Of a stretch of DNA of 64,000 nucleotides, positions 1 to 64,000 are shown piece by piece. Source of the stretch: a virus (Duplodnaviria; Caudoviricetes); IMG/VR virus record IMGVR_UViG_3300030330_002183, positions 32,001 through 96,000 of that record. One strand, given 5' to 3'. A model generated the notes under the pieces. It worked only from the letters and a program-made list of their open reading frames with translations, searched no databases and was not told the DNA's origin. A program made the position numbers and the translations under genes. Within the stretch, counting starts at the first letter, position 1. Each line of letters starts with the position of its first letter.

Positions 1-162
1 ATGAAATATTTAATAATGTTAGTATTATTTTTAGCATCGTGTGGTGTATCACAGGATATAACACAACGTCAATTGCTAATTCAAAAAGAAATTGATATAC
101 TGCAAGCAAACTATTATTATAGTTTAGACTCTTTGTATATAGAATACTATAAAAAGCCTTAA
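1..162 (+). CDS. small putative lipoprotein (53 aa)
   Basis: Read manually: MKYLIMLVLFLASCGVSQ... has a Lys-hydrophobic signal and an LASC lipobox; stop TAA at 160-162. Not in the ORF track. Confidence 0.6.
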   Translation: MKYLIMLVLFLASCGVSQDITQRQLLIQKEIDILQANYYYSLDSLYIEYYKKP

Positions 163-165
163 GTT

Positions 166-402
166 ATGGGTAGAATGAAAGAAGTGCATATGGAATATAT
201 GCAGTCTGGGACTGATAAATCTGCTATGGAGTATCTTGAATGGTATTATAACCAAACAAAAAATACTCCAGCGCAGATGGATCAACCATGTCCTAACTGT
301 TCTAGTAAAACATTAAACTACATGGCAACAGATGATATTAACTGTACTAAATGTGGACAAGAATTTGTTCTTGTTGATATTAATACATTAAGATTTAAAT
401 AA
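166..402 (+). CDS. zinc-ribbon protein
   Basis: CPNC...CTKC motif pair. Confidence 0.65.
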   Translation: MGRMKEVHMEYMQSGTDKSAMEYLEWYYNQTKNTPAQMDQPCPNCSSKTLNYMATDDINCTKCGQEFVLVDINTLRFK

Positions 403-403
403 T

Positions 404-778
404 ATGGAAATAACAATATGGTTTTTTTCTATACTTGTTGGTATGCTTATTGGATTTTATATAGCAACTCAAATAGAAAGAAAATTAAATAGAAAAACAA
501 GGCTTGCTCCTACAAAGATTAATGTATCCTATGTAGAGCAAGGCCGCGGCATGTTCTATGGCATGTATATACATAATGATTCAACAAGATATTGTAAGCT
601 TAGTAGAGTTGAAGAAGCTAATGCTGTCTTAAGATCATTAGGAATAGGAGAAAAACTACCTGAATCAATATCACAAGATAACTCTATAACAATCCTTAAT
701 AATATAATGGGACAGTTTAATGAGATTCATTATCCAGATTGTGTATTTGATTGGGATAATTGTATGGATGTATCATGA
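404..778 (+). CDS. hypothetical membrane-anchored protein
   Basis: N-terminal hydrophobic helix ITIWFFSILVGMLIGFYIA. Confidence 0.55.
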   Translation: MEITIWFFSILVGMLIGFYIATQIERKLNRKTRLAPTKINVSYVEQGRGMFYGMYIHNDSTRYCKLSRVEEANAVLRSLGIGEKLPESISQDNSITILNNIMGQFNEIHYPDCVFDWDNCMDVS

Positions 779-1158
779 AAGCAAATTTATTTGCCAACCT
801 AACCAAACGTGATGGTAAGTTGGAATATAATGTTAAAGCACAAGAAACAATATACAATAAGTTTGTAGAAGATTTACCTGAAGGAGCTAAAGTAGAAATA
901 TTTATTAGCATCTCAGGTGATAATGGCACTAATGCACAGATAGCTAAGATACATGTAAGTATAAGACAACTTGCAAATGATCTTGGTTATTCTTTTAGTG
1001 AAATGAAATTACTTGTAAAAAGAAAAGCAGGACTCTGTTTCAATAAGAATGGAACTGAGTACTGCAAATCTTTTGGAGATTGTAGTAAAGAGGAATTAAA
1101 CTCTGTAATACAAGAAATTATAGAATTAGGTGATGAAGTTGGATCTAATCTTCGTTAG
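775..1158 (+). CDS. NinB/Orf-like recombination-associated protein (putative)
   Basis: Pattern 'TNAQIAKIH..IRQLANDLGYSFSEMKLLVK...KSFGDCSKEELNSVIQEI' resembles NinB/DUF1367 phage proteins. Likely start is MKAN, with an ATGA overlap onto the previous stop. Confidence 0.5.
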   Translation: MKANLFANLTKRDGKLEYNVKAQETIYNKFVEDLPEGAKVEIFISISGDNGTNAQIAKIHVSIRQLANDLGYSFSEMKLLVKRKAGLCFNKNGTEYCKSFGDCSKEELNSVIQEIIELGDEVGSNLR

Positions 1159-1681
1159 ATTGTGGAGAGTCATATGCTGATGCACTATTATTATCAGTCA
1201 TTGTAGCTCTTCTAGCTTCATCTTCTTTTCTCATATTTTCATAATTACCATTAACCTCTTTAAACATATCTTTTAATTCATCTTCATTAAAAGTTTCTAA
1301 AGATTTAATCATCTTTTTAGTAGCTTCATCTACATCTTCATCTGTAACAATGACATTTCCTTGTTCAACAGCTTGTCTATTCATTTCTGTTTGAATTGTC
1401 ATTAATGTCCATAATGAATTCATATATGGATCAACAGGATCATCTTCTTTGATATGTTCAAAGTTTGTTTTAATGTGATGTAATGCTTTTATTGTATGAT
1501 CTTCACTATGCAAACTAAAAAGATAATTTATAGTTTCTTCTATATATGTTCTAAATTCTGTTGTAAAAGGTATCTGAGTAATAGCATCAGGTACTAATTG
1601 TACAACTTTGTTATTTCTAATAGCTTCTTTAGCTTTATTAGATCTTTCAGCTATTTGTTTTTTTGTTAATTTCTTTGCCAT
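1145..1681 (-). CDS. hypothetical protein, counter-oriented in the replication module
   Basis: 178-aa ORF with a MAKK start and an AT-rich leader. Confidence 0.7.
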   Translation of the reverse strand: MAKKLTKKQIAERSNKAKEAIRNNKVVQLVPDAITQIPFTTEFRTYIEETINYLFSLHSEDHTIKALHHIKTNFEHIKEDDPVDPYMNSLWTLMTIQTEMNRQAVEQGNVIVTDEDVDEATKKMIKSLETFNEDELKDMFKEVNGNYENMRKEDEARRATMTDNNSASAYDSPQSNED

Positions 1682-1787
1682 TATTTAAAAATTTTAATAA
1701 ATCAGGATTAGTTTTAATCCTTAGTTTTTTTATACTTGGTTCTTTAATTGCAACCATTAAATTTTGTATGAGAAACGTGTTGTTCAT
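1647..1787 (-). CDS. possible small leaderless ORF (MNNTFLIQ...)
   Basis: ATG lies 4 nt downstream of a - strand TATATTTG promoter box. Confidence 0.3.
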   Translation of the reverse strand: MNNTFLIQNLMVAIKEPSIKKLRIKTNPDLLKFLNNGKEINKKTNS

Positions 1788-1791
1788 GTGG

Positions 1792-1819
1792 CAAATATAA
1801 CAAAAATTTCTTATCTTTG
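1792..1819. promoter_or_regulatory. divergent pair of Bacteroidota-type -7 promoter boxes (TAnnTTTG)
   Basis: CAAATATA at 1792-1799 (TATATTTG on -) and TATCTTTG at 1812-1819 (+), between divergent genes. Confidence 0.65.
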
Positions 1820-1840
1820 TAAACTTTAAAACCAATAAAT

Positions 1841-2422
1841 ATGTTTGAAGAAGAACATAAGCAAATGACTAGAGAAATTCAGTTGTTTGTAAATAACTTT
1901 GAATTAAAATATAAAAAAAAACTGCAAGTAATTGTCAGTGAAAAATTAGGCTCATCTAGTGTAAAGAATTACACCACTATGTGGAAAAATGAAATAGATG
2001 CATTAGCCAATATAAACATAACTAATAAACTTAAGGAGCTTGAAGAAATTGTAATACATACAATGCATGAAATAGATCCTTCACTTAGTTATGTAGACTC
2101 CATGATCATTAAGTCTAGAAGAAGAAATGTTTTAGTATGGGTACAATGTTACACATATATAGCAAGAAATCTTGGATTTACTACTACAAGAATAGGACAG
2201 TTTATAAATAGAGATCATGCTACTGTGTTACACTCAGTAAAGTCAGTACAAAACATGATAGATACTAATGAAACGGATTATATGGTAGTACATAAAGCTG
2301 TATTAAAAAACATTAAAGATTATGTGGGAATTATTTCAACAAATACTGAAGGAGAAAATGACACCCAATCAATTCTTGATTCTTTACGGAATAAAGAAGA
2401 GTCTGTCATTACCCTTACCTGA
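1841..2422 (+). CDS. protein with DnaA C-terminal (domain IV)-like HTH
   Basis: YIARNLGFTTTRIGQFINRDHATVLHSVKSV matches the DnaA-C 'IG..F.RDHxTVxH' signature; no AAA domain. Confidence 0.75.
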   Translation: MFEEEHKQMTREIQLFVNNFELKYKKKLQVIVSEKLGSSSVKNYTTMWKNEIDALANINITNKLKELEEIVIHTMHEIDPSLSYVDSMIIKSRRRNVLVWVQCYTYIARNLGFTTTRIGQFINRDHATVLHSVKSVQNMIDTNETDYMVVHKAVLKNIKDYVGIISTNTEGENDTQSILDSLRNKEESVITLT

Positions 2423-2906
2423 TAATAAATCAGATGTTCAACAACTTAAGTCATTAGGTTTTATTGAACAGGATGGTTCATTATCTATAAAAGCTAATAA
2501 AGTAATAGCAAGGTTTGAAAATTACTTTATTAAAGCTAAGAAAAGAACTAGTATCCAGCTTATGGGTAAAGAGTTCTTGAAAAGAATCAATGAATATAGA
2601 GATATATTTCCTGCAGGTAAACTACCAAGCGGTAAACCTGCACGTGTAAATGTAAAAACATTAGAAAATTCATTTAGATGGTTCTTTGAAAACTATGATT
2701 TCAGTTGGGATGAAATTATGGATGCAACAAGCATGTATGTTAATGCATACAGAGACAATGATTATATGTATATGAAAACAAGTCAATACTTTATTAGTAA
2801 ACAAGATAAGTCTAAAGTCAGAACATCTGATCTTGCAGATTACTGTGATATGATAAGAGATGGTGTAGAGCCTGAAGATAACCACTTTAAAGAGAAAGTA
2901 GTATGA
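2322..2906 (+). CDS. putative replication initiator / helicase-loader-like protein
   Basis: Lies immediately upstream of the helicase with an ATGA overlap; wHTH-like N-terminus. Confidence 0.45.
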   Translation: MWELFQQILKEKMTPNQFLILYGIKKSLSLPLPDNKSDVQQLKSLGFIEQDGSLSIKANKVIARFENYFIKAKKRTSIQLMGKEFLKRINEYRDIFPAGKLPSGKPARVNVKTLENSFRWFFENYDFSWDEIMDATSMYVNAYRDNDYMYMKTSQYFISKQDKSKVRTSDLADYCDMIRDGVEPEDNHFKEKVV

Positions 2907-3850
2907 AAGAAGCATGGCACGGACAATATCAATCATTTAATGAAGCACTTAAATATATGCTTGACAGACAATCCGGTAAGGAGAAGTCTATACAAACACC
3001 ATGGCCTAAGTTTAATGATGCTGTAACAGATGGATTAGAGTGGAATACTCTTACTGTTATAGGCGGTAGACCAGGGTCAGGTAAGACATTAATTAAAGAT
3101 CAAATAATTAGAGAATCATTTGTTCTTAATCCTGAAGAAAACTACAGAGTTCTTGAGTTTCAATTTGAGATGGTAGGTAGAACCTCAGCATTAAGAGAGT
3201 TTAGTTCAATAACCGGTAAGACATATAAAGAATTATGTAGTGCTGGTCATATTTTAACTAAAGATACATTTGATAAATGTCACTCATATGCAAAAGATAG
3301 AGTTAAAAGTCCAGTAGATATTATATCTACACCTATGACTGTAAATCAAATGCGTGAACAAATAGACATGTATATGAATGAACATCAAGGTCAAAAGACT
3401 ATTATAACTCTAGATCATACAATACTGGTAAAAAGAGCACCATATCAAAATAATAGATTAGATATGTTATTTGAGCTTGGTGAGTTTTTTACACAAGTTA
3501 AACGTGAATATCCTTGTATGTTTATAGCACTGTCACAGCTAAACAGAAACATAGATAATCCGGATAGAGCAGTAGATGGTAAGTATGGTAACTATGTACT
3601 TGAATCAGATATATTTGGTTCAGATGCAATGTTACAACATGCTGATACTTTAATTGGTATTAACCGTCCTGCAAAACAAAAGATTAGATTCTATGGCCCT
3701 GATAGATATATTATACAAGATGATAAAACACTAGTTTTACATTTTCTAAAAGCCAGAAATGGTGACACAAGAATGAGTTTTTTCAAAGCTCAGTTTGAGA
3801 GAATGCAAATAGCAGAGATGGATACTCCACCTCAGCAAGAAAGAAGATAA
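2903..3850 (+). CDS. dnaB: DnaB-like (SF4) replicative helicase
   Basis: Walker A GGRPGSGKT, FEM, LDH, LSQLNR and LKARNG motifs. Confidence 0.9.
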   Translation: MKEAWHGQYQSFNEALKYMLDRQSGKEKSIQTPWPKFNDAVTDGLEWNTLTVIGGRPGSGKTLIKDQIIRESFVLNPEENYRVLEFQFEMVGRTSALREFSSITGKTYKELCSAGHILTKDTFDKCHSYAKDRVKSPVDIISTPMTVNQMREQIDMYMNEHQGQKTIITLDHTILVKRAPYQNNRLDMLFELGEFFTQVKREYPCMFIALSQLNRNIDNPDRAVDGKYGNYVLESDIFGSDAMLQHADTLIGINRPAKQKIRFYGPDRYIIQDDKTLVLHFLKARNGDTRMSFFKAQFERMQIAEMDTPPQQERR

Positions 3851-3852
3851 TT

Positions 3853-4383
3853 ATGATAAGCACAAAATTAAAAGATAATATTATGAGTCCAGCTGAACGT
3901 AAACAGAAAGTTTCCAAGCTTAGGGAAGAGCATCAACCATACTTTGATAGTGTTGGAGAAAAGCATGCTTTATATATTCCTAAGATGGCCTATAGACCCA
4001 CTGGTAAAGATGAACTATATGTATCATTTTTTCCTAGTGAGTTAGAAAAAGGTAAAGATATTTATACAGAATTTGTAAGTATACAATATGAGTCTGAAGA
4101 TCCAAAGAGAACATTGTATTTAGTTAAACATAATCCACATTGGAAAGAAGAGTATGAACTAATTACAAGTAACTCAGGATTTGAAAGACATCTAATACCT
4201 GTTTCAGAGTTAAAGCCTATGAATGATGTAACTAGTAGAGGACAAAAGTTTACTACTAAAGACATTAAAGAAGACTTTGACAAAATTAAATTACCAGACC
4301 CAGAGACTGGTAGAGATATGCTAGATGTACTAAAAGGTATTGAGAGAGCATTATTAAGTATAAGTAATAAATTAAATAAATAA
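3853..4383 (+). CDS. hypothetical protein
   Basis: 176-aa ORF packed tightly in the operon. Confidence 0.7.
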   Translation: MISTKLKDNIMSPAERKQKVSKLREEHQPYFDSVGEKHALYIPKMAYRPTGKDELYVSFFPSELEKGKDIYTEFVSIQYESEDPKRTLYLVKHNPHWKEEYELITSNSGFERHLIPVSELKPMNDVTSRGQKFTTKDIKEDFDKIKLPDPETGRDMLDVLKGIERALLSISNKLNK

Positions 4384-4385
4384 GT

Positions 4386-5066
4386 ATGGCACAAAGTGTA
4401 TTAGTCATTGCAGACTCAGGGACAGGTAAGTCCACATCTATTAGGACATTAGATCCTAAAGAAACATTTATCATCAACATTGCTAACAAGCCGTTACCAT
4501 TTAAAGGTTGGAAGAAGAATTACGTAAATATTAGTAAAGAAAATCCAAAGGGTAATATGACTTCAGCTTCATCCGCTAATGGTATAGTTAAGGCTATGAT
4601 GCATGTCAATGATAAGATGCCACATATCAAAACATTAGTTATTGATGATTGGCAATATATGTCCAGCTTTGAATACTTTGATAGAGCTAGTGAAAAAGGT
4701 TATGATAAGTTTACTCAAATTGCAGCTAACTTAGCACAAGTTGCTAAGATGCCTAAAGATATGAGAGAAGACTTAACTATCTTTTTCTTAACTCATTCAG
4801 AAGATTCAACTGATATTAACGGACACAGAAAAGTTAAAGCTAAAACTATTGGTAAGATGATAGATAATACTTTAACTTTGGAAGGTCTTTTCTCTATTGT
4901 ATTATTTGGTAGAGTTAAAAAGAATGAAGACTCATTAGAATATGGGTTTGATACACAAAATAATGGAGAAAACACATGTAAATCTCCAATGGGAATGTTT
5001 GAAGATTCCTTTATACCTAATGATTTACAATTCGTGAAGGATTGTATTACAACTTATGAAAATTAA
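4386..5066 (+). CDS. P-loop ATPase, AAA_24/Sak4-like single-strand annealing protein
   Basis: ADSGTGKS Walker A, LVIDD Walker B, KTIGKMID, KSPMGMF; adjacent to an SSB-like gene. Confidence 0.8.
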   Translation: MAQSVLVIADSGTGKSTSIRTLDPKETFIINIANKPLPFKGWKKNYVNISKENPKGNMTSASSANGIVKAMMHVNDKMPHIKTLVIDDWQYMSSFEYFDRASEKGYDKFTQIAANLAQVAKMPKDMREDLTIFFLTHSEDSTDINGHRKVKAKTIGKMIDNTLTLEGLFSIVLFGRVKKNEDSLEYGFDTQNNGENTCKSPMGMFEDSFIPNDLQFVKDCITTYEN

Positions 5067-5071
5067 TTATT

Positions 5072-5773
5072 ATGAATGAAGTAAAAAGTAAAGTTATGTT
5101 TAATACAAAAGACATGTCTGCTGGATCAAGCAGACCAAAACCAGTAATGAGTCCAGGTAATCAAGTTGTTAGAATTAATTCTGTTACATTTGATAAAACA
5201 CCATATGACTCTGAAGCGTACAATATTACTCTACATGTAGAGACAGAACCAGTTAAGGGAGACTTTGAAGGTTTCTATAGAGATATGAATGATCAATCTA
5301 AAGGTAGATATGAAGGTCAAGTGGGTAGAGTTAGAATGACTCCATACCCATACAAAGATGCAACACTTCCAAGTGGACGTGAAGTATCTAGAGATCAAGA
5401 AGTATTAAAATCTATGATCTTTTTATCTGAGCAATTAGGTAAAAGAGATGAACTAGATGCTATTGAGGCAGACACAATAGAAGCTTTTATGACAAAAGCA
5501 TCAGCGTTGTTTGCTAATAGTGATTTCTTTAATGCTTGTATAGGTTCAAGACAATGGGAAAATAAAGAAGGTTATGTTAATGATGATCTTTATTTACCTA
5601 GACCATCTAAAGATGGAGTTCCTGTAGAAGCTATAGATGTAGATGCTACTAAGTCTAGACTTATGACATATGATAGATCTACACATCTTAGAGAAATTGT
5701 AAAGAAAGAAACTCCAGCTGCTGATTCTTCATTTGAAGGAACATCAGGTGGTGGATCTGACTTTGAGTTATAA
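5072..5773 (+). CDS. putative single-stranded DNA-binding protein
   Basis: Follows the Sak4-like ATPase; beta-rich body; flexible acidic/aromatic tail (GGGSDFEL). Confidence 0.5.
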   Translation: MNEVKSKVMFNTKDMSAGSSRPKPVMSPGNQVVRINSVTFDKTPYDSEAYNITLHVETEPVKGDFEGFYRDMNDQSKGRYEGQVGRVRMTPYPYKDATLPSGREVSRDQEVLKSMIFLSEQLGKRDELDAIEADTIEAFMTKASALFANSDFFNACIGSRQWENKEGYVNDDLYLPRPSKDGVPVEAIDVDATKSRLMTYDRSTHLREIVKKETPAADSSFEGTSGGGSDFEL

Positions 5774-5790
5774 TAAATGATTATAAACAT

Positions 5791-5850
5791 GAAAGGAGAA
5801 GAGGAGCTGCACAAGCCTAGGTACTCTCTCCTTTCCTCTGTTTATTTTTA
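5791..5850 (+). terminator. intergenic hairpin / probable terminator
   Basis: GAAAGGAGA(A)GAG...CTCTCTCCTTTC inverted repeat followed by a T-rich tract. Confidence 0.55.
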
Positions 5851-5853
5851 ATT

Positions 5854-6831
5854 ATGATAAGTACAAAGAATCTTGTATCTGATGAAAGCAAAGTTCCAAG
5901 TGCTTGGGTATTTCAATACTATCTGGATTTACCAGAGAGTTTAACTGGACAAAATGTTAGAATACATTCTATATTTAATCCGGGTGAGAGAACACCAAGC
6001 ATGTGGGTCTTTGTTGATAAGAATACAAGACAGTATAAATTTAAGGATTTCTCAACAGGAAACTATGGTAACAAGATTGATTTGATTAAAGAGCTTTTTA
6101 GTATAGATTACTCAAAGGCTGTATTTAAAATGATTAATGATTACAATAAGTTTGCATTAGAAAAAGGTAAGTATAACATAGAGGTTAAGGATCATCCTAG
6201 ATATAAGGTTGATTATTGCAGTGAACGGCCATGGAATAGATTGGATCAGCAGTACTGGTTACAGTTTAACATTGGCAAGTCAACATTAGAGAAATATAAT
6301 GTAAAACCTCTTGAATATTATACTATGTCAAAAGATGATCCTGATGGTGTAAAAACTATTAGGATGGAGTATCCAAAATTATATGGTTACTTTGACAAGG
6401 ATGGTAAAGTTTATAAAATATACCAACCGTCACAAAAAAAATATAAATTCATAAAGATCAATGCACATCTGCAAGGCTTTGATCAGTTAGAATATAATCA
6501 ACCTTATTTGGTTATATGTTCTTCTTTGAAAGACGCAATGTGTCTTAGTCAATTTGGTTATAACCTTGAGGTTATTGCTCCTGACTCAGAGAATACAGTA
6601 ATCAAACCCTATATAATTCAAAATCTTAAGGATAAGTATAAAAAAGTTATAACTTTGTTTGATAATGATACAGCAGGTAGTAAGGCCATAGATAGATATA
6701 AAGAACTATATCAGATCAATGGTTTTGCATTAGATAGTTGTAAAGATTTATCAGATGCTGTTAAAGAACATGGTTTTAATGCAGTGCATAGCATGCTCAA
6801 ACCTTTATTAATTAAAAACTTAAGACAATGA
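5854..6831 (+). CDS. DNA primase (Toprim)
   Basis: ERTPS N-terminal domain, SSLKDAM and LFDNDTAG (Toprim DxD), KDLSD. Confidence 0.85.
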   Translation: MISTKNLVSDESKVPSAWVFQYYLDLPESLTGQNVRIHSIFNPGERTPSMWVFVDKNTRQYKFKDFSTGNYGNKIDLIKELFSIDYSKAVFKMINDYNKFALEKGKYNIEVKDHPRYKVDYCSERPWNRLDQQYWLQFNIGKSTLEKYNVKPLEYYTMSKDDPDGVKTIRMEYPKLYGYFDKDGKVYKIYQPSQKKYKFIKINAHLQGFDQLEYNQPYLVICSSLKDAMCLSQFGYNLEVIAPDSENTVIKPYIIQNLKDKYKKVITLFDNDTAGSKAIDRYKELYQINGFALDSCKDLSDAVKEHGFNAVHSMLKPLLIKNLRQ

Positions 6832-7274
6832 AATGGTTTATACCGGGGAATGTACCCTCAAGTAAGAATGGTAGAAGGTGGACTGGTAAATATTTTATAT
6901 CAAGTAAAACTGTTATGAAATATAGAAAGGACACTACTAAACATTATCAGAAGCATGCAGCTTCTTTTGCAAAAGAGTTAGCAAAGCATGATCTTCCTGT
7001 TACAATATCATTTAAATTTTATAGAGGTACACGGCACAAGTTTGATTATATAAATCCTGCACAAACAGTTCAAGATGACATGGTAAAACATGGATGGATT
7101 GAAGATGATAACATGACATTTATGCTACCACATTTTGAAGAGTATGTGTATGATAAAGAAAATCCAGGTGTTGAAATTAAAATAATTAAAAATGGAAAAT
7201 CTAACAATAAAACAAAAACTAAAACTAAGAGAACTAAAAGATCTAGGAATAGTAAGAGTTCAAGTACATTATAG
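6828..7274 (+). CDS. RusA-like Holliday junction resolvase
   Basis: IPGNVPSSKN, FDYIN...VQDDMV...IEDDN and terminal PGVEIKI strand. Confidence 0.7.
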   Translation: MKWFIPGNVPSSKNGRRWTGKYFISSKTVMKYRKDTTKHYQKHAASFAKELAKHDLPVTISFKFYRGTRHKFDYINPAQTVQDDMVKHGWIEDDNMTFMLPHFEEYVYDKENPGVEIKIIKNGKSNNKTKTKTKRTKRSRNSKSSSTL

Positions 7275-7572
7275 TGGAGGCGGTGATGATGGTTGTATTG
7301 ACAGCACTGATGCATATATATTAGATGAAAAAGGTAAAGAAAAATGGGACAAAGATATTGTTCCTGATGATTTTCTTGGTATGTTTGAAGAAGAACTTTA
7401 TCATTTTATAAGTAGAAATGTTGAGTGGGACTGGGTTAATAATGATGGTGGTTATGGAAGTTTAGAAATTAATGTTGATACAGGAGAATTAACTATTCAT
7501 CACACTCAAAGACATACTGAAAACTATGAATATTCTGTAGAGAATAATCCTATTACTGAAGCTTTAGCATAA
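7192..7572 (+). CDS. DUF6878-like protein
   Basis: V.YSGGGDDGCI and WVNNDGGYG.L.I motifs. Confidence 0.65.
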   Translation: MENLTIKQKLKLRELKDLGIVRVQVHYSGGGDDGCIDSTDAYILDEKGKEKWDKDIVPDDFLGMFEEELYHFISRNVEWDWVNNDGGYGSLEINVDTGELTIHHTQRHTENYEYSVENNPITEALA

Positions 7573-7919
7573 TGGCTCATCCATTATTGCATTCTAAATC
7601 TTCTGCAAGAAAGTTTGGAGGTAAACCTGAAGACTATATTCACATCCATGATTGGATGGATGAAACTAAAAGTTGGTTAGGTTCTTCTATGCACAGAATG
7701 TTTAGACATCACAGTGAAGGTATCTTTGCTTGTGAAGATAGATTTGGTAAATCATTTAAAAATTCAGATGGTAAAACCGTATATACTAGATATGTTGCAG
7801 AGCAGCATGTAAGGGAGGATTGTAATAATTATATTCCTACCGCAAAGGAATGGTTAGACATTCTTAATAGTAAAAAAACGCCTATATGGGCCTTAAAAAC
7901 AATGAAAATAAATGATTGA
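7572..7919 (+). CDS. DUF6915-like His-rich protein
   Basis: MAHPLLHSKSSARKFGG..EDY..IHDWMD, HRMFRHHSEGI, EQHVREDC. Confidence 0.7.
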   Translation: MAHPLLHSKSSARKFGGKPEDYIHIHDWMDETKSWLGSSMHRMFRHHSEGIFACEDRFGKSFKNSDGKTVYTRYVAEQHVREDCNNYIPTAKEWLDILNSKKTPIWALKTMKIND

Positions 7920-8310
7920 ATTAACTTTAGAATTATATTTACAAAATAAAAGATTAATAAAAGGTTCTGATGAAGATATGCAAATTGGTATATCTAATCT
8001 TATAAGCTTAAAAGTATCTGATGCTGTAATAATAGCAATAGCTAAATCATTAGATAGTAGTGATAGATTTAATTTTATAAGATCTTTTGTCAATGCAGAA
8101 AATTGGAATACAGAAGCAGAAATAATGGAAAGAACAAATGATCTTAGAGACAAGTGTAAACCTTGGAGTGATTTATTTCAAATTCTTAAAAAAGGATCTA
8201 TTAGCAATATAGAAAAAAGAATAGTTGAATATGAAATAACTATGTTATACCTAGGTAGCATGAGTAGTAAGAATTTTGTAAAAAAAATTAATTTGGAATT
8301 AGCATGGTAA
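7912..8310 (+). CDS. hypothetical protein
   Basis: Overlaps both neighbours in the operon. Confidence 0.6.
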   Translation: MIELTLELYLQNKRLIKGSDEDMQIGISNLISLKVSDAVIIAIAKSLDSSDRFNFIRSFVNAENWNTEAEIMERTNDLRDKCKPWSDLFQILKKGSISNIEKRIVEYEITMLYLGSMSSKNFVKKINLELAW

Positions 8311-9467
8311 ATATATCAGATATTCTTGCTAGAGCAAGTAAATCCTTAATCTTAGATGAGCCCTATTACGGGCTCTTTTTGATTGGACTAAACAAACAAA
8401 TACGTAAAGACATACCTACTGCAGGTGTGAGTAAAAATGGTATAGGTGTTCAACTATCTATTAACCCAGGTTTCTTTGCTGATCTTAATGAGAAACAAAG
8501 AATAGGATTATTAAAACATGAGTTATTGCACGTGTCTTTTGGACATATAACAATGAGAGATAGGTTTAGTAATCATAAACTATTTAATATTGCTGCAGAT
8601 CTTGAAATTAATCAATATATAGCCGCTGATCAGTTACCTGAAGGTGGTTTGACTCTTGATATGTTTCCTGAATTAAATCTTCCTAAGAAAGCTGGTACTA
8701 TTAAGTACTATGAGTTGCTTGAGCAAGAACAAAAATCTGGTAATTGTCCATCTTTAGATTCTTTATTAGATCAAATGGATGGTGATAGTCAGTATTGTCA
8801 TGGTACATGGAAAGAGTTTGAAGATCTTACAGAAGCTGAACAGAAGCTTGTAGAAAAGCAAGTACAGCATCAGATGAAAGAAACTGCAGAGCAAACTGAA
8901 AAGAGACGTGGTAATATACCAGGAGAACTTGCAGATCTTATTAGTAGACTTAGACATATTGAACCTCCAAAGTTTGATTGGAAAGGATACTTAAGAAGAT
9001 TTGTTGGTAATTCTAGTGTATCATATACCAAAAAGTTAAGACGTAAGTATAACAAAAGGTATGTAGAAAATCCGGGTCTTAAGATTAAGTTTAAGAATAA
9101 TATACTAGTTGGTGTTGACACATCAGGATCAGTATCTAATTCTGAACTAAAAGAATTTATGAATGAGTTGGTGCATATGCATAAGACTGGTCACAAGATT
9201 ACAGTTGCTCAATGTGATACACAATTAAATTCAATAGAAGAGTTCAATCCAAGAAAGGATTGGGAGATCAAAGGTAGAGGTGGTACAAGCTTTCAACCTG
9301 TTATAGATCACTTTAATGAAAAGAAGGGGAAATACACAGCCCTTATATATTTAACAGATGGAGAAGCATATACTCCGGAGAACTGTCCACACAATACCTT
9401 ATGGGTACATAGTTCTCGTTGCAATATTAATCAGGACTTACCAGGTCTTAAAATACAATTAAATTAA
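8304..9467 (+). CDS. metallopeptidase + vWA-like domain protein (DUF2201 family)
   Basis: HELLH zincin motif, NIAADLEINQ, MIDAS DTSGS, GRGGTSF, LTDG. Confidence 0.9.
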   Translation: MVNISDILARASKSLILDEPYYGLFLIGLNKQIRKDIPTAGVSKNGIGVQLSINPGFFADLNEKQRIGLLKHELLHVSFGHITMRDRFSNHKLFNIAADLEINQYIAADQLPEGGLTLDMFPELNLPKKAGTIKYYELLEQEQKSGNCPSLDSLLDQMDGDSQYCHGTWKEFEDLTEAEQKLVEKQVQHQMKETAEQTEKRRGNIPGELADLISRLRHIEPPKFDWKGYLRRFVGNSSVSYTKKLRRKYNKRYVENPGLKIKFKNNILVGVDTSGSVSNSELKEFMNELVHMHKTGHKITVAQCDTQLNSIEEFNPRKDWEIKGRGGTSFQPVIDHFNEKKGKYTALIYLTDGEAYTPENCPHNTLWVHSSRCNINQDLPGLKIQLN

Positions 9468-9471
9468 AATT

Positions 9472-10734
9472 ATGGCACAAGTAAATTTAAACATTGATGA
9501 ATTAAAAGGTTTTGTTAACCACATAGTAAAGAACAATAGGTTCTTACAAGAAGGAGGTAAAAATCCTGTAGCTGTTGAAGTAGTAGGTGAATCAGGTATT
9601 GGTAAAACTACAGCTGTATTACAGTTAGCTAAAGAGAATAATCTTAATTTTGTTAAGCTTAATCTTGCACAGATTGAAGAGTTGGGTGACCTTGTAGGTT
9701 TTCCAGTTCGTCAGTTTCAAATGTACAAAGAGAAGCAAGTAGCAAAGAAGATTGATGATCTTAATTATACTGCAGCACAGAAAGCTGCGGCTGCTGCACA
9801 AGTTGGTAATGCTGCTGTTACAAAGAAAGTTGGACAGTGGGTTGATGAACTTGCAGTTGAGGAGTATCTTAGACAAGGTTGGAAGATGACCGGTAAGAAT
9901 AGAATGTCTTACTGTGCACCTGAGTGGATTGCAGACAAAAAAGATGGAGGTATACTTCTTCTTGATGACTGGAACCGTGCAGATGTTAGATTCATACAGG
10001 CTGTTATGGAACTTGTAGATAGACAGCAATATATTTCTTGGTCTTTACCAAAAGACTGGCATATTATATTAACTAGTAATCCAGATAATGGAGACTACAT
10101 GGTTAATAGTATTGACTCAGCACAAAAGACTAGATATATTACTGCTAATCTTAAGTTTGATGTAGAGGTATGGGCTCGTTGGGCAGAAGAAGAAGGTATT
10201 GATACTAGATGTATTAACTTCTTGTTATTACACCCAGAGCTTGTAACACAGGAGACTAATGCAAGATCTATTACAGCATTCTTTAATGCTATATCTAGCT
10301 TTGAATCTTTTGAAGACAACTTATCTATGATCCAAATGATTGGTGAAGGTAGTGTTGGTGATGCATTTGCATCTATGTTTACTACATTTATTAATAATAA
10401 GCTTGACAAGCTTGTAACACCTAAAGATTTATTGACTCATGATAATGAGCAATATATTCTTGGTGAACTAAGAGGTTGTGTTGGTAAAGATGATACATAT
10501 AGAGCAGACATTGCATCAACTCTGGCTACCAGATTGGCAAACTATTCTGTTGTATATTCTAAAGAAAACACTGTCTCACAAAAAATTACTGATAGATTGA
10601 TTGCACTTTGTACTAAAGATTATTTTACTGATGATCTTAAGTATCTTGTTGTGCGTACAATTTTTAACGGTAATAAATCTAAGTTTAATAAAATGATGAT
10701 GAATCCTGAAATCATCAAAATGACCGTAAAATAA
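9472..10734 (+). CDS. MoxR-like AAA+ ATPase
   Basis: GESGIGKT Walker A, LLLDDWNRA Walker B, TSNP sensor; next to the vWA gene. Confidence 0.85.
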   Translation: MAQVNLNIDELKGFVNHIVKNNRFLQEGGKNPVAVEVVGESGIGKTTAVLQLAKENNLNFVKLNLAQIEELGDLVGFPVRQFQMYKEKQVAKKIDDLNYTAAQKAAAAAQVGNAAVTKKVGQWVDELAVEEYLRQGWKMTGKNRMSYCAPEWIADKKDGGILLLDDWNRADVRFIQAVMELVDRQQYISWSLPKDWHIILTSNPDNGDYMVNSIDSAQKTRYITANLKFDVEVWARWAEEEGIDTRCINFLLLHPELVTQETNARSITAFFNAISSFESFEDNLSMIQMIGEGSVGDAFASMFTTFINNKLDKLVTPKDLLTHDNEQYILGELRGCVGKDDTYRADIASTLATRLANYSVVYSKENTVSQKITDRLIALCTKDYFTDDLKYLVVRTIFNGNKSKFNKMMMNPEIIKMTVK

Positions 10735-10735
10735 T

Positions 10736-11779
10736 ATGGCAAGAGCAATACACCAGGAGTTTAATCCTGATGCTATTGAACATTTCTCTATTGACTGTGA
10801 CCCTTATGGGGTCATGGTTGATAGAAATGGCACAATAGAAACCGTTTATATTGATGAGTCAAACTATACTTCTAAGAAAATAGAAGAAATTCTTGACAAA
10901 AGAGATTGTGATGTTCAACCGGACATGACACTATATAAAAAAGCATTTGTACTTCCTAATTGCCCTGTTTCTACTGACAGAATTAAAGCTGCATTAAAAG
11001 AACATAGTATAAGTATTACTAAAGATCTTGATGCTGCTGATGTTATAATATCTCATAGTTATATTAGTACACAAACAGAGACATCTGAAAATATTAATCA
11101 CAATTATTTATTAAATACTATATATAATCATGATTCTATTGATAGTGGATGTACAGAAGTTGATGATTATTGTGCAGCAAACGCAAGAGGTAATGAATTA
11201 GCTAGAGTTATATATTGTAGCAAAGTTCTAGAAGGATTTGTTGGTAACTATAAAGCTAACAGATTAGAGTTTCCTTATGATGCATATATGATCACTGGTC
11301 TTGCAGTTAATGCTGCGTATGCAGTTGAAATGGGTAAGCCAATATTTGATGTAGAAAAAGTTATGCATCAGTCAGCTACTAAAATTAAATTAGATGAAAG
11401 ACTTTTACAAGATCTAATATCTATGAAAAATAGTGGTTCTGGTGATGACTGGAATATGATAGGAGCTATACTACCTACCATTGATTATAGATATAATCAC
11501 CATTTACTATGGACATTATCTTATGAACTGTATAGTAACATGTACATGTATAATAGGAATAAAGATGTTCAGTATTGGAAGAGGGCGTCTAGAATAGATG
11601 AGTATTATCATAGGTCTGCACTGGATCAAATCCAGTGGATGAAAGAAGAAGATACTCTTAACAAAGAATCTTTTAAGTATTTAGAATCTATTGTTAGAAA
11701 AGAAATAAGAATAGATAATAGAGACTTGTATGTATTTAAAGTAAGTGTTAAACCAGAATATAAAAAGTATTTAAAATGA
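10736..11779 (+). CDS. hypothetical protein with BRCT-like segment
   Basis: AFVLPNCPVSTDRIKAALKEHSISITKDLDAADVIIS follows a BRCT-like beta-alpha-beta-beta pattern. Confidence 0.55.
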   Translation: MARAIHQEFNPDAIEHFSIDCDPYGVMVDRNGTIETVYIDESNYTSKKIEEILDKRDCDVQPDMTLYKKAFVLPNCPVSTDRIKAALKEHSISITKDLDAADVIISHSYISTQTETSENINHNYLLNTIYNHDSIDSGCTEVDDYCAANARGNELARVIYCSKVLEGFVGNYKANRLEFPYDAYMITGLAVNAAYAVEMGKPIFDVEKVMHQSATKIKLDERLLQDLISMKNSGSGDDWNMIGAILPTIDYRYNHHLLWTLSYELYSNMYMYNRNKDVQYWKRASRIDEYYHRSALDQIQWMKEEDTLNKESFKYLESIVRKEIRIDNRDLYVFKVSVKPEYKKYLK

Positions 11780-12954
11780 AAAAGTTATATGAAATAGAAA
11801 TAGCTGGAGGTACGCAAAGTGATTTTAGATTTATTGTAAGACACATGGGTTATTATGCCGGAGTTAGAGATTCTAATCGTTCTAGTAGTAAATTAGTTCA
11901 AAACTTAGTTGATTGTAAAGAACCTGATTCTGCATGGTTAACTGCTAATGTTGATAAAGTTTATAGATTACCACATCTACAATTATCTAGAGATAAATTA
12001 TCTATATTACAAGAAAAATGTAATTTTAAAACTACACGTAATATAGATGATGCACAATTAGTGATTGTAGGTGATAAGACTATAGATAAATGTATAAAAA
12101 TTTATTGGGGTGGTTCAGATCAAATGACTAATGACAAAAGATCTGAATTATTAGAAATTGTACGTAGTTCTAGAATATCTCAAGAGCATATAGATTTAGT
12201 GGCAAAAGAATTATTACATATTGAAAGTAATTCACATATTATGGTATCAAATGGTTATTACTATCATTCTACGCAAAATGTTTATACAGATTTGATAGAA
12301 AAATTTACCGGAAGTGTGCGTTCACAGTCACGTAATTATGTAGAATTTGTACCTACAGAAATGTATGAACATTACAATAACATAATTAATTCTAATTATA
12401 CATATGTTAGTGATGAACACATGAATAAGTTATGTACAGAAGATTCTATTATCATAGATAAAGAATCATTTAAAAATATACATAAACTTGTTACATCTCC
12501 AGATAAAGAAAATATTAGTGTTGGATTAAGTATGATGGCTAATTGTAATGAAGAGGCATCAAAAACATATCTTGCATTATTATTTGCATTTGATTCTGAG
12601 AATATGAAAGTATCTAATGTATGGAATACCGTTAACTTTAAATCCTTAAGAAAAGTATATAGTAAATATATTGACATACAATTAAGTCAATGGGGGCATG
12701 CATATGACATATTAATTAAAAATATGTGTAAAGATAAATGTCTTACTATGTTTGCGTCAAGAGTAATTGCTAATACTATGTTTAAACGTGTATTAGTAGG
12801 TTATTCTGGTGCAGGCACAAGAGAGAGTGTCTTTACATTGAATGCATCTGATCTTAAACTTAAACCGGAGTTTGCAGATCAACTTGTTAGTGATGTAGAT
12901 ACCAATTTGGTAAATGTTATTAATGCTGGTAGCCATAATGATTTACCTTTTTAG
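11776..12954 (+). CDS. hypothetical protein with BRCT-like segment and C-terminal DLPF
   Basis: VYRLPHLQLSRDKLSILQEKCNFKTTRNIDDAQLVIVG aligns with the preceding gene; ends HNDLPF. Confidence 0.55.
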   Translation: MKKLYEIEIAGGTQSDFRFIVRHMGYYAGVRDSNRSSSKLVQNLVDCKEPDSAWLTANVDKVYRLPHLQLSRDKLSILQEKCNFKTTRNIDDAQLVIVGDKTIDKCIKIYWGGSDQMTNDKRSELLEIVRSSRISQEHIDLVAKELLHIESNSHIMVSNGYYYHSTQNVYTDLIEKFTGSVRSQSRNYVEFVPTEMYEHYNNIINSNYTYVSDEHMNKLCTEDSIIIDKESFKNIHKLVTSPDKENISVGLSMMANCNEEASKTYLALLFAFDSENMKVSNVWNTVNFKSLRKVYSKYIDIQLSQWGHAYDILIKNMCKDKCLTMFASRVIANTMFKRVLVGYSGAGTRESVFTLNASDLKLKPEFADQLVSDVDTNLVNVINAGSHNDLPF

Positions 12955-12974
12955 TTTAGTGTGAATTTACCAGC

Positions 12975-13032
12975 GGTAAGAAAGTACGGGTTAGGTTTAT
13001 AATATCTTGTGGAAGCCCGTGCTTCTCTTACC
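12975..13032 (+). other. long intergenic stem-loop
   Basis: GGTAAGAAAGTACGGGTT...AGCCCGTGCTTCTCTTACC pairs with G-U wobbles and one bulge. Confidence 0.6.
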
Positions 13033-13047
13033 ATTTAAATTTTAATT

Positions 13048-14043
13048 ATGAAAAAAGATCCAATAAAAGAAGAAGAATTTTACAACAAGGATTATAAGTT
13101 TAGTTATTCATCATTGAATAAACTATTGTTTAGTCCATCACTTTTTTATAAAGATTATATCCTTAAAGAAAGGGAAGAAAAGACAGATAAGCACCTTATT
13201 GAAGGCAAGCTATTACATCTGTTGTTATTACAACCTGAAAAACTACATGAAGAATTTTCTATTGTTCCTAATAAAATACCTTCAGATAATGTTAGACGTG
13301 TTTTAAATCAAGTTAAACAAACTGCACATTTAAATGTAGTACCAGATCTTGAAGATCATGAACCTGAGATTATAACTGCATTACAACATCAGAACTTATA
13401 TCAGTCTATCAAAGATGACTCAAAGAGATTAGCAAAGATACTTACGGATGACAACAAAGAGTATTTTAAATTTCTACTTGAATCAAAAGGTAAAGACATT
13501 ATAGATAATGACATGCTTGCAAAAGCAAAAGAAAGAGTAGATATTATTAAAGACAATAAAGATGTATCATCTTTACTTGAAGTATCTGTTACTGACTTTG
13601 AAATAGATCCTGTTGAAGCATGGAATGAGAAATATTTAGAATGTGATTTAAAAGATTATAAATTTGGTCTTAAGGGTTATGTTGATAGATATGTTATTGA
13701 TCATGAATCAAAAGAAATAACTATTATAGATTTTAAAACAACATCTAAAAGTTTAGACAAGTTTGCAGAGACAGTTGATTATTATAACTATTGGATGCAA
13801 GCAGTTATTTACATTACATTGGTGATAAAAAATTCTATTGAAGATGTAAGTAATTATAAAATTACTTTTAATTTTGTTGTCATAGATAACTATGATCAAG
13901 TATATATATTTGATGTTAGTGATAACACACTAAGAGAGTGGTATGATGGTTTTGAAGCAACATTAAAAGAAGCTAATTACCATTATGAAAAAAAAGATTA
14001 TAGTTTACCATATGAATTTGCTAAAGGTAATGTAGTGTTATAG
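13048..14043 (+). CDS. PD-(D/E)XK exonuclease (RecE/ExoVIII-like)
   Basis: SYSSL N-terminus, G.LLH, KGYVDRY...IIDFKTT, Y.YWMQA..Y. Confidence 0.85.
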   Translation: MKKDPIKEEEFYNKDYKFSYSSLNKLLFSPSLFYKDYILKEREEKTDKHLIEGKLLHLLLLQPEKLHEEFSIVPNKIPSDNVRRVLNQVKQTAHLNVVPDLEDHEPEIITALQHQNLYQSIKDDSKRLAKILTDDNKEYFKFLLESKGKDIIDNDMLAKAKERVDIIKDNKDVSSLLEVSVTDFEIDPVEAWNEKYLECDLKDYKFGLKGYVDRYVIDHESKEITIIDFKTTSKSLDKFAETVDYYNYWMQAVIYITLVIKNSIEDVSNYKITFNFVVIDNYDQVYIFDVSDNTLREWYDGFEATLKEANYHYEKKDYSLPYEFAKGNVVL

Positions 14044-14606
14044 TGAAAGGACTGTATAAAGAATATTTTCAAAAAAGTAAAGTCTTTCTTTATCCTTTGT
14101 TAGGTATTAAGAAAGGGGTTAGGTTTGTTCCTGTACAAACATATGTTAGCTGGGGTGATAGCTACGCTGAGTATAGGAACAAACTAATCTGTCTTTATAC
14201 ATTAGACAAAGATAATATTGATGAATTTGAAATATTCAGTGAAATCTATTTAGAATCTTCAGAATATTATGTTGCTAAAGATAGATTTAGCATGTATAAT
14301 TTTATTTTTATTTTTGATTTAAAACCTTATAGAGTTGATTACAAAAGATTTTTAAATGGTAAATATTCAAAAATGAGAAAAAAGACTAAAGAAACCATAA
14401 TAGGTTTTTTTGGTGAGTATGGAAATACTGGTGAATATATAGAAAGTTATCTATATCCTGGTTACTACTGGGAAGACTATGCTATGTTATTAAATGTCAG
14501 TGAGGAAGATTTAAAAAAAGTTGGTGAGTTATGTAGTAAACCAGACTTTGATAAAGAAAACCTAACTGAAGACTTGGAAATTATAAAAAAAGAATTAAAT
14601 TTGTAA
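14043..14606 (+). CDS. conserved-looking hypothetical phage protein
   Basis: GTG start; KSKVFLYPLLG and FLNGKYSKM motifs. Confidence 0.65.
   Translation: MKGLYKEYFQKSKVFLYPLLGIKKGVRFVPVQTYVSWGDSYAEYRNKLICLYTLDKDNIDEFEIFSEIYLESSEYYVAKDRFSMYNFIFIFDLKPYRVDYKRFLNGKYSKMRKKTKETIIGFFGEYGNTGEYIESYLYPGYYWEDYAMLLNVSEEDLKKVGELCSKPDFDKENLTEDLEIIKKELNL
14596..14603 (+). promoter_or_regulatory. Bacteroidota -7 promoter box candidate
   Basis: TAAATTTG about 20 nt upstream of the ATG at 14623. Confidence 0.4.
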
Positions 14607-14622
14607 AAAAAATAAAACTGAT

Positions 14623-15072
14623 ATGGCAAAGAAAACTAAAAAGTATGTAGAGGAAAACCCAAAGACTATGATGTTAATCAAGAGTGCATTTGGCTCTATG
14701 AAAAGTTTTAAATTGATTCCTATCCATAATGATTGTCCTTATGTAGAATGTTTATTCTCACCAAGTGAAAAAATTATGGTAGTAATCTCTAAATTTATGA
14801 AGCAAAGTTATCATATGGTTCCTAGACTAGATGATAATGGAGATCAAGTTCCTGTTAAAGGAAGACCAAGACCAAACGGTAAAGATTTTAGAGAAGAAAG
14901 AAGAGCAATGGATACTTGTTCAGAGCACTATGTAGTTACTGAAGAAGAGATCAGAGAGTTAATTCAAATGTTTGCTGTAAATCCAGATGCATTTGACTTA
15001 GATGAGTTTTTCTTAGAAGAAAGTAATATAGTTGGTGGTTCAGCTGAGAAACCAATAATTGCTGCTGTATAA
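14623..15072 (+). CDS. hypothetical protein
   Basis: 149-aa ORF followed by a terminator. Confidence 0.7.
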   Translation: MAKKTKKYVEENPKTMMLIKSAFGSMKSFKLIPIHNDCPYVECLFSPSEKIMVVISKFMKQSYHMVPRLDDNGDQVPVKGRPRPNGKDFREERRAMDTCSEHYVVTEEEIRELIQMFAVNPDAFDLDEFFLEESNIVGGSAEKPIIAAV

Positions 15073-15091
15073 TTTATTAACCCCAAATTTG

Positions 15092-15116
15092 AGGGAGCTA
15101 CGGCTCCCTTTTTTTT
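15092..15116 (+). terminator. rho-independent terminator
   Basis: AGGGAGC-TACG-GCTCCCT followed by a T run. Confidence 0.85.
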
Positions 15117-15133
15117 GCACTAAATTTTAAAAC

Positions 15134-15283
15134 ATGACTGGATTAGCAATACTAATAGGTATTTATATAATATTTAGATTAGCAAAACATGCTCTTCATC
15201 AAGGTAGAAGAATAGAAGAACAAAAAAAGTTAATTGAAAATATGACTAAATGGGAAGAAAAAAATAAAAAAGATAAATCATGA
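15134..15283 (+). CDS. small membrane protein (49 aa)
   Basis: Read manually: MTGLAILIGIYIIFRLAKH...; the TGA overlaps the polymerase ATG (ATGA). Confidence 0.55.
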   Translation: MTGLAILIGIYIIFRLAKHALHQGRRIEEQKKLIENMTKWEEKNKKDKS

Positions 15284-17181
15284 ACCATTGGATAATGGAC
15301 TATGAGACTTTGTCAAATTGTTTTGTTGGTGTATTTAAACACTATAAAACTGATGAGACACATATATTCTCTGTATGTTCATTACAGAATGATTATGATA
15401 AGTTCATAGACTTCCTAAAACAAAATATAGAAAATAGAGAGTGGCATATATCCTATAATGGACTAGCGTTTGATGCCCAAATAACTCACAATATAATTAA
15501 AAACCATGAAAACCTGAAGCTCATGGATGGAGAAAGCATAGCAGAAGAGATTTATACATATGCTCAATCCTGTATTGATAGATCTAATAAAAATGAGTTT
15601 CAAGAGTTTCCAGAATGGCATATGTCTATTAAACAAATAGATGTATACAAACTTAATCATTGGGACAATATGGCTAAAAGGTCTAGTCTTAAATGGATTC
15701 AATATAGTATGGACTGGGATAATATGGTTGATATGCCATTGCCTCATGATACAAATATAACAACTAAACAACAGCTTGATATGATTGTTGGTTATTGTAT
15801 TAATGATGTTGACTCAACCAAAGAAATATTTAATCAATGTAAACCTTTGATTGCTTTGCGTAAGAATCTGACTGATCAGTATGGTATTAATTTATACAGT
15901 GCATCAGAGCCAAGGATTAGTAAAGAGTTATTTGCATATTATCTTGGAAAAGAACTTGGTATACCTAAGTATGAATTAAAAAAACTTAGAACATATAGAA
16001 ATGTTATTAAGGTAAAAGATATTATACTAGACTATATTGAGTTTGCAACACCAGAGTTTAATAATCTTCTTGACAAATTTAAAACTGTAGAGATAAATCC
16101 AAACTTTACTAAAGGTGGATTTAAATATTCAGTTATATACAAGGATGTTAAAACAGACTTTGGCTTGGGTGGTGCACATGGTTGTAACAAACCGGGTGTT
16201 TATGAATCAGATGAAGATAATATTATTATGTCTTCAGATGTTGCCAGTTTCTATCCTAACCTTGCAATTAAGAATAAGATTGCACCTGCACATCTAGATA
16301 AGAAAGCATTCTGTGATCTGTATGAGTGGTTCTTTACAGAAAGAAAAAAGATTCCTAAGAGTAATCCTATGAACTATGTATATAAAATTATACTTAACAG
16401 TACATATGGCCTTAGTAATGACAAAAACTCTTTCCTGTATGATCCGCAGTTTACTATGTTTATTACTATTAATGGTCAACTTACGCTGATGATGCTATAT
16501 GAAATGATCTGTGAAGCTATTCCAGAAGCCATTCCATTGATGCAAAATACAGATGGTGTTGAGACAGTAATACCTAGATCTAAAAAGCAAATATACTTAG
16601 ATGTATGTAAAAAGTGGGAGGAGATAACTAGTTTATCTCTTGAGCACGGTACATATTCTAAACTTGTTCTTGCTGATGTCAATAATTATATTGCAGTAGA
16701 TGAAGATGGTAAAGCTAAATGTAAGGGACGGTTTGAATTTGAAGATTTAGCTCTTCACAAAAACAAATCTAAACTAATCATTCCAAAAGCATTGTATGCA
16801 TACTTTGTTGATGGAACTTTACCAGAAGAAACACTTAAGAATAATAATAATATACTTGATTATTGTATTGGTGGTAAATCAAAAGGTAATTGGCAACAAG
16901 TTGCTAGATCTATAGAACATAACCAACCTGTAGAATATAAACTACAGAAAATAAATAGATATTATATCTCTAACAGTGGTTGTAAAATAATCAAAGTCAA
17001 TAAAAATGATAAGAGAGAAATACAACTAGAAGCAGGTAGATGGATGCAAACTATTATGAATGATATAGAGCACAAAGAATGGGCTTTATATGATATTAAT
17101 GAAAAGTATTATCTAGATGCTATTGAAAGAGAAATTAATAATATCATTGGAATACAGAGCAATCAACTCTTGTTATTCTGA
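15280..17181 (+). CDS. polB: family B DNA polymerase with 3'-5' exonuclease
   Basis: Exo motifs DYE, YNGLAFD, YCINDV; polymerase motifs DVASFYPN, KIILNSTYG, NTDG. Confidence 0.92.
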   Translation: MNHWIMDYETLSNCFVGVFKHYKTDETHIFSVCSLQNDYDKFIDFLKQNIENREWHISYNGLAFDAQITHNIIKNHENLKLMDGESIAEEIYTYAQSCIDRSNKNEFQEFPEWHMSIKQIDVYKLNHWDNMAKRSSLKWIQYSMDWDNMVDMPLPHDTNITTKQQLDMIVGYCINDVDSTKEIFNQCKPLIALRKNLTDQYGINLYSASEPRISKELFAYYLGKELGIPKYELKKLRTYRNVIKVKDIILDYIEFATPEFNNLLDKFKTVEINPNFTKGGFKYSVIYKDVKTDFGLGGAHGCNKPGVYESDEDNIIMSSDVASFYPNLAIKNKIAPAHLDKKAFCDLYEWFFTERKKIPKSNPMNYVYKIILNSTYGLSNDKNSFLYDPQFTMFITINGQLTLMMLYEMICEAIPEAIPLMQNTDGVETVIPRSKKQIYLDVCKKWEEITSLSLEHGTYSKLVLADVNNYIAVDEDGKAKCKGRFEFEDLALHKNKSKLIIPKALYAYFVDGTLPEETLKNNNNILDYCIGGKSKGNWQQVARSIEHNQPVEYKLQKINRYYISNSGCKIIKVNKNDKREIQLEAGRWMQTIMNDIEHKEWALYDINEKYYLDAIEREINNIIGIQSNQLLLF

Positions 17182-17192
17182 TACAAAATCAG

Positions 17193-17200
17193 TATATTTG
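17193..17200 (+). promoter_or_regulatory. Bacteroidota -7 promoter box candidate
   Basis: TATATTTG 18 nt upstream of the ATG at 17219. Confidence 0.5.
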
Positions 17201-17218
17201 AATTTAAAATTTTAAAAA

Positions 17219-18121
17219 ATGGGATACAAAAAACCAACTAGTTGCAGTGCAGATCATCTGGCTGCAGCTAAGTTCCCAAATCATGGGAGCACATACACAG
17301 TAATACGTCACAAATTTCTTATTGATGCTAGCAGAAGCCTATTAAAAACACATGGTTTTGATATTGTCAATGAAGAGTATAAAGCTACAGGAGATTGTAA
17401 TATAGCACAAGGTATTTATCATATCAAGTCACAAAAAGATCCTGAGTTAGGTATGATGTTTGCCTGGACCAATAGTTATAATAAACAAATTAGATTTCAA
17501 TGTGGTATTGGAGCCTACGTATTTGTTTGTAATAACGGAATGGTAGCAGGTGACATGTCAACCTATGCAAGAAAACATACAGGTAATGCTGACTCTGAAG
17601 CATTCAATCAAATAATGTCACAAATAAAAAATGCTAATAAGCATTATACAAAGCTTATCAATGATAAGGATTCAATGAAGAATGTTACTATGTCTAATAA
17701 AGAGCAGGCAGAACTAGTGGGACGTTTATTTATTGAGGAAGAGTTAGTAGATAGCAGTCAAGTTTCTTGCATCAAAAAAGAGATGAATAAACCATCATAT
17801 CAATATGGTGTTGGACAAGACACAGCATGGGCATTTTATAATCATGTTACACATGCATTAAAGATGTCACATCCTAGGTCATGGATGTCTGATCAACAAA
17901 AGTTTCATGAGTTTATGATTGCAGAATGTTTAAGTCAATCTACAATACAAACTACTGATACAAATAATGTTGAGTCAGACCCAATAGATCCTAATCAACT
18001 TACAATTGATCAGCAGATAGCTGAAGTAGATGCTGGAGAATATACTTCTGAACTACCAGTTGAGCCAGAAGAGGCCGGTTTTATTGAGGTTGATGAAGAA
18101 ACCTTTGATTTTGAAATGTAA
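17219..18121 (+). CDS. DUF932/DUF945-like protein
   Basis: NSYNK...GAYVFVCNNGM...RKHTG and TAWAFYNHVT motifs; acidic tail. Confidence 0.75.
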   Translation: MGYKKPTSCSADHLAAAKFPNHGSTYTVIRHKFLIDASRSLLKTHGFDIVNEEYKATGDCNIAQGIYHIKSQKDPELGMMFAWTNSYNKQIRFQCGIGAYVFVCNNGMVAGDMSTYARKHTGNADSEAFNQIMSQIKNANKHYTKLINDKDSMKNVTMSNKEQAELVGRLFIEEELVDSSQVSCIKKEMNKPSYQYGVGQDTAWAFYNHVTHALKMSHPRSWMSDQQKFHEFMIAECLSQSTIQTTDTNNVESDPIDPNQLTIDQQIAEVDAGEYTSELPVEPEEAGFIEVDEETFDFEM

Positions 18122-18138
18122 TCTGAGTCATGTCAGAC

Positions 18139-18196
18139 AGTGTTAAGAGTCTTGTATAACTTTTTATAGTATTTAGTTATACAAACTCTTTTCACT
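18139..18196. other. long AT-rich inverted repeat / hairpin
   Basis: AGTG..AAGAGT(C)TTGTATAACT...AGTTATACAAACTCTT..CACT. Confidence 0.65.
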
Positions 18197-18211
18197 TTAA
18201 TATTATATTAT

Positions 18212-18598
18212 ATGAAATTAATAACAACACATCCAATTAAAAAATCTGATTTAGGTTTTCATGCTAATCTATTTGGAGGAAAACTTTTAGCTTGGTTAGA
18301 CGCAGCAGGTGCAGCATATGCTATGCAAGTATGTGATACACCGCGTATGGTTACAGTAATGATAGATAAATGTATATTTAAAAAACCTGCAAAAGAAGGA
18401 CAACTTATAAAAATATATGGTAAAGTTGTACATATTGGTAATACTTCTATTACATTTTATTTAGAAGCAAGAGTGCACAATGTATATTCAGGTGATCAAT
18501 CTGTTATACTATCAACTAATATAAGATTTGTTAGAATAGATGAAAACAATGATCCTATACCAATATCAGATAAAGTAAAAAAACAATATGCAATATAA
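18212..18598 (+). CDS. acyl-CoA thioesterase (hotdog fold, YciA-like)
   Basis: NLFGGKLLAWLDAAG, VTV.ID...F.KP, GNTSI, FVRIDE...P.PI. Confidence 0.88.
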   Translation: MKLITTHPIKKSDLGFHANLFGGKLLAWLDAAGAAYAMQVCDTPRMVTVMIDKCIFKKPAKEGQLIKIYGKVVHIGNTSITFYLEARVHNVYSGDQSVILSTNIRFVRIDENNDPIPISDKVKKQYAI

Positions 18599-19293
18599 TG
18601 GAAATAGAAGAAATACAAGAAAAATTTATTGATAAATTAAAACCTTCAGGCTGGTATGAGACAGGTATATGGAACTTAATCCATTCTCCCCAGTTTAGAA
18701 GGCCTATAGAAACACTTATGTCAGAAGTAAGTGATGGTAAAAAGTTTACACCTAAATTTAAAGATCTATTAAAAGCATATGAGCTATGCAATTATAATGA
18801 TCTTAAGGTTGTAATTGTTGGACAAGATCCATATCCACAGGCAGATGTTGCTGACGGAATAGCATTTAGTTGTTCTAAGACTAATAAAGAACAGCCATCA
18901 TTAAGATATATTTTTGATGAACTTCAAACACAGTATCCAGATGCAACTAGAGATTGTGATCTAAGTAGATGGTCTAAGCAAGGCGTGCTTATGTTAAATA
19001 CTGCACTGACATGTGAAGTAGATAATATTGGAGCACATGTTAAGATATGGAAAGGTTGGACAGAGTGTATATTTGCCAATGTTTTAACTGATTATCCTAA
19101 AGTTATTGACTTTGTATTTATGGGTGCTAAAGCAAAACCATTTGCAAAGATGATTTCTAATGAGCATAAAAAACATTTTGTAATTCATCCTGCAGCTGCT
19201 GCATATCGTGGTGGTAAGTGGGACAGTGATAACTTATTTAAGAAGATAAATGAAAATCTCAAAGAAAGAGGAGAAAAAGAAATCCAATGGTAA
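18598..19293 (+). CDS. ung: uracil-DNA glycosylase (family 1)
   Basis: KVVIVGQDPY, GIAFS, PSL..IF, WSKQGVLMLN, HP motif. Confidence 0.92.
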   Translation: MEIEEIQEKFIDKLKPSGWYETGIWNLIHSPQFRRPIETLMSEVSDGKKFTPKFKDLLKAYELCNYNDLKVVIVGQDPYPQADVADGIAFSCSKTNKEQPSLRYIFDELQTQYPDATRDCDLSRWSKQGVLMLNTALTCEVDNIGAHVKIWKGWTECIFANVLTDYPKVIDFVFMGAKAKPFAKMISNEHKKHFVIHPAAAAYRGGKWDSDNLFKKINENLKERGEKEIQW

Positions 19294-19378
19294 GAAAAAA
19301 GTTACAAAACCTAAACCTAAAGAAAAAGAAAAAGATAAAGGTAAAGAGTGTGACCTCATCTTCATCTATTGGCAGTAA
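19250..19378 (+). CDS. possible 42-aa Lys-rich peptide
   Basis: Read manually: MKISKKEEKKKSNGKKKVTKPKPKEKEKDKGKECDLIFIYWQ; it fills the gap before the radical SAM gene. Confidence 0.35.
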   Translation: MKISKKEEKKKSNGKKKVTKPKPKEKEKDKGKECDLIFIYWQ

Positions 19379-19390
19379 TATTGTAGTTAT

Positions 19391-20230
19391 ATGGCCAAGT
19401 TAAAATATCAAAAAACAAAAACTTTAGTTACTAAGACAAATAACAATAGCTCTGATTGCATTGCACCAAATATAATCTACGGATGTTTTGGTGGTTGTGT
19501 AGACACCTATTGTTATATGTCAAGGTATAATGGACACAGAGTATTTGTCAATGAGAATGTTGACCAGATATTTAACTCTGTAGTTGAATGGGAAAAGACT
19601 TATGATAAGGTACCTAATCAACAAGATCCTGTATATACAATGGTAGACATTGCATGCAATTCAGACTTAGTTTTGATGCAGAAGCATGTACCAGGGACAC
19701 TTCATAATTATCTTAAGATGTATGATGATCACCCACAACTTAATAGCACTATGGCTACTAAGTATCCAGGTCTACTAAAGCTTGATGTAAATCACTTTAA
19801 TAAAAGGCCACGTGTGCGTGTTAGTCTTATGCCACAAAAGTATTCAGATGTTCTTGAGCCAAAGATGCAGAAGATACTATCTAGAATTCATGATGTCAAT
19901 AGACTAAAAGATCTTGGATGGGAAGTTCATCTTAATTATTCTCCACTTGTATTTTATCCAGGTTGGCGTGATGAGTATGATACACTATTTAAACTTGTAA
20001 AGAAATACGCAGGTGAAAATAAATGTGAAGTTATTGCACTTACTAATCATGTAAATCAAATGAATAAAGCAAGTGAAGAGGCACGGGAATACATGAAGTA
20101 TTCAAATGAAGTGAAAAATTATAGTGGAGTAATGAGATACCCACTTAGACAAAAGACAAAGTTACTTAGTGACTTTAAGAGCATCTATGGTAAATATTTT
20201 AATTTATCTACCATAAGATATATTTTTTAA
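19391..20230 (+). CDS. spore photoproduct lyase-like radical SAM protein
   Basis: N-terminal GCFGGCVDTYCY, DIACNSD, ATKY, RVRVSLMPQ, NYSPL and terminal RYIF resemble SplB. Confidence 0.8.
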   Translation: MAKLKYQKTKTLVTKTNNNSSDCIAPNIIYGCFGGCVDTYCYMSRYNGHRVFVNENVDQIFNSVVEWEKTYDKVPNQQDPVYTMVDIACNSDLVLMQKHVPGTLHNYLKMYDDHPQLNSTMATKYPGLLKLDVNHFNKRPRVRVSLMPQKYSDVLEPKMQKILSRIHDVNRLKDLGWEVHLNYSPLVFYPGWRDEYDTLFKLVKKYAGENKCEVIALTNHVNQMNKASEEAREYMKYSNEVKNYSGVMRYPLRQKTKLLSDFKSIYGKYFNLSTIRYIF

Positions 20231-20254
20231 TTATTAATCTTTAAATTTGTAAAC

Positions 20255-20419
20255 ATGAATGACAATTTAAAACCAATGGAAATGGAAGAGCCTAATCTTT
20301 CAAATGTAAAATTAGATCAAGAACCAAACATTGAAAATGTTAATCTTGATGAGGATAGTATTATTAGAAAACATGCAGAGACAATAGTCAACGCTGACAA
20401 GAATAATGAATCAAACTAA
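20255..20419 (+). CDS. small acidic hypothetical protein (54 aa)
   Basis: Read manually: MNDNLKPMEMEEPN...; TAAATTTG box at 20242-20249. Confidence 0.45.
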   Translation: MNDNLKPMEMEEPNLSNVKLDQEPNIENVNLDEDSIIRKHAETIVNADKNNESN

Positions 20420-20723
20420 TTTTAAAAAACTTTTAAAAGCTAGATTTAAAAAGATTGAGGATACTTTTACTGTCAAACAGAAAGAGTATGCTAATGACTT
20501 TGATGTATTTGAGAATATAAAAAATGGTGTTGGGGTATCTGTATTTACTACAGAACCTGAGCAAGTAGCATGGAACTATGCTGCAAAGCATCTTGAATCA
20601 ATTATATCAATGTTAGAAAAGTTACCAGAAGAAGAACCTTCTGAGGAACTGATTAATGAAAAAATAGGAGATGCCATAAACTATTTAATTATTATAGAAG
20701 GGCTTTTAAAAGAAAGAAAGTAG
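20406..20723 (+). CDS. all-alpha NTP-pyrophosphatase-like / nucleotide-modification-associated protein
   Basis: KQKEYA..DVFEN and EKIGDAINYLII (K..EY / D..NY signature of MazG-like phage families). Confidence 0.6.
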   Translation: MNQTNFKKLLKARFKKIEDTFTVKQKEYANDFDVFENIKNGVGVSVFTTEPEQVAWNYAAKHLESIISMLEKLPEEEPSEELINEKIGDAINYLIIIEGLLKERK

Positions 20724-20758
20724 ATATAAAACCAACGTTTATATTTACTGTAAAGGGG

Positions 20759-20796
20759 CTAGCAGGTTTATTCCATTTCCTGCTAGTCTTTTTTTT
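20759..20796. terminator. terminator between convergent modules
   Basis: CTAGCAGG...CCTGCTAG followed by a T run, at the +/- strand switch. Confidence 0.8.
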
Positions 20797-21889
20797 ATGA
20801 TTTCCAGAACCTACCTGTAGTTTGTAGTCTTAGATTGGTAATATTTCCTGATGCAGATTCTGCTGTTACAGTATATTGATAACCTATAAAAAATAAATCA
20901 CCTACTGAAAGTGTTATATTAGTAGTTTGTGCATTTATTTGCACTCTATTTGCTGTTGCATTAAAATCTATATCACCTAATATTTGTGTTGTATAATTAA
21001 AAGTACTGTCTCCAGCAGATGGACTATATCTATATAATACAGCTTTTACTTGACCTCCAGTACCTAAAGCAGCAATAGCTGCAGCTGTCATATTAGCCAT
21101 TGACAAATTATACCAACTTACTCTATCCCATGCAGATGTTGCTCTCTCAAGATTAGTTTGCCATTTAAAAGCTTCATCTGATGGATATGATCCTGGACTA
21201 ACTGCAGATCCTATATTCTTACCTGTATAAAATCCTGAACCACGGTCTTCTAATATAGGAAACAAGTATGGATCTCTCATATCCCATGATGATAAAAATA
21301 AGTTATGATTATTTATTTGATGATATAGAGTAGGAACAGATGCATCTATAGTAACTTGTGTTGCACTGTTTCTTGTTAAAGTAATGTTTGTACCTTCAGT
21401 TAAATTAACTGTAGAGTCAGATCCAGAAGCAGCATCTAAAAGTAAAGGAACATTGGAACCTGCTTTTGCACTTGCTTCTAAAGTATAAGTATCTCCGCCA
21501 CCTCCAGAACAACATGTTCCATAAGCTATTGTACAAGAAGCAAACTCATGTACAAAATCATTATCACCTTGTAAAGGAGCTACAACTTTTTTAATTACTT
21601 CATTAGAAGGATGAGTATTAAGCTCACGTATACCTTCCATTAATATTACTTGTGCTCTATCAGCAGTAATTGTTGTAGGATTAAGAGTTATTGTTATTGT
21701 ATCTTTAGCATTGACATCTCTGGCACCTTTCATATAAATAATTAACTGATTGGTACCTTTACCAAAACCTAAAATATCATTTTGACTATACAGTTGTGTT
21801 TCACTTGCTGTACCATCATAAAATGATAAAACATAACCACCCCTAATAGGAGGCATTGCTATTTGTGGTCCTGGATTATATATAGGCAT
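20795..21889 (-). CDS. putative virion structural / fibre-like protein
   Basis: Thr/Ser/Gly-rich beta sequence, GGGG linker, TEGTNITLT motif typical of fibre proteins. Confidence 0.55.
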   Translation of the reverse strand: MPIYNPGPQIAMPPIRGGYVLSFYDGTASETQLYSQNDILGFGKGTNQLIIYMKGARDVNAKDTITITLNPTTITADRAQVILMEGIRELNTHPSNEVIKKVVAPLQGDNDFVHEFASCTIAYGTCCSGGGGDTYTLEASAKAGSNVPLLLDAASGSDSTVNLTEGTNITLTRNSATQVTIDASVPTLYHQINNHNLFLSSWDMRDPYLFPILEDRGSGFYTGKNIGSAVSPGSYPSDEAFKWQTNLERATSAWDRVSWYNLSMANMTAAAIAALGTGGQVKAVLYRYSPSAGDSTFNYTTQILGDIDFNATANRVQINAQTTNITLSVGDLFFIGYQYTVTAESASGNITNLRLQTTGRFWKS

Positions 21890-21899
21890 ACTTATAAAA

Positions 21900-22037
21900 T
21901 TATCTGCCCTGACCTACATATTGTTTTTTATAGTTCTGAGCTCCTTTACTTTTACTAGTTTTGGTCTTAGCATGTACTCCAGGTCTTTTCTTTTTCTTAT
22001 TACCTGTAAATACATATACGTTTACTTTCCTAGCCAT
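21900..22037 (-). CDS. small highly basic protein (45 aa)
   Basis: Read manually: MARKVNVYVFTGNKKKKRPGVHAKTKTSKSKGAQNYKKQYVGQGR. Confidence 0.65.
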   Translation of the reverse strand: MARKVNVYVFTGNKKKKRPGVHAKTKTSKSKGAQNYKKQYVGQGR

Positions 22038-22040
22038 AAT

Positions 22041-22289
22041 TTATTTTCTAGTTTTTTTAGGATCCATTGAATATCCATATCTTGCATAACCCATATTGTT
22101 ACGTACTGATCTAGATAATGCTCTTAAACCAGCACCTTCTTTACCAGGAGGTACTTCTTTAAGTTCTTTTCCTTTTTGAGCTTTATCTTTTGCTCTTCTT
22201 GCTGATGGTGCAGCTCCATAAGCTCCTCCATCTCCGTAAGTTACAAGGCCATTTTTACTTTTAAAACCTCCTTTAATGTGCATTGGCAT
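22041..22289 (-). CDS. small basic Gly-rich protein
   Basis: 82 aa, K/R/G-rich. Confidence 0.65.
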   Translation of the reverse strand: MPMHIKGGFKSKNGLVTYGDGGAYGAAPSARRAKDKAQKGKELKEVPPGKEGAGLRALSRSVRNNMGYARYGYSMDPKKTRK

Positions 22290-22308
22290 AATTTCTAATT
22301 TTTAATAG

Positions 22309-22704
22309 TTATTTTTTTCTTATTTTCTCTACAGAACGGCCACCAAAATAAGCACCTATTACTGTTATTAATACTAGTTGCAGTAGATCAGTCCACTTCT
22401 CTTCTACAACAAAGCTTATTGCACCTGCGTCAATAAAAATAAGTAGCATAGTGCAAACAATTAAAAATATAAGAACCATTGGTCTTACATTCTTAGATAA
22501 CCAAGAGTCAGATGCCATATCAGCATTCCAACGTTCAGTTATTTGTTTATCCATCTCAGCTTCATGCTTCAGGATTAATTCTTTTAGTTTTCTTTTAGCT
22601 TCTAGCTTTTCTTCTTTGGATGTAGTTAGGTTATCTAGAACCCCACCAACTGATTCAACCAGTTCTCCTGCACCTCCGCTAAATATTTTTCCTAGTATAC
22701 TCAT
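22309..22704 (-). CDS. holin (3TM / GTA-holin-like)
   Basis: RW.ADMASDSWLSKNVRP, two TM helices, GAYFGGRSVEK; likely start is MSILGKIF. Confidence 0.85.
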   Translation of the reverse strand: MSILGKIFSGGAGELVESVGGVLDNLTTSKEEKLEAKRKLKELILKHEAEMDKQITERWNADMASDSWLSKNVRPMVLIFLIVCTMLLIFIDAGAISFVVEEKWTDLLQLVLITVIGAYFGGRSVEKIRKK

Positions 22705-22705
22705 A

Positions 22706-22939
22706 TTATAATACTCTATTTGGGCCCATTTCCATTCCATATGGACAACCACATCCTTGTACTTGTCCTCCTTCAGCCTTCTTAAAACTTTTTAATGTCT
22801 TTGCTAAGTTACATCTTTGCTTTGCTAATGTAGATGGTGGATTTTGACAATACTGAGATATACTCATACCTTTTGCTTTAGCAGCAGCGGTAAGAGATCC
22901 CGGTTTTTTTATTGCTCCTTTAATCCAGTTTTTAGACAT
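22706..22939 (-). CDS. small basic phage protein
   Basis: WIKGAIKKPGSL...KQRCNLAKTLK. Confidence 0.7.
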   Translation of the reverse strand: MSKNWIKGAIKKPGSLTAAAKAKGMSISQYCQNPPSTLAKQRCNLAKTLKSFKKAEGGQVQGCGCPYGMEMGPNRVL

Positions 22940-23241
22940 TACTCACATTTATCAGCATGTGAACCATCACAGTTTCCATCAGGATCTTGTGTTTTACCAC
23001 ATGCACATTTCTTAGCCATGTATTTGTCAAATGCTCCTGACTTAACTACATCAGCAAATAATTTAAATTGTTCTTTAGTGAAAGATGTATATCCTTCTTC
23101 ATCACCACCTACTACAACTGTATCTGACTCAGCAGAAATATCAATAGCAGGGCATGATTTGCAGTTAGCACAAAAAGTCATCTGAGCTCTTCCTTCAGAA
23201 ACTTCTACATTTTTTAGGCCGTTAAATTCTTTTAAACTCAT
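22939..23241 (-). CDS. CDGSH iron-sulfur domain protein with DUF397-like N-terminus
   Basis: C-terminal CACGKTQDPDGNCDGSH; N-terminal CANCKSCP and FTKEQFKLFADVVKSGAFD. Confidence 0.7.
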   Translation of the reverse strand: MSLKEFNGLKNVEVSEGRAQMTFCANCKSCPAIDISAESDTVVVGGDEEGYTSFTKEQFKLFADVVKSGAFDKYMAKKCACGKTQDPDGNCDGSHADKCE

Positions 23242-23261
23242 TGGTTTATTCTTTTAAATTG

Positions 23262-23444
23262 TTACAGTTCAAATCCTAAGTTAAAGATCATAAATCTAAA
23301 CTTTGCACAATAAGCTTTTTTGTTCTCACATACTTCACATGGACAAAACATAACTTCTAATACAGTTAGTTTACCAATTCTTACATTGATCTCATACTTC
23401 TCTTTTTTATTTCCTGATTTCCAGGAATTAATCCAATTAATCAT
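23262..23444 (-). CDS. small hypothetical protein
   Basis: 60 aa with a CPCEVC motif. Confidence 0.6.
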   Translation of the reverse strand: MINWINSWKSGNKKEKYEINVRIGKLTVLEVMFCPCEVCENKKAYCAKFRFMIFNLGFEL

Positions 23445-23468
23445 ATTAAATTATTTTATGGTTATATA

Positions 23469-23483
23469 ATAATATACAAAAAA
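23469..23483 (-). promoter_or_regulatory. putative phage late-promoter motif TTTTTTGTATATTAT
   Basis: Identical 15-mer also at 30022-30036; both copies are intergenic and upstream of - strand operons. Confidence 0.55.
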
Positions 23484-23487
23484 ATTA

Positions 23488-24582
23488 TCAGAATATCACG
23501 TAATTGACACCCAATTTAAAGTCATGCCATTGTCTATTCCAATACTTATTGTATTTACCTTCCAAGAAAAAGCCAAGATGCTTACTAGCTCTCCATCCAA
23601 AAATTAAACCACCAGAGTAGTCTGTCCATTGCCCTCCGTGGAATGTATGATAAGAATACTCTCCTCCCGCATCATAGTGATAAGGCATTATGTTTCCCCA
23701 GGTATGTACCCAGAAGTCTTTTGTGAAATGGTAATAGTCCAACCCTATTACTAGAGAATGGTTCCACTGTGTTGGTAACTCATTTCTTTTCTTTTCTACA
23801 TAGTTGGATAGTACTTCAGGGATCACCACAGCTTCCCATACCTGGGTGTTTTCTGCTACAACGTTCCCATTAGGATTAAGATAGGTTACTCCGCCTGAGC
23901 CATCAAATTCTACATTATACCCTTCTTCTAAAGCAAGGTTTGTGTAGTGTATGTCTCCTGTAGATAGCACCCACTCTTCTAGTGGATCGTATCCATATGG
24001 TTCAGACAGTCTTTGTACTGCTCCTATATTCAATGAAAACTTATTGTTGAACTTTTGTCTATACCTTTGTGATGACTCGTAATACTTAATATCCGCAAAA
24101 CCATCTTGAACATATTCTACCTTTGCTATCCATCTGTTAGCTACGTATCTTAAAAAATGCTGTTGATTGAGAAAGTCGGTACCTTGTTGTCTAGCGTAAT
24201 CTAATTCAAAAAGAAACTCAAAACCTCTTACTTTACCTAATGTTGCTGCATCACTGTATGATTTTTCACTACCATCATAAAATGTATTAGCTCTATTCTC
24301 GTATCCAAATCTAGCAATCTTTCTAATACCAACTGACATTGAATAGTCAAATGGAGTCTCTATTGTTTCTTTTTCTAATCCATTCGTAACTGAAAATACA
24401 TCAACATCTGAAATAGAGTTGTTGCCATTGATAGCACCGTAAAAAGTAGCAAACTTAAATGTTTTTTTAAGGCTGCTTTTAAAATTACTTTCCTGACTAA
24501 AAGCAGAAGTTGTTCCTATTAGGAACATTACAATCATTACTAAAACATATATAACTGGTGTTATATCTATTGTCTTCCTCAT
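23488..24582 (-). CDS. putative outer-membrane beta-barrel protein
   Basis: Signal peptide (...SAFS/QE), alternating aromatic-rich strands, C-terminal FKLGVNYVIF beta-signal. Confidence 0.65.
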   Translation of the reverse strand: MRKTIDITPVIYVLVMIVMFLIGTTSAFSQESNFKSSLKKTFKFATFYGAINGNNSISDVDVFSVTNGLEKETIETPFDYSMSVGIRKIARFGYENRANTFYDGSEKSYSDAATLGKVRGFEFLFELDYARQQGTDFLNQQHFLRYVANRWIAKVEYVQDGFADIKYYESSQRYRQKFNNKFSLNIGAVQRLSEPYGYDPLEEWVLSTGDIHYTNLALEEGYNVEFDGSGGVTYLNPNGNVVAENTQVWEAVVIPEVLSNYVEKKRNELPTQWNHSLVIGLDYYHFTKDFWVHTWGNIMPYHYDAGGEYSYHTFHGGQWTDYSGGLIFGWRASKHLGFFLEGKYNKYWNRQWHDFKLGVNYVIF

Positions 24583-27053
24583 TGTTTTATAATTTTATTG
24601 AAGTATTGTTTATCATTAACATTTACTATAATATTATATAGACCATCTGCATAGTCTGATAAATCTATTACTTGTGGATTAAGCTCATCAATTATAGTTT
24701 TTCCACTCATATCTAAAACCTTTAATTGTATTTCTAATCTTGTAGATATTCTTACAATTCCAGTTGTTGGATTAGGATATATTACAACACCCATTACTGA
24801 TAAATCATCTATATTTGTAGGCCATCCAAGTTGACAATAATCATACATTGTTTGACATGATGCATCCCATGCATTTTCACAGCAATAAACATCTACATCA
24901 ATTACCCATGCATAACATCCATCATTTAACCAATAAGGATTACCTGGACCATCAATACAACCAGCACTATATAAACAAGAAGCTGAGTCATTAACATTTG
25001 CTAAAGGTTCATAGTTCCACGCACCTTGATCCATACACCCTGTAACCACTTCAATACACGTGCCGTTGTCAGTATTAGCCAACGGATCATAATTAAGGGC
25101 AGTACTATCAGTACAACCATAAATGTAAGCAATACAAGTAAAGTCTTCTGTATTAGCTTGTGGATTGTAGTTGAGCATGCTTGGATCAGTACAACCATAA
25201 ATAAAAGGAATGCAATTATTGTCATCTGTATTTGCTAAAGGATTAAAATTAAACATAGTAGAATCCATACAACCAAACACAAAAGGTTCACAAGAACCAT
25301 TATCTACATTGGCTAAAGGATTATAGTTAAAAGCAGAAGCATCTGTACAACCATATACTATATCAATACAACTTGAGTCATCTACATTTGCTAGCGGATT
25401 GTAATTAAATGCATTAGGGTCTGTACACCCTGGCACTGGTAATACACAAGAACCATCATCTGTATTAGCAGTTGAATCATAATTAAGTGCAATAGGATTT
25501 GTACAACCATCAACAACTGGTATACATGTTGAGTCATCAACATTAGCATTAGGATTATAGTTAAATGCTAAAGGATTCATACATCCTTCTACTATTGCTA
25601 CACATGATCCTGGTATCTCTACGTTTGCTAGCGGATCATAGTTAAGAGCTGTTGAGTCCATGCATCCTGCAACAATCAAAGTTGCACATGATCCATCATC
25701 ATAATCAGCAGCTGTATCATATTCTAAATATAGTGGGTTCATACATCCTGCCACATAGTAACAAGAGCTATCATCTGTGTTAGCCTCATCATAATAGTTT
25801 AAAGCTAGGCTATCTGTACACCCAAATATCTTTTCTATGCACGTATTACCACAATTAGTAATAAAAGAATATGGAAACAAAGGTTGTATAAATGGAGGTT
25901 GAACACTAATTAATGTATCACCTTCTGGATTAAGTAAAGTAAACCCACACTCTATAGTAGTTAGTGCTGCCTGTGGAGATATTTGAAACCTAAACGTAGC
26001 AGGATCCGGAGCATCTATTGTAAATTGGTATTCATCATTGAAACCACCTGTGTGAGTAAAATTAAAAGACGTATCAGGCAACTCTAATTCTAAATTTGAA
26101 CCAACCCAACCATTACCCATTAGATCATGCAGTATTAGTGTAAACTCACATTGTGGAACTAGGTCCATTGTGTTAGCTGTAGAATCATAGTTAAATGCAT
26201 CTGGATCAATGCATCCAAATACTTTTAATGTTTGACAGCTACCATCATCAGTATCTGCAAACGGGTTCCACTCTACATAATCATCATCTGTACACCCATA
26301 TATAGGAGGACATGTATCAATAACAAATACGTGTGTACTATCTGTACCAAAAGCTGGGTCTGTACCATATACTAATGTATCACCACATTGTTTAACAAAA
26401 TAAGATCCATCTTGACCTTGCCAAAGTGAACCATTTAAACCGTCTCCATAAGAATCAAATATTGTAAAATTTAACACAGTTTGTGGTAAACATACAGGAA
26501 CAACAACAGTTCCATAATCTGGTTGTGAACCATAACCACTACCTGATGCTACTACATAACCTAAAGTATCAGTAATCTCCCAGGACGTTTCTGATTGATA
26601 CTGATCTAAATTAATTATAACTACTGCAGGTAAACATGGTGGAGGTGGAGGTCCGTTTGGTTGACATGGACCTAAATTAAAGTTTATTATTTCTGTAGCA
26701 AAATAATTTGTAGGTGAAGATATAAATTCTACTATTGTATCTTGACAGTTATTCCATGTTCTAAAATAACCTTGCATGCCTGTATCTTGCCATCCGTCTC
26801 CATATTGATCTAATAGAATAGCAGTAAGAGGTTGTGCGTTTATAAATAAAGTATCTAATAAATATTCACTTTGCACTGTAGGTTGATGATGATACACAGT
26901 ATCACCTTGGGCATCTGTAATATAAAATTGAGATTCTGCAGGTCCCCATGAATCATATTGTGCTTCTATGACAATATAAGAATTTTGTGATAATGCAAAG
27001 CTAGATAATAATATTAATAGTGGAAATAAAAGTTTTTTCATATTAAAAATCAC
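24579..27053 (-). CDS. secreted Cys/Asp-repeat protein with T9SS (Por) type A C-terminal sorting domain
   Basis: Sec signal MKKLLFPLLILLSSFALS/Q; three D.YGDGW-type modules; 13 GCxD/N...C repeats; CTD IYPNP...DMSGK...DGLYNI...KIIKQ. Confidence 0.85.
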   Translation of the reverse strand: MIFNMKKLLFPLLILLSSFALSQNSYIVIEAQYDSWGPAESQFYITDAQGDTVYHHQPTVQSEYLLDTLFINAQPLTAILLDQYGDGWQDTGMQGYFRTWNNCQDTIVEFISSPTNYFATEIINFNLGPCQPNGPPPPPCLPAVVIINLDQYQSETSWEITDTLGYVVASGSGYGSQPDYGTVVVPVCLPQTVLNFTIFDSYGDGLNGSLWQGQDGSYFVKQCGDTLVYGTDPAFGTDSTHVFVIDTCPPIYGCTDDDYVEWNPFADTDDGSCQTLKVFGCIDPDAFNYDSTANTMDLVPQCEFTLILHDLMGNGWVGSNLELELPDTSFNFTHTGGFNDEYQFTIDAPDPATFRFQISPQAALTTIECGFTLLNPEGDTLISVQPPFIQPLFPYSFITNCGNTCIEKIFGCTDSLALNYYDEANTDDSSCYYVAGCMNPLYLEYDTAADYDDGSCATLIVAGCMDSTALNYDPLANVEIPGSCVAIVEGCMNPLAFNYNPNANVDDSTCIPVVDGCTNPIALNYDSTANTDDGSCVLPVPGCTDPNAFNYNPLANVDDSSCIDIVYGCTDASAFNYNPLANVDNGSCEPFVFGCMDSTMFNFNPLANTDDNNCIPFIYGCTDPSMLNYNPQANTEDFTCIAYIYGCTDSTALNYDPLANTDNGTCIEVVTGCMDQGAWNYEPLANVNDSASCLYSAGCIDGPGNPYWLNDGCYAWVIDVDVYCCENAWDASCQTMYDYCQLGWPTNIDDLSVMGVVIYPNPTTGIVRISTRLEIQLKVLDMSGKTIIDELNPQVIDLSDYADGLYNIIVNVNDKQYFNKIIKQ
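24975..25825 (-). repeat. coding tandem array of 11 degenerate ~26-aa (~78-bp) repeats GC(T/M)(D/N)xxAxNYxxxANxDDGSC
   Basis: Counted in the translation; two more copies lie upstream in the same gene. Boundaries are approximate. Confidence 0.85.
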
Positions 27054-27399
27054 TCATTATAAGTTCGTCAATAAATTCTTGTATCTCTTCTCTAGTAGCC
27101 TTCATTGTAAATGATATATCTGCTTGGTATCTTTTTACCTCTTCACCATCTTTAAAAATAATTATAGTAGGTACTACAACTATTTCATGTTTTTGTTGGG
27201 CTTTAGGGTCTTCAGCTATACATACATCTTTTACTTTGTCAACATCAGATAATTTTTTTAACCAAGTAACTTTGTTTGCATCATTCCAATTTGCATTGTA
27301 TTGTACTACAGTCACTTGACCAAATGATTGCTGTGAAAATAAAATACAAACAAGCAATAAAAGGTAGATCCCAAATATCTTCCAAACAGAATTTTTCAT
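27043..27399 (-). CDS. exported thioredoxin-fold protein lacking CxxC
   Basis: Signal peptide; VVQYNANWN replaces F.A.WCxxC; cis-Pro loop VVPTIIIFKDGEEVKR. Confidence 0.75.
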   Translation of the reverse strand: MKNSVWKIFGIYLLLLVCILFSQQSFGQVTVVQYNANWNDANKVTWLKKLSDVDKVKDVCIAEDPKAQQKHEIVVVPTIIIFKDGEEVKRYQADISFTMKATREEIQEFIDELIMSDF

Positions 27400-27400
27400 A

Positions 27401-27793
27401 TTAATTGAATACTCCGTACTCTATAGTAGTAGTACCAGATGAAGTTTGATATACTGTAATATTAGCAGTATCAGCTTTCCATGGAAATAGAGCAAATGTA
27501 CCTACTGGCAATGCTACTTCAAACTCATCATCATTACTAGTGTTACCTATCAAAGATATTCTAAGTGGTTGACCTGTTACATTCTTAAGATATACATATG
27601 TACTTCCTGTTGCAGATGCTGCAGTATAATCTGCATGAGCTAATAAAACTGCTTTACTAGATTTTTCTGCAGTTGTAGTAGTTCTTACAATACCTCCTGT
27701 AGTAACACTAGCAGCTTTCAAAAGATTTAAAGAAATTGCATTAGTTGTTAAACCGGTACTTGCAATATCTGCTGTTATATTTAATGTTGCCAT
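27401..27793 (-). CDS. small beta-rich putative structural protein
   Basis: Thr/Ala-rich; YVYLKN, FALFPW, IEYGVF; paralogue of the next gene. Confidence 0.65.
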   Translation of the reverse strand: MATLNITADIASTGLTTNAISLNLLKAASVTTGGIVRTTTTAEKSSKAVLLAHADYTAASATGSTYVYLKNVTGQPLRISLIGNTSNDDEFEVALPVGTFALFPWKADTANITVYQTSSGTTTIEYGVFN

Positions 27794-27818
27794 AATTTCT
27801 AAATATTTTTTTTAATTA

Positions 27819-28217
27819 TTATTGATATATTCCAAACTCTACAATAAGACCTACAGAAGCACCCCATGCTAAAATATTTTTATCAGTGGTTCTAGTTGTT
27901 CCTGCCCAAGGTATTAAAGCCCAATCACCACCTTTTAGTATGATTGGTGTTGCTGATGTTTCATCAACTGATACATAAATTCTATCATTACCAGATGAAA
28001 CAGGAGTAGCTGGATTATGAATCCATACATAAGCTCCTTCTGTATATTTTGTAGCTGATACAAGTTCTGTTGCACTTGAATGTGCAGTTGTATCAAGCAT
28101 AATACGTAATACACCACCTGATGTACAGCTAGCTAAATCTTTACTTGTTGAAAGATTCAGAGCGTCAGTAGTTAAGTCTGTTGAACCTAACGTTAATTTA
28201 AAATTTGCACTTGCCAT
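27819..28217 (-). CDS. small beta-rich putative structural protein (paralogue of 27401-27793)
   Basis: S.DLTTDALNL, GGVLR, YVWIHN, WALIPW, VEFGIY. Confidence 0.65.
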   Translation of the reverse strand: MASANFKLTLGSTDLTTDALNLSTSKDLASCTSGGVLRIMLDTTAHSSATELVSATKYTEGAYVWIHNPATPVSSGNDRIYVSVDETSATPIILKGGDWALIPWAGTTRTTDKNILAWGASVGLIVEFGIYQ

Positions 28218-28242
28218 TTTTTATTTAATTTAAAGTTAATTA

Positions 28243-28527
28243 TTATCTTAGTTTATCTATTTTTTCTTCTATACGTTTGATGTCATCTTTAATTTCTTCA
28301 ACATCATCTGCAGTATTTTGTATTGTTAGTCTAATATTTTTATCTTTCATATCAAACTCCATACGTGTAACATCTGGCGGTGGTGGTACAGGAAGTTCTT
28401 TTGCTTCTTCTATATCTGCCTGCAATGCAAACCACATACCTATTACTGTTGACAGAGCAATAGCAATAGCTATTAAAGTTTTTACACTAACCTTAAATGA
28501 TGTATCTTCATTTAACTCTTTTGCCAT
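28243..28527 (-). CDS. single-TM coiled-coil protein with poly-Pro linker
   Basis: TM LIAIAIALSTVIGMWFAL, PVPPPP, heptad C-terminus. Confidence 0.7.
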   Translation of the reverse strand: MAKELNEDTSFKVSVKTLIAIAIALSTVIGMWFALQADIEEAKELPVPPPPDVTRMEFDMKDKNIRLTIQNTADDVEEIKDDIKRIEEKIDKLR

Positions 28528-28529
28528 GA

Positions 28530-29033
28530 CTACCTTCTTTTACTAAATCTACCTCCTGGCAAACACTTACCTTTTTTTCCCATTCCTCCTCCATGTCTAA
28601 AGGTTGTTCCTTGACCTTGTGACATTACTACATTTACTCTAGGTTTTCTACTATTTGAGCCACCTTTTCTTTTAGGAGAATTTACAGGTCCTACAGGTTT
28701 CTTTGTTGTTCTAGCACTATTAATCAAATCCATTTTTTCAATTTGAACCTGTTGTAATTGATTTTGCTGTTGTAACAACATATTTTGCATTTGCATCTGT
28801 TGCATCATTGCTGCCATTTGTTGTTGTCTCATGGCATTTTCTAACATTGTTTGTTCAACTATTTGATTTTGTGTACGTAAAGCCTGAGCTTCTCCAGAAG
28901 ATTGAATAGTAGATTTTTCATTCATTGATTGCATCTGAGGTGGTACTGGATTCTTTGGTGTTTCTTTACCATCCTGAGCAAACATTCCTGGTACTTTTTT
29001 ACCACCGTATCTATATCTTTTATATCTATTCAT
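28530..29033 (-). CDS. low-complexity Gln/Met-rich basic protein
   Basis: Q/M-rich core, basic termini, several xxxGG motifs. Confidence 0.65.
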   Translation of the reverse strand: MNRYKRYRYGGKKVPGMFAQDGKETPKNPVPPQMQSMNEKSTIQSSGEAQALRTQNQIVEQTMLENAMRQQQMAAMMQQMQMQNMLLQQQNQLQQVQIEKMDLINSARTTKKPVGPVNSPKRKGGSNSRKPRVNVVMSQGQGTTFRHGGGMGKKGKCLPGGRFSKRR

Positions 29034-29045
29034 AATTTTAATTTT

Positions 29046-29672
29046 TTATCTTGTACCTCTAGTTGATGATGTTCCAGGATTTCTAGAACCTCTTGTTCTT
29101 GTTGCTACTTTTTTACTTACTTTCTTTTTACCTAATGTAGTAAAGAATTTTTTAAGATCTCTTTGATATTGATTAGTTCTTTTAGTATTTGTAGCTGTAT
29201 CTGTATTTCTTTGTGCAACAGCTGTATTATAATCAGTTAAATTTCTATTATATGTTGCTAAATTTGCTTGATAAGTAGTATATCTAGATATTTCATTTGA
29301 TAAAGCTGTTTGATCATCTCTATAACTTCTTGCTCTAGTATCCCAAAGACCACGTCTAGAATCATATGATAGAGGTCTAACTCTAGTAATATAACTTTCA
29401 CTTGGACTAGCTAGTGTACCAGGATTATCAACTACAGTTGGTGCTGTAGGTGCATCACCTGGATCTGTAATTTGTAGTAATAATTTTTCAGGCATTGATG
29501 TTGAACGTGGAGACTTAGTACCTTTTGATTTAAATTCTCCAGATGTTTTTGAAACATCTACTCTTTCTTGTACTGGTAAAATACTAGTTAGTGGAGTTGA
29601 AGATCCATATAATGATTTTAATGCTTCTCCAGTCCTTGCTGAGTGTTTTGCCATTTGTTTTTTATCTGCCAT
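29046..29672 (-). CDS. basic hypothetical protein with coiled coil
   Basis: Tyr-periodic heptads and a K/R-rich tail. Confidence 0.65.
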   Translation of the reverse strand: MADKKQMAKHSARTGEALKSLYGSSTPLTSILPVQERVDVSKTSGEFKSKGTKSPRSTSMPEKLLLQITDPGDAPTAPTVVDNPGTLASPSESYITRVRPLSYDSRRGLWDTRARSYRDDQTALSNEISRYTTYQANLATYNRNLTDYNTAVAQRNTDTATNTKRTNQYQRDLKKFFTTLGKKKVSKKVATRTRGSRNPGTSSTRGTR

Positions 29673-29674
29673 AA

Positions 29675-29974
29675 TTATATTTTTTTAAGACGTTCATTTT
29701 CTGCTTCAAGAAATTTAACTTTCTCACGTAGAGTTGCTACCTCTTCTGTTAATTTAATTACACATAATCTAAGATCATCTTTTTCTTTAGATGACTCAGT
29801 TAAAAGAACTTCTAACCTATTTACTCTTTTCTTTAGATCTTCTTTGTATTCTTCTTTTAAATCCATACTTTTGCTTTTTAATGCTAGTCTGGATTTGTAA
29901 AATTTAAACGCTTCACTACTACCTAGCACAGTCAATGCTGTAATAATAATAGTGCCTAATAGATTCCAATCCAT
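29675..29974 (-). CDS. N-terminal TM + coiled-coil protein (holin/antiholin-like)
   Basis: TM LLGTIIITALTVLGS followed by a leucine-zipper-like region. Confidence 0.6.
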   Translation of the reverse strand: MDWNLLGTIIITALTVLGSSEAFKFYKSRLALKSKSMDLKEEYKEDLKKRVNRLEVLLTESSKEKDDLRLCVIKLTEEVATLREKVKFLEAENERLKKI

Positions 29975-30021
29975 GATTTATGTATAAATATTAATATCTA
30001 CCATTTTACTATGGTACACTT

Positions 30022-30036
30022 ATAATATACAAAAAA
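30022..30036 (-). promoter_or_regulatory. putative phage late-promoter motif TTTTTTGTATATTAT
   Basis: Identical to 23469-23483. Confidence 0.55.
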
Positions 30037-30057
30037 TAATAATAAAACTAAAATAAT

Positions 30058-30237
30058 ATGAAGATTAAAAGACATCAAATACTTTTTCAATTTTTACCCA
30101 AAACATGCCTGTTTGGTATGTCTATATCACAATATGAAACAAAGGTAGATGAATCAGAAGAATGGGTTCCTGCTTTTAACATTGAATTAGGTTTCATTTT
30201 TTTCAAAGTTTCTTATGTAAATATTTCTATATCATAA
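30058..30237 (+). CDS. small hypothetical protein (59 aa)
   Basis: Read manually: MKIKRHQILFQFLPKTCLFGMSIS... Confidence 0.5.
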   Translation: MKIKRHQILFQFLPKTCLFGMSISQYETKVDESEEWVPAFNIELGFIFFKVSYVNISIS

Positions 30238-30318
30238 TATAAATTGGTATATTATTACTACCCCTTAATCACAGGGGATTTTTTATCTAAATTGTTTAAC
30301 ATCTTAAAAAAAAATGAC

Positions 30319-32178
30319 ATGAATTTAAATAACCAAATTCTGAGTGACATTACTGTCCATATGAAATACGCTAAGTACATTCCTGAATTAAAAAGAAGGG
30401 AGACTTGGGAAGAGCTTGTAACAAGAAACAAAGCTATGCATATTAAAACTTATCCTGCTCTTAAAGAAGAAATAGAGGATGTATACAAATTTGTATATGA
30501 TAAAAAAATATTACCTTCTATGAGGTCTATGCAATTTGGTGGCAAGCCTATTGAAATTAGTCCTAATAGAATATATAATTGTGCTTACCTTCCAATAGAT
30601 AGCCTAGAGTCTTTTAGTGAATGTATGTTCCTACTTCTTGGTGGAACTGGTGTTGGTTATTCTGTTCAAAGACATCATGTAGCAAAGCTGCCTCCTATAA
30701 ATAAACCTTATAAAAAAAGAACCAAAAGATACTTGATAGGTGATAGTATAGAAGGTTGGGCTGACGCAGTCAAAGTTCTAGTTAAGTCTTACCTAAATGG
30801 TAGATCATCTAAAATTGTATTTGATTTCTCTGATATTAGACCTAAAGGTGCTAGACTTGTTACATCAGGTGGTAAAGCTCCTGGTCCTCAACCACTTAAA
30901 GAATGCTTACTAAAGGTAGAAGGTATACTAAATGCAAAAGAAGATGGTGATCAATTAAGCACACTTGAAGTACATGATATAGTATGTTATATTGCAGATG
31001 CAGTTCTTGCGGGTGGTATTAGACGTGCTGCTCTTATTAGTTTATTTAGTGCTGATGATAGTGAAATGATTGCATGTAAATCAGGTGCATGGTGGGAACT
31101 AAACCCACAACGTGGTAGAGCTAATAACTCTGCTGTATTAATGAGACATAAAATAACTAAGTCTTTCTTTATGGACTTATGGAAACGTGTTGAATTATCT
31201 GGAGCAGGTGAACCGGGTATATACTTTAATAATGATAAAGACTGGGGTACTAATCCATGTTGTGAAATAGCACTAAGACCATTTCAGTTTTGTAATCTTT
31301 GTGAGGTTAATGTATCTACTATAGATTCACAAGAAGATCTAAATGAAAGAGTTAAGGCTGCTTCATTTATTGGAACACTTCAAGCTGGATATACAGACTT
31401 TCATTACCTTAGACCGGTATGGAAAGAGACTACAGAAAAAGATGCACTTATTGGTGTCTCTATGACTGGTATTGGTTCCGGTAGAATATTAGGTTATAAC
31501 ATGGAAGAAGCTGCTGAAATTGTTAAGAAAGAAAATGCACGTGTTGCTAAAGCAATTGGCATTAAAAAATCAGCTAGAACAACTACTGTAAAACCTGCTG
31601 GCACAACATCATTAACATTAGGAACTTCATCTGGTATTCATGCATGGCATAATGACTATTATGTAAGAAGAATACGTGTAGGTAAGAATGAATCTATCTA
31701 TACATATTTAGTAAATAATCATCCAGAGTTAGTAGAAGATTGTGTATTCCGTAGTCATGATACTGCAGTTATTAGTATACCACAATCAGCTCCAGAAGGA
31801 TCTATACTTAGAACAGAGTCTCCTTTTGCACTTCTTGAAAGAATTAAAAAGGTTGCAACTGAATGGGTAAAGCCAGGTCATAGAACGGGTTCTAATACTC
31901 ACAATGTCTCTGCTACTGTAAGTCTTAAAGAGGAAGATTGGGAGATGGCAGGTCAGTGGATGTGGGAGAATAGGGATCATTATAATGGATTGTCTGTTTT
32001 GCCTTATGATGGTGGTACATATACTCAAGCTCCATTTGAAGACATTTCAAAAAGAAAGTTTAATGAAATGGTAAAATCTTTAATGGATGTTGATCTTTCT
32101 AAAGTTGTAGAAGATGATGATAACACCAATCTATCAGGAGAATTAGCATGTGCAGGCGGTGCCTGTGAGGTTAAATAA
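30319..32178 (+). CDS. nrdJ: class II (adenosylcobalamin-dependent) ribonucleotide reductase, monomeric RTPR type
   Basis: PSMR, YNC, GTGVG, RRAA, GEPG, TNPCCEI, CNL, TVKPAGT, C-terminal CAGGAC; no beta subunit adjacent. Likely start is MNLNNQ at 30319. Confidence 0.9.
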   Translation: MNLNNQILSDITVHMKYAKYIPELKRRETWEELVTRNKAMHIKTYPALKEEIEDVYKFVYDKKILPSMRSMQFGGKPIEISPNRIYNCAYLPIDSLESFSECMFLLLGGTGVGYSVQRHHVAKLPPINKPYKKRTKRYLIGDSIEGWADAVKVLVKSYLNGRSSKIVFDFSDIRPKGARLVTSGGKAPGPQPLKECLLKVEGILNAKEDGDQLSTLEVHDIVCYIADAVLAGGIRRAALISLFSADDSEMIACKSGAWWELNPQRGRANNSAVLMRHKITKSFFMDLWKRVELSGAGEPGIYFNNDKDWGTNPCCEIALRPFQFCNLCEVNVSTIDSQEDLNERVKAASFIGTLQAGYTDFHYLRPVWKETTEKDALIGVSMTGIGSGRILGYNMEEAAEIVKKENARVAKAIGIKKSARTTTVKPAGTTSLTLGTSSGIHAWHNDYYVRRIRVGKNESIYTYLVNNHPELVEDCVFRSHDTAVISIPQSAPEGSILRTESPFALLERIKKVATEWVKPGHRTGSNTHNVSATVSLKEEDWEMAGQWMWENRDHYNGLSVLPYDGGTYTQAPFEDISKRKFNEMVKSLMDVDLSKVVEDDDNTNLSGELACAGGACEVK

Positions 32179-32493
32179 TTATTTTTTAGTTGGATCATAC
32201 CAACTGTACTTTACAGTTAGCTCTTTACCTAGTTCAATTTTTTCTAGTGTAAAGAGCTTTCTTATTGTACCAGCTTCATCTGATTCTATTTTACAATTAG
32301 GTTTATCTGAATGATTTAGGAATCCTCCTAATGGAGTTCTTATATGATCATCTTGAAAATCTGGATCATATACATGTGTTATTCCTATTTCTATACCACC
32401 TGGTATATCCTCTGTAGCAAAAATACCTGCACCATTTATATTAGATGGCCCTATAGATAAATAAGGCGGTAAAGGTTTATAGTTAGTTTTCAT
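32179..32493 (-). CDS. SET-domain protein (putative lysine methyltransferase)
   Basis: S.INGAGIFATEDI, GFLNHSDKPNC, ELTVKY. Confidence 0.88.
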   Translation of the reverse strand: MKTNYKPLPPYLSIGPSNINGAGIFATEDIPGGIEIGITHVYDPDFQDDHIRTPLGGFLNHSDKPNCKIESDEAGTIRKLFTLEKIELGKELTVKYSWYDPTKK

Positions 32494-32596
32494 AACATTT
32501 AATTTTTTTACATAACTCTTCTATAGAATGTACCCACTCAGAGTAAGGTCTATTCCTATTGTACTGATCTATTCTCCACTTATCTGATCTTTCCAT
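32483..32596 (-). CDS. possible 37-aa peptide
   Basis: Read manually: MERSDKWRIDQYNRNRPYSEWVHSIEELCKKIKCYEN; overlaps both neighbours. Confidence 0.4.
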   Translation of the reverse strand: MERSDKWRIDQYNRNRPYSEWVHSIEELCKKIKCYEN

Positions 32597-35500
32597 TACT
32601 TAACAAACCAGTCATTGATAGTATCATAAGCAGACCATCTATTTATCATATAAATAAGAGGTAAAGCATCTGCCCACTCTTTCTTAAGTTTTAAAGTTCC
32701 TTTACGTCCTGTTCTTTGGTAGTAAATTCTAGTATCTTTTGTTATATCATAATCTTCCTCAAACAATCCATATACACCTAAGTTAGCCAAACCATATTGT
32801 CCTGTAGCTTTCATAGCTCCAGCTAACTCACCTAATGATCTCATAATAGGTATAGGAGACTTAGCCATCATATACTGTTCAGTTGCTCCAAGTACTGGGA
32901 AGAAGAACATAAATTCTCTAGCTTGTCTGTTAAACTGATAAATTAAAGCATTTTCTAGTCTCTTTTGTGTTTGACCTTTGTCATCATCATCATCATCAAA
33001 TAAGTTTCCAAGTATCATAGCTATAATAAAACTAGACATAGCAATACCAAAATCAGCTAAGGTTCTATACATACCTTTTATTTTATTATCAGTTCTTTCT
33101 TTTCCTAACTGAAACTCCATTTCTCTAAATGCTTTACCTATCTGACCCTTTTCTTTGATAATGTATCCCATTACATTTAAGAATGATTTGTACCTTCCTT
33201 CTACCCAACCTAAGTTTTCATTGTAGTATTCTTTTCTAAATCTTGCATCTAAACCAGGTACAACCCACTTATGGAACTGTGCAATTAATTGACCTAGTAC
33301 ATGATCTTGAATAACCATTCTATCAGCATATGCATAGTTACCATGAATTTGTTTATTAACTTCACGGATTTGATTTCTTACATCATACCTTGTATTTTCA
33401 TCTGCTAAATCTTGTGTAACTAAATTACCTTCACTATCCGTTCTTCTCTCATTAAATCTTATTAATTGATCAAAACCTTCTTTTAATGTTATTTTTCCTG
33501 TAGAAGCATTATACTGTAATGCATCATAATATGATGTTTCTTCACCAGTTTCTGAATTTCTTACAGTTGTTGACATCATAATAGCCATACCTACTTTAGT
33601 CTGTACATTATATTCTGCCATATCTTGAAACATATAAGCAGCATCCCAAGCTTTATCTTTTATATCTTGAGCACCTTCTTTTCCTTGTTCACGTATATCA
33701 GCTGCATCATCCATCATTCTCATATATGCAGCAATAGCTTCATATTTACTTCTAGGTATATATTTTTTATAACCATCACCACCAATAACTGGAGCCCAAG
33801 TAGATGAGTCACCAAGACTAGTCATCATTAAAGGTATTGATTTATTATACTCTACAACAGCTCTAGCATATGCAGCTCTATCATAGTATCTACCACCAGC
33901 AACCTCAACCATATTGTTGAGTCTACCCATAGCATAGTTATTAATATTACCAAACCAGTTAAGACCTACATATGTTAAAGATGTATATGATACTAAACCT
34001 CTAGCTACTTTATCCATCCAATCTTGTGTTTTTCTATTATTGTCATAGTAAACCATGTTTACCCATTTTTTAGCTCTTTTAACAATATTAGAATCTTCAC
34101 CTTTAGCAACTTCTTCTGTTTGTCCTTTACCTACAGCACTTCTTAAACTTCCAGCAACACCAATAAAACCTTCTTTAGTATATCTTCTATTCTCCATTGT
34201 CTTAATAATAGCTGCAACACTATTTTTAATCTCTGACATTGTTTGATAGTTTTGAGCCATACTATTAAATAGTAGTAGATTTCTACCCATGTCTTGGCTT
34301 AATTCAGTTTTAGAAGGTGCTGCTTGTACACTATTTCTTTCTGCTTCTAACTCTGCTTTCTTTTGTTTATACTCATCAGTTTTAATTTGTTTATTTTTAA
34401 AACTTTGTTCTAATGCTTCTATATCACTATTAATAGCTGCAAGTTTTTTCTCATCTTGTGTACTACCAACATAATAAATTGGTAAAGTATTTTCTATAAA
34501 ATTACCTTCAGAATCAGTAACAACTTTTTCTACACGTAGTGTAGTGCTAAATAAATTTTTAATACCATCTGATGCTTTTGCTGTTAGTTTACCTAAAAGA
34601 CCTCCTTCTCTTCTAACTTCATTTAAAAAGTTTTCTCTAATTGTTAATGAGTTACCTAGCATTTTAGCTTGTATAGATTCTGGTAACATTTTAAGAAGAT
34701 CTTCCTCAAACAATCTTACATACATTAAATAGAATTCTTTTTGAGCAACTGCAAGTGAGTCATTAGGATTAGGATTCATTAGTTTTTCATACTTGTCACT
34801 AACCATTCTATCTCCATTCCTTGCAACATCTCTAACCTCTATAAAAGCAGACTTAACAAATCCAATACCACCTCCATCATATCCAGAGTCCTGTCTTTTT
34901 ACAAGACCGGTAGGTCTTCCATCTGCATCTTTTTCAATATAGTTTCCTGGTGCAAGATTATGATACTTGTTTAAAAATTCTCTTCTTTGTCTAGTACTAG
35001 CACTAGCTTTAAACTTCCAACGTCCACTTTCTTTATTAGCAAATAATGAAAAGTACATAAGTTTTTCTCTTGCATCTTTGTACTCTTTAGTATATCTATG
35101 ATAATCACCATCTTGTGGTTTACCATCTATAACCCTTTCTCCACGCATAAAGTCTGAATATGCCTTTCTTTGCTCATAAAGTTTTCTATTATATTCTAAC
35201 TCTTCTGTTGTATAGTCTTCTAAGTTATCTTTATAAATATAAGGGTCTTTAAATATAGATTCTCCTCTTTCATTATATCTTAACTGTGTCCATTGAGCAT
35301 CATATTTTTGTCCTATCCTTTTAACATATGTTCCTAAAAAGTTTCCATCTTTATCATAGTTAAGCATAAAACTATAATCTACTTTACCACCCGGTGATAA
35401 TTTTGCTAATTTACTTGATCTTCTTCTAATCTCATCTGCTCTTTCTTCAGCTAAATCAAGTGTTTTTTGCACTTGTCTTTTATATATTTTATCTAATAGT

Positions 35501-38229
35501 TGAGATAATGGATCAGAACTTGTTGCTAAATCACTAACACCAAATCTTGTTGTACTTATATCAGCAATAGGAGTATCATGAGTTGTAATAATATTTCTTA
35601 TATCTTCTTCTGTTAGACTAGCATTAGTTGTGTTTGTCCTAAACAATTCTAAAGTATAGTTTGTTATACCAGCATTAATAAGACCTTTATTTACATATGC
35701 TCCTTCACCTAAAACTTGATCAAGAAGAGTTCTTAGCTGATCTCTTAACTGTTGAGATCTATTTCCAAGGGGTGCACCTTTTGGATTTGATATAACATCA
35801 ATACCTCTATATGTTTTAGCAACACCTTCCATTGCAAATATTCTATCTATATATTTTGTTGTTCCTTGTTCTTTAGGATCATTAATATAATTTATAAACT
35901 CTTGGATTTCATTAACAGATCTTTCTAATAGTTCATCATAAATAACATCAGATGTTCCAAGCATTCTAGCTGTTTGAATATCATTGATTGCTTTGTCTAT
36001 AGATTTTAAAATTTGTGTAACATCTTCTGTTTGCTGTCCTCTATCTTGTAATCTTTCTAATGCTTCTTTTCTAGATACAAGTTTTACTTGATAACTTTTA
36101 AGTGTATCATTTTTAATTTGATACATATCAGTCTCAGTGTATGCGCCATCTGGTTGTTGATCACTTTCATTTAATTTATTTGTATCAGCTTGATTTGCTC
36201 TTTCTTCTTTAGCAAATACGTCTTCATTTAAAGGAACTACTTGATCAACAAAGTGACCCATTTGAGCTGGATTATGATATGTTGTACCTTCTACTCTAAA
36301 ATTTGTAACTTTTTTACCAGATAAATCAACCTTAATATGTATTGTTTGTGAGTCAGTACTAACTTCATAACCCATATTTTGAAGTATTCTTCTATATGTA
36401 TTTACCTGTAGATTATGTTGTGTTTTTGTAGTAAACTTTTGCTGATCATTCTTTGATGCATCTGGATCATAAAATACACTACCTTCATTTACAGGATACT
36501 TTCTAGTTTCATATTGACTATCTTTGCTAGGATTCTTACTTGTTTTAAGATCTACAATAGTAAGTGTTCCATCATTATGAACTACAAGTAAATCAATTGT
36601 ACCAGCTATTGATGTACCCGCATCAGCTATTACAACTTGTGGTATTACAACAGCACCTTGATCTCTATACATAGTTAGCATAGTTTGTATTTGATCAACA
36701 GCTCTAATTACCTGATCAGCTTGAAGCACTTTCATTTTACCTGTAAGTGATTCTATATCAGCTTGTTCACCTATAGGCATTACAGCTATATACTCCATGA
36801 TAACATCAAAATCATCACCTATATCTCTATTAATCTTATATTTATTCTCAGGATCATTTAAATTACCTTTGATCATACCGGTAACAGAACTAAACTGCTC
36901 ACCTGTCTCTACATTTATATATGTATGATCTTCTTTATTTAATATAACTAAAGGTGTATCAGTGCCAGTAAGAGAACTACCTACAGTAAAATCTTCAAAT
37001 TTTTCTTTATTATCTATGTTTTCACCTGTCAGCTCTGCTATCCTTTGTGCTTGAACATCTGTTGTAGCTTGATTTTTTAATTCTTTTACTTGTGCTTTTC
37101 TTTCTGGTGTGAGAGAAAATCTAACTCTACTATCTCCAATAGACTCTCTATCAAATCTAAATTCTAACGCATCATTGTTTAAAAGCTTTGCTAAACTAGA
37201 TAATGTATTATCTGATCTTAATGTATTAGCTTTTATAGGAACTCTTTTACCTTGTAAATACAAACTCATATCTTGAATAACATCAAGTATAAATTTTAAT
37301 AGTTCAGATAACTTTTGTTTCCATGTAAGAGTAGGTCTTTCTTCATACTCTTTGTTAAAGTGTCTAGATAAAGCTTGAGTAACTAACTCAATATTTCTAT
37401 CTTGATTTGTAAATCCTCTTCTAGATGTGTATGTACCATCTATTTCTAACTTTAATTGAGGAAACATTTTTTTAGCTTCTGCTAACAAGCTATTAAATAA
37501 AGCTGGTTTTTGTAAAAATACTGCATCAATAAATGGATGTAATACTTCTTCTACAGCTGTATCAGAATTAACCCTTCCTTTAATGATATATGCTACACCG
37601 TTAACATAGTAACTTCTAAGACTATTAAAACCAACACCTCTTTTTTGATAAGGTGTTAGTGAATCATAATACTCCTTTGCTTCTTTTACACTAGATACTC
37701 TAATGTCTAGCTGAGGAAATATACCTTGCATATGATTTACTATGTCAAGTATATGTGTTTTATCTTTATTATTGTTTTGAGATATAATATCCTGTGGTGC
37801 AAATATTACAGGATTCATAGTAACTTTATATGTGTTCTCTGTTCTTGTAATGTTTACAGAGTCTCTAGATATATTCCAGAAATCAAGTAAGTTTAAAAGC
37901 TTAAGTCTATTATTCTCTGCTACTTTTCTATCAACTCTTTCTATTTGTCCTGGCTCAGTTACATTTATATAATAACTTCCATTATACATACTGATCAAAC
38001 CTGCATTGTCTAGATTAGCTAATATAGCATCAGCATATTGCTTTTGCTTAAGAGAAAACTTAACTCTTTCATTTGCAATATATTTTTCAGCTTGAAATAT
38101 AGTAGGAAAATTATCTGACTTTGTGCTCTTTTGCCATCTATCAATAATACTATCTACTAATAACTGATCTTCATACTTAGCTTCTAAAGCTTTATACTCT
38201 GCATTATTTCTATTAAAACACTTTGCCAT
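32596..38229 (-). CDS. large polyvalent virion/ejection protein with PD-(D/E)XK nuclease domain
   Basis: SVT...G..FD, AGTIDLLVV...IVDLKTS, QVNTY; zincin-like EEVLHPF; hydrophobic C-terminal helices; adjacent to the RNAP as in crAss-like phages. Confidence 0.75.
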   Translation of the reverse strand: MAKCFNRNNAEYKALEAKYEDQLLVDSIIDRWQKSTKSDNFPTIFQAEKYIANERVKFSLKQKQYADAILANLDNAGLISMYNGSYYINVTEPGQIERVDRKVAENNRLKLLNLLDFWNISRDSVNITRTENTYKVTMNPVIFAPQDIISQNNNKDKTHILDIVNHMQGIFPQLDIRVSSVKEAKEYYDSLTPYQKRGVGFNSLRSYYVNGVAYIIKGRVNSDTAVEEVLHPFIDAVFLQKPALFNSLLAEAKKMFPQLKLEIDGTYTSRRGFTNQDRNIELVTQALSRHFNKEYEERPTLTWKQKLSELLKFILDVIQDMSLYLQGKRVPIKANTLRSDNTLSSLAKLLNNDALEFRFDRESIGDSRVRFSLTPERKAQVKELKNQATTDVQAQRIAELTGENIDNKEKFEDFTVGSSLTGTDTPLVILNKEDHTYINVETGEQFSSVTGMIKGNLNDPENKYKINRDIGDDFDVIMEYIAVMPIGEQADIESLTGKMKVLQADQVIRAVDQIQTMLTMYRDQGAVVIPQVVIADAGTSIAGTIDLLVVHNDGTLTIVDLKTSKNPSKDSQYETRKYPVNEGSVFYDPDASKNDQQKFTTKTQHNLQVNTYRRILQNMGYEVSTDSQTIHIKVDLSGKKVTNFRVEGTTYHNPAQMGHFVDQVVPLNEDVFAKEERANQADTNKLNESDQQPDGAYTETDMYQIKNDTLKSYQVKLVSRKEALERLQDRGQQTEDVTQILKSIDKAINDIQTARMLGTSDVIYDELLERSVNEIQEFINYINDPKEQGTTKYIDRIFAMEGVAKTYRGIDVISNPKGAPLGNRSQQLRDQLRTLLDQVLGEGAYVNKGLINAGITNYTLELFRTNTTNASLTEEDIRNIITTHDTPIADISTTRFGVSDLATSSDPLSQLLDKIYKRQVQKTLDLAEERADEIRRRSSKLAKLSPGGKVDYSFMLNYDKDGNFLGTYVKRIGQKYDAQWTQLRYNERGESIFKDPYIYKDNLEDYTTEELEYNRKLYEQRKAYSDFMRGERVIDGKPQDGDYHRYTKEYKDAREKLMYFSLFANKESGRWKFKASASTRQRREFLNKYHNLAPGNYIEKDADGRPTGLVKRQDSGYDGGGIGFVKSAFIEVRDVARNGDRMVSDKYEKLMNPNPNDSLAVAQKEFYLMYVRLFEEDLLKMLPESIQAKMLGNSLTIRENFLNEVRREGGLLGKLTAKASDGIKNLFSTTLRVEKVVTDSEGNFIENTLPIYYVGSTQDEKKLAAINSDIEALEQSFKNKQIKTDEYKQKKAELEAERNSVQAAPSKTELSQDMGRNLLLFNSMAQNYQTMSEIKNSVAAIIKTMENRRYTKEGFIGVAGSLRSAVGKGQTEEVAKGEDSNIVKRAKKWVNMVYYDNNRKTQDWMDKVARGLVSYTSLTYVGLNWFGNINNYAMGRLNNMVEVAGGRYYDRAAYARAVVEYNKSIPLMMTSLGDSSTWAPVIGGDGYKKYIPRSKYEAIAAYMRMMDDAADIREQGKEGAQDIKDKAWDAAYMFQDMAEYNVQTKVGMAIMMSTTVRNSETGEETSYYDALQYNASTGKITLKEGFDQLIRFNERRTDSEGNLVTQDLADENTRYDVRNQIREVNKQIHGNYAYADRMVIQDHVLGQLIAQFHKWVVPGLDARFRKEYYNENLGWVEGRYKSFLNVMGYIIKEKGQIGKAFREMEFQLGKERTDNKIKGMYRTLADFGIAMSSFIIAMILGNLFDDDDDDKGQTQKRLENALIYQFNRQAREFMFFFPVLGATEQYMMAKSPIPIMRSLGELAGAMKATGQYGLANLGVYGLFEEDYDITKDTRIYYQRTGRKGTLKLKKEWADALPLIYMINRWSAYDTINDWFVK

Positions 38230-38231
38230 AA

Positions 38232-41200
38232 TTATTTACATTTTTTAAGCCTTTCCATAAACTCTTCTTGAGTTAAAGGAACAATTGCATTTGCGGTTTT
38301 ATATCTTGCTATTGCTGATTCTGCACTACCAATATTTTGTCTATCAGATATTTCTTTTTTCTGATCAGCAGTTAAATTAGTCCATTCAGTTTCTATGGTA
38401 GAGTAATCAGCATTAGGATCTTCTTTTACTTGAACCTTAATACTATTTCCAGCAATATTCACATTTATGTTTTCATTTAATTGATCTGTATTATTCTCAC
38501 TCATCTCTTGGATTTTTTCCAAGTTAGATTTTTCTCTATCCTTTTTAGTTTCTGCCTTTATAGCTTCTAAATCCTCTTTAGAAATAGACATAGATTTATC
38601 AGTTGCATTTATAACAACACCTTTCATACCCATACCTATTGGATCTTTACTTTGTGAAGCTGCTATTTTATCCATAGCACTTTCATTTGTATCAACAGCA
38701 GAATCTCTATTTTCTTTTTTCTCTTGCAAGTATTCATATGTTGATCTATCACCGTGTATAAATCCAGCATCATATTGTTGCATAGATCCTTTTGTTTTTA
38801 TTTCTTCATACACAGCTTTTAATCCATATGCAATATTTTCTTCTGCAAAGTTAATAGTATCTGAATAATTACCAAACTCTTTTGGAGTATATAAATACTT
38901 AAGAACAAATGTTCTAACATCTTTCTTTGCTCTACTACCTGGAATTTTCTTTGAAGTACTTACATCCATTTTTATTTCTTGAGGAAAACCTATAAGATCC
39001 ATTTTTTTAGTACCTGCTTTTGTAGTAACTTCTACTTGTATACTATTAAAATTAGTTGCACGTTTTATACTTCTTGTATTTTTTTCTCTTCTTGCATCTA
39101 CAACAAAATCTAAATTTTGATACTTACCTTTCTTTCTTGACTCTTTCTTAGAATAACTTTCTTTGTGATTAGCATTAAACTCTATTGTCCAACTTTCATC
39201 TTCTTGCTGTTCTAATAATATAGGTTTTCTATTTCTTTTTGTTTTCTGACCTTCTTTAAAAGGAACAACTTGTGATGTAACTTGATTTCTACCTACAGTT
39301 CTTTTTACTTCATTTAAGAAATATATATTACCTCTTGAGTTTGAATATCCTTCAACCCATTCTCTTAATAGTTCATCTCTTGTTTCACCAAACAATTGAA
39401 CAAACTGACCGTTAGATATATCTTCATTATTAAATAAATCTGTTACATTACCTGAAACATTTAATATATCATCAAGTAGTGGAACTGGTATTAAATCAAT
39501 AAATGTATCTCTTGCATATGTTAGTCCATCTTTTAATATCAAATAGTGAATTAAGTGTCTCACATCTTCTCTTAATTCTGGCATTGCATATAGATCTCTT
39601 AATCCATTTTGAAGATTAGTTACTTGACCTGCACTTATATTTGTCCAAGTATTAGATGTAACCATATTAATCATTGCTTTATTTACAGGGTTCTTAGTAT
39701 CTCTTTTACTTATAAACTCCATAAAAGCATTTGATTTTTTTTGTTTAGCTAATACTGTTTTTATGTTATCAAATACTGTATTTATTGTTATTGGTCCTGC
39801 ATATTCATCATAGATAAATCCATTTTCTAATGATACATTTAGTCTAGCATTTCCTTTATCATTTAAAGCTTTCATGTATGCTTTTATAATAAAGAAACTT
39901 AAAAGATCTTTGTCTATTTTTTCTGTTTGAACATAAGGTAAATTTGCTTTTGTTACATTTCTAAACTTATCAAAAGTTGGAGACATTGTAACAAATACTG
40001 CTGGCATAGCTTGTTTTAAATTATCTAATATAGCAGCATATCTACCTTGGAAAGTTTTATCTTTATTAAACAAAAATCTAGCATCAAAAGGAATTGTTGT
40101 ATCCCTATCAAAAGTTTTATCATTCATAAACACACCAACTTCATTCATTTTTTGATATGCAAAGTTTATATCTTCTATGGATGTAAAATCAAATGATGTA
40201 TTTGTAGATAATACTTGTAAAGCTTGTAATTTATTACTTAAATTAAGAGCATTTTTAAATAACTGTAGTATAGCTAATTTTTCAATATTGTCTGCAGAAT
40301 CAGGACTTTTAATTTCATCAACTAACATGTCAGTTGTTACTACAGTATCTTGAGCTAACATTTTAGCATCATCATTTAGTGATTCTAAATCATTCATTGC
40401 TCTAGTTAATAATCTTCCAACACTACCCTCACCAGCATCTACACGTGCATATATATCACGTATAGTTGGTTGATTAATTAACATTATTGCAGTTTTAAGA
40501 TCTACACCTAAACTTAGTAAACCTACTGTAAGTGCTAATGCATTTTTATTTAAACCAAGTTTTCCTAAAAGTCTTTCTTTAGCATTGTCTGTTGCAGCTG
40601 TTACTAGTGCAGATATAATAAATTGTTTTCTATCACCAGAAATTAATGGTTTTTGTGTAGCTGGATCTATAATATAATCACCACTAAAAGTATTGTAATT
40701 ATATCCATTTATTTCTATAGTTCCCCCACTTATGGACATACCTCTTCCATTTGTAGGTCTTAAATTTACATTGTATTCTTTGAGAATATTAACAATAATA
40801 TTAGGTAATACTGCTGCACCAATAGCTCCTGCTCCTGCTTTATTGTTTACCCAAGATCTGTACATTCCAACAGGACTTTCAATAATAACACCTTCTTCTG
40901 TTACAAGATCAGCTAGCTCAGGTAATGTTTCTTCTATTTCATTCCATACCTCCTCTACAGGATCTAATACTGCAGGTTCATAAGCTGCACCAACAGGTCT
41001 ATCAAATCTACCTTCTGTCATTCCAACATTACCTAACATAGCATATTTTAAATCTAATACTTGATTGCTTTGTGCTGCTGTATATGGTAATCTATAAAAT
41101 ACCTTATCACCTATTTTTTGTTTATATTTTTCTTTATACTCTACAAACTCTTGCTTTGTAACAGGCAAACTTAATATTTTTAATGCACCTATTATACCTT

Positions 41201-44200
41201 CTGATGGTAATGATAAATCATTAACTGTTGCAGGATCTGTTATTCTACCTCTAGATTTCCATAGATCTAATGCATAATTCATAGATGTTCCCTTCTTTCT
41301 AGCATCAGCTACCATGTAATCTAAATACTCTTGATATTGTTGATTTACATTATCTGTTGCACCATACTCAATAAACTCTCCATCTTTCACATAAAACTCT
41401 TTCATATGAGTGTAAAGTTTATCAATATCAAAGTCAGCTCCTGATATTTCAACTAGCTCAGTTGGGAACATTGCAGATGATCCATACTCTACAGGTAAGA
41501 AATCTACTACTTTTAAGTTTATGGCTGAGTGTTTATCCTGTGAAGGTATACGTACACCAAACATTTTAGCTACTACATCTGGCAAAGGTTGATTAGACTT
41601 TACTCTTGATAGTCTTGGATCCCATGCAGGCATTGCTGTTTCAGAATAAGTAAGACCAGTTTCATTACCATCTTTATCATACTCTTTAACATTCATTCTT
41701 AGCTCATCTAAGTATATGTCTCCTACTTTTAAACCAGAGAATGTTCTTTCATCTTTATTATCATAATCTGTTTTAGCTAGTTCTTGTCTATTCTTTAAGT
41801 AGTCTTCTCTTCTTATTACTTCCCATCTACTTGGTTGTCCTGTCTCAGGATCAATAGCTAATACCTTCTTGTAAAACTTCTTACCAAAGTTAGATACAAG
41901 TGCAAAGCTTTCTCCAGTAATCTTCTCAGATAACTGCCCCTTAGAGAAAAATGCTAAAAATAATTGTTGGAATTTATTTTGAGTTATAGGATTATTTAAA
42001 TCATATTTCTGTGCACCTGTTTCATCAAGTTCAAATAACTCCATAAATTGTGGACTTGAACCAGAAGCCATTAATGAAGAATGAGCATACTTTAAAAATG
42101 CACTTAAATCTACAGTAACTTCACCAAGCTCAATACTATCTTGTAATTCATCTTGTGCTTTTTGAAAATCAAATATTAAATTACGTCTTTGTAAATATTT
42201 AATCTCTACTCTATCTCCAAGTGATTTGTTATATAAAGCTCTAACTTCACCTAATGACATTTCTTTGTCACCTATTTTTACTATAACATTATTATCTTGC
42301 TCACTTGTAATAAGTTGTTTAATCTGAGTAGGATCAGTTACAACTCCTTTATTAGAAGGTGTTATCTGCTGTAATCTCATATACTTTGCAGATAGATCAG
42401 TTACATAACCACTATTTATAAAATCATCATATTGTCCTTGATCACTTAGGTTAAAACCAGGATTTAAAATAACATTCTTTGGTACAATATTTTTCTTTAC
42501 TGCTTTAGATGCAGAAGCTGGTACTGCAACTGATATAGTATCTATACCTTTTTCTTCTACAGATTCCATTGCAACTCTTAAGTTATGCAGTTCTACTGAA
42601 TCAGGTAAAGCTGTTTCAAAGTTTGTTTCTGGATCAGAAGTCAATCTCTTTGATAATACAAAAGCAGACATTTTTAAGAATACTTCACCATCAAAATATA
42701 CAAACTTCTTAGAGTTCATTATAGCACCTAATGATTTATATCCTGCTTGACTAACACCAGCACCATGAAATTCAGCTAAAGAAATATTTTCTCCTGCATC
42801 AATCTTATCCATGATTCTTGCTTGTGCAGAAGTTAAACTACCTATTCCAAACATTAAATATCTAAATGCTTTTGATGTATAATACATTTGTGCATCTGTA
42901 GATGTAACTGGTTTATCATCTGTTGGAATTCTTCCAAATCTTGCAGGTACATTTATATCTTCAAAAGTTATTAAGCTTATATGATCAACCGCATGATTTA
43001 CACCTAAACCAGATTTAATATTACCCTCACTGTCAAATACATATGGCGCACTAATAAAACTTTGTGCACTTGGTCCAGCGGCATTTAATGCTTTAGCTCT
43101 TTTAATTTCATCTACAGAGTCTTTAAATAACTTAGTTGGATCTGATAAAAGAACTTGTTTGAATAATGTTCTATTTAACCATTCATTATAGAATATCTGT
43201 TTAAGGTTATGGTTATCAGGATTATTAGCAATAAGATTTAATTTTTCCATTGCTTTAGCTGCATTACCTTTAGTTTGACCTTTACTTGTTTTTAATCTTG
43301 TAAGTAGTCTATTATCTACAAAATCTAATGTTTTGTTATTTTGCAGTAATGTTAAATGTTCATCAAACTCTTGCTCTAATCTTTGTTTAATTAGATCTCT
43401 AATACTTACACCAAGATCTGCTTCTATTTGTGCTTTTGCTTCTTCATAAGTAAAGTTTTCTGTTTCATTAGCAGCTTTTTCTAACAAGTCAATTACTTGA
43501 TCATTAATATCTTTTTGTTCTGTTGGTGTAGCATCTGTTACTTCTATAACTCCTGTTGCTTCTAACAGAGCTTGTGTAGCAGGTGTAGGTTTTTCAACTG
43601 TTATAAAGTTTTCAGTTGTATTGCCCTTTAACCAATTAGATAAAACTTTAGTTCTTGTATAAAAATCTTGATCACCTAACGTTACTTTATATTTGTTATT
43701 ATTTGTTTTAACAGTAGTCATATCAGAACCAAGTAAATCTTGTAACTCTTCTATTGAATATGTTTCTGAACTAATAACACCTAAATTAGTAAATAGATAT
43801 TTTTCTTGACTTAAAGTTTTATCACCTACAGTATTAATAGAACCATAAATCTCAGAACCTGTTCTTAAATTAAGTTTAGCAACAGTTGCTGGATTCATTC
43901 TTACTAATTGTTTAGATCCTGGCTCTAAAGCTTCAATATTATTTCTTAATGTTTTTTGTACAGGTATACTTTGGTTTACACCAAGACTATTTAATTTTTT
44001 AACTACTGCTTTACTTTTACTTAATAAGTTCTTACCATTATATAATCTATAAGCTCTACCAGAATCACTATCATTATATCCTAATACTTCATCTTCTGTA
44101 TATCCTTGCTTTTGGAATCTTTCACGGTTAATTCTTTCTGACTCTGCTTTAATAACAGCATCTTCAAATTTATCTATAGTTTCTTCTGTGATTGTTGACT

Positions 44201-47200
44201 TACCAGCTTTATACTCTACAGTCATAAGTACAGGTAATGGAACAAAATCTGCTGTGTTAGATTCAGATATAACTGTAATATTATTTAATGTAGTTACATA
44301 TGACTTAGATCTTTTCTTTCCATCAACCTCATCCATATAACTTGTTTCTGTTACCTCTCCTGTAGCATTATTAAATGAAGATAAATACAAGTTAATTGCT
44401 AAAGCTTGAAACTCTGCACCAGATACAGAGCCAAAACTTTTATTATTACGGTTGTCTCCTAATTTATTATTAGCTTTATAATTACCATTATCATCAGCTT
44501 CTAATGATGTATATTTAACACCACTAGTTCTAGCTATTCTTAACTTACCACTTACTACTAAATCTCTAAATCTAGGATCTTTTAGCATTGCATTAGTAGT
44601 CATAAAAGGATTGGTTAACATTTCATCTAATGCATCCTCTGTATTTAGTTCTGCTACTTTTTCTAAGTTGTAGGTTGGCATTTGATGTGCATAGATAAGT
44701 TTACCTTCTGCATTTCTAAATACTGTTGCACCAACTGTAGAATCAAATATTGCATTTAGTTGAGCTAATTTTTTAATTCTAAATTTAACATCAGTACCTG
44801 TAGAAGATTCATTGTCATTATCATCAATATCTTCTTCAGTCATATCATAGTAAAGATTAGCTTTTGATCTGCCATCCTCAGTTTTACCATGTGCACTTAT
44901 AGCAGATTTTATTTCTTGTAAATCTTCTATAGTAAATAACGTTGATGTATTAGGTTTAAATAGTTTTACAAACTTACGTTGTTCAGAAGTTTTATTTGGT
45001 ACTCCTTCATTTAAAATAATAAATTTAACAGTTGCAGGAGCAAGTTTCATACCAACTGTATTAAATATATCTTGTGATATTTCTCTTGCAACTTTTTCTA
45101 ATTCTGCATTTGTAATAGAATCTTTATTACTATAAAACTCTATCCTACTAAATACTGAAGCTGCTTTATTTTTTTCAGCTTCATTACTATTTAATTTATT
45201 AACTAATACAGAATAATGATCTTGCCAATTATCTATTTGTGTAGATGCATCATCTCTTGATGTTGATTTAAATATATTAACAATACCTGCATCTTTATCT
45301 ACTTCTAATTGATAGTAATCAGATCTTAATTGTGAAAATCCTTTTAGTATAGATTGGAAAAATCCTTGACTTCTAACTTGTTCATAATTATAATTACCTG
45401 CTAGTATATCTTCTGCAGAATAATCAGATAAATTAAACTTAGCTAATAAATCTCCTATAACAGCTTTAGTATCAGCATTTTCATTTTCAAAATACTTTAA
45501 TCTAGCAAGCATTTGATTAGGATCAGTAATACCTGCCAAAGCTTTCATAAATGTATTATAAGTATTTACATAATTAACAGGTGCAAGAACTTGTTTTCCT
45601 GTTATAGGATCTATTACATTTTTAAATCTTGTTGCAAAAAATACACGGATACCTTTACTAAGTGATTTAAACCCACCAATTTCATTTGCAGATGCTTCAA
45701 AATCTTCATCATTTTTAAGTGATGAATCTAGAGATAAATGATTTCTATCTAGTATAACTTCTGAATCCTCTATTTGTGTATCAAATAAATTTAAAAAATC
45801 ACTTACACTTTTTACAACATCACTTTTATATTTTTGCAATCCTTCATACCTTTCATCTAATAAATCTAATTGATCATCATTTAAATCTTCAGCATAATAT
45901 AATTCTCCATTTTCTTCTCTTGCAGGATTTTGTTCCTCTATATACTCATCTATAACTGAAGCAAGTAATTGTTGTGGATTATATTTACCATCAAAATCTT
46001 TTGACTTTGTTAATGCTTCTTGTTTTTCAAAAAATCTTGCAGTAATAGTACCAACAATAAGTTCTGTTTCTTGTTGTGAAAAATAATTATTTATATAGAA
46101 TATTTCTGTATCTTCAGATCTTGGTAGTAATCTTGTTGTCTGAATAGGATCTCCTTTACGTATTGCAAAGGCCATACTATTAGGTGCATTTATTTGTTCT
46201 AATGCTGTTCTAGTAAATCTATTATTTTGTATTTCTGCTGTTTTATATTTTCCACTATTTATATCATTAAATAAACCTTGAAGATCACCTTTACTATATG
46301 ATAAAAACAAATCCTTAATAAACTGAATTAAACGTTGGAAAAAGTTTTTAGTTTCAGTATTAACTTTTGCACTACTTGGATTTTCTTTAAATAACTCAAA
46401 TTGATCTGCTAAGTATTCTTCATAGATAACATCATTAAGTTCTTTATTACTCATTTTAGAGTATGTTTCAGATAATGATCTCATATATGTTCTTGCCTCT
46501 AATAATGATTTTACAAATGTTCCGTTATCAATTTCATAACCTTTTTGTGAATTCATTAAAGAAGTAACCTCATCACTTGCAGCTCTTAAATATCTTTTAA
46601 TCTCTGCTTCAGACAACATCATTCTAAATACAGCGTGAAATGCCTCATGGTATCTAAAACCTGTTTGATTACCAACATAAACAGTACCGGATAAATCTTT
46701 AATACCCTTAGATATTTTACCAACCTCTATAGCAAAAGCTCCAAGTGTAATACCTTTACTAATAAGCCTTCTACCTAAATCATCTACATCTTTAATTCTT
46801 ATATACTCTGGAAGATTATCATTAGCCCATTTAATAAAGTTATTAATTTCTTCTACATTTCTTTGATCAAAATTAGTTAATGTAATTTTACCTATTAAAC
46901 CTTTCTTAAGTTCAGCAATTTCATTTTCTAACTTTTTAACCTGCTCATTATTTTTTACAAAAGTTCTAGCTTGTAATTTATATTTACCTTCAGTTTGACC
47001 AGGGTTATCTTTTTTAAGATCATTTATAACTTGATTTCTTAATTTTAGTTTATACTCTTTGAGCTCTTGTTCTTTTCTTGCAATCTTCTTAGCAAGATCT
47101 TCATTACCATACTCTGCTTGTACACCATCTTCATTCTTTTCTAAAGCTCCTTCTATTGTAGAATTATTTCCTGCAAGTGATAAATCTAAACCACCTTGTT

Positions 47201-50200
47201 CTCTATATGCTATTGCAATATCCTTCTCTATTTGCTCTAGTTCATCAAAACCTACATCATTAATTTTTTGTCTGATACCTTCAATAATTTCTTCAGGTAT
47301 ATTTTCAAAATTATTTTCAAGTAACTCATTGTATATCTCTTGAGTTGTTGGCTGTGCTGTTGTTGTTGTAGGTTGAGGTTTAGATTCTACTTTAGGATCA
47401 ACATTAAGATTACTCATAGAATCTTTAATGTTATCTTCATTAGTATAGTTTATATCAAGTCTTTGACCCCATCTTAAACCTGGAATTATATTAGCTGATA
47501 ATCCTATTCCTTGTAGCTCAGAAACATCAGATAAGTTTCTTGGTAAATTAGGTACAAAACTTTGATCATTTAATTCTAATTTAACACCTTGATCTTTTGC
47601 ATCAGTGCTTTTATTAATTCTATTATTAATAATTATTGCAAGACCTTTTAGATCAGAAATTTCATTTAAATCTTCAGCATTTAAATAATCTTTTACTTCT
47701 TTGTTATCTTTAGTTTTAACTGCAATTTCTAAACCACCTCTTTTATTAAATCTTAAAAATACATTTGTTCCTGGTACAGCTGTTTGTATGTAAAAGTTTA
47801 ATTCATTTAATTTTGCACTAGCTTCATCACCTAATTCAGCTGGATCAAATTTATCTGTTTTAGATTTAAATTTACCTTTATCATCTTTTACTTCTGAAAT
47901 AAGTTCTTCTTGTATGCTTTTAATATCGGATACAATTTGTTTACCATCTTCATTTGATATTGCATCTAATTTAATTTCAAAGTATGCTATAGAACCATTA
48001 TCCATGGTAACAAACTGCACATACCTACCCATACCTAACTCACCTATATTATTAAAGCCATCTTTTTGTAGCTGATTAAATATCTTTAATTGTATGTCTT
48101 GTTCTTCTCTTGAACCTGGTTCTAAATTTTTAGATGGTACTAACGTAGCTCTTCTTATACCTTTAGAATCTTTTCTTGTATCATATATAATTGTGTATTC
48201 ACCTTTTTTAGTTGAGAATGTTTTTGAGTCTAAATCTTCATATGCTGTTGATGATGTTTTACCACCTCTAAGAACAGGTTTACCGTTTTTATTAACTCTC
48301 CAACCAAGATAACCTGGTGTAATATTTAATTCTACATTATTTAAATCATTAATGTCTACAAATAAACTTTGTGCATCACCTAGTTTATCTTTTAGCTCTT
48401 GTGTAATTAATTTAGCTTTTGTATAATTTCTTCTTACAGATGCTGCTAACTCTTCTGCACTTTGTCCTCTATTCTTAATAAATAATCTTTCTGCTTGTTC
48501 TGGTGTTATCTTACTACCATTTATTTTAGTACCATCAATATCAAAAAGCAATGTATTTGTAAGACCTGTCATAATACCTATAGGCTTATCATTATACATT
48601 ATTGTTATCTGATATTCATTCTGTCCATATCTAAGTTGATTATTTGCTGTATAGCCTGCCTCTACATTATACTCTTTACTATTAGATTGATCTTCTACAT
48701 AATCTGGATTTTTTTCTATTAAGAAACTAATCTTAGATTTACTATCAATAGATATAGTTTTTAATAGTTTTTCAAAATTGTCATCTTGATTATAGTTAAT
48801 ATCATCATATTTGCCGTGCAACGCAAAACCAGGTTTAACTTTAATACCATTAAAAGGTATAATTTGTATAGGTTGAAACTGTGATACTTTAGTTGTAAGT
48901 GAGCCAACAAGATTTACATTTTCTTGTTCTACCTTTTCAAACCCTTCTTGAGTAAATTGTGTTTCAGTTATAAATCTTCTATCATCTTCTCCTTTCTTTT
49001 TATCTTTGTTGTTAATAGGTACTATAAATAAATTTTTAAATGTAGACACCATTTTAGGAGTAGACTTTATTATATATAGATTGCCTGATGAATCTTTAAT
49101 TATATCATTAGTATTAAGTTTTTTACCAGCAAAGTTTTTAATTACTCCAGATTTAGACATATTGTTTTTATACCAAGAGTAAGCCTTTCTTGCTCTCTTT
49201 TCTAAACCTTTAGTAGTTTCTTTTGGTAATAATGCATATCCTTCTGAGATATATTTTCCATCAGGATCTAAATTACTATACTTATTATAAAGATTATTAC
49301 CTTTAGCATCTACAATAGTATATACAACTTCTGGTTGACCTTGATCATTAATAGTAGTTGTCTTAATAAGATTTATTCCTAATGCATCATCAGATACAAC
49401 CACTTCTTCTGTTGCATCTAATTTATCTTTAGCAATAGTTCCTTTACCAGCAAACTCTATTGATACATCAGAAAAGTCTAAATCATTTTTTGTAAGTATA
49501 CCATTTGTTCCAACAATTAAAGGATTTCTTTGGTTAGCTTTTAACCATTCATCCATAGTAGGATATTTGGTTTTATCTATACTCTCATCATTTTGATAAT
49601 ACTGATCTAACTCATATCTAGATTTAATTATATTTTTACCACCTTGTACAGAAGCTGCCCATTGATTTAATGACATAAATGGACCATCATTTACAGTGTA
49701 AGATGATTTATATTGTGCATATAGTTTATCAATAATCTCTTGAGTATTCTTATCTTTTTGATAGAACTGTTGATATTTAGTTCTACCTACAATACTTTCA
49801 AAATCTGGTTCTGTAGATGAATCTTCTTCTTGTGATTGTGTTTCTTCAGCTTGAGTTGTTTGTCTTTGTGCATCTTTTGATTCTGCAGTTTCTACTGATT
49901 GAGATTTTTTAAGATCATCAATCCTAGACATAATTCTTTTATATAATACAGGATCAGACTGTTGTGTTACCTCCCCTTCTTCAGTAAAGTAACGCATAGG
50001 TATAATACCTCTCTCAAGAAATAAAATTGTTTCATCTGGATCAGGCTGAACACCATCTTCTGCTGCTAAAGCCTTTAACCATTCTAAACGTATTTTTTTA
50101 TTTTGATATTTTTCTAATCTTTGAGTTTGATTATTTTTATCAGTATATTCTTTATATATATCTCCCATAATATCAGAGATTCTTTCTATATACTGATCCA

Positions 50201-53200
50201 TGTATTCTGGATTCATCAAAGTCATATGAGCTCTATAGTAATCACCAGCTCTTCCTTTTAAATAACTGTGATCTATAATATCTCTTATAATATTTTTTAA
50301 ATCCTTACCTTCTAGTAATTCATTCTTACTTTCTGCAACAAATGTTACATAGTCTATAAATGCTTTTTCTAAACCAGATGATTTAATTTTTCTTCTATCA
50401 AATCTTCCTATTGTTCTTGTTTTACCAGCTTCACCTTTGGCACCAAATATTGGTTTACCTTCTTCATCTACACCAATAATATCTTGAAATTGTATACCTT
50501 CACTTACTATAGAATTTTCTGGAGCATCTAAAATTTCTTGAAACTTAGAAAGTAATTCAAATCTTTTCTTTTTATTTTCTAATAAAGCTTTTTCTTCTTT
50601 TGTTACTCCTTTCTTTTTAAGCTCTTCTTCAAGTAATGCTAATTCTTTTACAAGTTTTGTAGGATCAGTTAATACATCTATATCAAGAGCATTTAAAGAT
50701 TTAAGACCATCCATATTAGCAAGTCTTTCATAAATCTCTTTAGATCTTATCAATGATGTTTCAAAAGTATTTTTAGTATATAAAGCCATCATTCTTGCAT
50801 GTTCAAATGCGGCTTTCTTTATTACCTCTTGTTGATATTCTCTTGTGCCTTTATCAAATTTTTTAGGGTTAAATGGATTTACAAATGTTTCATTAAATTC
50901 ATTATAGTTTTTTTGAACTTCTTTTGCTCTATCTGTAAACTTATTTAATCTTTTTCTTAATGTATCTGCTGATGAATTTGGTGCTGTTTGAGCAAAAGCT
51001 TCTTTTAAACTTTTGTCATCCATCTTTTTCATATCATTAAGCATATTAACAAAGATTGGCATCTTACCTGTAGAAGCAGCTAGCTCTAATGCACTAAATA
51101 TAGCATGATCTTGTGAGTCAAAGAAACTTAATATATCCATTGCATCTGCAGAAGCAAACATTGATTGATTAAAATTCTTTTGTTGTAGTGCGTTTAGTTT
51201 AGTTTTATCAAAAAACTTTGCAGGATCAGCATGTATTTCATTAAGAACTTTTACTAATTGTTCTCTAGCTTCACGTTTTTGTTTAACAAATTCATCCCAC
51301 TTACCGTCCTTCATGTATTTACTATATCCTTTTTTAAATATATTAGGTACAGTATTAAACATAAATCTTTGTGGTCCTTGAACCAAACCACCCATTAGGA
51401 ATCCGGACATAAATGTTTTAAATCCTTCTGTACTGTATTGTGAAGAAACACCTCTTCTAACTGCAGCCATAATATCTATAGCAGGATTTCTATCTAAAGT
51501 ATTTGTTCCTAAAAATGTTTTTCTTGCATCTTGATAATTTAAAGTCATTTCAGCTAATTGCATATCTAAATCAGCTGACATATCCATATTATATAAGTCT
51601 TTATAGAATGCTTTTACACCAACAGTTGTTGCTTCTTGTGCAATTTCTTGAACACCTTCTGCAAAGTTTGCAATAGAATATTTTAAACCAGCTACAGCAG
51701 AATGCCTTAATGTACCAGCTGCACCAGCTTGATACATTCTTCTAAACACATTACCTATAAGCCAGTCATCTCCTAAATCTTTAAATCCTTTTTTTGCTCC
51801 TCCATAAAATATACCTCCCCATGCTGAGCTTAAAGATTGTGCTGTTTTATTTGCTAAAGGTTGAAAACCTCTCATAGCCGTTCCTAATGATAACCTATTA
51901 GAAAAATAAATAATAGGAAAATTAATCATTTGAGCTGTAAATGCACCTTGTCTTGCATCAGCTGCAATCATGTTTAATTCATCTATTGATGGAGCATTAT
52001 TTTTATTAGCGTGATATATATCTTTATATAGTTGATCTCTTAGTTCCATTTCTACTACACCACCTTCCATTTTAGATTCAGCCCAAGCTAAATTAACATT
52101 TCTTATATCTCTATAAAAATTACCAAAATGAATAGCACCTTTTGCAAGGTTTGTCATATTTTCACCTGCTTTTGCAGACTGTGCAATTCTTCTAAAACCT
52201 TGTACAGTTTGAGGAACTAATAATCTACCCATTACTCTACCTGTTGCAAGTGTTCCTGTTCTTGCTGCATTATACCAAGCTTTAGCATTATCAAGTTTAC
52301 TTAATTTTGTCATTAAATTAGTTGCAGCACTTGTATATGTCTTTGCGGTAAATAGTCTTTTAATAGCATCTGCACCTCTTTTAATATTAAATCCAGTTCT
52401 TACTGCTGCAGCACCACCTGCACCACCACCACTTGCTGCAGTAGCTAATGCTAACGCTACTTCTTCTACAAGAATATTACTAAGAATACCAATAGTGTAT
52501 GCACTATTAACATATAAATCATTAACAAAACCTCTTGTACCTCCACTGGATGATCTACCAATTCTCATAGCATCTTCCATTGCTTGTGCACCTTGTAGAT
52601 CAGATAAACTATAATCACCAGAGAACCAATCTCCTATAGCTCTATAATTGGAAGTAAATGCATCATCAAACATTGAAGAGAATGCAGCACGGGATCTAGT
52701 AAAATTATCCCACTTACTAGAGTTAGAATTATAATATGCATCATTATCAGCAAAAGGATGAAATCCTAAATCTTTAAATCTAGGATGATTATAATATCTA
52801 TCTAATTCATATTTTCTAGAACTATAGCTAATAGGATCCATATACTCTGGAGTCATATTAGGTTCTGCTTGTGCAGCAGTTACATCCTGTGTGCTAGATA
52901 AAAAAGCTTCTCTCCCTTCTGCAGTATTTAAATTAAATTTACCTGTATCATTTTCAAAAGGACTAAATGCATCTCCAGATATACCTGGATAAGGAGCATT
53001 AATATTACTATTTGGAAGTTGTGTAGGATATTTAGACATGTCAATAGCATGAGCATCTAACATATCTAAAAACGGTTGATCATCAAACTTTGGTTGTGAT
53101 TGTATTGCAATATCAATTGCACCCATAAATGAATCTTCATTAACAAAGTTATTATCAAACCTTGTTTCAAAATCTACTACACCTGTACCAGGACCATTTA

Positions 53201-53333
53201 TATCTTTGTCCCATGTAGGTGTATTTAATGCTAAATCTGAAGTTGTTTCAATTGGAAGATTGTTGGCACCAATATTAGCATCAACACTTTCATTAAATAC
53301 AGATTCATTTACATTTTCATTTAAGTCTGCCAT
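38232..53333 (-). CDS. giant virion-packaged DNA-dependent RNA polymerase polyprotein (crAss-like)
   Basis: RIPSQDKHS followed by GADFDIDKLY (catalytic DxDxD at ~41421-41441); TDAQ and LKMS motifs; zincin HEAFH at ~46640; Gly/Ala-rich hydrophobic N-terminal segments. Confidence 0.85.
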   Translation of the reverse strand: MADLNENVNESVFNESVDANIGANNLPIETTSDLALNTPTWDKDINGPGTGVVDFETRFDNNFVNEDSFMGAIDIAIQSQPKFDDQPFLDMLDAHAIDMSKYPTQLPNSNINAPYPGISGDAFSPFENDTGKFNLNTAEGREAFLSSTQDVTAAQAEPNMTPEYMDPISYSSRKYELDRYYNHPRFKDLGFHPFADNDAYYNSNSSKWDNFTRSRAAFSSMFDDAFTSNYRAIGDWFSGDYSLSDLQGAQAMEDAMRIGRSSSGGTRGFVNDLYVNSAYTIGILSNILVEEVALALATAASGGGAGGAAAVRTGFNIKRGADAIKRLFTAKTYTSAATNLMTKLSKLDNAKAWYNAARTGTLATGRVMGRLLVPQTVQGFRRIAQSAKAGENMTNLAKGAIHFGNFYRDIRNVNLAWAESKMEGGVVEMELRDQLYKDIYHANKNNAPSIDELNMIAADARQGAFTAQMINFPIIYFSNRLSLGTAMRGFQPLANKTAQSLSSAWGGIFYGGAKKGFKDLGDDWLIGNVFRRMYQAGAAGTLRHSAVAGLKYSIANFAEGVQEIAQEATTVGVKAFYKDLYNMDMSADLDMQLAEMTLNYQDARKTFLGTNTLDRNPAIDIMAAVRRGVSSQYSTEGFKTFMSGFLMGGLVQGPQRFMFNTVPNIFKKGYSKYMKDGKWDEFVKQKREAREQLVKVLNEIHADPAKFFDKTKLNALQQKNFNQSMFASADAMDILSFFDSQDHAIFSALELAASTGKMPIFVNMLNDMKKMDDKSLKEAFAQTAPNSSADTLRKRLNKFTDRAKEVQKNYNEFNETFVNPFNPKKFDKGTREYQQEVIKKAAFEHARMMALYTKNTFETSLIRSKEIYERLANMDGLKSLNALDIDVLTDPTKLVKELALLEEELKKKGVTKEEKALLENKKKRFELLSKFQEILDAPENSIVSEGIQFQDIIGVDEEGKPIFGAKGEAGKTRTIGRFDRRKIKSSGLEKAFIDYVTFVAESKNELLEGKDLKNIIRDIIDHSYLKGRAGDYYRAHMTLMNPEYMDQYIERISDIMGDIYKEYTDKNNQTQRLEKYQNKKIRLEWLKALAAEDGVQPDPDETILFLERGIIPMRYFTEEGEVTQQSDPVLYKRIMSRIDDLKKSQSVETAESKDAQRQTTQAEETQSQEEDSSTEPDFESIVGRTKYQQFYQKDKNTQEIIDKLYAQYKSSYTVNDGPFMSLNQWAASVQGGKNIIKSRYELDQYYQNDESIDKTKYPTMDEWLKANQRNPLIVGTNGILTKNDLDFSDVSIEFAGKGTIAKDKLDATEEVVVSDDALGINLIKTTTINDQGQPEVVYTIVDAKGNNLYNKYSNLDPDGKYISEGYALLPKETTKGLEKRARKAYSWYKNNMSKSGVIKNFAGKKLNTNDIIKDSSGNLYIIKSTPKMVSTFKNLFIVPINNKDKKKGEDDRRFITETQFTQEGFEKVEQENVNLVGSLTTKVSQFQPIQIIPFNGIKVKPGFALHGKYDDINYNQDDNFEKLLKTISIDSKSKISFLIEKNPDYVEDQSNSKEYNVEAGYTANNQLRYGQNEYQITIMYNDKPIGIMTGLTNTLLFDIDGTKINGSKITPEQAERLFIKNRGQSAEELAASVRRNYTKAKLITQELKDKLGDAQSLFVDINDLNNVELNITPGYLGWRVNKNGKPVLRGGKTSSTAYEDLDSKTFSTKKGEYTIIYDTRKDSKGIRRATLVPSKNLEPGSREEQDIQLKIFNQLQKDGFNNIGELGMGRYVQFVTMDNGSIAYFEIKLDAISNEDGKQIVSDIKSIQEELISEVKDDKGKFKSKTDKFDPAELGDEASAKLNELNFYIQTAVPGTNVFLRFNKRGGLEIAVKTKDNKEVKDYLNAEDLNEISDLKGLAIIINNRINKSTDAKDQGVKLELNDQSFVPNLPRNLSDVSELQGIGLSANIIPGLRWGQRLDINYTNEDNIKDSMSNLNVDPKVESKPQPTTTTAQPTTQEIYNELLENNFENIPEEIIEGIRQKINDVGFDELEQIEKDIAIAYREQGGLDLSLAGNNSTIEGALEKNEDGVQAEYGNEDLAKKIARKEQELKEYKLKLRNQVINDLKKDNPGQTEGKYKLQARTFVKNNEQVKKLENEIAELKKGLIGKITLTNFDQRNVEEINNFIKWANDNLPEYIRIKDVDDLGRRLISKGITLGAFAIEVGKISKGIKDLSGTVYVGNQTGFRYHEAFHAVFRMMLSEAEIKRYLRAASDEVTSLMNSQKGYEIDNGTFVKSLLEARTYMRSLSETYSKMSNKELNDVIYEEYLADQFELFKENPSSAKVNTETKNFFQRLIQFIKDLFLSYSKGDLQGLFNDINSGKYKTAEIQNNRFTRTALEQINAPNSMAFAIRKGDPIQTTRLLPRSEDTEIFYINNYFSQQETELIVGTITARFFEKQEALTKSKDFDGKYNPQQLLASVIDEYIEEQNPAREENGELYYAEDLNDDQLDLLDERYEGLQKYKSDVVKSVSDFLNLFDTQIEDSEVILDRNHLSLDSSLKNDEDFEASANEIGGFKSLSKGIRVFFATRFKNVIDPITGKQVLAPVNYVNTYNTFMKALAGITDPNQMLARLKYFENENADTKAVIGDLLAKFNLSDYSAEDILAGNYNYEQVRSQGFFQSILKGFSQLRSDYYQLEVDKDAGIVNIFKSTSRDDASTQIDNWQDHYSVLVNKLNSNEAEKNKAASVFSRIEFYSNKDSITNAELEKVAREISQDIFNTVGMKLAPATVKFIILNEGVPNKTSEQRKFVKLFKPNTSTLFTIEDLQEIKSAISAHGKTEDGRSKANLYYDMTEEDIDDNDNESSTGTDVKFRIKKLAQLNAIFDSTVGATVFRNAEGKLIYAHQMPTYNLEKVAELNTEDALDEMLTNPFMTTNAMLKDPRFRDLVVSGKLRIARTSGVKYTSLEADDNGNYKANNKLGDNRNNKSFGSVSGAEFQALAINLYLSSFNNATGEVTETSYMDEVDGKKRSKSYVTTLNNITVISESNTADFVPLPVLMTVEYKAGKSTITEETIDKFEDAVIKAESERINRERFQKQGYTEDEVLGYNDSDSGRAYRLYNGKNLLSKSKAVVKKLNSLGVNQSIPVQKTLRNNIEALEPGSKQLVRMNPATVAKLNLRTGSEIYGSINTVGDKTLSQEKYLFTNLGVISSETYSIEELQDLLGSDMTTVKTNNNKYKVTLGDQDFYTRTKVLSNWLKGNTTENFITVEKPTPATQALLEATGVIEVTDATPTEQKDINDQVIDLLEKAANETENFTYEEAKAQIEADLGVSIRDLIKQRLEQEFDEHLTLLQNNKTLDFVDNRLLTRLKTSKGQTKGNAAKAMEKLNLIANNPDNHNLKQIFYNEWLNRTLFKQVLLSDPTKLFKDSVDEIKRAKALNAAGPSAQSFISAPYVFDSEGNIKSGLGVNHAVDHISLITFEDINVPARFGRIPTDDKPVTSTDAQMYYTSKAFRYLMFGIGSLTSAQARIMDKIDAGENISLAEFHGAGVSQAGYKSLGAIMNSKKFVYFDGEVFLKMSAFVLSKRLTSDPETNFETALPDSVELHNLRVAMESVEEKGIDTISVAVPASASKAVKKNIVPKNVILNPGFNLSDQGQYDDFINSGYVTDLSAKYMRLQQITPSNKGVVTDPTQIKQLITSEQDNNVIVKIGDKEMSLGEVRALYNKSLGDRVEIKYLQRRNLIFDFQKAQDELQDSIELGEVTVDLSAFLKYAHSSLMASGSSPQFMELFELDETGAQKYDLNNPITQNKFQQLFLAFFSKGQLSEKITGESFALVSNFGKKFYKKVLAIDPETGQPSRWEVIRREDYLKNRQELAKTDYDNKDERTFSGLKVGDIYLDELRMNVKEYDKDGNETGLTYSETAMPAWDPRLSRVKSNQPLPDVVAKMFGVRIPSQDKHSAINLKVVDFLPVEYGSSAMFPTELVEISGADFDIDKLYTHMKEFYVKDGEFIEYGATDNVNQQYQEYLDYMVADARKKGTSMNYALDLWKSRGRITDPATVNDLSLPSEGIIGALKILSLPVTKQEFVEYKEKYKQKIGDKVFYRLPYTAAQSNQVLDLKYAMLGNVGMTEGRFDRPVGAAYEPAVLDPVEEVWNEIEETLPELADLVTEEGVIIESPVGMYRSWVNNKAGAGAIGAAVLPNIIVNILKEYNVNLRPTNGRGMSISGGTIEINGYNYNTFSGDYIIDPATQKPLISGDRKQFIISALVTAATDNAKERLLGKLGLNKNALALTVGLLSLGVDLKTAIMLINQPTIRDIYARVDAGEGSVGRLLTRAMNDLESLNDDAKMLAQDTVVTTDMLVDEIKSPDSADNIEKLAILQLFKNALNLSNKLQALQVLSTNTSFDFTSIEDINFAYQKMNEVGVFMNDKTFDRDTTIPFDARFLFNKDKTFQGRYAAILDNLKQAMPAVFVTMSPTFDKFRNVTKANLPYVQTEKIDKDLLSFFIIKAYMKALNDKGNARLNVSLENGFIYDEYAGPITINTVFDNIKTVLAKQKKSNAFMEFISKRDTKNPVNKAMINMVTSNTWTNISAGQVTNLQNGLRDLYAMPELREDVRHLIHYLILKDGLTYARDTFIDLIPVPLLDDILNVSGNVTDLFNNEDISNGQFVQLFGETRDELLREWVEGYSNSRGNIYFLNEVKRTVGRNQVTSQVVPFKEGQKTKRNRKPILLEQQEDESWTIEFNANHKESYSKKESRKKGKYQNLDFVVDARREKNTRSIKRATNFNSIQVEVTTKAGTKKMDLIGFPQEIKMDVSTSKKIPGSRAKKDVRTFVLKYLYTPKEFGNYSDTINFAEENIAYGLKAVYEEIKTKGSMQQYDAGFIHGDRSTYEYLQEKKENRDSAVDTNESAMDKIAASQSKDPIGMGMKGVVINATDKSMSISKEDLEAIKAETKKDREKSNLEKIQEMSENNTDQLNENINVNIAGNSIKVQVKEDPNADYSTIETEWTNLTADQKKEISDRQNIGSAESAIARYKTANAIVPLTQEEFMERLKKCK

Positions 53334-53343
53334 GTTAATTTTA

Positions 53344-56300
53344 TTATTGAGCTGATTGTTGTTTTTGTTTTTGTATTGCTACATTTTGGTTTGCAATAAT
53401 ATTTAATCTTTCTACCAAATCAATTCTTAAAGCATCTAAATCTTTTGGATCAACAATTCTATTAAGAGGAGTAACAGTTGATTTATCTGGAACAATATCA
53501 CCATTTTCATCTACACCATAAGTAAACATTTCTTGCATATACATTCCTTGTGAATTAGGATAAATAACATAATGACCACCATTCATAATAAATGGACTTT
53601 CATATTTACCTTCTTGTTTAATAATAGTTTCTACTGTATTTATCACTTGATTCTTGCTAGCATAAGGATTATTGTCACGGTCAGATGAATACATAATTGT
53701 AAAACCTTTATTTACTTTTTCAAACATATCATCACTCATAGTTCCTTTTCTTTGGTTTAAAAACTCTGGTGAAAATTGTATGTATCTTGCTGCTACTCTT
53801 TCATTGTCTGGTTGATCCATACCACCAGCTTTTTCTACATATGTATCAGTTATAAAAAATCTAGCATCTGATTTATCAGTTAGCCCCATTCCTTTTCTAA
53901 AGTCATTAAATGAATTTAGTATAAACTCTCTTGCTTCTGCATCTTGTGGTTGATCTTCAAATGTTTCTGCTCTAGTATCACCAAAACTAATTCTAAGATC
54001 TGCTTTAGGTGTACTGTATATTACGTTAGTTAAATCTCTAAACTGTGCAATACTTTGTTCATTAGGTGCTGCTACATCAAATGAACTAACATATTGATTA
54101 AACATTATTTGATCTCCATATTCAGTTTGACCTAAATTAAAAGCACGTCTATCAAAATTTAATTCTAAATCTCCTGCACTAGCACGTGTTTCAAGAGTCT
54201 CCATATTTTCTTTTTGTTTTTCATATAGGTCTCTTCCTTTTTCTAATGCTTTCTCACGGTCAAATTCAGGTCTTACAGGCATATCATCTACAAACGCATA
54301 TGATTGACCTGGTTCAACATATGCTTTAAAATCCCAAAAATCATATCTTAAATACTCTTTGTCATTATTATACCAAGGCTGTTTATCTCTCATTAAAAAA
54401 GGATAATCATCTTTTTCTTCATTCTGAGTTGTACTAAATTTAACAAAAAATTGAGTTCTGTCTGCTTCTGTACCATACATCATGTCAGCAAACATATTTG
54501 CATATTCTTCTTTAGATAAAAGTCTTTGCATAGGTCTACCTTTTCCATCTGTATAAGTATTAAGACCCATAGTTCTTGAAAGATTACTAATAACCCCTTC
54601 TCTTACATGAGAAGCCATATTATTAATTTCACTAGGTAATAACCCCGCTTTATAAAGTGCTGCTTCTTCATCTGATACAACAATAGCTGGTATTTCTTGA
54701 TACCATTCACCATCATCATCTTTTCCTGCATCACCACTATCTGCAGATAAGTTACCTTGTTGTAATTCTAACTGCTGATAATAATTTTTAATGTTAGTTA
54801 AAATTTTATTTTGTTCATCATCTGCTTTATTAATTCTTGCAGTAATGTCATTAATTTTTTGTATTTGATTACCAATAAGTTTAGATGCATTAGCATCCAT
54901 AGTATTTGGAAAAGACATACTTTCAACAGATCCGTTGTTTAATGTTACATAACCAGTATCATTTACATCTTCAGGATTAGTTATAGTTAATATATCCATT
55001 AAATTATTTGTGATTCTATCTAACTCTTGTAGATTAGCTTGACTATGTTTTTCTAAAGATTTTCTAATTTCATCTTTACTAGCTTTAGTTGATCCTGTTT
55101 GAGATTCATACATTTGATCTATCATCTCATCATCATAATATACTGGATCTAAATCTCTAAACATTTCAGATATATTAGCTACTTTTTCTTGACCATTAGG
55201 ATATTGATCATTATATACAGTATATTTATATTGACCACCACCTTGATAACCTGCTACACCTTGCAAGTCACTATTTAAATACATATCAGCTAAATCAAAT
55301 AATTCTCTAGTTGCATCTGTCCTTGTTTTATATTGTTGATTTTGCAATCTATCATTTTCAATTGTTTGATTATATGCACCTAATGGAGAACCACTAACAG
55401 CTGCATCACCAGCTGTTGGCTGAACACCAGGGAAAAGACTATTTGGATCAAAAGCAGGTTGATTTTTTAATCTTTCTAGCTCACTATCATAAATAAATTT
55501 TTGATACATTTTATTCATATCATATTTATGTTGAGCAGCCATCCTGTTCAATGCAAACTGATGTTGTCTTTCTAATTGTTTAAAAGGATTTGCTTTTAAT
55601 GTTCTCTCAGCACCAACAAGACTATAAGCTTTTGCAGCTGACATCATCTTAGGTGCCATATTACCACCCATGTATGCACTATATGCAATATTCATTAATT
55701 GATTTTGATCACTTGCAGGAGCTTTAACTTCTTTTAATCTTTGTTCTGTTGCTTCTTTATTAGCTTTTGCAATATTTAAATTATACTCACTTAATAACAT
55801 TGCCTCTTCTTTTGATGAACCAGGTACAATATTATTTTTTCTTTTATATTCTTTCCAGTTATTATTAGAAACTATTGCTTTTTGATAAACAGCGGTATCT
55901 TCTACAAGCTTTTTAGTTTCTTCATTACCGTATTTTTCAATAGTCTCTTTTGCCCATGCAGCTTCTGCTTGTTCTCTTCCACCATACTGTTCAGCATTTT
56001 CTTTTCCAAAGTTATATGCATTAACCTGTGCTTCTAACATATATGCTGCACGTACAGAAGGATCTTTCATAACAGTATTAGCTAAATACTCAGCTGCAGG
56101 GTTTGTTACTATTGGAATTGGTTGTTTATTATCATCATAAATTAAAGCACCATTCTCATCTCTTTTGTATCCTGTTACATGATTAGTTAAAGCAGTTCCA
56201 TTTTTAGTAGTAACAATCCAATCTCCTTCAAGCGTAGTTTGTTTAATTTCTAAACCACTGTCTTTTAATGCATCAAATGATTTTTGATATAGATTTGGAT

Positions 56301-56802
56301 TTCCAATGTATTTAGGCATACCTGCACCCATAGCTTGTTCTGGTGTACCATCCCTAAATTTTTCCATTTGCATTTGCAAACCTTGCACACCTACATCCCA
56401 ATATGCATCAGAGTTAGGATCAGTTCTTAATCTTTCTGCTGTTTGCATTTGTTTTTGATAAGACTTGGTAAAAGCCATATCCTTTATAAGTGCCTTATCT
56501 TCAAAAAAAGGTTTAAATACACCTTTAGCTACATCTACATTTTGCTGTAGTGATAAATCTAATCCAGATACTTGTTTTAATCCATTACTAATCTTATTAG
56601 AATACTGCTCACGTCTTTGCTTATTATCTTCTCTAGTCAAAGGAGCATATACAACTTTACTATATAGATTGTTTAATGATTTAAAGTTTGTGTCATACCT
56701 ATCCTGTCTAACTGATAATACATCAGATAGAAACTTATAGTCTGGCTTGAATGGCTCCAAGACAGGTATATAATCCGTTACTCCTTTTATATAAGTTGCC
56801 AT
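53344..56802 (-). CDS. large virion cargo/ejection protein
   Basis: 1152 aa, largely helical; upstream of the RNAP as in the crAss-like three-gene ejection cluster. Confidence 0.65.
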   Translation of the reverse strand: MATYIKGVTDYIPVLEPFKPDYKFLSDVLSVRQDRYDTNFKSLNNLYSKVVYAPLTREDNKQRREQYSNKISNGLKQVSGLDLSLQQNVDVAKGVFKPFFEDKALIKDMAFTKSYQKQMQTAERLRTDPNSDAYWDVGVQGLQMQMEKFRDGTPEQAMGAGMPKYIGNPNLYQKSFDALKDSGLEIKQTTLEGDWIVTTKNGTALTNHVTGYKRDENGALIYDDNKQPIPIVTNPAAEYLANTVMKDPSVRAAYMLEAQVNAYNFGKENAEQYGGREQAEAAWAKETIEKYGNEETKKLVEDTAVYQKAIVSNNNWKEYKRKNNIVPGSSKEEAMLLSEYNLNIAKANKEATEQRLKEVKAPASDQNQLMNIAYSAYMGGNMAPKMMSAAKAYSLVGAERTLKANPFKQLERQHQFALNRMAAQHKYDMNKMYQKFIYDSELERLKNQPAFDPNSLFPGVQPTAGDAAVSGSPLGAYNQTIENDRLQNQQYKTRTDATRELFDLADMYLNSDLQGVAGYQGGGQYKYTVYNDQYPNGQEKVANISEMFRDLDPVYYDDEMIDQMYESQTGSTKASKDEIRKSLEKHSQANLQELDRITNNLMDILTITNPEDVNDTGYVTLNNGSVESMSFPNTMDANASKLIGNQIQKINDITARINKADDEQNKILTNIKNYYQQLELQQGNLSADSGDAGKDDDGEWYQEIPAIVVSDEEAALYKAGLLPSEINNMASHVREGVISNLSRTMGLNTYTDGKGRPMQRLLSKEEYANMFADMMYGTEADRTQFFVKFSTTQNEEKDDYPFLMRDKQPWYNNDKEYLRYDFWDFKAYVEPGQSYAFVDDMPVRPEFDREKALEKGRDLYEKQKENMETLETRASAGDLELNFDRRAFNLGQTEYGDQIMFNQYVSSFDVAAPNEQSIAQFRDLTNVIYSTPKADLRISFGDTRAETFEDQPQDAEAREFILNSFNDFRKGMGLTDKSDARFFITDTYVEKAGGMDQPDNERVAARYIQFSPEFLNQRKGTMSDDMFEKVNKGFTIMYSSDRDNNPYASKNQVINTVETIIKQEGKYESPFIMNGGHYVIYPNSQGMYMQEMFTYGVDENGDIVPDKSTVTPLNRIVDPKDLDALRIDLVERLNIIANQNVAIQKQKQQSAQ

Positions 56803-56806
56803 ATTA

Positions 56807-56814
56807 CAAAGATA
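56807..56814 (-). promoter_or_regulatory. Bacteroidota -7 promoter box; near-leaderless transcript
   Basis: TATCTTTG-TAAT-ATG on the - strand. Confidence 0.55.
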
Positions 56815-56864
56815 CTAAATTTTTATAGTTTGTCATATTTATCATAATACACTTTTAAAGTTTA

Positions 56865-59800
56865 TTATTTTCCAAATGGAAGAAAAAAGTTTCTTAATTC
56901 TGCACCTGATCTTAATATTCTCATTTCTTTTCCTGTTCTTGCACCACCTTGATAACCTGCATTAGTAATAACATCAGTTAACTGTTGTCCAGTAGTTGTT
57001 TGCCCTGCTTTAGAATTATCTGGCATTTCAAAATCTGGGAATCCATCATAAGTTTGAAATGTTTTAAAATATTCATCTCTTGCTGCAGCATATTCTCCTA
57101 TAGCAGTCTTAGGATCTGTATAGTTAGGATCAGCATAAAAAGCTTTAGGATCTGTAATATTAATTATACCTCCTGTAGAAGGATCAATATCAAACTGAGG
57201 ATAAATACTATTTAAGTTAGCTGTATTTGCTCTATTAGTATAAGCATTTTGTAATTGCTGTGTAATAGCTGCATTTGCTTTTCTTAATGCATTATCATAA
57301 TTCTCTTCTACCAATACAGTGTTATCATATAACTGTTTCTTCTCATTATTATTAAGCATTTGAGTTTTATATTCTAACTCAGCATTCTTAATATTCATTT
57401 GATTAGCAACAGTGACATTGTCAGATTGTACCTGATTAATTGCATTTGCTATAGCTTTATTTGCTTCACCTTGTGCAGCTAATGCAGCAGCCATTCCTCT
57501 ACCTGCTCCAGATCCAAATGATTTAGCTACTTCTGCAGCTTGTGCAGCTTGTTCACCTATTGCAGCAATCTCTCTTGTTGGATCTTTAAATACAGCGTCA
57601 ATTTCTGGTTGATTATAGAATGGAGACCAAGGATACCTTTTTTGTAAACTTAACTTAGCATCTCTTGCATTAGCCAATCCTAATTCATCTTGTAACCAGA
57701 ATGGTGTATCTTTTGGTGTTGGCTCTGTTTGTGGTGTAATATTTATTTGTTTATCACACTCACAACCTGATGCAGGTGTTGTAACAGAACCATTTTCATC
57801 TGTTACTGCTGGTGTATATGGTGTCCATGTTCCGCCAGCTTCTGTACAAGCTGCTTCCATTTCTGCTGCATTTGAACAAGGTACAGCTTCTACTGCAGGT
57901 GTAACATTTACATTACCCTGTAACTCTCTATTAGTTGTATTACCATAAAAACCATCATCTCCAGATATAGAAAATGTCTGACCATTTAATGTTATTGTTT
58001 GATCATCTACTCCTGTTGCATAAAGCTGTTGTTTATCATTATCATCTAATTCTAAAATTTTACCTCCAATAAAACCAGCTTGCATATGAGAAACCATGTC
58101 TTCATCAAAAGCTTCCATACCTGCTTCATCCATGGCTTGTTTATATCTCCAGTTAGGATCTTTTTTATCTGTTCCTTTTTTCCACTTTTTACCGTCTATA
58201 GTTACACAACCTTTATCATTTGGTCCACATGGTGTGTATTCATATAATCTATCCCAACCTGGATTACTTAAATCTTCTTGAGATAAGTTTTCATTCATCC
58301 ATCTATTTTGTTGTTGGAATTTAATATAATTTTCTATAAACTCTTCTTTAGATAAAACATTTTTAGGACCTTTCTTTTTTGCTTTTCTATAATTTACATA
58401 CTCATTATAAAATGCATCTTGGTATTCTGGATCATTTTTTAAATTTTCTATCCAATCTACATTACCACTATCTGTATATGTAATAACTTCTTCTGACCCT
58501 TCTGTATCAACACGCATAGAGTTAATCTCATCCATTACCTTTTGTGCTTCCTCATTTTTAGCATATGTAAATAATGCTGCAAATTTTTCAGGATTTCTTC
58601 TTTTTAATTTTTTTAAATCTTTTGCAGTATATTCTGTTCCATCAGGACCAGTCATTACAACATCACCACCTCTTTTAAATTGTGGTTCCCCACCATTTAA
58701 AAATGACCATTGTGATCCTACATAATAAGGGCTATCAGCATTTACATAATCTAAAGGTATTCCTGCAGCTCTTCCTGTATTTGTCATTATATCTGATTCG
58801 TCATCATTAGGAACTCTAAAGTTTGTATTATTTACATAACCAGATGGTGTATCATCATTTGGAGGTGTTTGTGTAATATTATAAACATTAGTTACTCTAT
58901 CAGATGAAGAATTATTATCATTGTTATTGTTGTTAGAATAATCTGGTAATTCACCATAAATTTCTTCATATGCTTTTGAATAATTTACATCTGGTTCATT
59001 TGGTGCTGTTCCACCTTGCTCAATATGGTTTTTCCAAAACTCTACAGTTTCTTCATCAATAACTTGACTATTTTGTGATGCACCAAGCATCATCATTTGT
59101 TCTTCTATAGATGGAGGTTGATACGCGGCTGCAAACTGATTCATTTGATTAGTCATAGTATTATTATACTCTTCCATTAATTTTAATTGTTCAGCTTGAT
59201 ACTGTTCAAATAACTGTTCTTGATTTGGTACAATAGGACTATTAAGAATTTGAGGAGCACTCCTTGCTCCTGGAGTTTCTGGTGTAGGATTATTTTTTTG
59301 ATACTCTTTTACTCGCATATTATTCATTATATCAAACTTAATATCCATACCGCCAAATGCTTTAGGTAACTCAGCACCATATCTTGTTACTAACTTCATT
59401 TCTTCTGCATCATCTTGTGTATTAAGATTTTGAGTCATATTTGTACTTTTTTCAGCAGAAGGAGTAAATGCATCTACAACACCAGTTATATTACTATCTC
59501 CATCTATTGTATCTTTAATCTCAGTTTTAACTCCACTCTTTATTGTACCTTTAGCTAAGTTTTTAGCATTTTCTTTTACAGCAGCTTTTGTTAATCCTGT
59601 TACAGTTTTTCCGCCTGGGATTGAAGATAACACAACTCCTGTAGTTGCTTTCATTAATTCTTTATTTGCTGTATCATAATCACCTTTTGAATAAGCAATA
59701 CCTGCATCTATCCCATCAATAGCTGCACTTGTATAACCACCAATCTGACTTACACCAGGAATACCTGTCATAGCTGCATAATCTGCGTACTTCTGCACTG

Positions 59801-62276
59801 TCTCACTATGATCTTGATATGTTTCTGTTGTAGACTTTCCACCATAATCAGGAATAAAACCTTGCTCTCCTCTTAACCATCCTTTTAAATCAAATCCACC
59901 TTGTGCTTTGTATAATGGTTGTCCACCTTTTCCAAATGTATAAGATGCTCCAAACGTTGTTGGTGCAAACGGATCCTTAATTACATTATCTCTTCTAACA
60001 TTAAAATTTAGTTTATCACCAACATCAAATGAAAGACCTAAACCAATACCTTTTCCGTAAGGACTTCCTTTTGTATTTCCTGTAGCAAAAACACCTGCTC
60101 TTTGATTATTACCTAAACCAACATTTACACCAGCTTTACCACTTAAATATGGATTTAAATAATGTACTTGGTTAAATTTCATTTGATCTCTTGGTATAGT
60201 TACACCATCAAAACCCATTGAAATTATATTAGTTCCTGCATAAGGATTATATGGTGTTGCAACATTACCAACTCCCCATCCTGCACCAGCACGTCCTTCT
60301 GCAAACATGTTAGTTCCACTTTGATCACCAGAACTAATTCCTTTCGTAAAGTCTAAGTTTGCTACTGTATTTTTACCAGATCTTCCATCCACTAAAAAGT
60401 CTTGATAGTTATCCGGTGTATAAAAAGATTCTGCACTAAAAGGCACATTTAGATTTCTAGTACCTGTTGGGACACCGTGGTAATCTGCTGTAAGCTTACC
60501 AGGATTAACTCCAAAATTAAAACCGGAGTATTCTTGATTATCAAAACCTGAATAAATAGAAGGGGATGTATTAATATTTCTATTTGTAAGTAATAAATCA
60601 GGTCTTTGATCATTACCAAAATTTAAAGCAAGATTTGTATTATCTAAATCAAAAGCTCCTTTGTCTTGATAAGAAGGTAATGACCCACCATTTCTCATTT
60701 CTTCTTTATGAAGATAACCCATTTTTTTCATACGTAAATGATCTTCATACTTTTCAGCCATGTAGCCTTTTCCAGTTTTTGGATCATACATCATATGTGG
60801 TTCAAACTTTTCTTCACCACCATCTTGTCTATTAAGATAACCTAAATTAATATCAAAATTTTTCTGAAGTCTTCTTCCAAACTTAGTATTATCTAGTAGA
60901 GCATTAAGACCATAATTAATAAGCCCACCTTTTATTCCATCTTTTAATCCTTGTTTTAAGCCAGCACCTAAATCTTGTCTATATTGCTCTTTAGTTTTTC
61001 CACCTACTTGACCCATATAGTAATCAGGACTCATACCAAAATACTCTCCAGCAAAAAAGTCTTGTTTATTTGGAGTAAAGTTTTCAAACTGAGGGCATGT
61101 ATTATTCTCACAATAATCTATATAACTTGTATAACCACCAGCATTACCAGGTCTAGCAAACATTGCATCCATATTAGTATTATACAATTCCCATGCGTCA
61201 TTTTTTCTATTATACTGAGTAATCATTTGAGGGACTGTTCTTGCCAAAATACTACCAAGTGCAGTTGTACCTGCTACTTTTAAAGATTGATTTAAATTAG
61301 ATCTTCCTCTATTAGAACCCATATATCCAAACTGAGCTTTTGGTAATAAGTTAGATAATTGACCTCCACGTTTAGCCATGGCAGGTTGCATATTAGGTTG
61401 CATATTAGGTTGCATGTTTGGTTGCATTGCCATCATCTCTTGACCAGGAGCTGGTGCAGGCATATTAGCTTGTGATGGAGGTAACATACCTTGTTCTGCC
61501 AACATGTTTTGTTCTTGCTGTCTTCTTTGCTGCTCTTCCATCATTTGTTTTGCACTAAGTAATTGCATTCTTTGTTCAAATGGAAGTTGTACTAACATTT
61601 GTAATTCAGCTTCTTTTCTAGATATATCTTGAACTTGTTGTGAAAATTGTAGTGGATCAATACCTTTTTCAGATAAGTATGGATATGCAGCTAATGGAAC
61701 ACCATCTTCAAATTCTTTTTTTGCTTCTTGTAGAAATGCTATTTGAGATAAAGCTCTTTTATTTTTACCTATCATATACTCAGCTGTATCTCTTGTTATA
61801 TTATCTGAAGACTCATCATCTAATAATCCCATAAAATTATTAAGTTGATACTTTTTAGAAACAGCAGCAGGAGTTAATTTTTTCTTTGACTCTAACCCCA
61901 TTTCAGCAAGTTCAAATTTACTAAATTTCATTGCTGGTGTGTCAGAGTAAATAAATGATTGAGGTGGAAGATTTAACGGAGTACCACCTTGATGATGTCT
62001 TTTACCTTGTATTTCATATAACTCAAAGTTCCCATCATTGTTAAGATCAGTAAGGACGGTCTCACCTTTCTCAGCTTCTAGATTAGCTTCATCTCTAGGA
62101 ACAGCATTAATAGAATAATTAACCTTAGATGTTGGATCTTCAGTTGCAAACGGATCTAAATGTGGATATGTTACTAATCCAAAATCTGACTGATCACCAG
62201 TAGTACCTCCGTCTTTGTACACTTTTCCATTTATAATAGAAAAGCCAGCTGGTAATTTATTAATGTTTACTTTCAT
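56865..62276 (-). CDS. large modular virion cargo protein
   Basis: N-terminal NLEAEKGE...GKRHHQGG module; low-complexity spacers separated by repeated xxxGG motifs. Confidence 0.65.
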   Translation of the reverse strand: MKVNINKLPAGFSIINGKVYKDGGTTGDQSDFGLVTYPHLDPFATEDPTSKVNYSINAVPRDEANLEAEKGETVLTDLNNDGNFELYEIQGKRHHQGGTPLNLPPQSFIYSDTPAMKFSKFELAEMGLESKKKLTPAAVSKKYQLNNFMGLLDDESSDNITRDTAEYMIGKNKRALSQIAFLQEAKKEFEDGVPLAAYPYLSEKGIDPLQFSQQVQDISRKEAELQMLVQLPFEQRMQLLSAKQMMEEQQRRQQEQNMLAEQGMLPPSQANMPAPAPGQEMMAMQPNMQPNMQPNMQPAMAKRGGQLSNLLPKAQFGYMGSNRGRSNLNQSLKVAGTTALGSILARTVPQMITQYNRKNDAWELYNTNMDAMFARPGNAGGYTSYIDYCENNTCPQFENFTPNKQDFFAGEYFGMSPDYYMGQVGGKTKEQYRQDLGAGLKQGLKDGIKGGLINYGLNALLDNTKFGRRLQKNFDINLGYLNRQDGGEEKFEPHMMYDPKTGKGYMAEKYEDHLRMKKMGYLHKEEMRNGGSLPSYQDKGAFDLDNTNLALNFGNDQRPDLLLTNRNINTSPSIYSGFDNQEYSGFNFGVNPGKLTADYHGVPTGTRNLNVPFSAESFYTPDNYQDFLVDGRSGKNTVANLDFTKGISSGDQSGTNMFAEGRAGAGWGVGNVATPYNPYAGTNIISMGFDGVTIPRDQMKFNQVHYLNPYLSGKAGVNVGLGNNQRAGVFATGNTKGSPYGKGIGLGLSFDVGDKLNFNVRRDNVIKDPFAPTTFGASYTFGKGGQPLYKAQGGFDLKGWLRGEQGFIPDYGGKSTTETYQDHSETVQKYADYAAMTGIPGVSQIGGYTSAAIDGIDAGIAYSKGDYDTANKELMKATTGVVLSSIPGGKTVTGLTKAAVKENAKNLAKGTIKSGVKTEIKDTIDGDSNITGVVDAFTPSAEKSTNMTQNLNTQDDAEEMKLVTRYGAELPKAFGGMDIKFDIMNNMRVKEYQKNNPTPETPGARSAPQILNSPIVPNQEQLFEQYQAEQLKLMEEYNNTMTNQMNQFAAAYQPPSIEEQMMMLGASQNSQVIDEETVEFWKNHIEQGGTAPNEPDVNYSKAYEEIYGELPDYSNNNNNDNNSSSDRVTNVYNITQTPPNDDTPSGYVNNTNFRVPNDDESDIMTNTGRAAGIPLDYVNADSPYYVGSQWSFLNGGEPQFKRGGDVVMTGPDGTEYTAKDLKKLKRRNPEKFAALFTYAKNEEAQKVMDEINSMRVDTEGSEEVITYTDSGNVDWIENLKNDPEYQDAFYNEYVNYRKAKKKGPKNVLSKEEFIENYIKFQQQNRWMNENLSQEDLSNPGWDRLYEYTPCGPNDKGCVTIDGKKWKKGTDKKDPNWRYKQAMDEAGMEAFDEDMVSHMQAGFIGGKILELDDNDKQQLYATGVDDQTITLNGQTFSISGDDGFYGNTTNRELQGNVNVTPAVEAVPCSNAAEMEAACTEAGGTWTPYTPAVTDENGSVTTPASGCECDKQINITPQTEPTPKDTPFWLQDELGLANARDAKLSLQKRYPWSPFYNQPEIDAVFKDPTREIAAIGEQAAQAAEVAKSFGSGAGRGMAAALAAQGEANKAIANAINQVQSDNVTVANQMNIKNAELEYKTQMLNNNEKKQLYDNTVLVEENYDNALRKANAAITQQLQNAYTNRANTANLNSIYPQFDIDPSTGGIINITDPKAFYADPNYTDPKTAIGEYAAARDEYFKTFQTYDGFPDFEMPDNSKAGQTTTGQQLTDVITNAGYQGGARTGKEMRILRSGAELRNFFLPFGK
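61384..61427 (-). repeat. 12-bp coding tandem repeat (MQPN x3 + MQP)
   Basis: GGTTGCATATTA units on the + strand. Confidence 0.75.
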
Positions 62277-62278
62277 AA

Positions 62279-64000
62279 TTATAATATTGTTATATCTGCT
62301 CCCGCAGCAACTAATTGTTTATATGTATTTATATCTATATCTATAGATCCTCCTGATTTATAGAAACTTCCTCCTCTTTTTGCTGATTGTGTAGTACCAG
62401 AAATAACTTTATCATCTGGTCTAAATATACCAGTATTAGGATCATAGTTACCTTTATTACCTGATGTATCTGCATCTGTAGCAGCAAATATATTATCTGC
62501 TAAAAATGCATTGTTCATCATATCAACTTTTTGTTTTCTTTCATTAAGAGATCTTGCTATTTTAGTAATAGGTTTTGACATATTAATTGCCATATTACTA
62601 ATCTTACTATATGTTTGAACTGGTTTACTATCAGCTACTCTTAACATAGTATTATATGCTCTAGTTCCAAAACTTGGTTTTTCACTTGCTAATTCAATAG
62701 CATCTGCTCTATCAGATCTCATCTGTGCTTCTGCTGCTTCTGACTCATCATATGCATCCATAGCTGCTAAATCACCATCAAAACCTAATTCCATAGATCT
62801 ATCATATCTATCTAGATTTTCTTGAGTTCCCTGATACTCTGGTATATTACTCATCTGTTCTTCTAAGTTTGCACTAAACTCTTCTGACTGTTGTTGCATT
62901 TGTTCTGCAGATGGTATAATTGTTGCATTAGAACCAGTTCCCATTAATCTACCTTGACTTTCTGCTATTGTATAATCCATTGCGTCCATTGTATTTTGTA
63001 ACTCTGGAGACGGGCTAAAATCTACTTCTGGAAGATTTAATGGGTTTGTGTCAACCTGATTCATACTTAAAGAAGGATTTTCTAATCTTTTATTCATATC
63101 TGCAGTAAATGCTTTAAAGCTATCCATTGATCTTTGAACTGCTTGTGAATTAGCATACATTTGTGCATCAGTCATAGGTTTGTATTGATCCTCAGCAGTT
63201 GGTGCACCCAATACAGGAGTATTTAAAAGACCAGCAGGATTATTTAATGTTGGACCTGGAGTAGTAAAAGGTGAAATTTGATTACCTGATAAACTATATC
63301 CTGAAAATGTTGGAGTAAACATTCCTTGTGTTGGTGTACTAAATTCTCCTAATGATTGATATTTTGGTAAGCCACCACCATACCTTGCAAGATTAGGTGG
63401 AATGTCTTGAAGATCTTCAACACCTGGTGCATTTGGATCTACGGGTGCATCTACTGGTTCTGCAGGAATATATGGAATAGCTTGTTGTAACTCTGGTTCA
63501 GAATTATTAAGAGGTATTTCTGTAACTTGAATTGTTGGCATTGTTATAGGTTGATTCATTGGATTAGCCATTGATCTTTGCCATTCTATAGAATCATCGT
63601 CTCTATTGAAAGGTGTACTTGATCCTTCAAAGTTTGTTGATACAAATGAATCATCTTGACCTTCTATATTAATATCTCCTTGTGGACCTATATAATTAGG
63701 ATCTCCTGATCCTTCTACTCTTTGTAAATAGTCATATGGATTTGAGCTACCATCACTTCTTTGTGTATAACCTAAATATTCTGCATCTCTGTATTTCTCC
63801 TCTAATAAATCTCCTTGTTTAGCTCCAGAAAATCTACCGTATGTTTTACCTTTACCTGTAAGTTCATATAAATCATAATCAAAATCTTTAACCTTACCAT
63901 ACATATCACGTCTACCCTTTCTTCTTTCATTAAGAAAGTTTACCATATCTTCTTCACGTATCTCTTCTTCATCTTTTAAATATTTACCAGGGTTATAAGC
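62279..64000 (-). CDS. virion cargo-like low-complexity protein, 5' truncated by the window edge
   Basis: The frame stays open from 63946 to 64000 (AYNPGKYLKDEEEIREED-M); ARYGG, AKRGG and YKSGG motifs. Confidence 0.65.
   Translation of the reverse strand, partial: AYNPGKYLKDEEEIREEDMVNFLNERRKGRRDMYGKVKDFDYDLYELTGKGKTYGRFSGAKQGDLLEEKYRDAEYLGYTQRSDGSSNPYDYLQRVEGSGDPNYIGPQGDINIEGQDDSFVSTNFEGSSTPFNRDDDSIEWQRSMANPMNQPITMPTIQVTEIPLNNSEPELQQAIPYIPAEPVDAPVDPNAPGVEDLQDIPPNLARYGGGLPKYQSLGEFSTPTQGMFTPTFSGYSLSGNQISPFTTPGPTLNNPAGLLNTPVLGAPTAEDQYKPMTDAQMYANSQAVQRSMDSFKAFTADMNKRLENPSLSMNQVDTNPLNLPEVDFSPSPELQNTMDAMDYTIAESQGRLMGTGSNATIIPSAEQMQQQSEEFSANLEEQMSNIPEYQGTQENLDRYDRSMELGFDGDLAAMDAYDESEAAEAQMRSDRADAIELASEKPSFGTRAYNTMLRVADSKPVQTYSKISNMAINMSKPITKIARSLNERKQKVDMMNNAFLADNIFAATDADTSGNKGNYDPNTGIFRPDDKVISGTTQSAKRGGSFYKSGGSIDIDINTYKQLVAAGADITIL

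Follow-up and report, generated by a model that had tools for sequence, protein, structure and literature searches.

A module of four phage genes, encoding an outer-membrane β-barrel, a small bitopic membrane protein, a thioredoxin-fold protein and a cargo protein of the host T9SS, was found in the vicinity of the lysis genes of a crAss-like marine phage and in related viral loci. The genes are located in the window, the 64-kb stretch of DNA analyzed here, which is part of a 110-kb contig. The task of the module probably concerns the outer envelope of the host. Its linkage to holin and endolysin genes points towards a role in lysis, and our leading, though tentative, explanation is an assembly across the envelope that targets the outer membrane at that stage. 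The roles offered by a first-pass annotation of the sequence, namely superinfection exclusion, aggregation and jamming of secretion, had left out lysis.

All four genes are encoded on the minus strand. Three of them had been reported before and exist as open reading frames: OMP364, the exported β-barrel of 364 aa (23488..24582), T9_824, the exported type A cargo of 824 aa when read from a GTG codon (24579..27053), and Trx118, the exported thioredoxin-fold protein of 118 aa (27043..27399). The module is, however, not three-part as proposed, since a fourth member, the bitopic membrane protein g94 (94 aa, 28243..28527), recognized by its reading frame and its conservation across loci, had been missed. 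In the lineage of the window, two paralogous proteins of about 130 aa, g130 and g132 (27401..28217, minus strand), are inserted between g94 and Trx118; Pfam and PHROG searches gave no family match for either. The genes had also been described as overlapping. This holds for the junction of cargo and barrel, where the stop of the one and the start of the other share four nucleotides (ATGA), but the overlap of the Trx and cargo genes hinges on the GTG start. Cargo homologues begin with the consensus MKKLL, and an ATG at 27041 is situated 1 nt past the Trx stop; T9_824 therefore probably starts there, comprises 820 aa and does not overlap with the Trx gene.

Export signals were assessed by a crude sequence heuristic that looks for a hydrophobic core at the N-terminus, then a small residue and, after it, Gln. 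Barrel sequences passed in 69/69 cases, Trx sequences in 52/67 and cargo sequences in 58/63; none of the g94 (0/61) and holin (0/44) controls did. Within the limits of this heuristic the signal peptides previously assigned to all three proteins are supported, and they appear to conform to the Q-rule of Bacteroidetes as given in the available part of PMC5837995.

The AlphaFold2 model of OMP364 (pLDDT 80, pTM 0.72) suggests an outer-membrane β-barrel of the 12-stranded class. The top matches of both Foldseek and VIA were outer-membrane barrels throughout (VIA Z-scores: Tsx, 13.2; EstA, 12.9; KdgM, 12.8; NanC, 12.5), and Foldseek returned 61 PDB matches at E≤1e-3, with outer-membrane barrels dominating among the matches listed; the TM-scores of the fold matches are low (0.3–0.4 by query). 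An insert of about 80 aa is present at aa 194–271, and a conserved segment at aa 92–117 is modeled with low confidence. Of 31 aligned members, 25 end in Phe and six in Ile; G358, N360 and Y361 are conserved close to this end. The barrel fold with a terminal Phe, as read from the sequence before, is supported, at the level of a prediction, by model, top matches and alignment. No Pfam, NCBIfam or PHROG family was matched by OMP364. At E≤0.1 there was no HMM match to PF24653 Phage_OMP, which is a language-model neighbor at 0.93 and as such a lead not supported by HMM, and no Pfam or NCBIfam match to PF11751 PorP_SprF or similar families. Among the fold matches listed by Foldseek and VIA no solved PorP/SprF chain occurred, an absence from a list that does not amount to exclusion. 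Past its signal peptide OMP364 is free of Cys, so that Cys-X-Cys is lacking, and the protein stops at the Phe of the terminal strand.

T9_824 is a predicted cargo of the host T9SS, as indicated by its sorting domain and export signal. The type A C-terminal sorting domain (aa 758–824, 24582..24782, minus strand) is placed at the extreme C-terminus and was recognized by PF18962 (41.3 bits, cut-off 27, residues 758–822) as well as by TIGR04183 (34.7 bits, cut-off 23), in agreement with the earlier assignment. At the other end, a hydrophobic core is followed by Ser-Gln according to the same crude heuristic. Across the cargo family, 77 of 78 C-termini matched PF18962 (E≤0.01). The Cys/Asp-repeat character noted before was found again: the protein contains 41 Cys and 80 Asp, and a two-Cys unit of 26 aa is repeated twelve times in tandem at aa 411 to approximately 723 (24885..25823, minus strand) and twice more at aa 253–305, giving 14 copies in all. 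Short tblastn matches to this repeat were obtained in Synechococcus phage S-CAM3 and Marine virus AG-345-P14. The N-terminal part (aa 25–410, 25824..26981, minus strand; AF2 pLDDT 86.5) was modeled as three β-sandwich modules, each with a YGDGW-like motif, and has 1643 homologues. Foldseek gave generic multi-domain β-sandwich matches of low TM for this part and no enzyme fold.

As a single sequence Trx118 scored 19.8 bits against PF00085, below the cut-off of 23.5. A family profile built from 24 sequences, in comparison, matched 79 PDB sequences at E≤0.01 (best 2.2e-8), and, with few exceptions, the 60 matches listed are thioredoxins or proteins with a Trx domain. None of the 24 members contains CxxC; the position of WCGPC corresponds to a deletion of five residues between invariant Asn residues. 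The earlier description as a thioredoxin fold devoid of CxxC is hence upheld by the profile and the site deletion. The C-terminal Phe of Trx118 is invariant. With 74% mean column identity g94 is the most conserved member of the module. It exhibits a single hydrophobic TM helix (approximately aa 17–35), a Pro-rich stretch and a conserved C-terminal part that is charged and, judged from its sequence, heptad-like.

That the block is of phage origin is evident from several lines of data. The contig, with a CheckV completeness of 94%, encodes TerL, portal and MCP together with the envelope genes, and the GC content is even along the whole window. The closest TerL relatives belong to crAss-like phages of Bacteroides and Flavobacterium; from these and the Q-rule signal peptides we infer a host within the Bacteroidota. 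The barrel/cargo junction was spanned by contigs from runs of four studies (X1, X2, X8, X9), the Trx/g130 junction by contigs from three runs (X1, X2, X8), and the stretch was present in 20 runs from 10 studies. The module is abundant: the barrel family comprises 3716 metagenomic homologues and is known from 117 viral contigs, with a second, distant set of about 100; no GenBank phage carries it. Among 185,579 species genomes it occurred solely on six MAG contigs with mutually discordant labels, and apart from these the family is restricted to phages. A host-derived insert or an assembly chimera, for which nothing in favor was found, is accordingly rejected as far as present data go and has a negligible probability; the earlier view of genuine phage genes has been borne out. 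The barrel family is carried by six of the seven records that are at least 90% complete and is thus nearly core in its phage clade. The barrel retains 59% identity between lineages for which TerL (phrog_6681 in both) aligns at no more than 24%, over 126 aa. Such conservation beyond that of the terminase suggests contact with a conserved host machine, which may be BAM, the T9SS or the envelope itself.

Co-occurrence was followed in 80 viral loci related to the barrel of the window (set 1) and 80 loci of the distant barrel subfamily (set 2, about 33% identity); both sets include many close relatives and are not independent samples. In set 1 the barrel was present in 80/80 loci, and adjacent cargo, Trx118 and g94 in 78/80 each. 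All four genes were found together in 72 of the 80, in line with the conserved co-occurrence expected earlier, and the module genes share one strand in every locus. The order cargo-barrel-g94-Trx was observed in 47 loci and, with one extra gene, in 12 more; g94 is directly followed by Trx118 in 59 loci of set 1 and 60 of set 2. Relatives of g130/g132 occurred in 21/80 loci of set 1 and 22/80 of set 2. In set 2 barrel (79/80), g94 (70), Trx (65), holin (44) and M15 peptidase (27) are retained, while no T9SS domain was detectable across the 80 loci; a small exported protein with nine Cys occurs in this subfamily. The deep core thus consists of barrel, g94 and Trx. The T9SS cargo, treated before as part of the core, seems on sequence grounds to be confined to one lineage.

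A holin gene (22309..22752, minus strand) was identified by PF11351 (28.5 bits, cut-off 24.8) and phrog_3427 (1.3e-31); as its homologues align from residue ~17, the true start is probably internal. Related loci contain an M15 peptidase with matches to PF08291 (9e-18) and phrog_894 'endolysin' (6e-34). In the genome of the window itself no endolysin was recognized with three Pfam families. Within three genes of the module, the holin was found in 47/80 and the M15 endolysin in 41/80 loci of set 1. Measured between gene centres, a core gene is separated by a median of approximately 0.85 kb from the holin and 0.4 kb from the peptidase in both subfamilies. A recognized holin was absent from the examined flanks in 24/80 loci of set 1 and 36/80 of set 2, some of these flanks ending at contig ends. 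The closeness survives rearrangement, since the side differs between lineages: some have the holin upstream of the cargo, others downstream of Trx. The minus-strand block is headed by g99 (29675..29974, minus strand), a TM and coiled-coil protein that gave a weak match to phrog_2658 'hol-like' (E 5.9e-6).

According to the leading explanation, expression of the envelope proteins would accompany that of the lysis genes, and host Sec would export them. BAM would insert the barrel, and the cargo would take the route of the host T9SS. Barrel, g94 and periplasmic Trx118 may then build an assembly that connects inner and outer membrane, and the latter could be opened or weakened by it following the action of holin and endolysin. 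Such an assembly would represent a functional counterpart of spanins made of different components, with the cargo, or the 9-Cys exported protein in the other subfamily, as a putative surface or periplasmic accessory. The more specific proposal that a redox-dead Trx connector, the barrel and g94 form a novel lysis device in replacement of spanins, to which the T9SS protein became coupled in one lineage, is possible but doubtful. In favor of the lysis explanation, besides the linkage and conservation described above, the unimolecular type is the only kind of spanin used by Bacteroidetes phages according to the accessible part of a survey (PMC12596118). A lipobox scan covering every ORF of 35 aa or more gave three candidates, none of them near g94 or the holin, so that a lipoprotein gene is absent near the lysis genes. 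Against the lysis explanation stand the loci without a recognized holin, the lack of a recognized endolysin in this genome and the relatedness of the loci. Only about 60 residues of g94 follow the TM helix, which is short for crossing the periplasm. Furthermore, three small ORFs (77, 100 and 60 aa; 22706..23444, minus strand), among which the 77-aa ORF with phrog_20603 gave the sole match, part the barrel from the holin in the window. We know of no precedent for a spanin-like device whose component in the outer membrane is an integral barrel. Lysis cassettes are also hot spots for unrelated accessory genes, such as bor in lambda, which makes adjacency by itself weak evidence.

The pairing of cargo and barrel can also be read as remodelling of the surface. 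The T9SS would display the cargo on the infected cell, with the phage barrel as carrier or anchor and Trx118 as holdase for the 41-Cys cargo, and receptor masking, superinfection exclusion, protection of progeny from debris or cell stickiness might result. We consider this reading, the main rival of the lysis explanation, as a whole conceivable but rather improbable. It is a refined form of that in the first-pass annotation and takes its analogy from type B cargo with the PorP/SprF shuttles. The cargo gene lies directly upstream of the barrel gene, overlapping it, and is adjacent to it in 78/80 loci, and the protein is adhesin-like in architecture, with its three predicted β-sandwich modules on a long Cys-repeat stalk and no enzyme fold. 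Linkage of a T9SS cargo gene with that of a barrel shuttle is established for type B CTDs in the available part of PMC12618676, and a change of the host surface by phage T9SS cargo was proposed in that of PMC7468147. The CTD found here is, however, of type A, and all type A CTDs are recognized by the host shuttle PorV (PMC12618676, same part), so that a private carrier is unneeded. In addition, the barrel has neither a PorP_SprF Pfam match nor the Cys-X-Cys of SprF-type C-tails, no T9SS domain is detectable in the distant subfamily, where barrel, g94 and Trx are retained, and both g94 and the holin/endolysin linkage are left unexplained.

Another reading is control of lysis timing: g94 together with Trx118, and perhaps with the barrel as outer sensor, could act as an antiholin-like periplasmic device that delays or triggers the holin. 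The logic is comparable to that of T4 lysis inhibition. The small size, single TM helix and charged tail of g94, its position adjoining the holin in many loci with Trx118 after it, and g99 as a second holin-like gene fit this idea. It is nevertheless unlikely, since similarity to known antiholins is lacking, it offers no reason for the large barrel or the T9SS cargo, and the conservation of the module exceeds that usual for holin regulators. The top fold matches Tsx, KdgM and NanC, all small specific channels, together with porin-like proteins known in uncultured phages (BFVD), would also be compatible with a substrate-specific porin that boosts nutrient uptake while the cargo binds the substrate. 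This is very improbable, as function does not follow from fold class, the TM-scores of the matches are low, bacterial isolate genomes are without the barrel family, and lysis-gene linkage, g94 and Trx118 are not accounted for.

Two-component spanins, the i-spanin and o-spanin of phage lysis cassettes, share with the module the location beside holin and endolysin, a small inner-membrane partner, for which g94 is a putative type II-like counterpart, and an outer-membrane partner. In contrast to these, an integral barrel of 364 aa stands in the outer membrane instead of a small lipoprotein, a periplasmic thioredoxin-fold protein is added, and a sequence relation to spanins is absent. A CTD protein encoded beside an outer-membrane barrel is also known from the T9SS cargo and PorP/SprF shuttle pairs of Flavobacterium johnsoniae (available parts of PMC12618676 and PMC12635249). 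There the CTD is of type B, and close SprF homologues possess a periplasmic C-tail with Cys-X-Cys (PMC12635249, section 6). OMP364 lacks the HMM match, the C-tail and the Cys-X-Cys, and the present genes are phage-borne and accompanied by g94 and Trx118.

Bacteroidota phages encoding T9SS type A domains have been described, as far as the accessible parts of these papers go, for 'Cryophage' with a T9SS cargo (PMC7468147) and for crAss-like BACON ORFs with T9SS sorting domains (PMC6949934). The earlier statement that no phage system of this kind was described therefore does not hold for phage T9SS cargo as such. It does hold for the present module: the reported proteins are variable enzymes or BACON proteins and, in those parts, show no partnership with barrel, bitopic and Trx proteins beside lysis genes. 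Porphyromonas gingivalis phages likewise encode proteins with Bacteroidota-style signal peptides exposing Gln, proposed as envelope modifiers; in the available part of PMC10367356 these are other phages and proteins, and no such module appears. Phage genes for outer-membrane barrels exist with PF24653 Phage_OMP of cyanophages, porin-like proteins in BFVD and lambda Lom, from all of which OMP364 differs in barrel class and partners.

Both the passage of the outer membrane at lysis and the effects on the host surface during infection are poorly known for Bacteroidota phages. As a lysis device, the module would be a new solution for the outer-membrane step in a phylum in which no two-component spanins were found; as a display system, it would mean that lytic marine phages routinely re-dress their hosts via the T9SS. 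The barrel family can serve as a marker of this phage group, and the module as a defined set of four genes.

The phage record from which the window was taken (bases 32001-96000) is a single viral record of 109,934 bases with a CheckV completeness of 94%. Large terminase, portal and major head protein are encoded on it, as well as DNA polymerase and ribonucleotide reductase. The closest terminases among GenBank phages belong to crAss-like phages of Bacteroides and Flavobacterium (~25% identity), so the contig is a distant crAss-like phage, most likely with a host from the Bacteroidota. Sigma-70-like sites were rarer than in shuffled sequence (35 versus 51), the motif TANNTTTG showed no enrichment (114 matches versus 104 expected, a number reached in 19 of 100 shuffles), and no operon boundaries could be drawn from promoter and terminator scans. 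From window positions 32596-64000 on to the contig end run giant minus-strand ORFs of 1877, 5033, 1152, 1803, 819, 1972 and 2383 aa; the 1877-aa ORF gave weak exonuclease PHROG matches, the 1152- and 1803-aa ORFs gave none.

Three minus-strand genes had been singled out in the first-pass annotation as a host-surface module, and all three ORFs are present: the 364-aa barrel protein OMP364 (23488-24582), the 824-aa T9SS cargo T9_824 (24579-27053) and the 118-aa thioredoxin-like Trx118 (27043-27399). The overlaps reported for them hold for cargo and barrel, where an ATGA is shared by the cargo stop and the barrel start, but probably not for Trx118 and cargo. Since the homologues open with MKKLL, the likely cargo start is the ATG at 27041, one base past the Trx118 stop.

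Conservation of the module was analyzed in the 80 best viral loci (set 1), the barrels of which are 56-90% identical to that of the window. By tblastn, cargo, Trx118 and g94, a 94-aa protein encoded at 28243-28527 on the minus strand, were each found in 78 loci and the holin in 55. After ORF clustering, barrel, cargo, g94 and Trx118 occurred together in 72 of the 80 loci, always on one strand. The proposed co-occurrence is thus real, but the set has g94 as a fourth member. With 74% mean column identity g94 is the best conserved protein of the module; its sequence comprises a single hydrophobic helix, a segment rich in Pro and a charged tail that is conserved. For the clustering, ORFs of 50 aa or more were chosen greedily without overlap, which hid a few g94 ORFs and explains the 74 loci obtained by clustering versus 78 by tblastn. 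Of the loci, 47 show the order cargo-barrel-g94-Trx, and another 12 show it with an additional small membrane protein. In the window's lineage the cargo-barrel pair stands after Trx118 instead of before g94, and g130 and g132 are inserted. These two (27401-28217, minus strand) are paralogues of ~130 aa without signal peptides, with relatives close to the module in 21/80 loci of the one barrel subfamily and 22/80 of the other. A 100-aa membrane protein between g94 and Trx118 in 12/80 loci (L037:9346-9648 and 11 others) matches DUF2279, a predicted periplasmic lipoprotein, and VanZ-like proteins.

The predicted model of OMP364 (pLDDT 80, pTM 0.72) supports the barrel suspected from its strands, its top matches all being outer-membrane barrels. 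Tsx, EstA, KdgM and NanC were best by VIA-align (Z 12.5-13.2), and Foldseek gave 61 PDB matches at E<=1e-3. The protein carries an insert of ~80 residues at 194-271. The stretch 92-117 belongs to the best conserved parts of the family, yet is modelled with low confidence, a pattern that often marks a binding site, and this segment may be one. No useful match to OMP364, g94, g130, g132 or the small ORFs was obtained in Pfam, NCBIfam or PHROGs. In a language-model atlas the barrel fell into viral unknown clusters, with named outer-membrane barrel clusters as leads only, and g94 into viral unknown clusters only. Co-folding of barrel, Trx118 and the periplasmic part of g94 scored 0.00, below the mark, which is evidence neither way. 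Some barrel homologues in alignment A1 (L010:7959-9020, L020:7992-9041 and others) have a Cys directly after a lipobox-like LVGC or ITSC, or SCNAQ at the end of the signal peptide. Judging from these motifs, some members of the family may be lipidated; the copy in the window lacks such a Cys.

T9_824 contains 41 Cys and 80 Asp and comprises three modules that each bear a motif resembling YGDGW, together with a 26-aa unit containing two Cys that is present in 14 copies, in agreement with the earlier description as a Cys/Asp-repeat protein. Its C-terminal sorting domain (CTD), proposed to be of type A, exceeds the curated cut-offs of both PF18962 and TIGR04183. Pfam independently confirmed the CTD in 77 of 78 members of the set 1 family; the count of 79/80 from our own HMM is circular, as these sequences had served to build the HMM. 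In the AlphaFold2 model of its N-terminal part (residues 25-410, pLDDT 86.5) three beta-sandwich modules are seen. A structure search with this model recognised no enzyme fold and gave only generic beta-sandwich, multi-domain matches (TM 0.1-0.15). The term adhesin-like describes the modelled shape only. In a tblastn search of GenBank phages, matches to the cargo were confined to the short repeat. This repeat (24885-25823, minus strand), which no Pfam model covers, recurs in Synechococcus phage S-CAM3 (NC_031906.1, 36811-36954, annotated as 'virion structural protein') and in Marine virus AG-345-P14, for both with 54-60% identity over ~50 aa.

As a single sequence Trx118 gave a weak thioredoxin match. 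A profile of 24 family members, however, matched 79 PDB sequences, nearly all of them thioredoxins (best 2.2e-8), substantiating the thioredoxin fold without CxxC that had been suggested: the WCGPC site is deleted in the family and CxxC occurs in no member, while the cis-Pro motif and the C-terminal Phe are invariant. Signal peptides, claimed for each of the three proteins, were assessed by a crude rule of our own rather than SignalP, namely an N-terminal hydrophobic core with a small residue and then Gln behind it. This pattern corresponds to the Bacteroidetes Q-rule (PMC5837995). The rule agreed with 69/69 barrel, 52/67 Trx and, with ORFs below 650 aa excluded because they were cut by contig ends, 58/63 cargo sequences, compared to 0/61 for g94 and 0/44 for the holin as controls.

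Homologues of the barrel number 3716 in the metagenome protein collection and form 336 groups at 50% identity; none of the 120 listed contains a Pfam domain. We found it on 117 confirmed viral contigs. GenBank phages gave no barrel match by tblastn of 50,697 records and nothing relevant in a DNA search. In a collection of 185,579 species, each represented by a single genome, it occurred on only six contigs (L084-L089, 55-68% identity), all from MAGs. Their labels are discordant (Parvibaculum, Nitrosopelagicus, Flavobacteriales, Sphingobacteriales, Winogradskyella, Rickettsiales), which fits phage DNA mis-binned into bacterial and archaeal MAGs. Further, the stretch is present in 20 runs of ten studies (marine, estuary or seawater metagenomes). 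The barrel/cargo junction is bridged by contigs from runs of four studies and the Trx/g130 junction by contigs from three of them; fragmentation is confined to the repeat region. A chimeric host insert is therefore a reading to which we give practically no credence. In run X8, a contig links 23445 directly to 27043, omitting exactly the cargo and barrel genes and matching only the 3' end of Trx118; its source is probably a relative in which the common order holds (g94-Trx118, followed by the small ORF) and not a deletion.

The barrel is found in 8 of 11 long records whose terminase is at least 80% identical to that of the window, and in 6 of the 7 with at least 90% completeness. Compared with the ~60-kb lineage represented by L055, the window's lineage has a terminase that aligns at only 24% identity over 126 residues (phrog_6681 in both cases), while the barrels are 59% identical. 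The cassette either moves between phage lineages or is under unusually strong constraint, and both would point towards contact of the module proteins with conserved host machinery.

A barrel homologue ~33% identical to that of the window (P0135) yielded 80 further viral loci (set 2); for the most distant homologue, P0241, no viral locus was found. HMMs from set 1 detected the barrel in 79 of these 80 loci, g94 in 70, Trx118 in 65, the holin in 44 and the M15 peptidase in 27. The spacing is alike in both sets, with median distances of ~0.85 kb for the holin and ~0.4 kb for the M15 gene. Searches for a T9SS domain gave 0/80 loci with our CTD HMM, and no Pfam match either in five small exported proteins or in the C-terminal 150 aa of nine large ORFs lying upstream in seven loci. 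Since the Pfam scan covered part of the ORFs, set 2 may carry a divergent T9SS signal. Right after the barrel, 67 of 79 loci encode an exported protein of 148-308 aa with 9 Cys. Gene content points to barrel, g94 and Trx118 beside lysis genes as the deep core, with the T9SS cargo as an apparently lineage-specific partner.

The window's holin (22309-22752, minus strand) scores above the PF11351 cut-off and matches phrog_3427 at 1.3e-31. Usually Trx118 is followed by a 155-aa protein (Peptidase_M15_3 at 9e-18, phrog_894 'endolysin' at 6e-34) and then by the holin. Within three genes of the module, set 1 has a holin in 47/80 loci and an M15 peptidase in 41/80. Other lineages place the holin immediately upstream of the cargo gene or immediately behind Trx118, so the proximity persists despite rearrangement. 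In the window's own contig no endolysin was detected by PF08291, PF01510, PF00959 or tblastn with the M15 protein of relatives.

Our preferred, still tentative reading is a trans-envelope assembly acting on the outer membrane at lysis as a functional counterpart of spanins. Barrel, g94 and Trx118 would be assembled across the envelope, with the outer membrane as target. The position in the lysis cassette argues for this, as do the presence of one inner-membrane, one outer-membrane and one periplasmic partner, and the absence of a lipoprotein gene near the lysis genes in a lipobox scan. According to a survey, unimolecular spanins are the only kind in Bacteroidetes phages (PMC12596118). The shortness of g94 counts against the lysis reading. 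So does the known tendency of accessory genes to settle next to lysis cassettes, and we know of no precedent for a barrel in a spanin-like role. There is a real, though clearly less than even, chance that the module represents a novel type of device for outer-membrane lysis.

Surface display, the earlier idea in sharpened form, is the main rival and only somewhat less probable than the lysis reading: the cargo would bring its own carrier barrel, comparable to type B CTDs with PorP/SprF shuttles. The CTD of the cargo, however, is of type A, a type assigned to PorV (PMC12618676). In contrast to those shuttles OMP364 has neither a PorP_SprF HMM match nor the C-tail cysteines of SprF, and the deeper subfamily has no detected T9SS signal. 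Control of lysis timing is improbable and a barrel serving as uptake porin more improbable still; like the host insert, both are less likely than lysis or display. As for the claim that no such phage system had been described, phage-encoded T9SS cargo (PMC7468147, PMC6949934) and Q-rule signal peptides in phage proteins (PMC10367356) are already in print. For the barrel/g94/Trx module or its tie to lysis genes, no account was found in the literature searched, mostly outside subscription journals and without supplements.

Two further small proteins were observed. Cluster c13, a 70-aa protein containing two hydrophobic helices (L055:3681-3893, L172:9663-9875), adjoins the module in 35/80 and 45/80 loci; it is unannotated and holin-like in size and shape, and its copy in the window's own contig lies at 23107-23313, outside the window and ~32 kb from the module. 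A 53-aa ORF without identified partner gene (window 1-162, plus strand) lies in a plus-strand block far from the lysis genes. It carries a classic lipobox, a hydrophobic stretch followed by Cys, and has the size of an o-spanin or exclusion lipoprotein.
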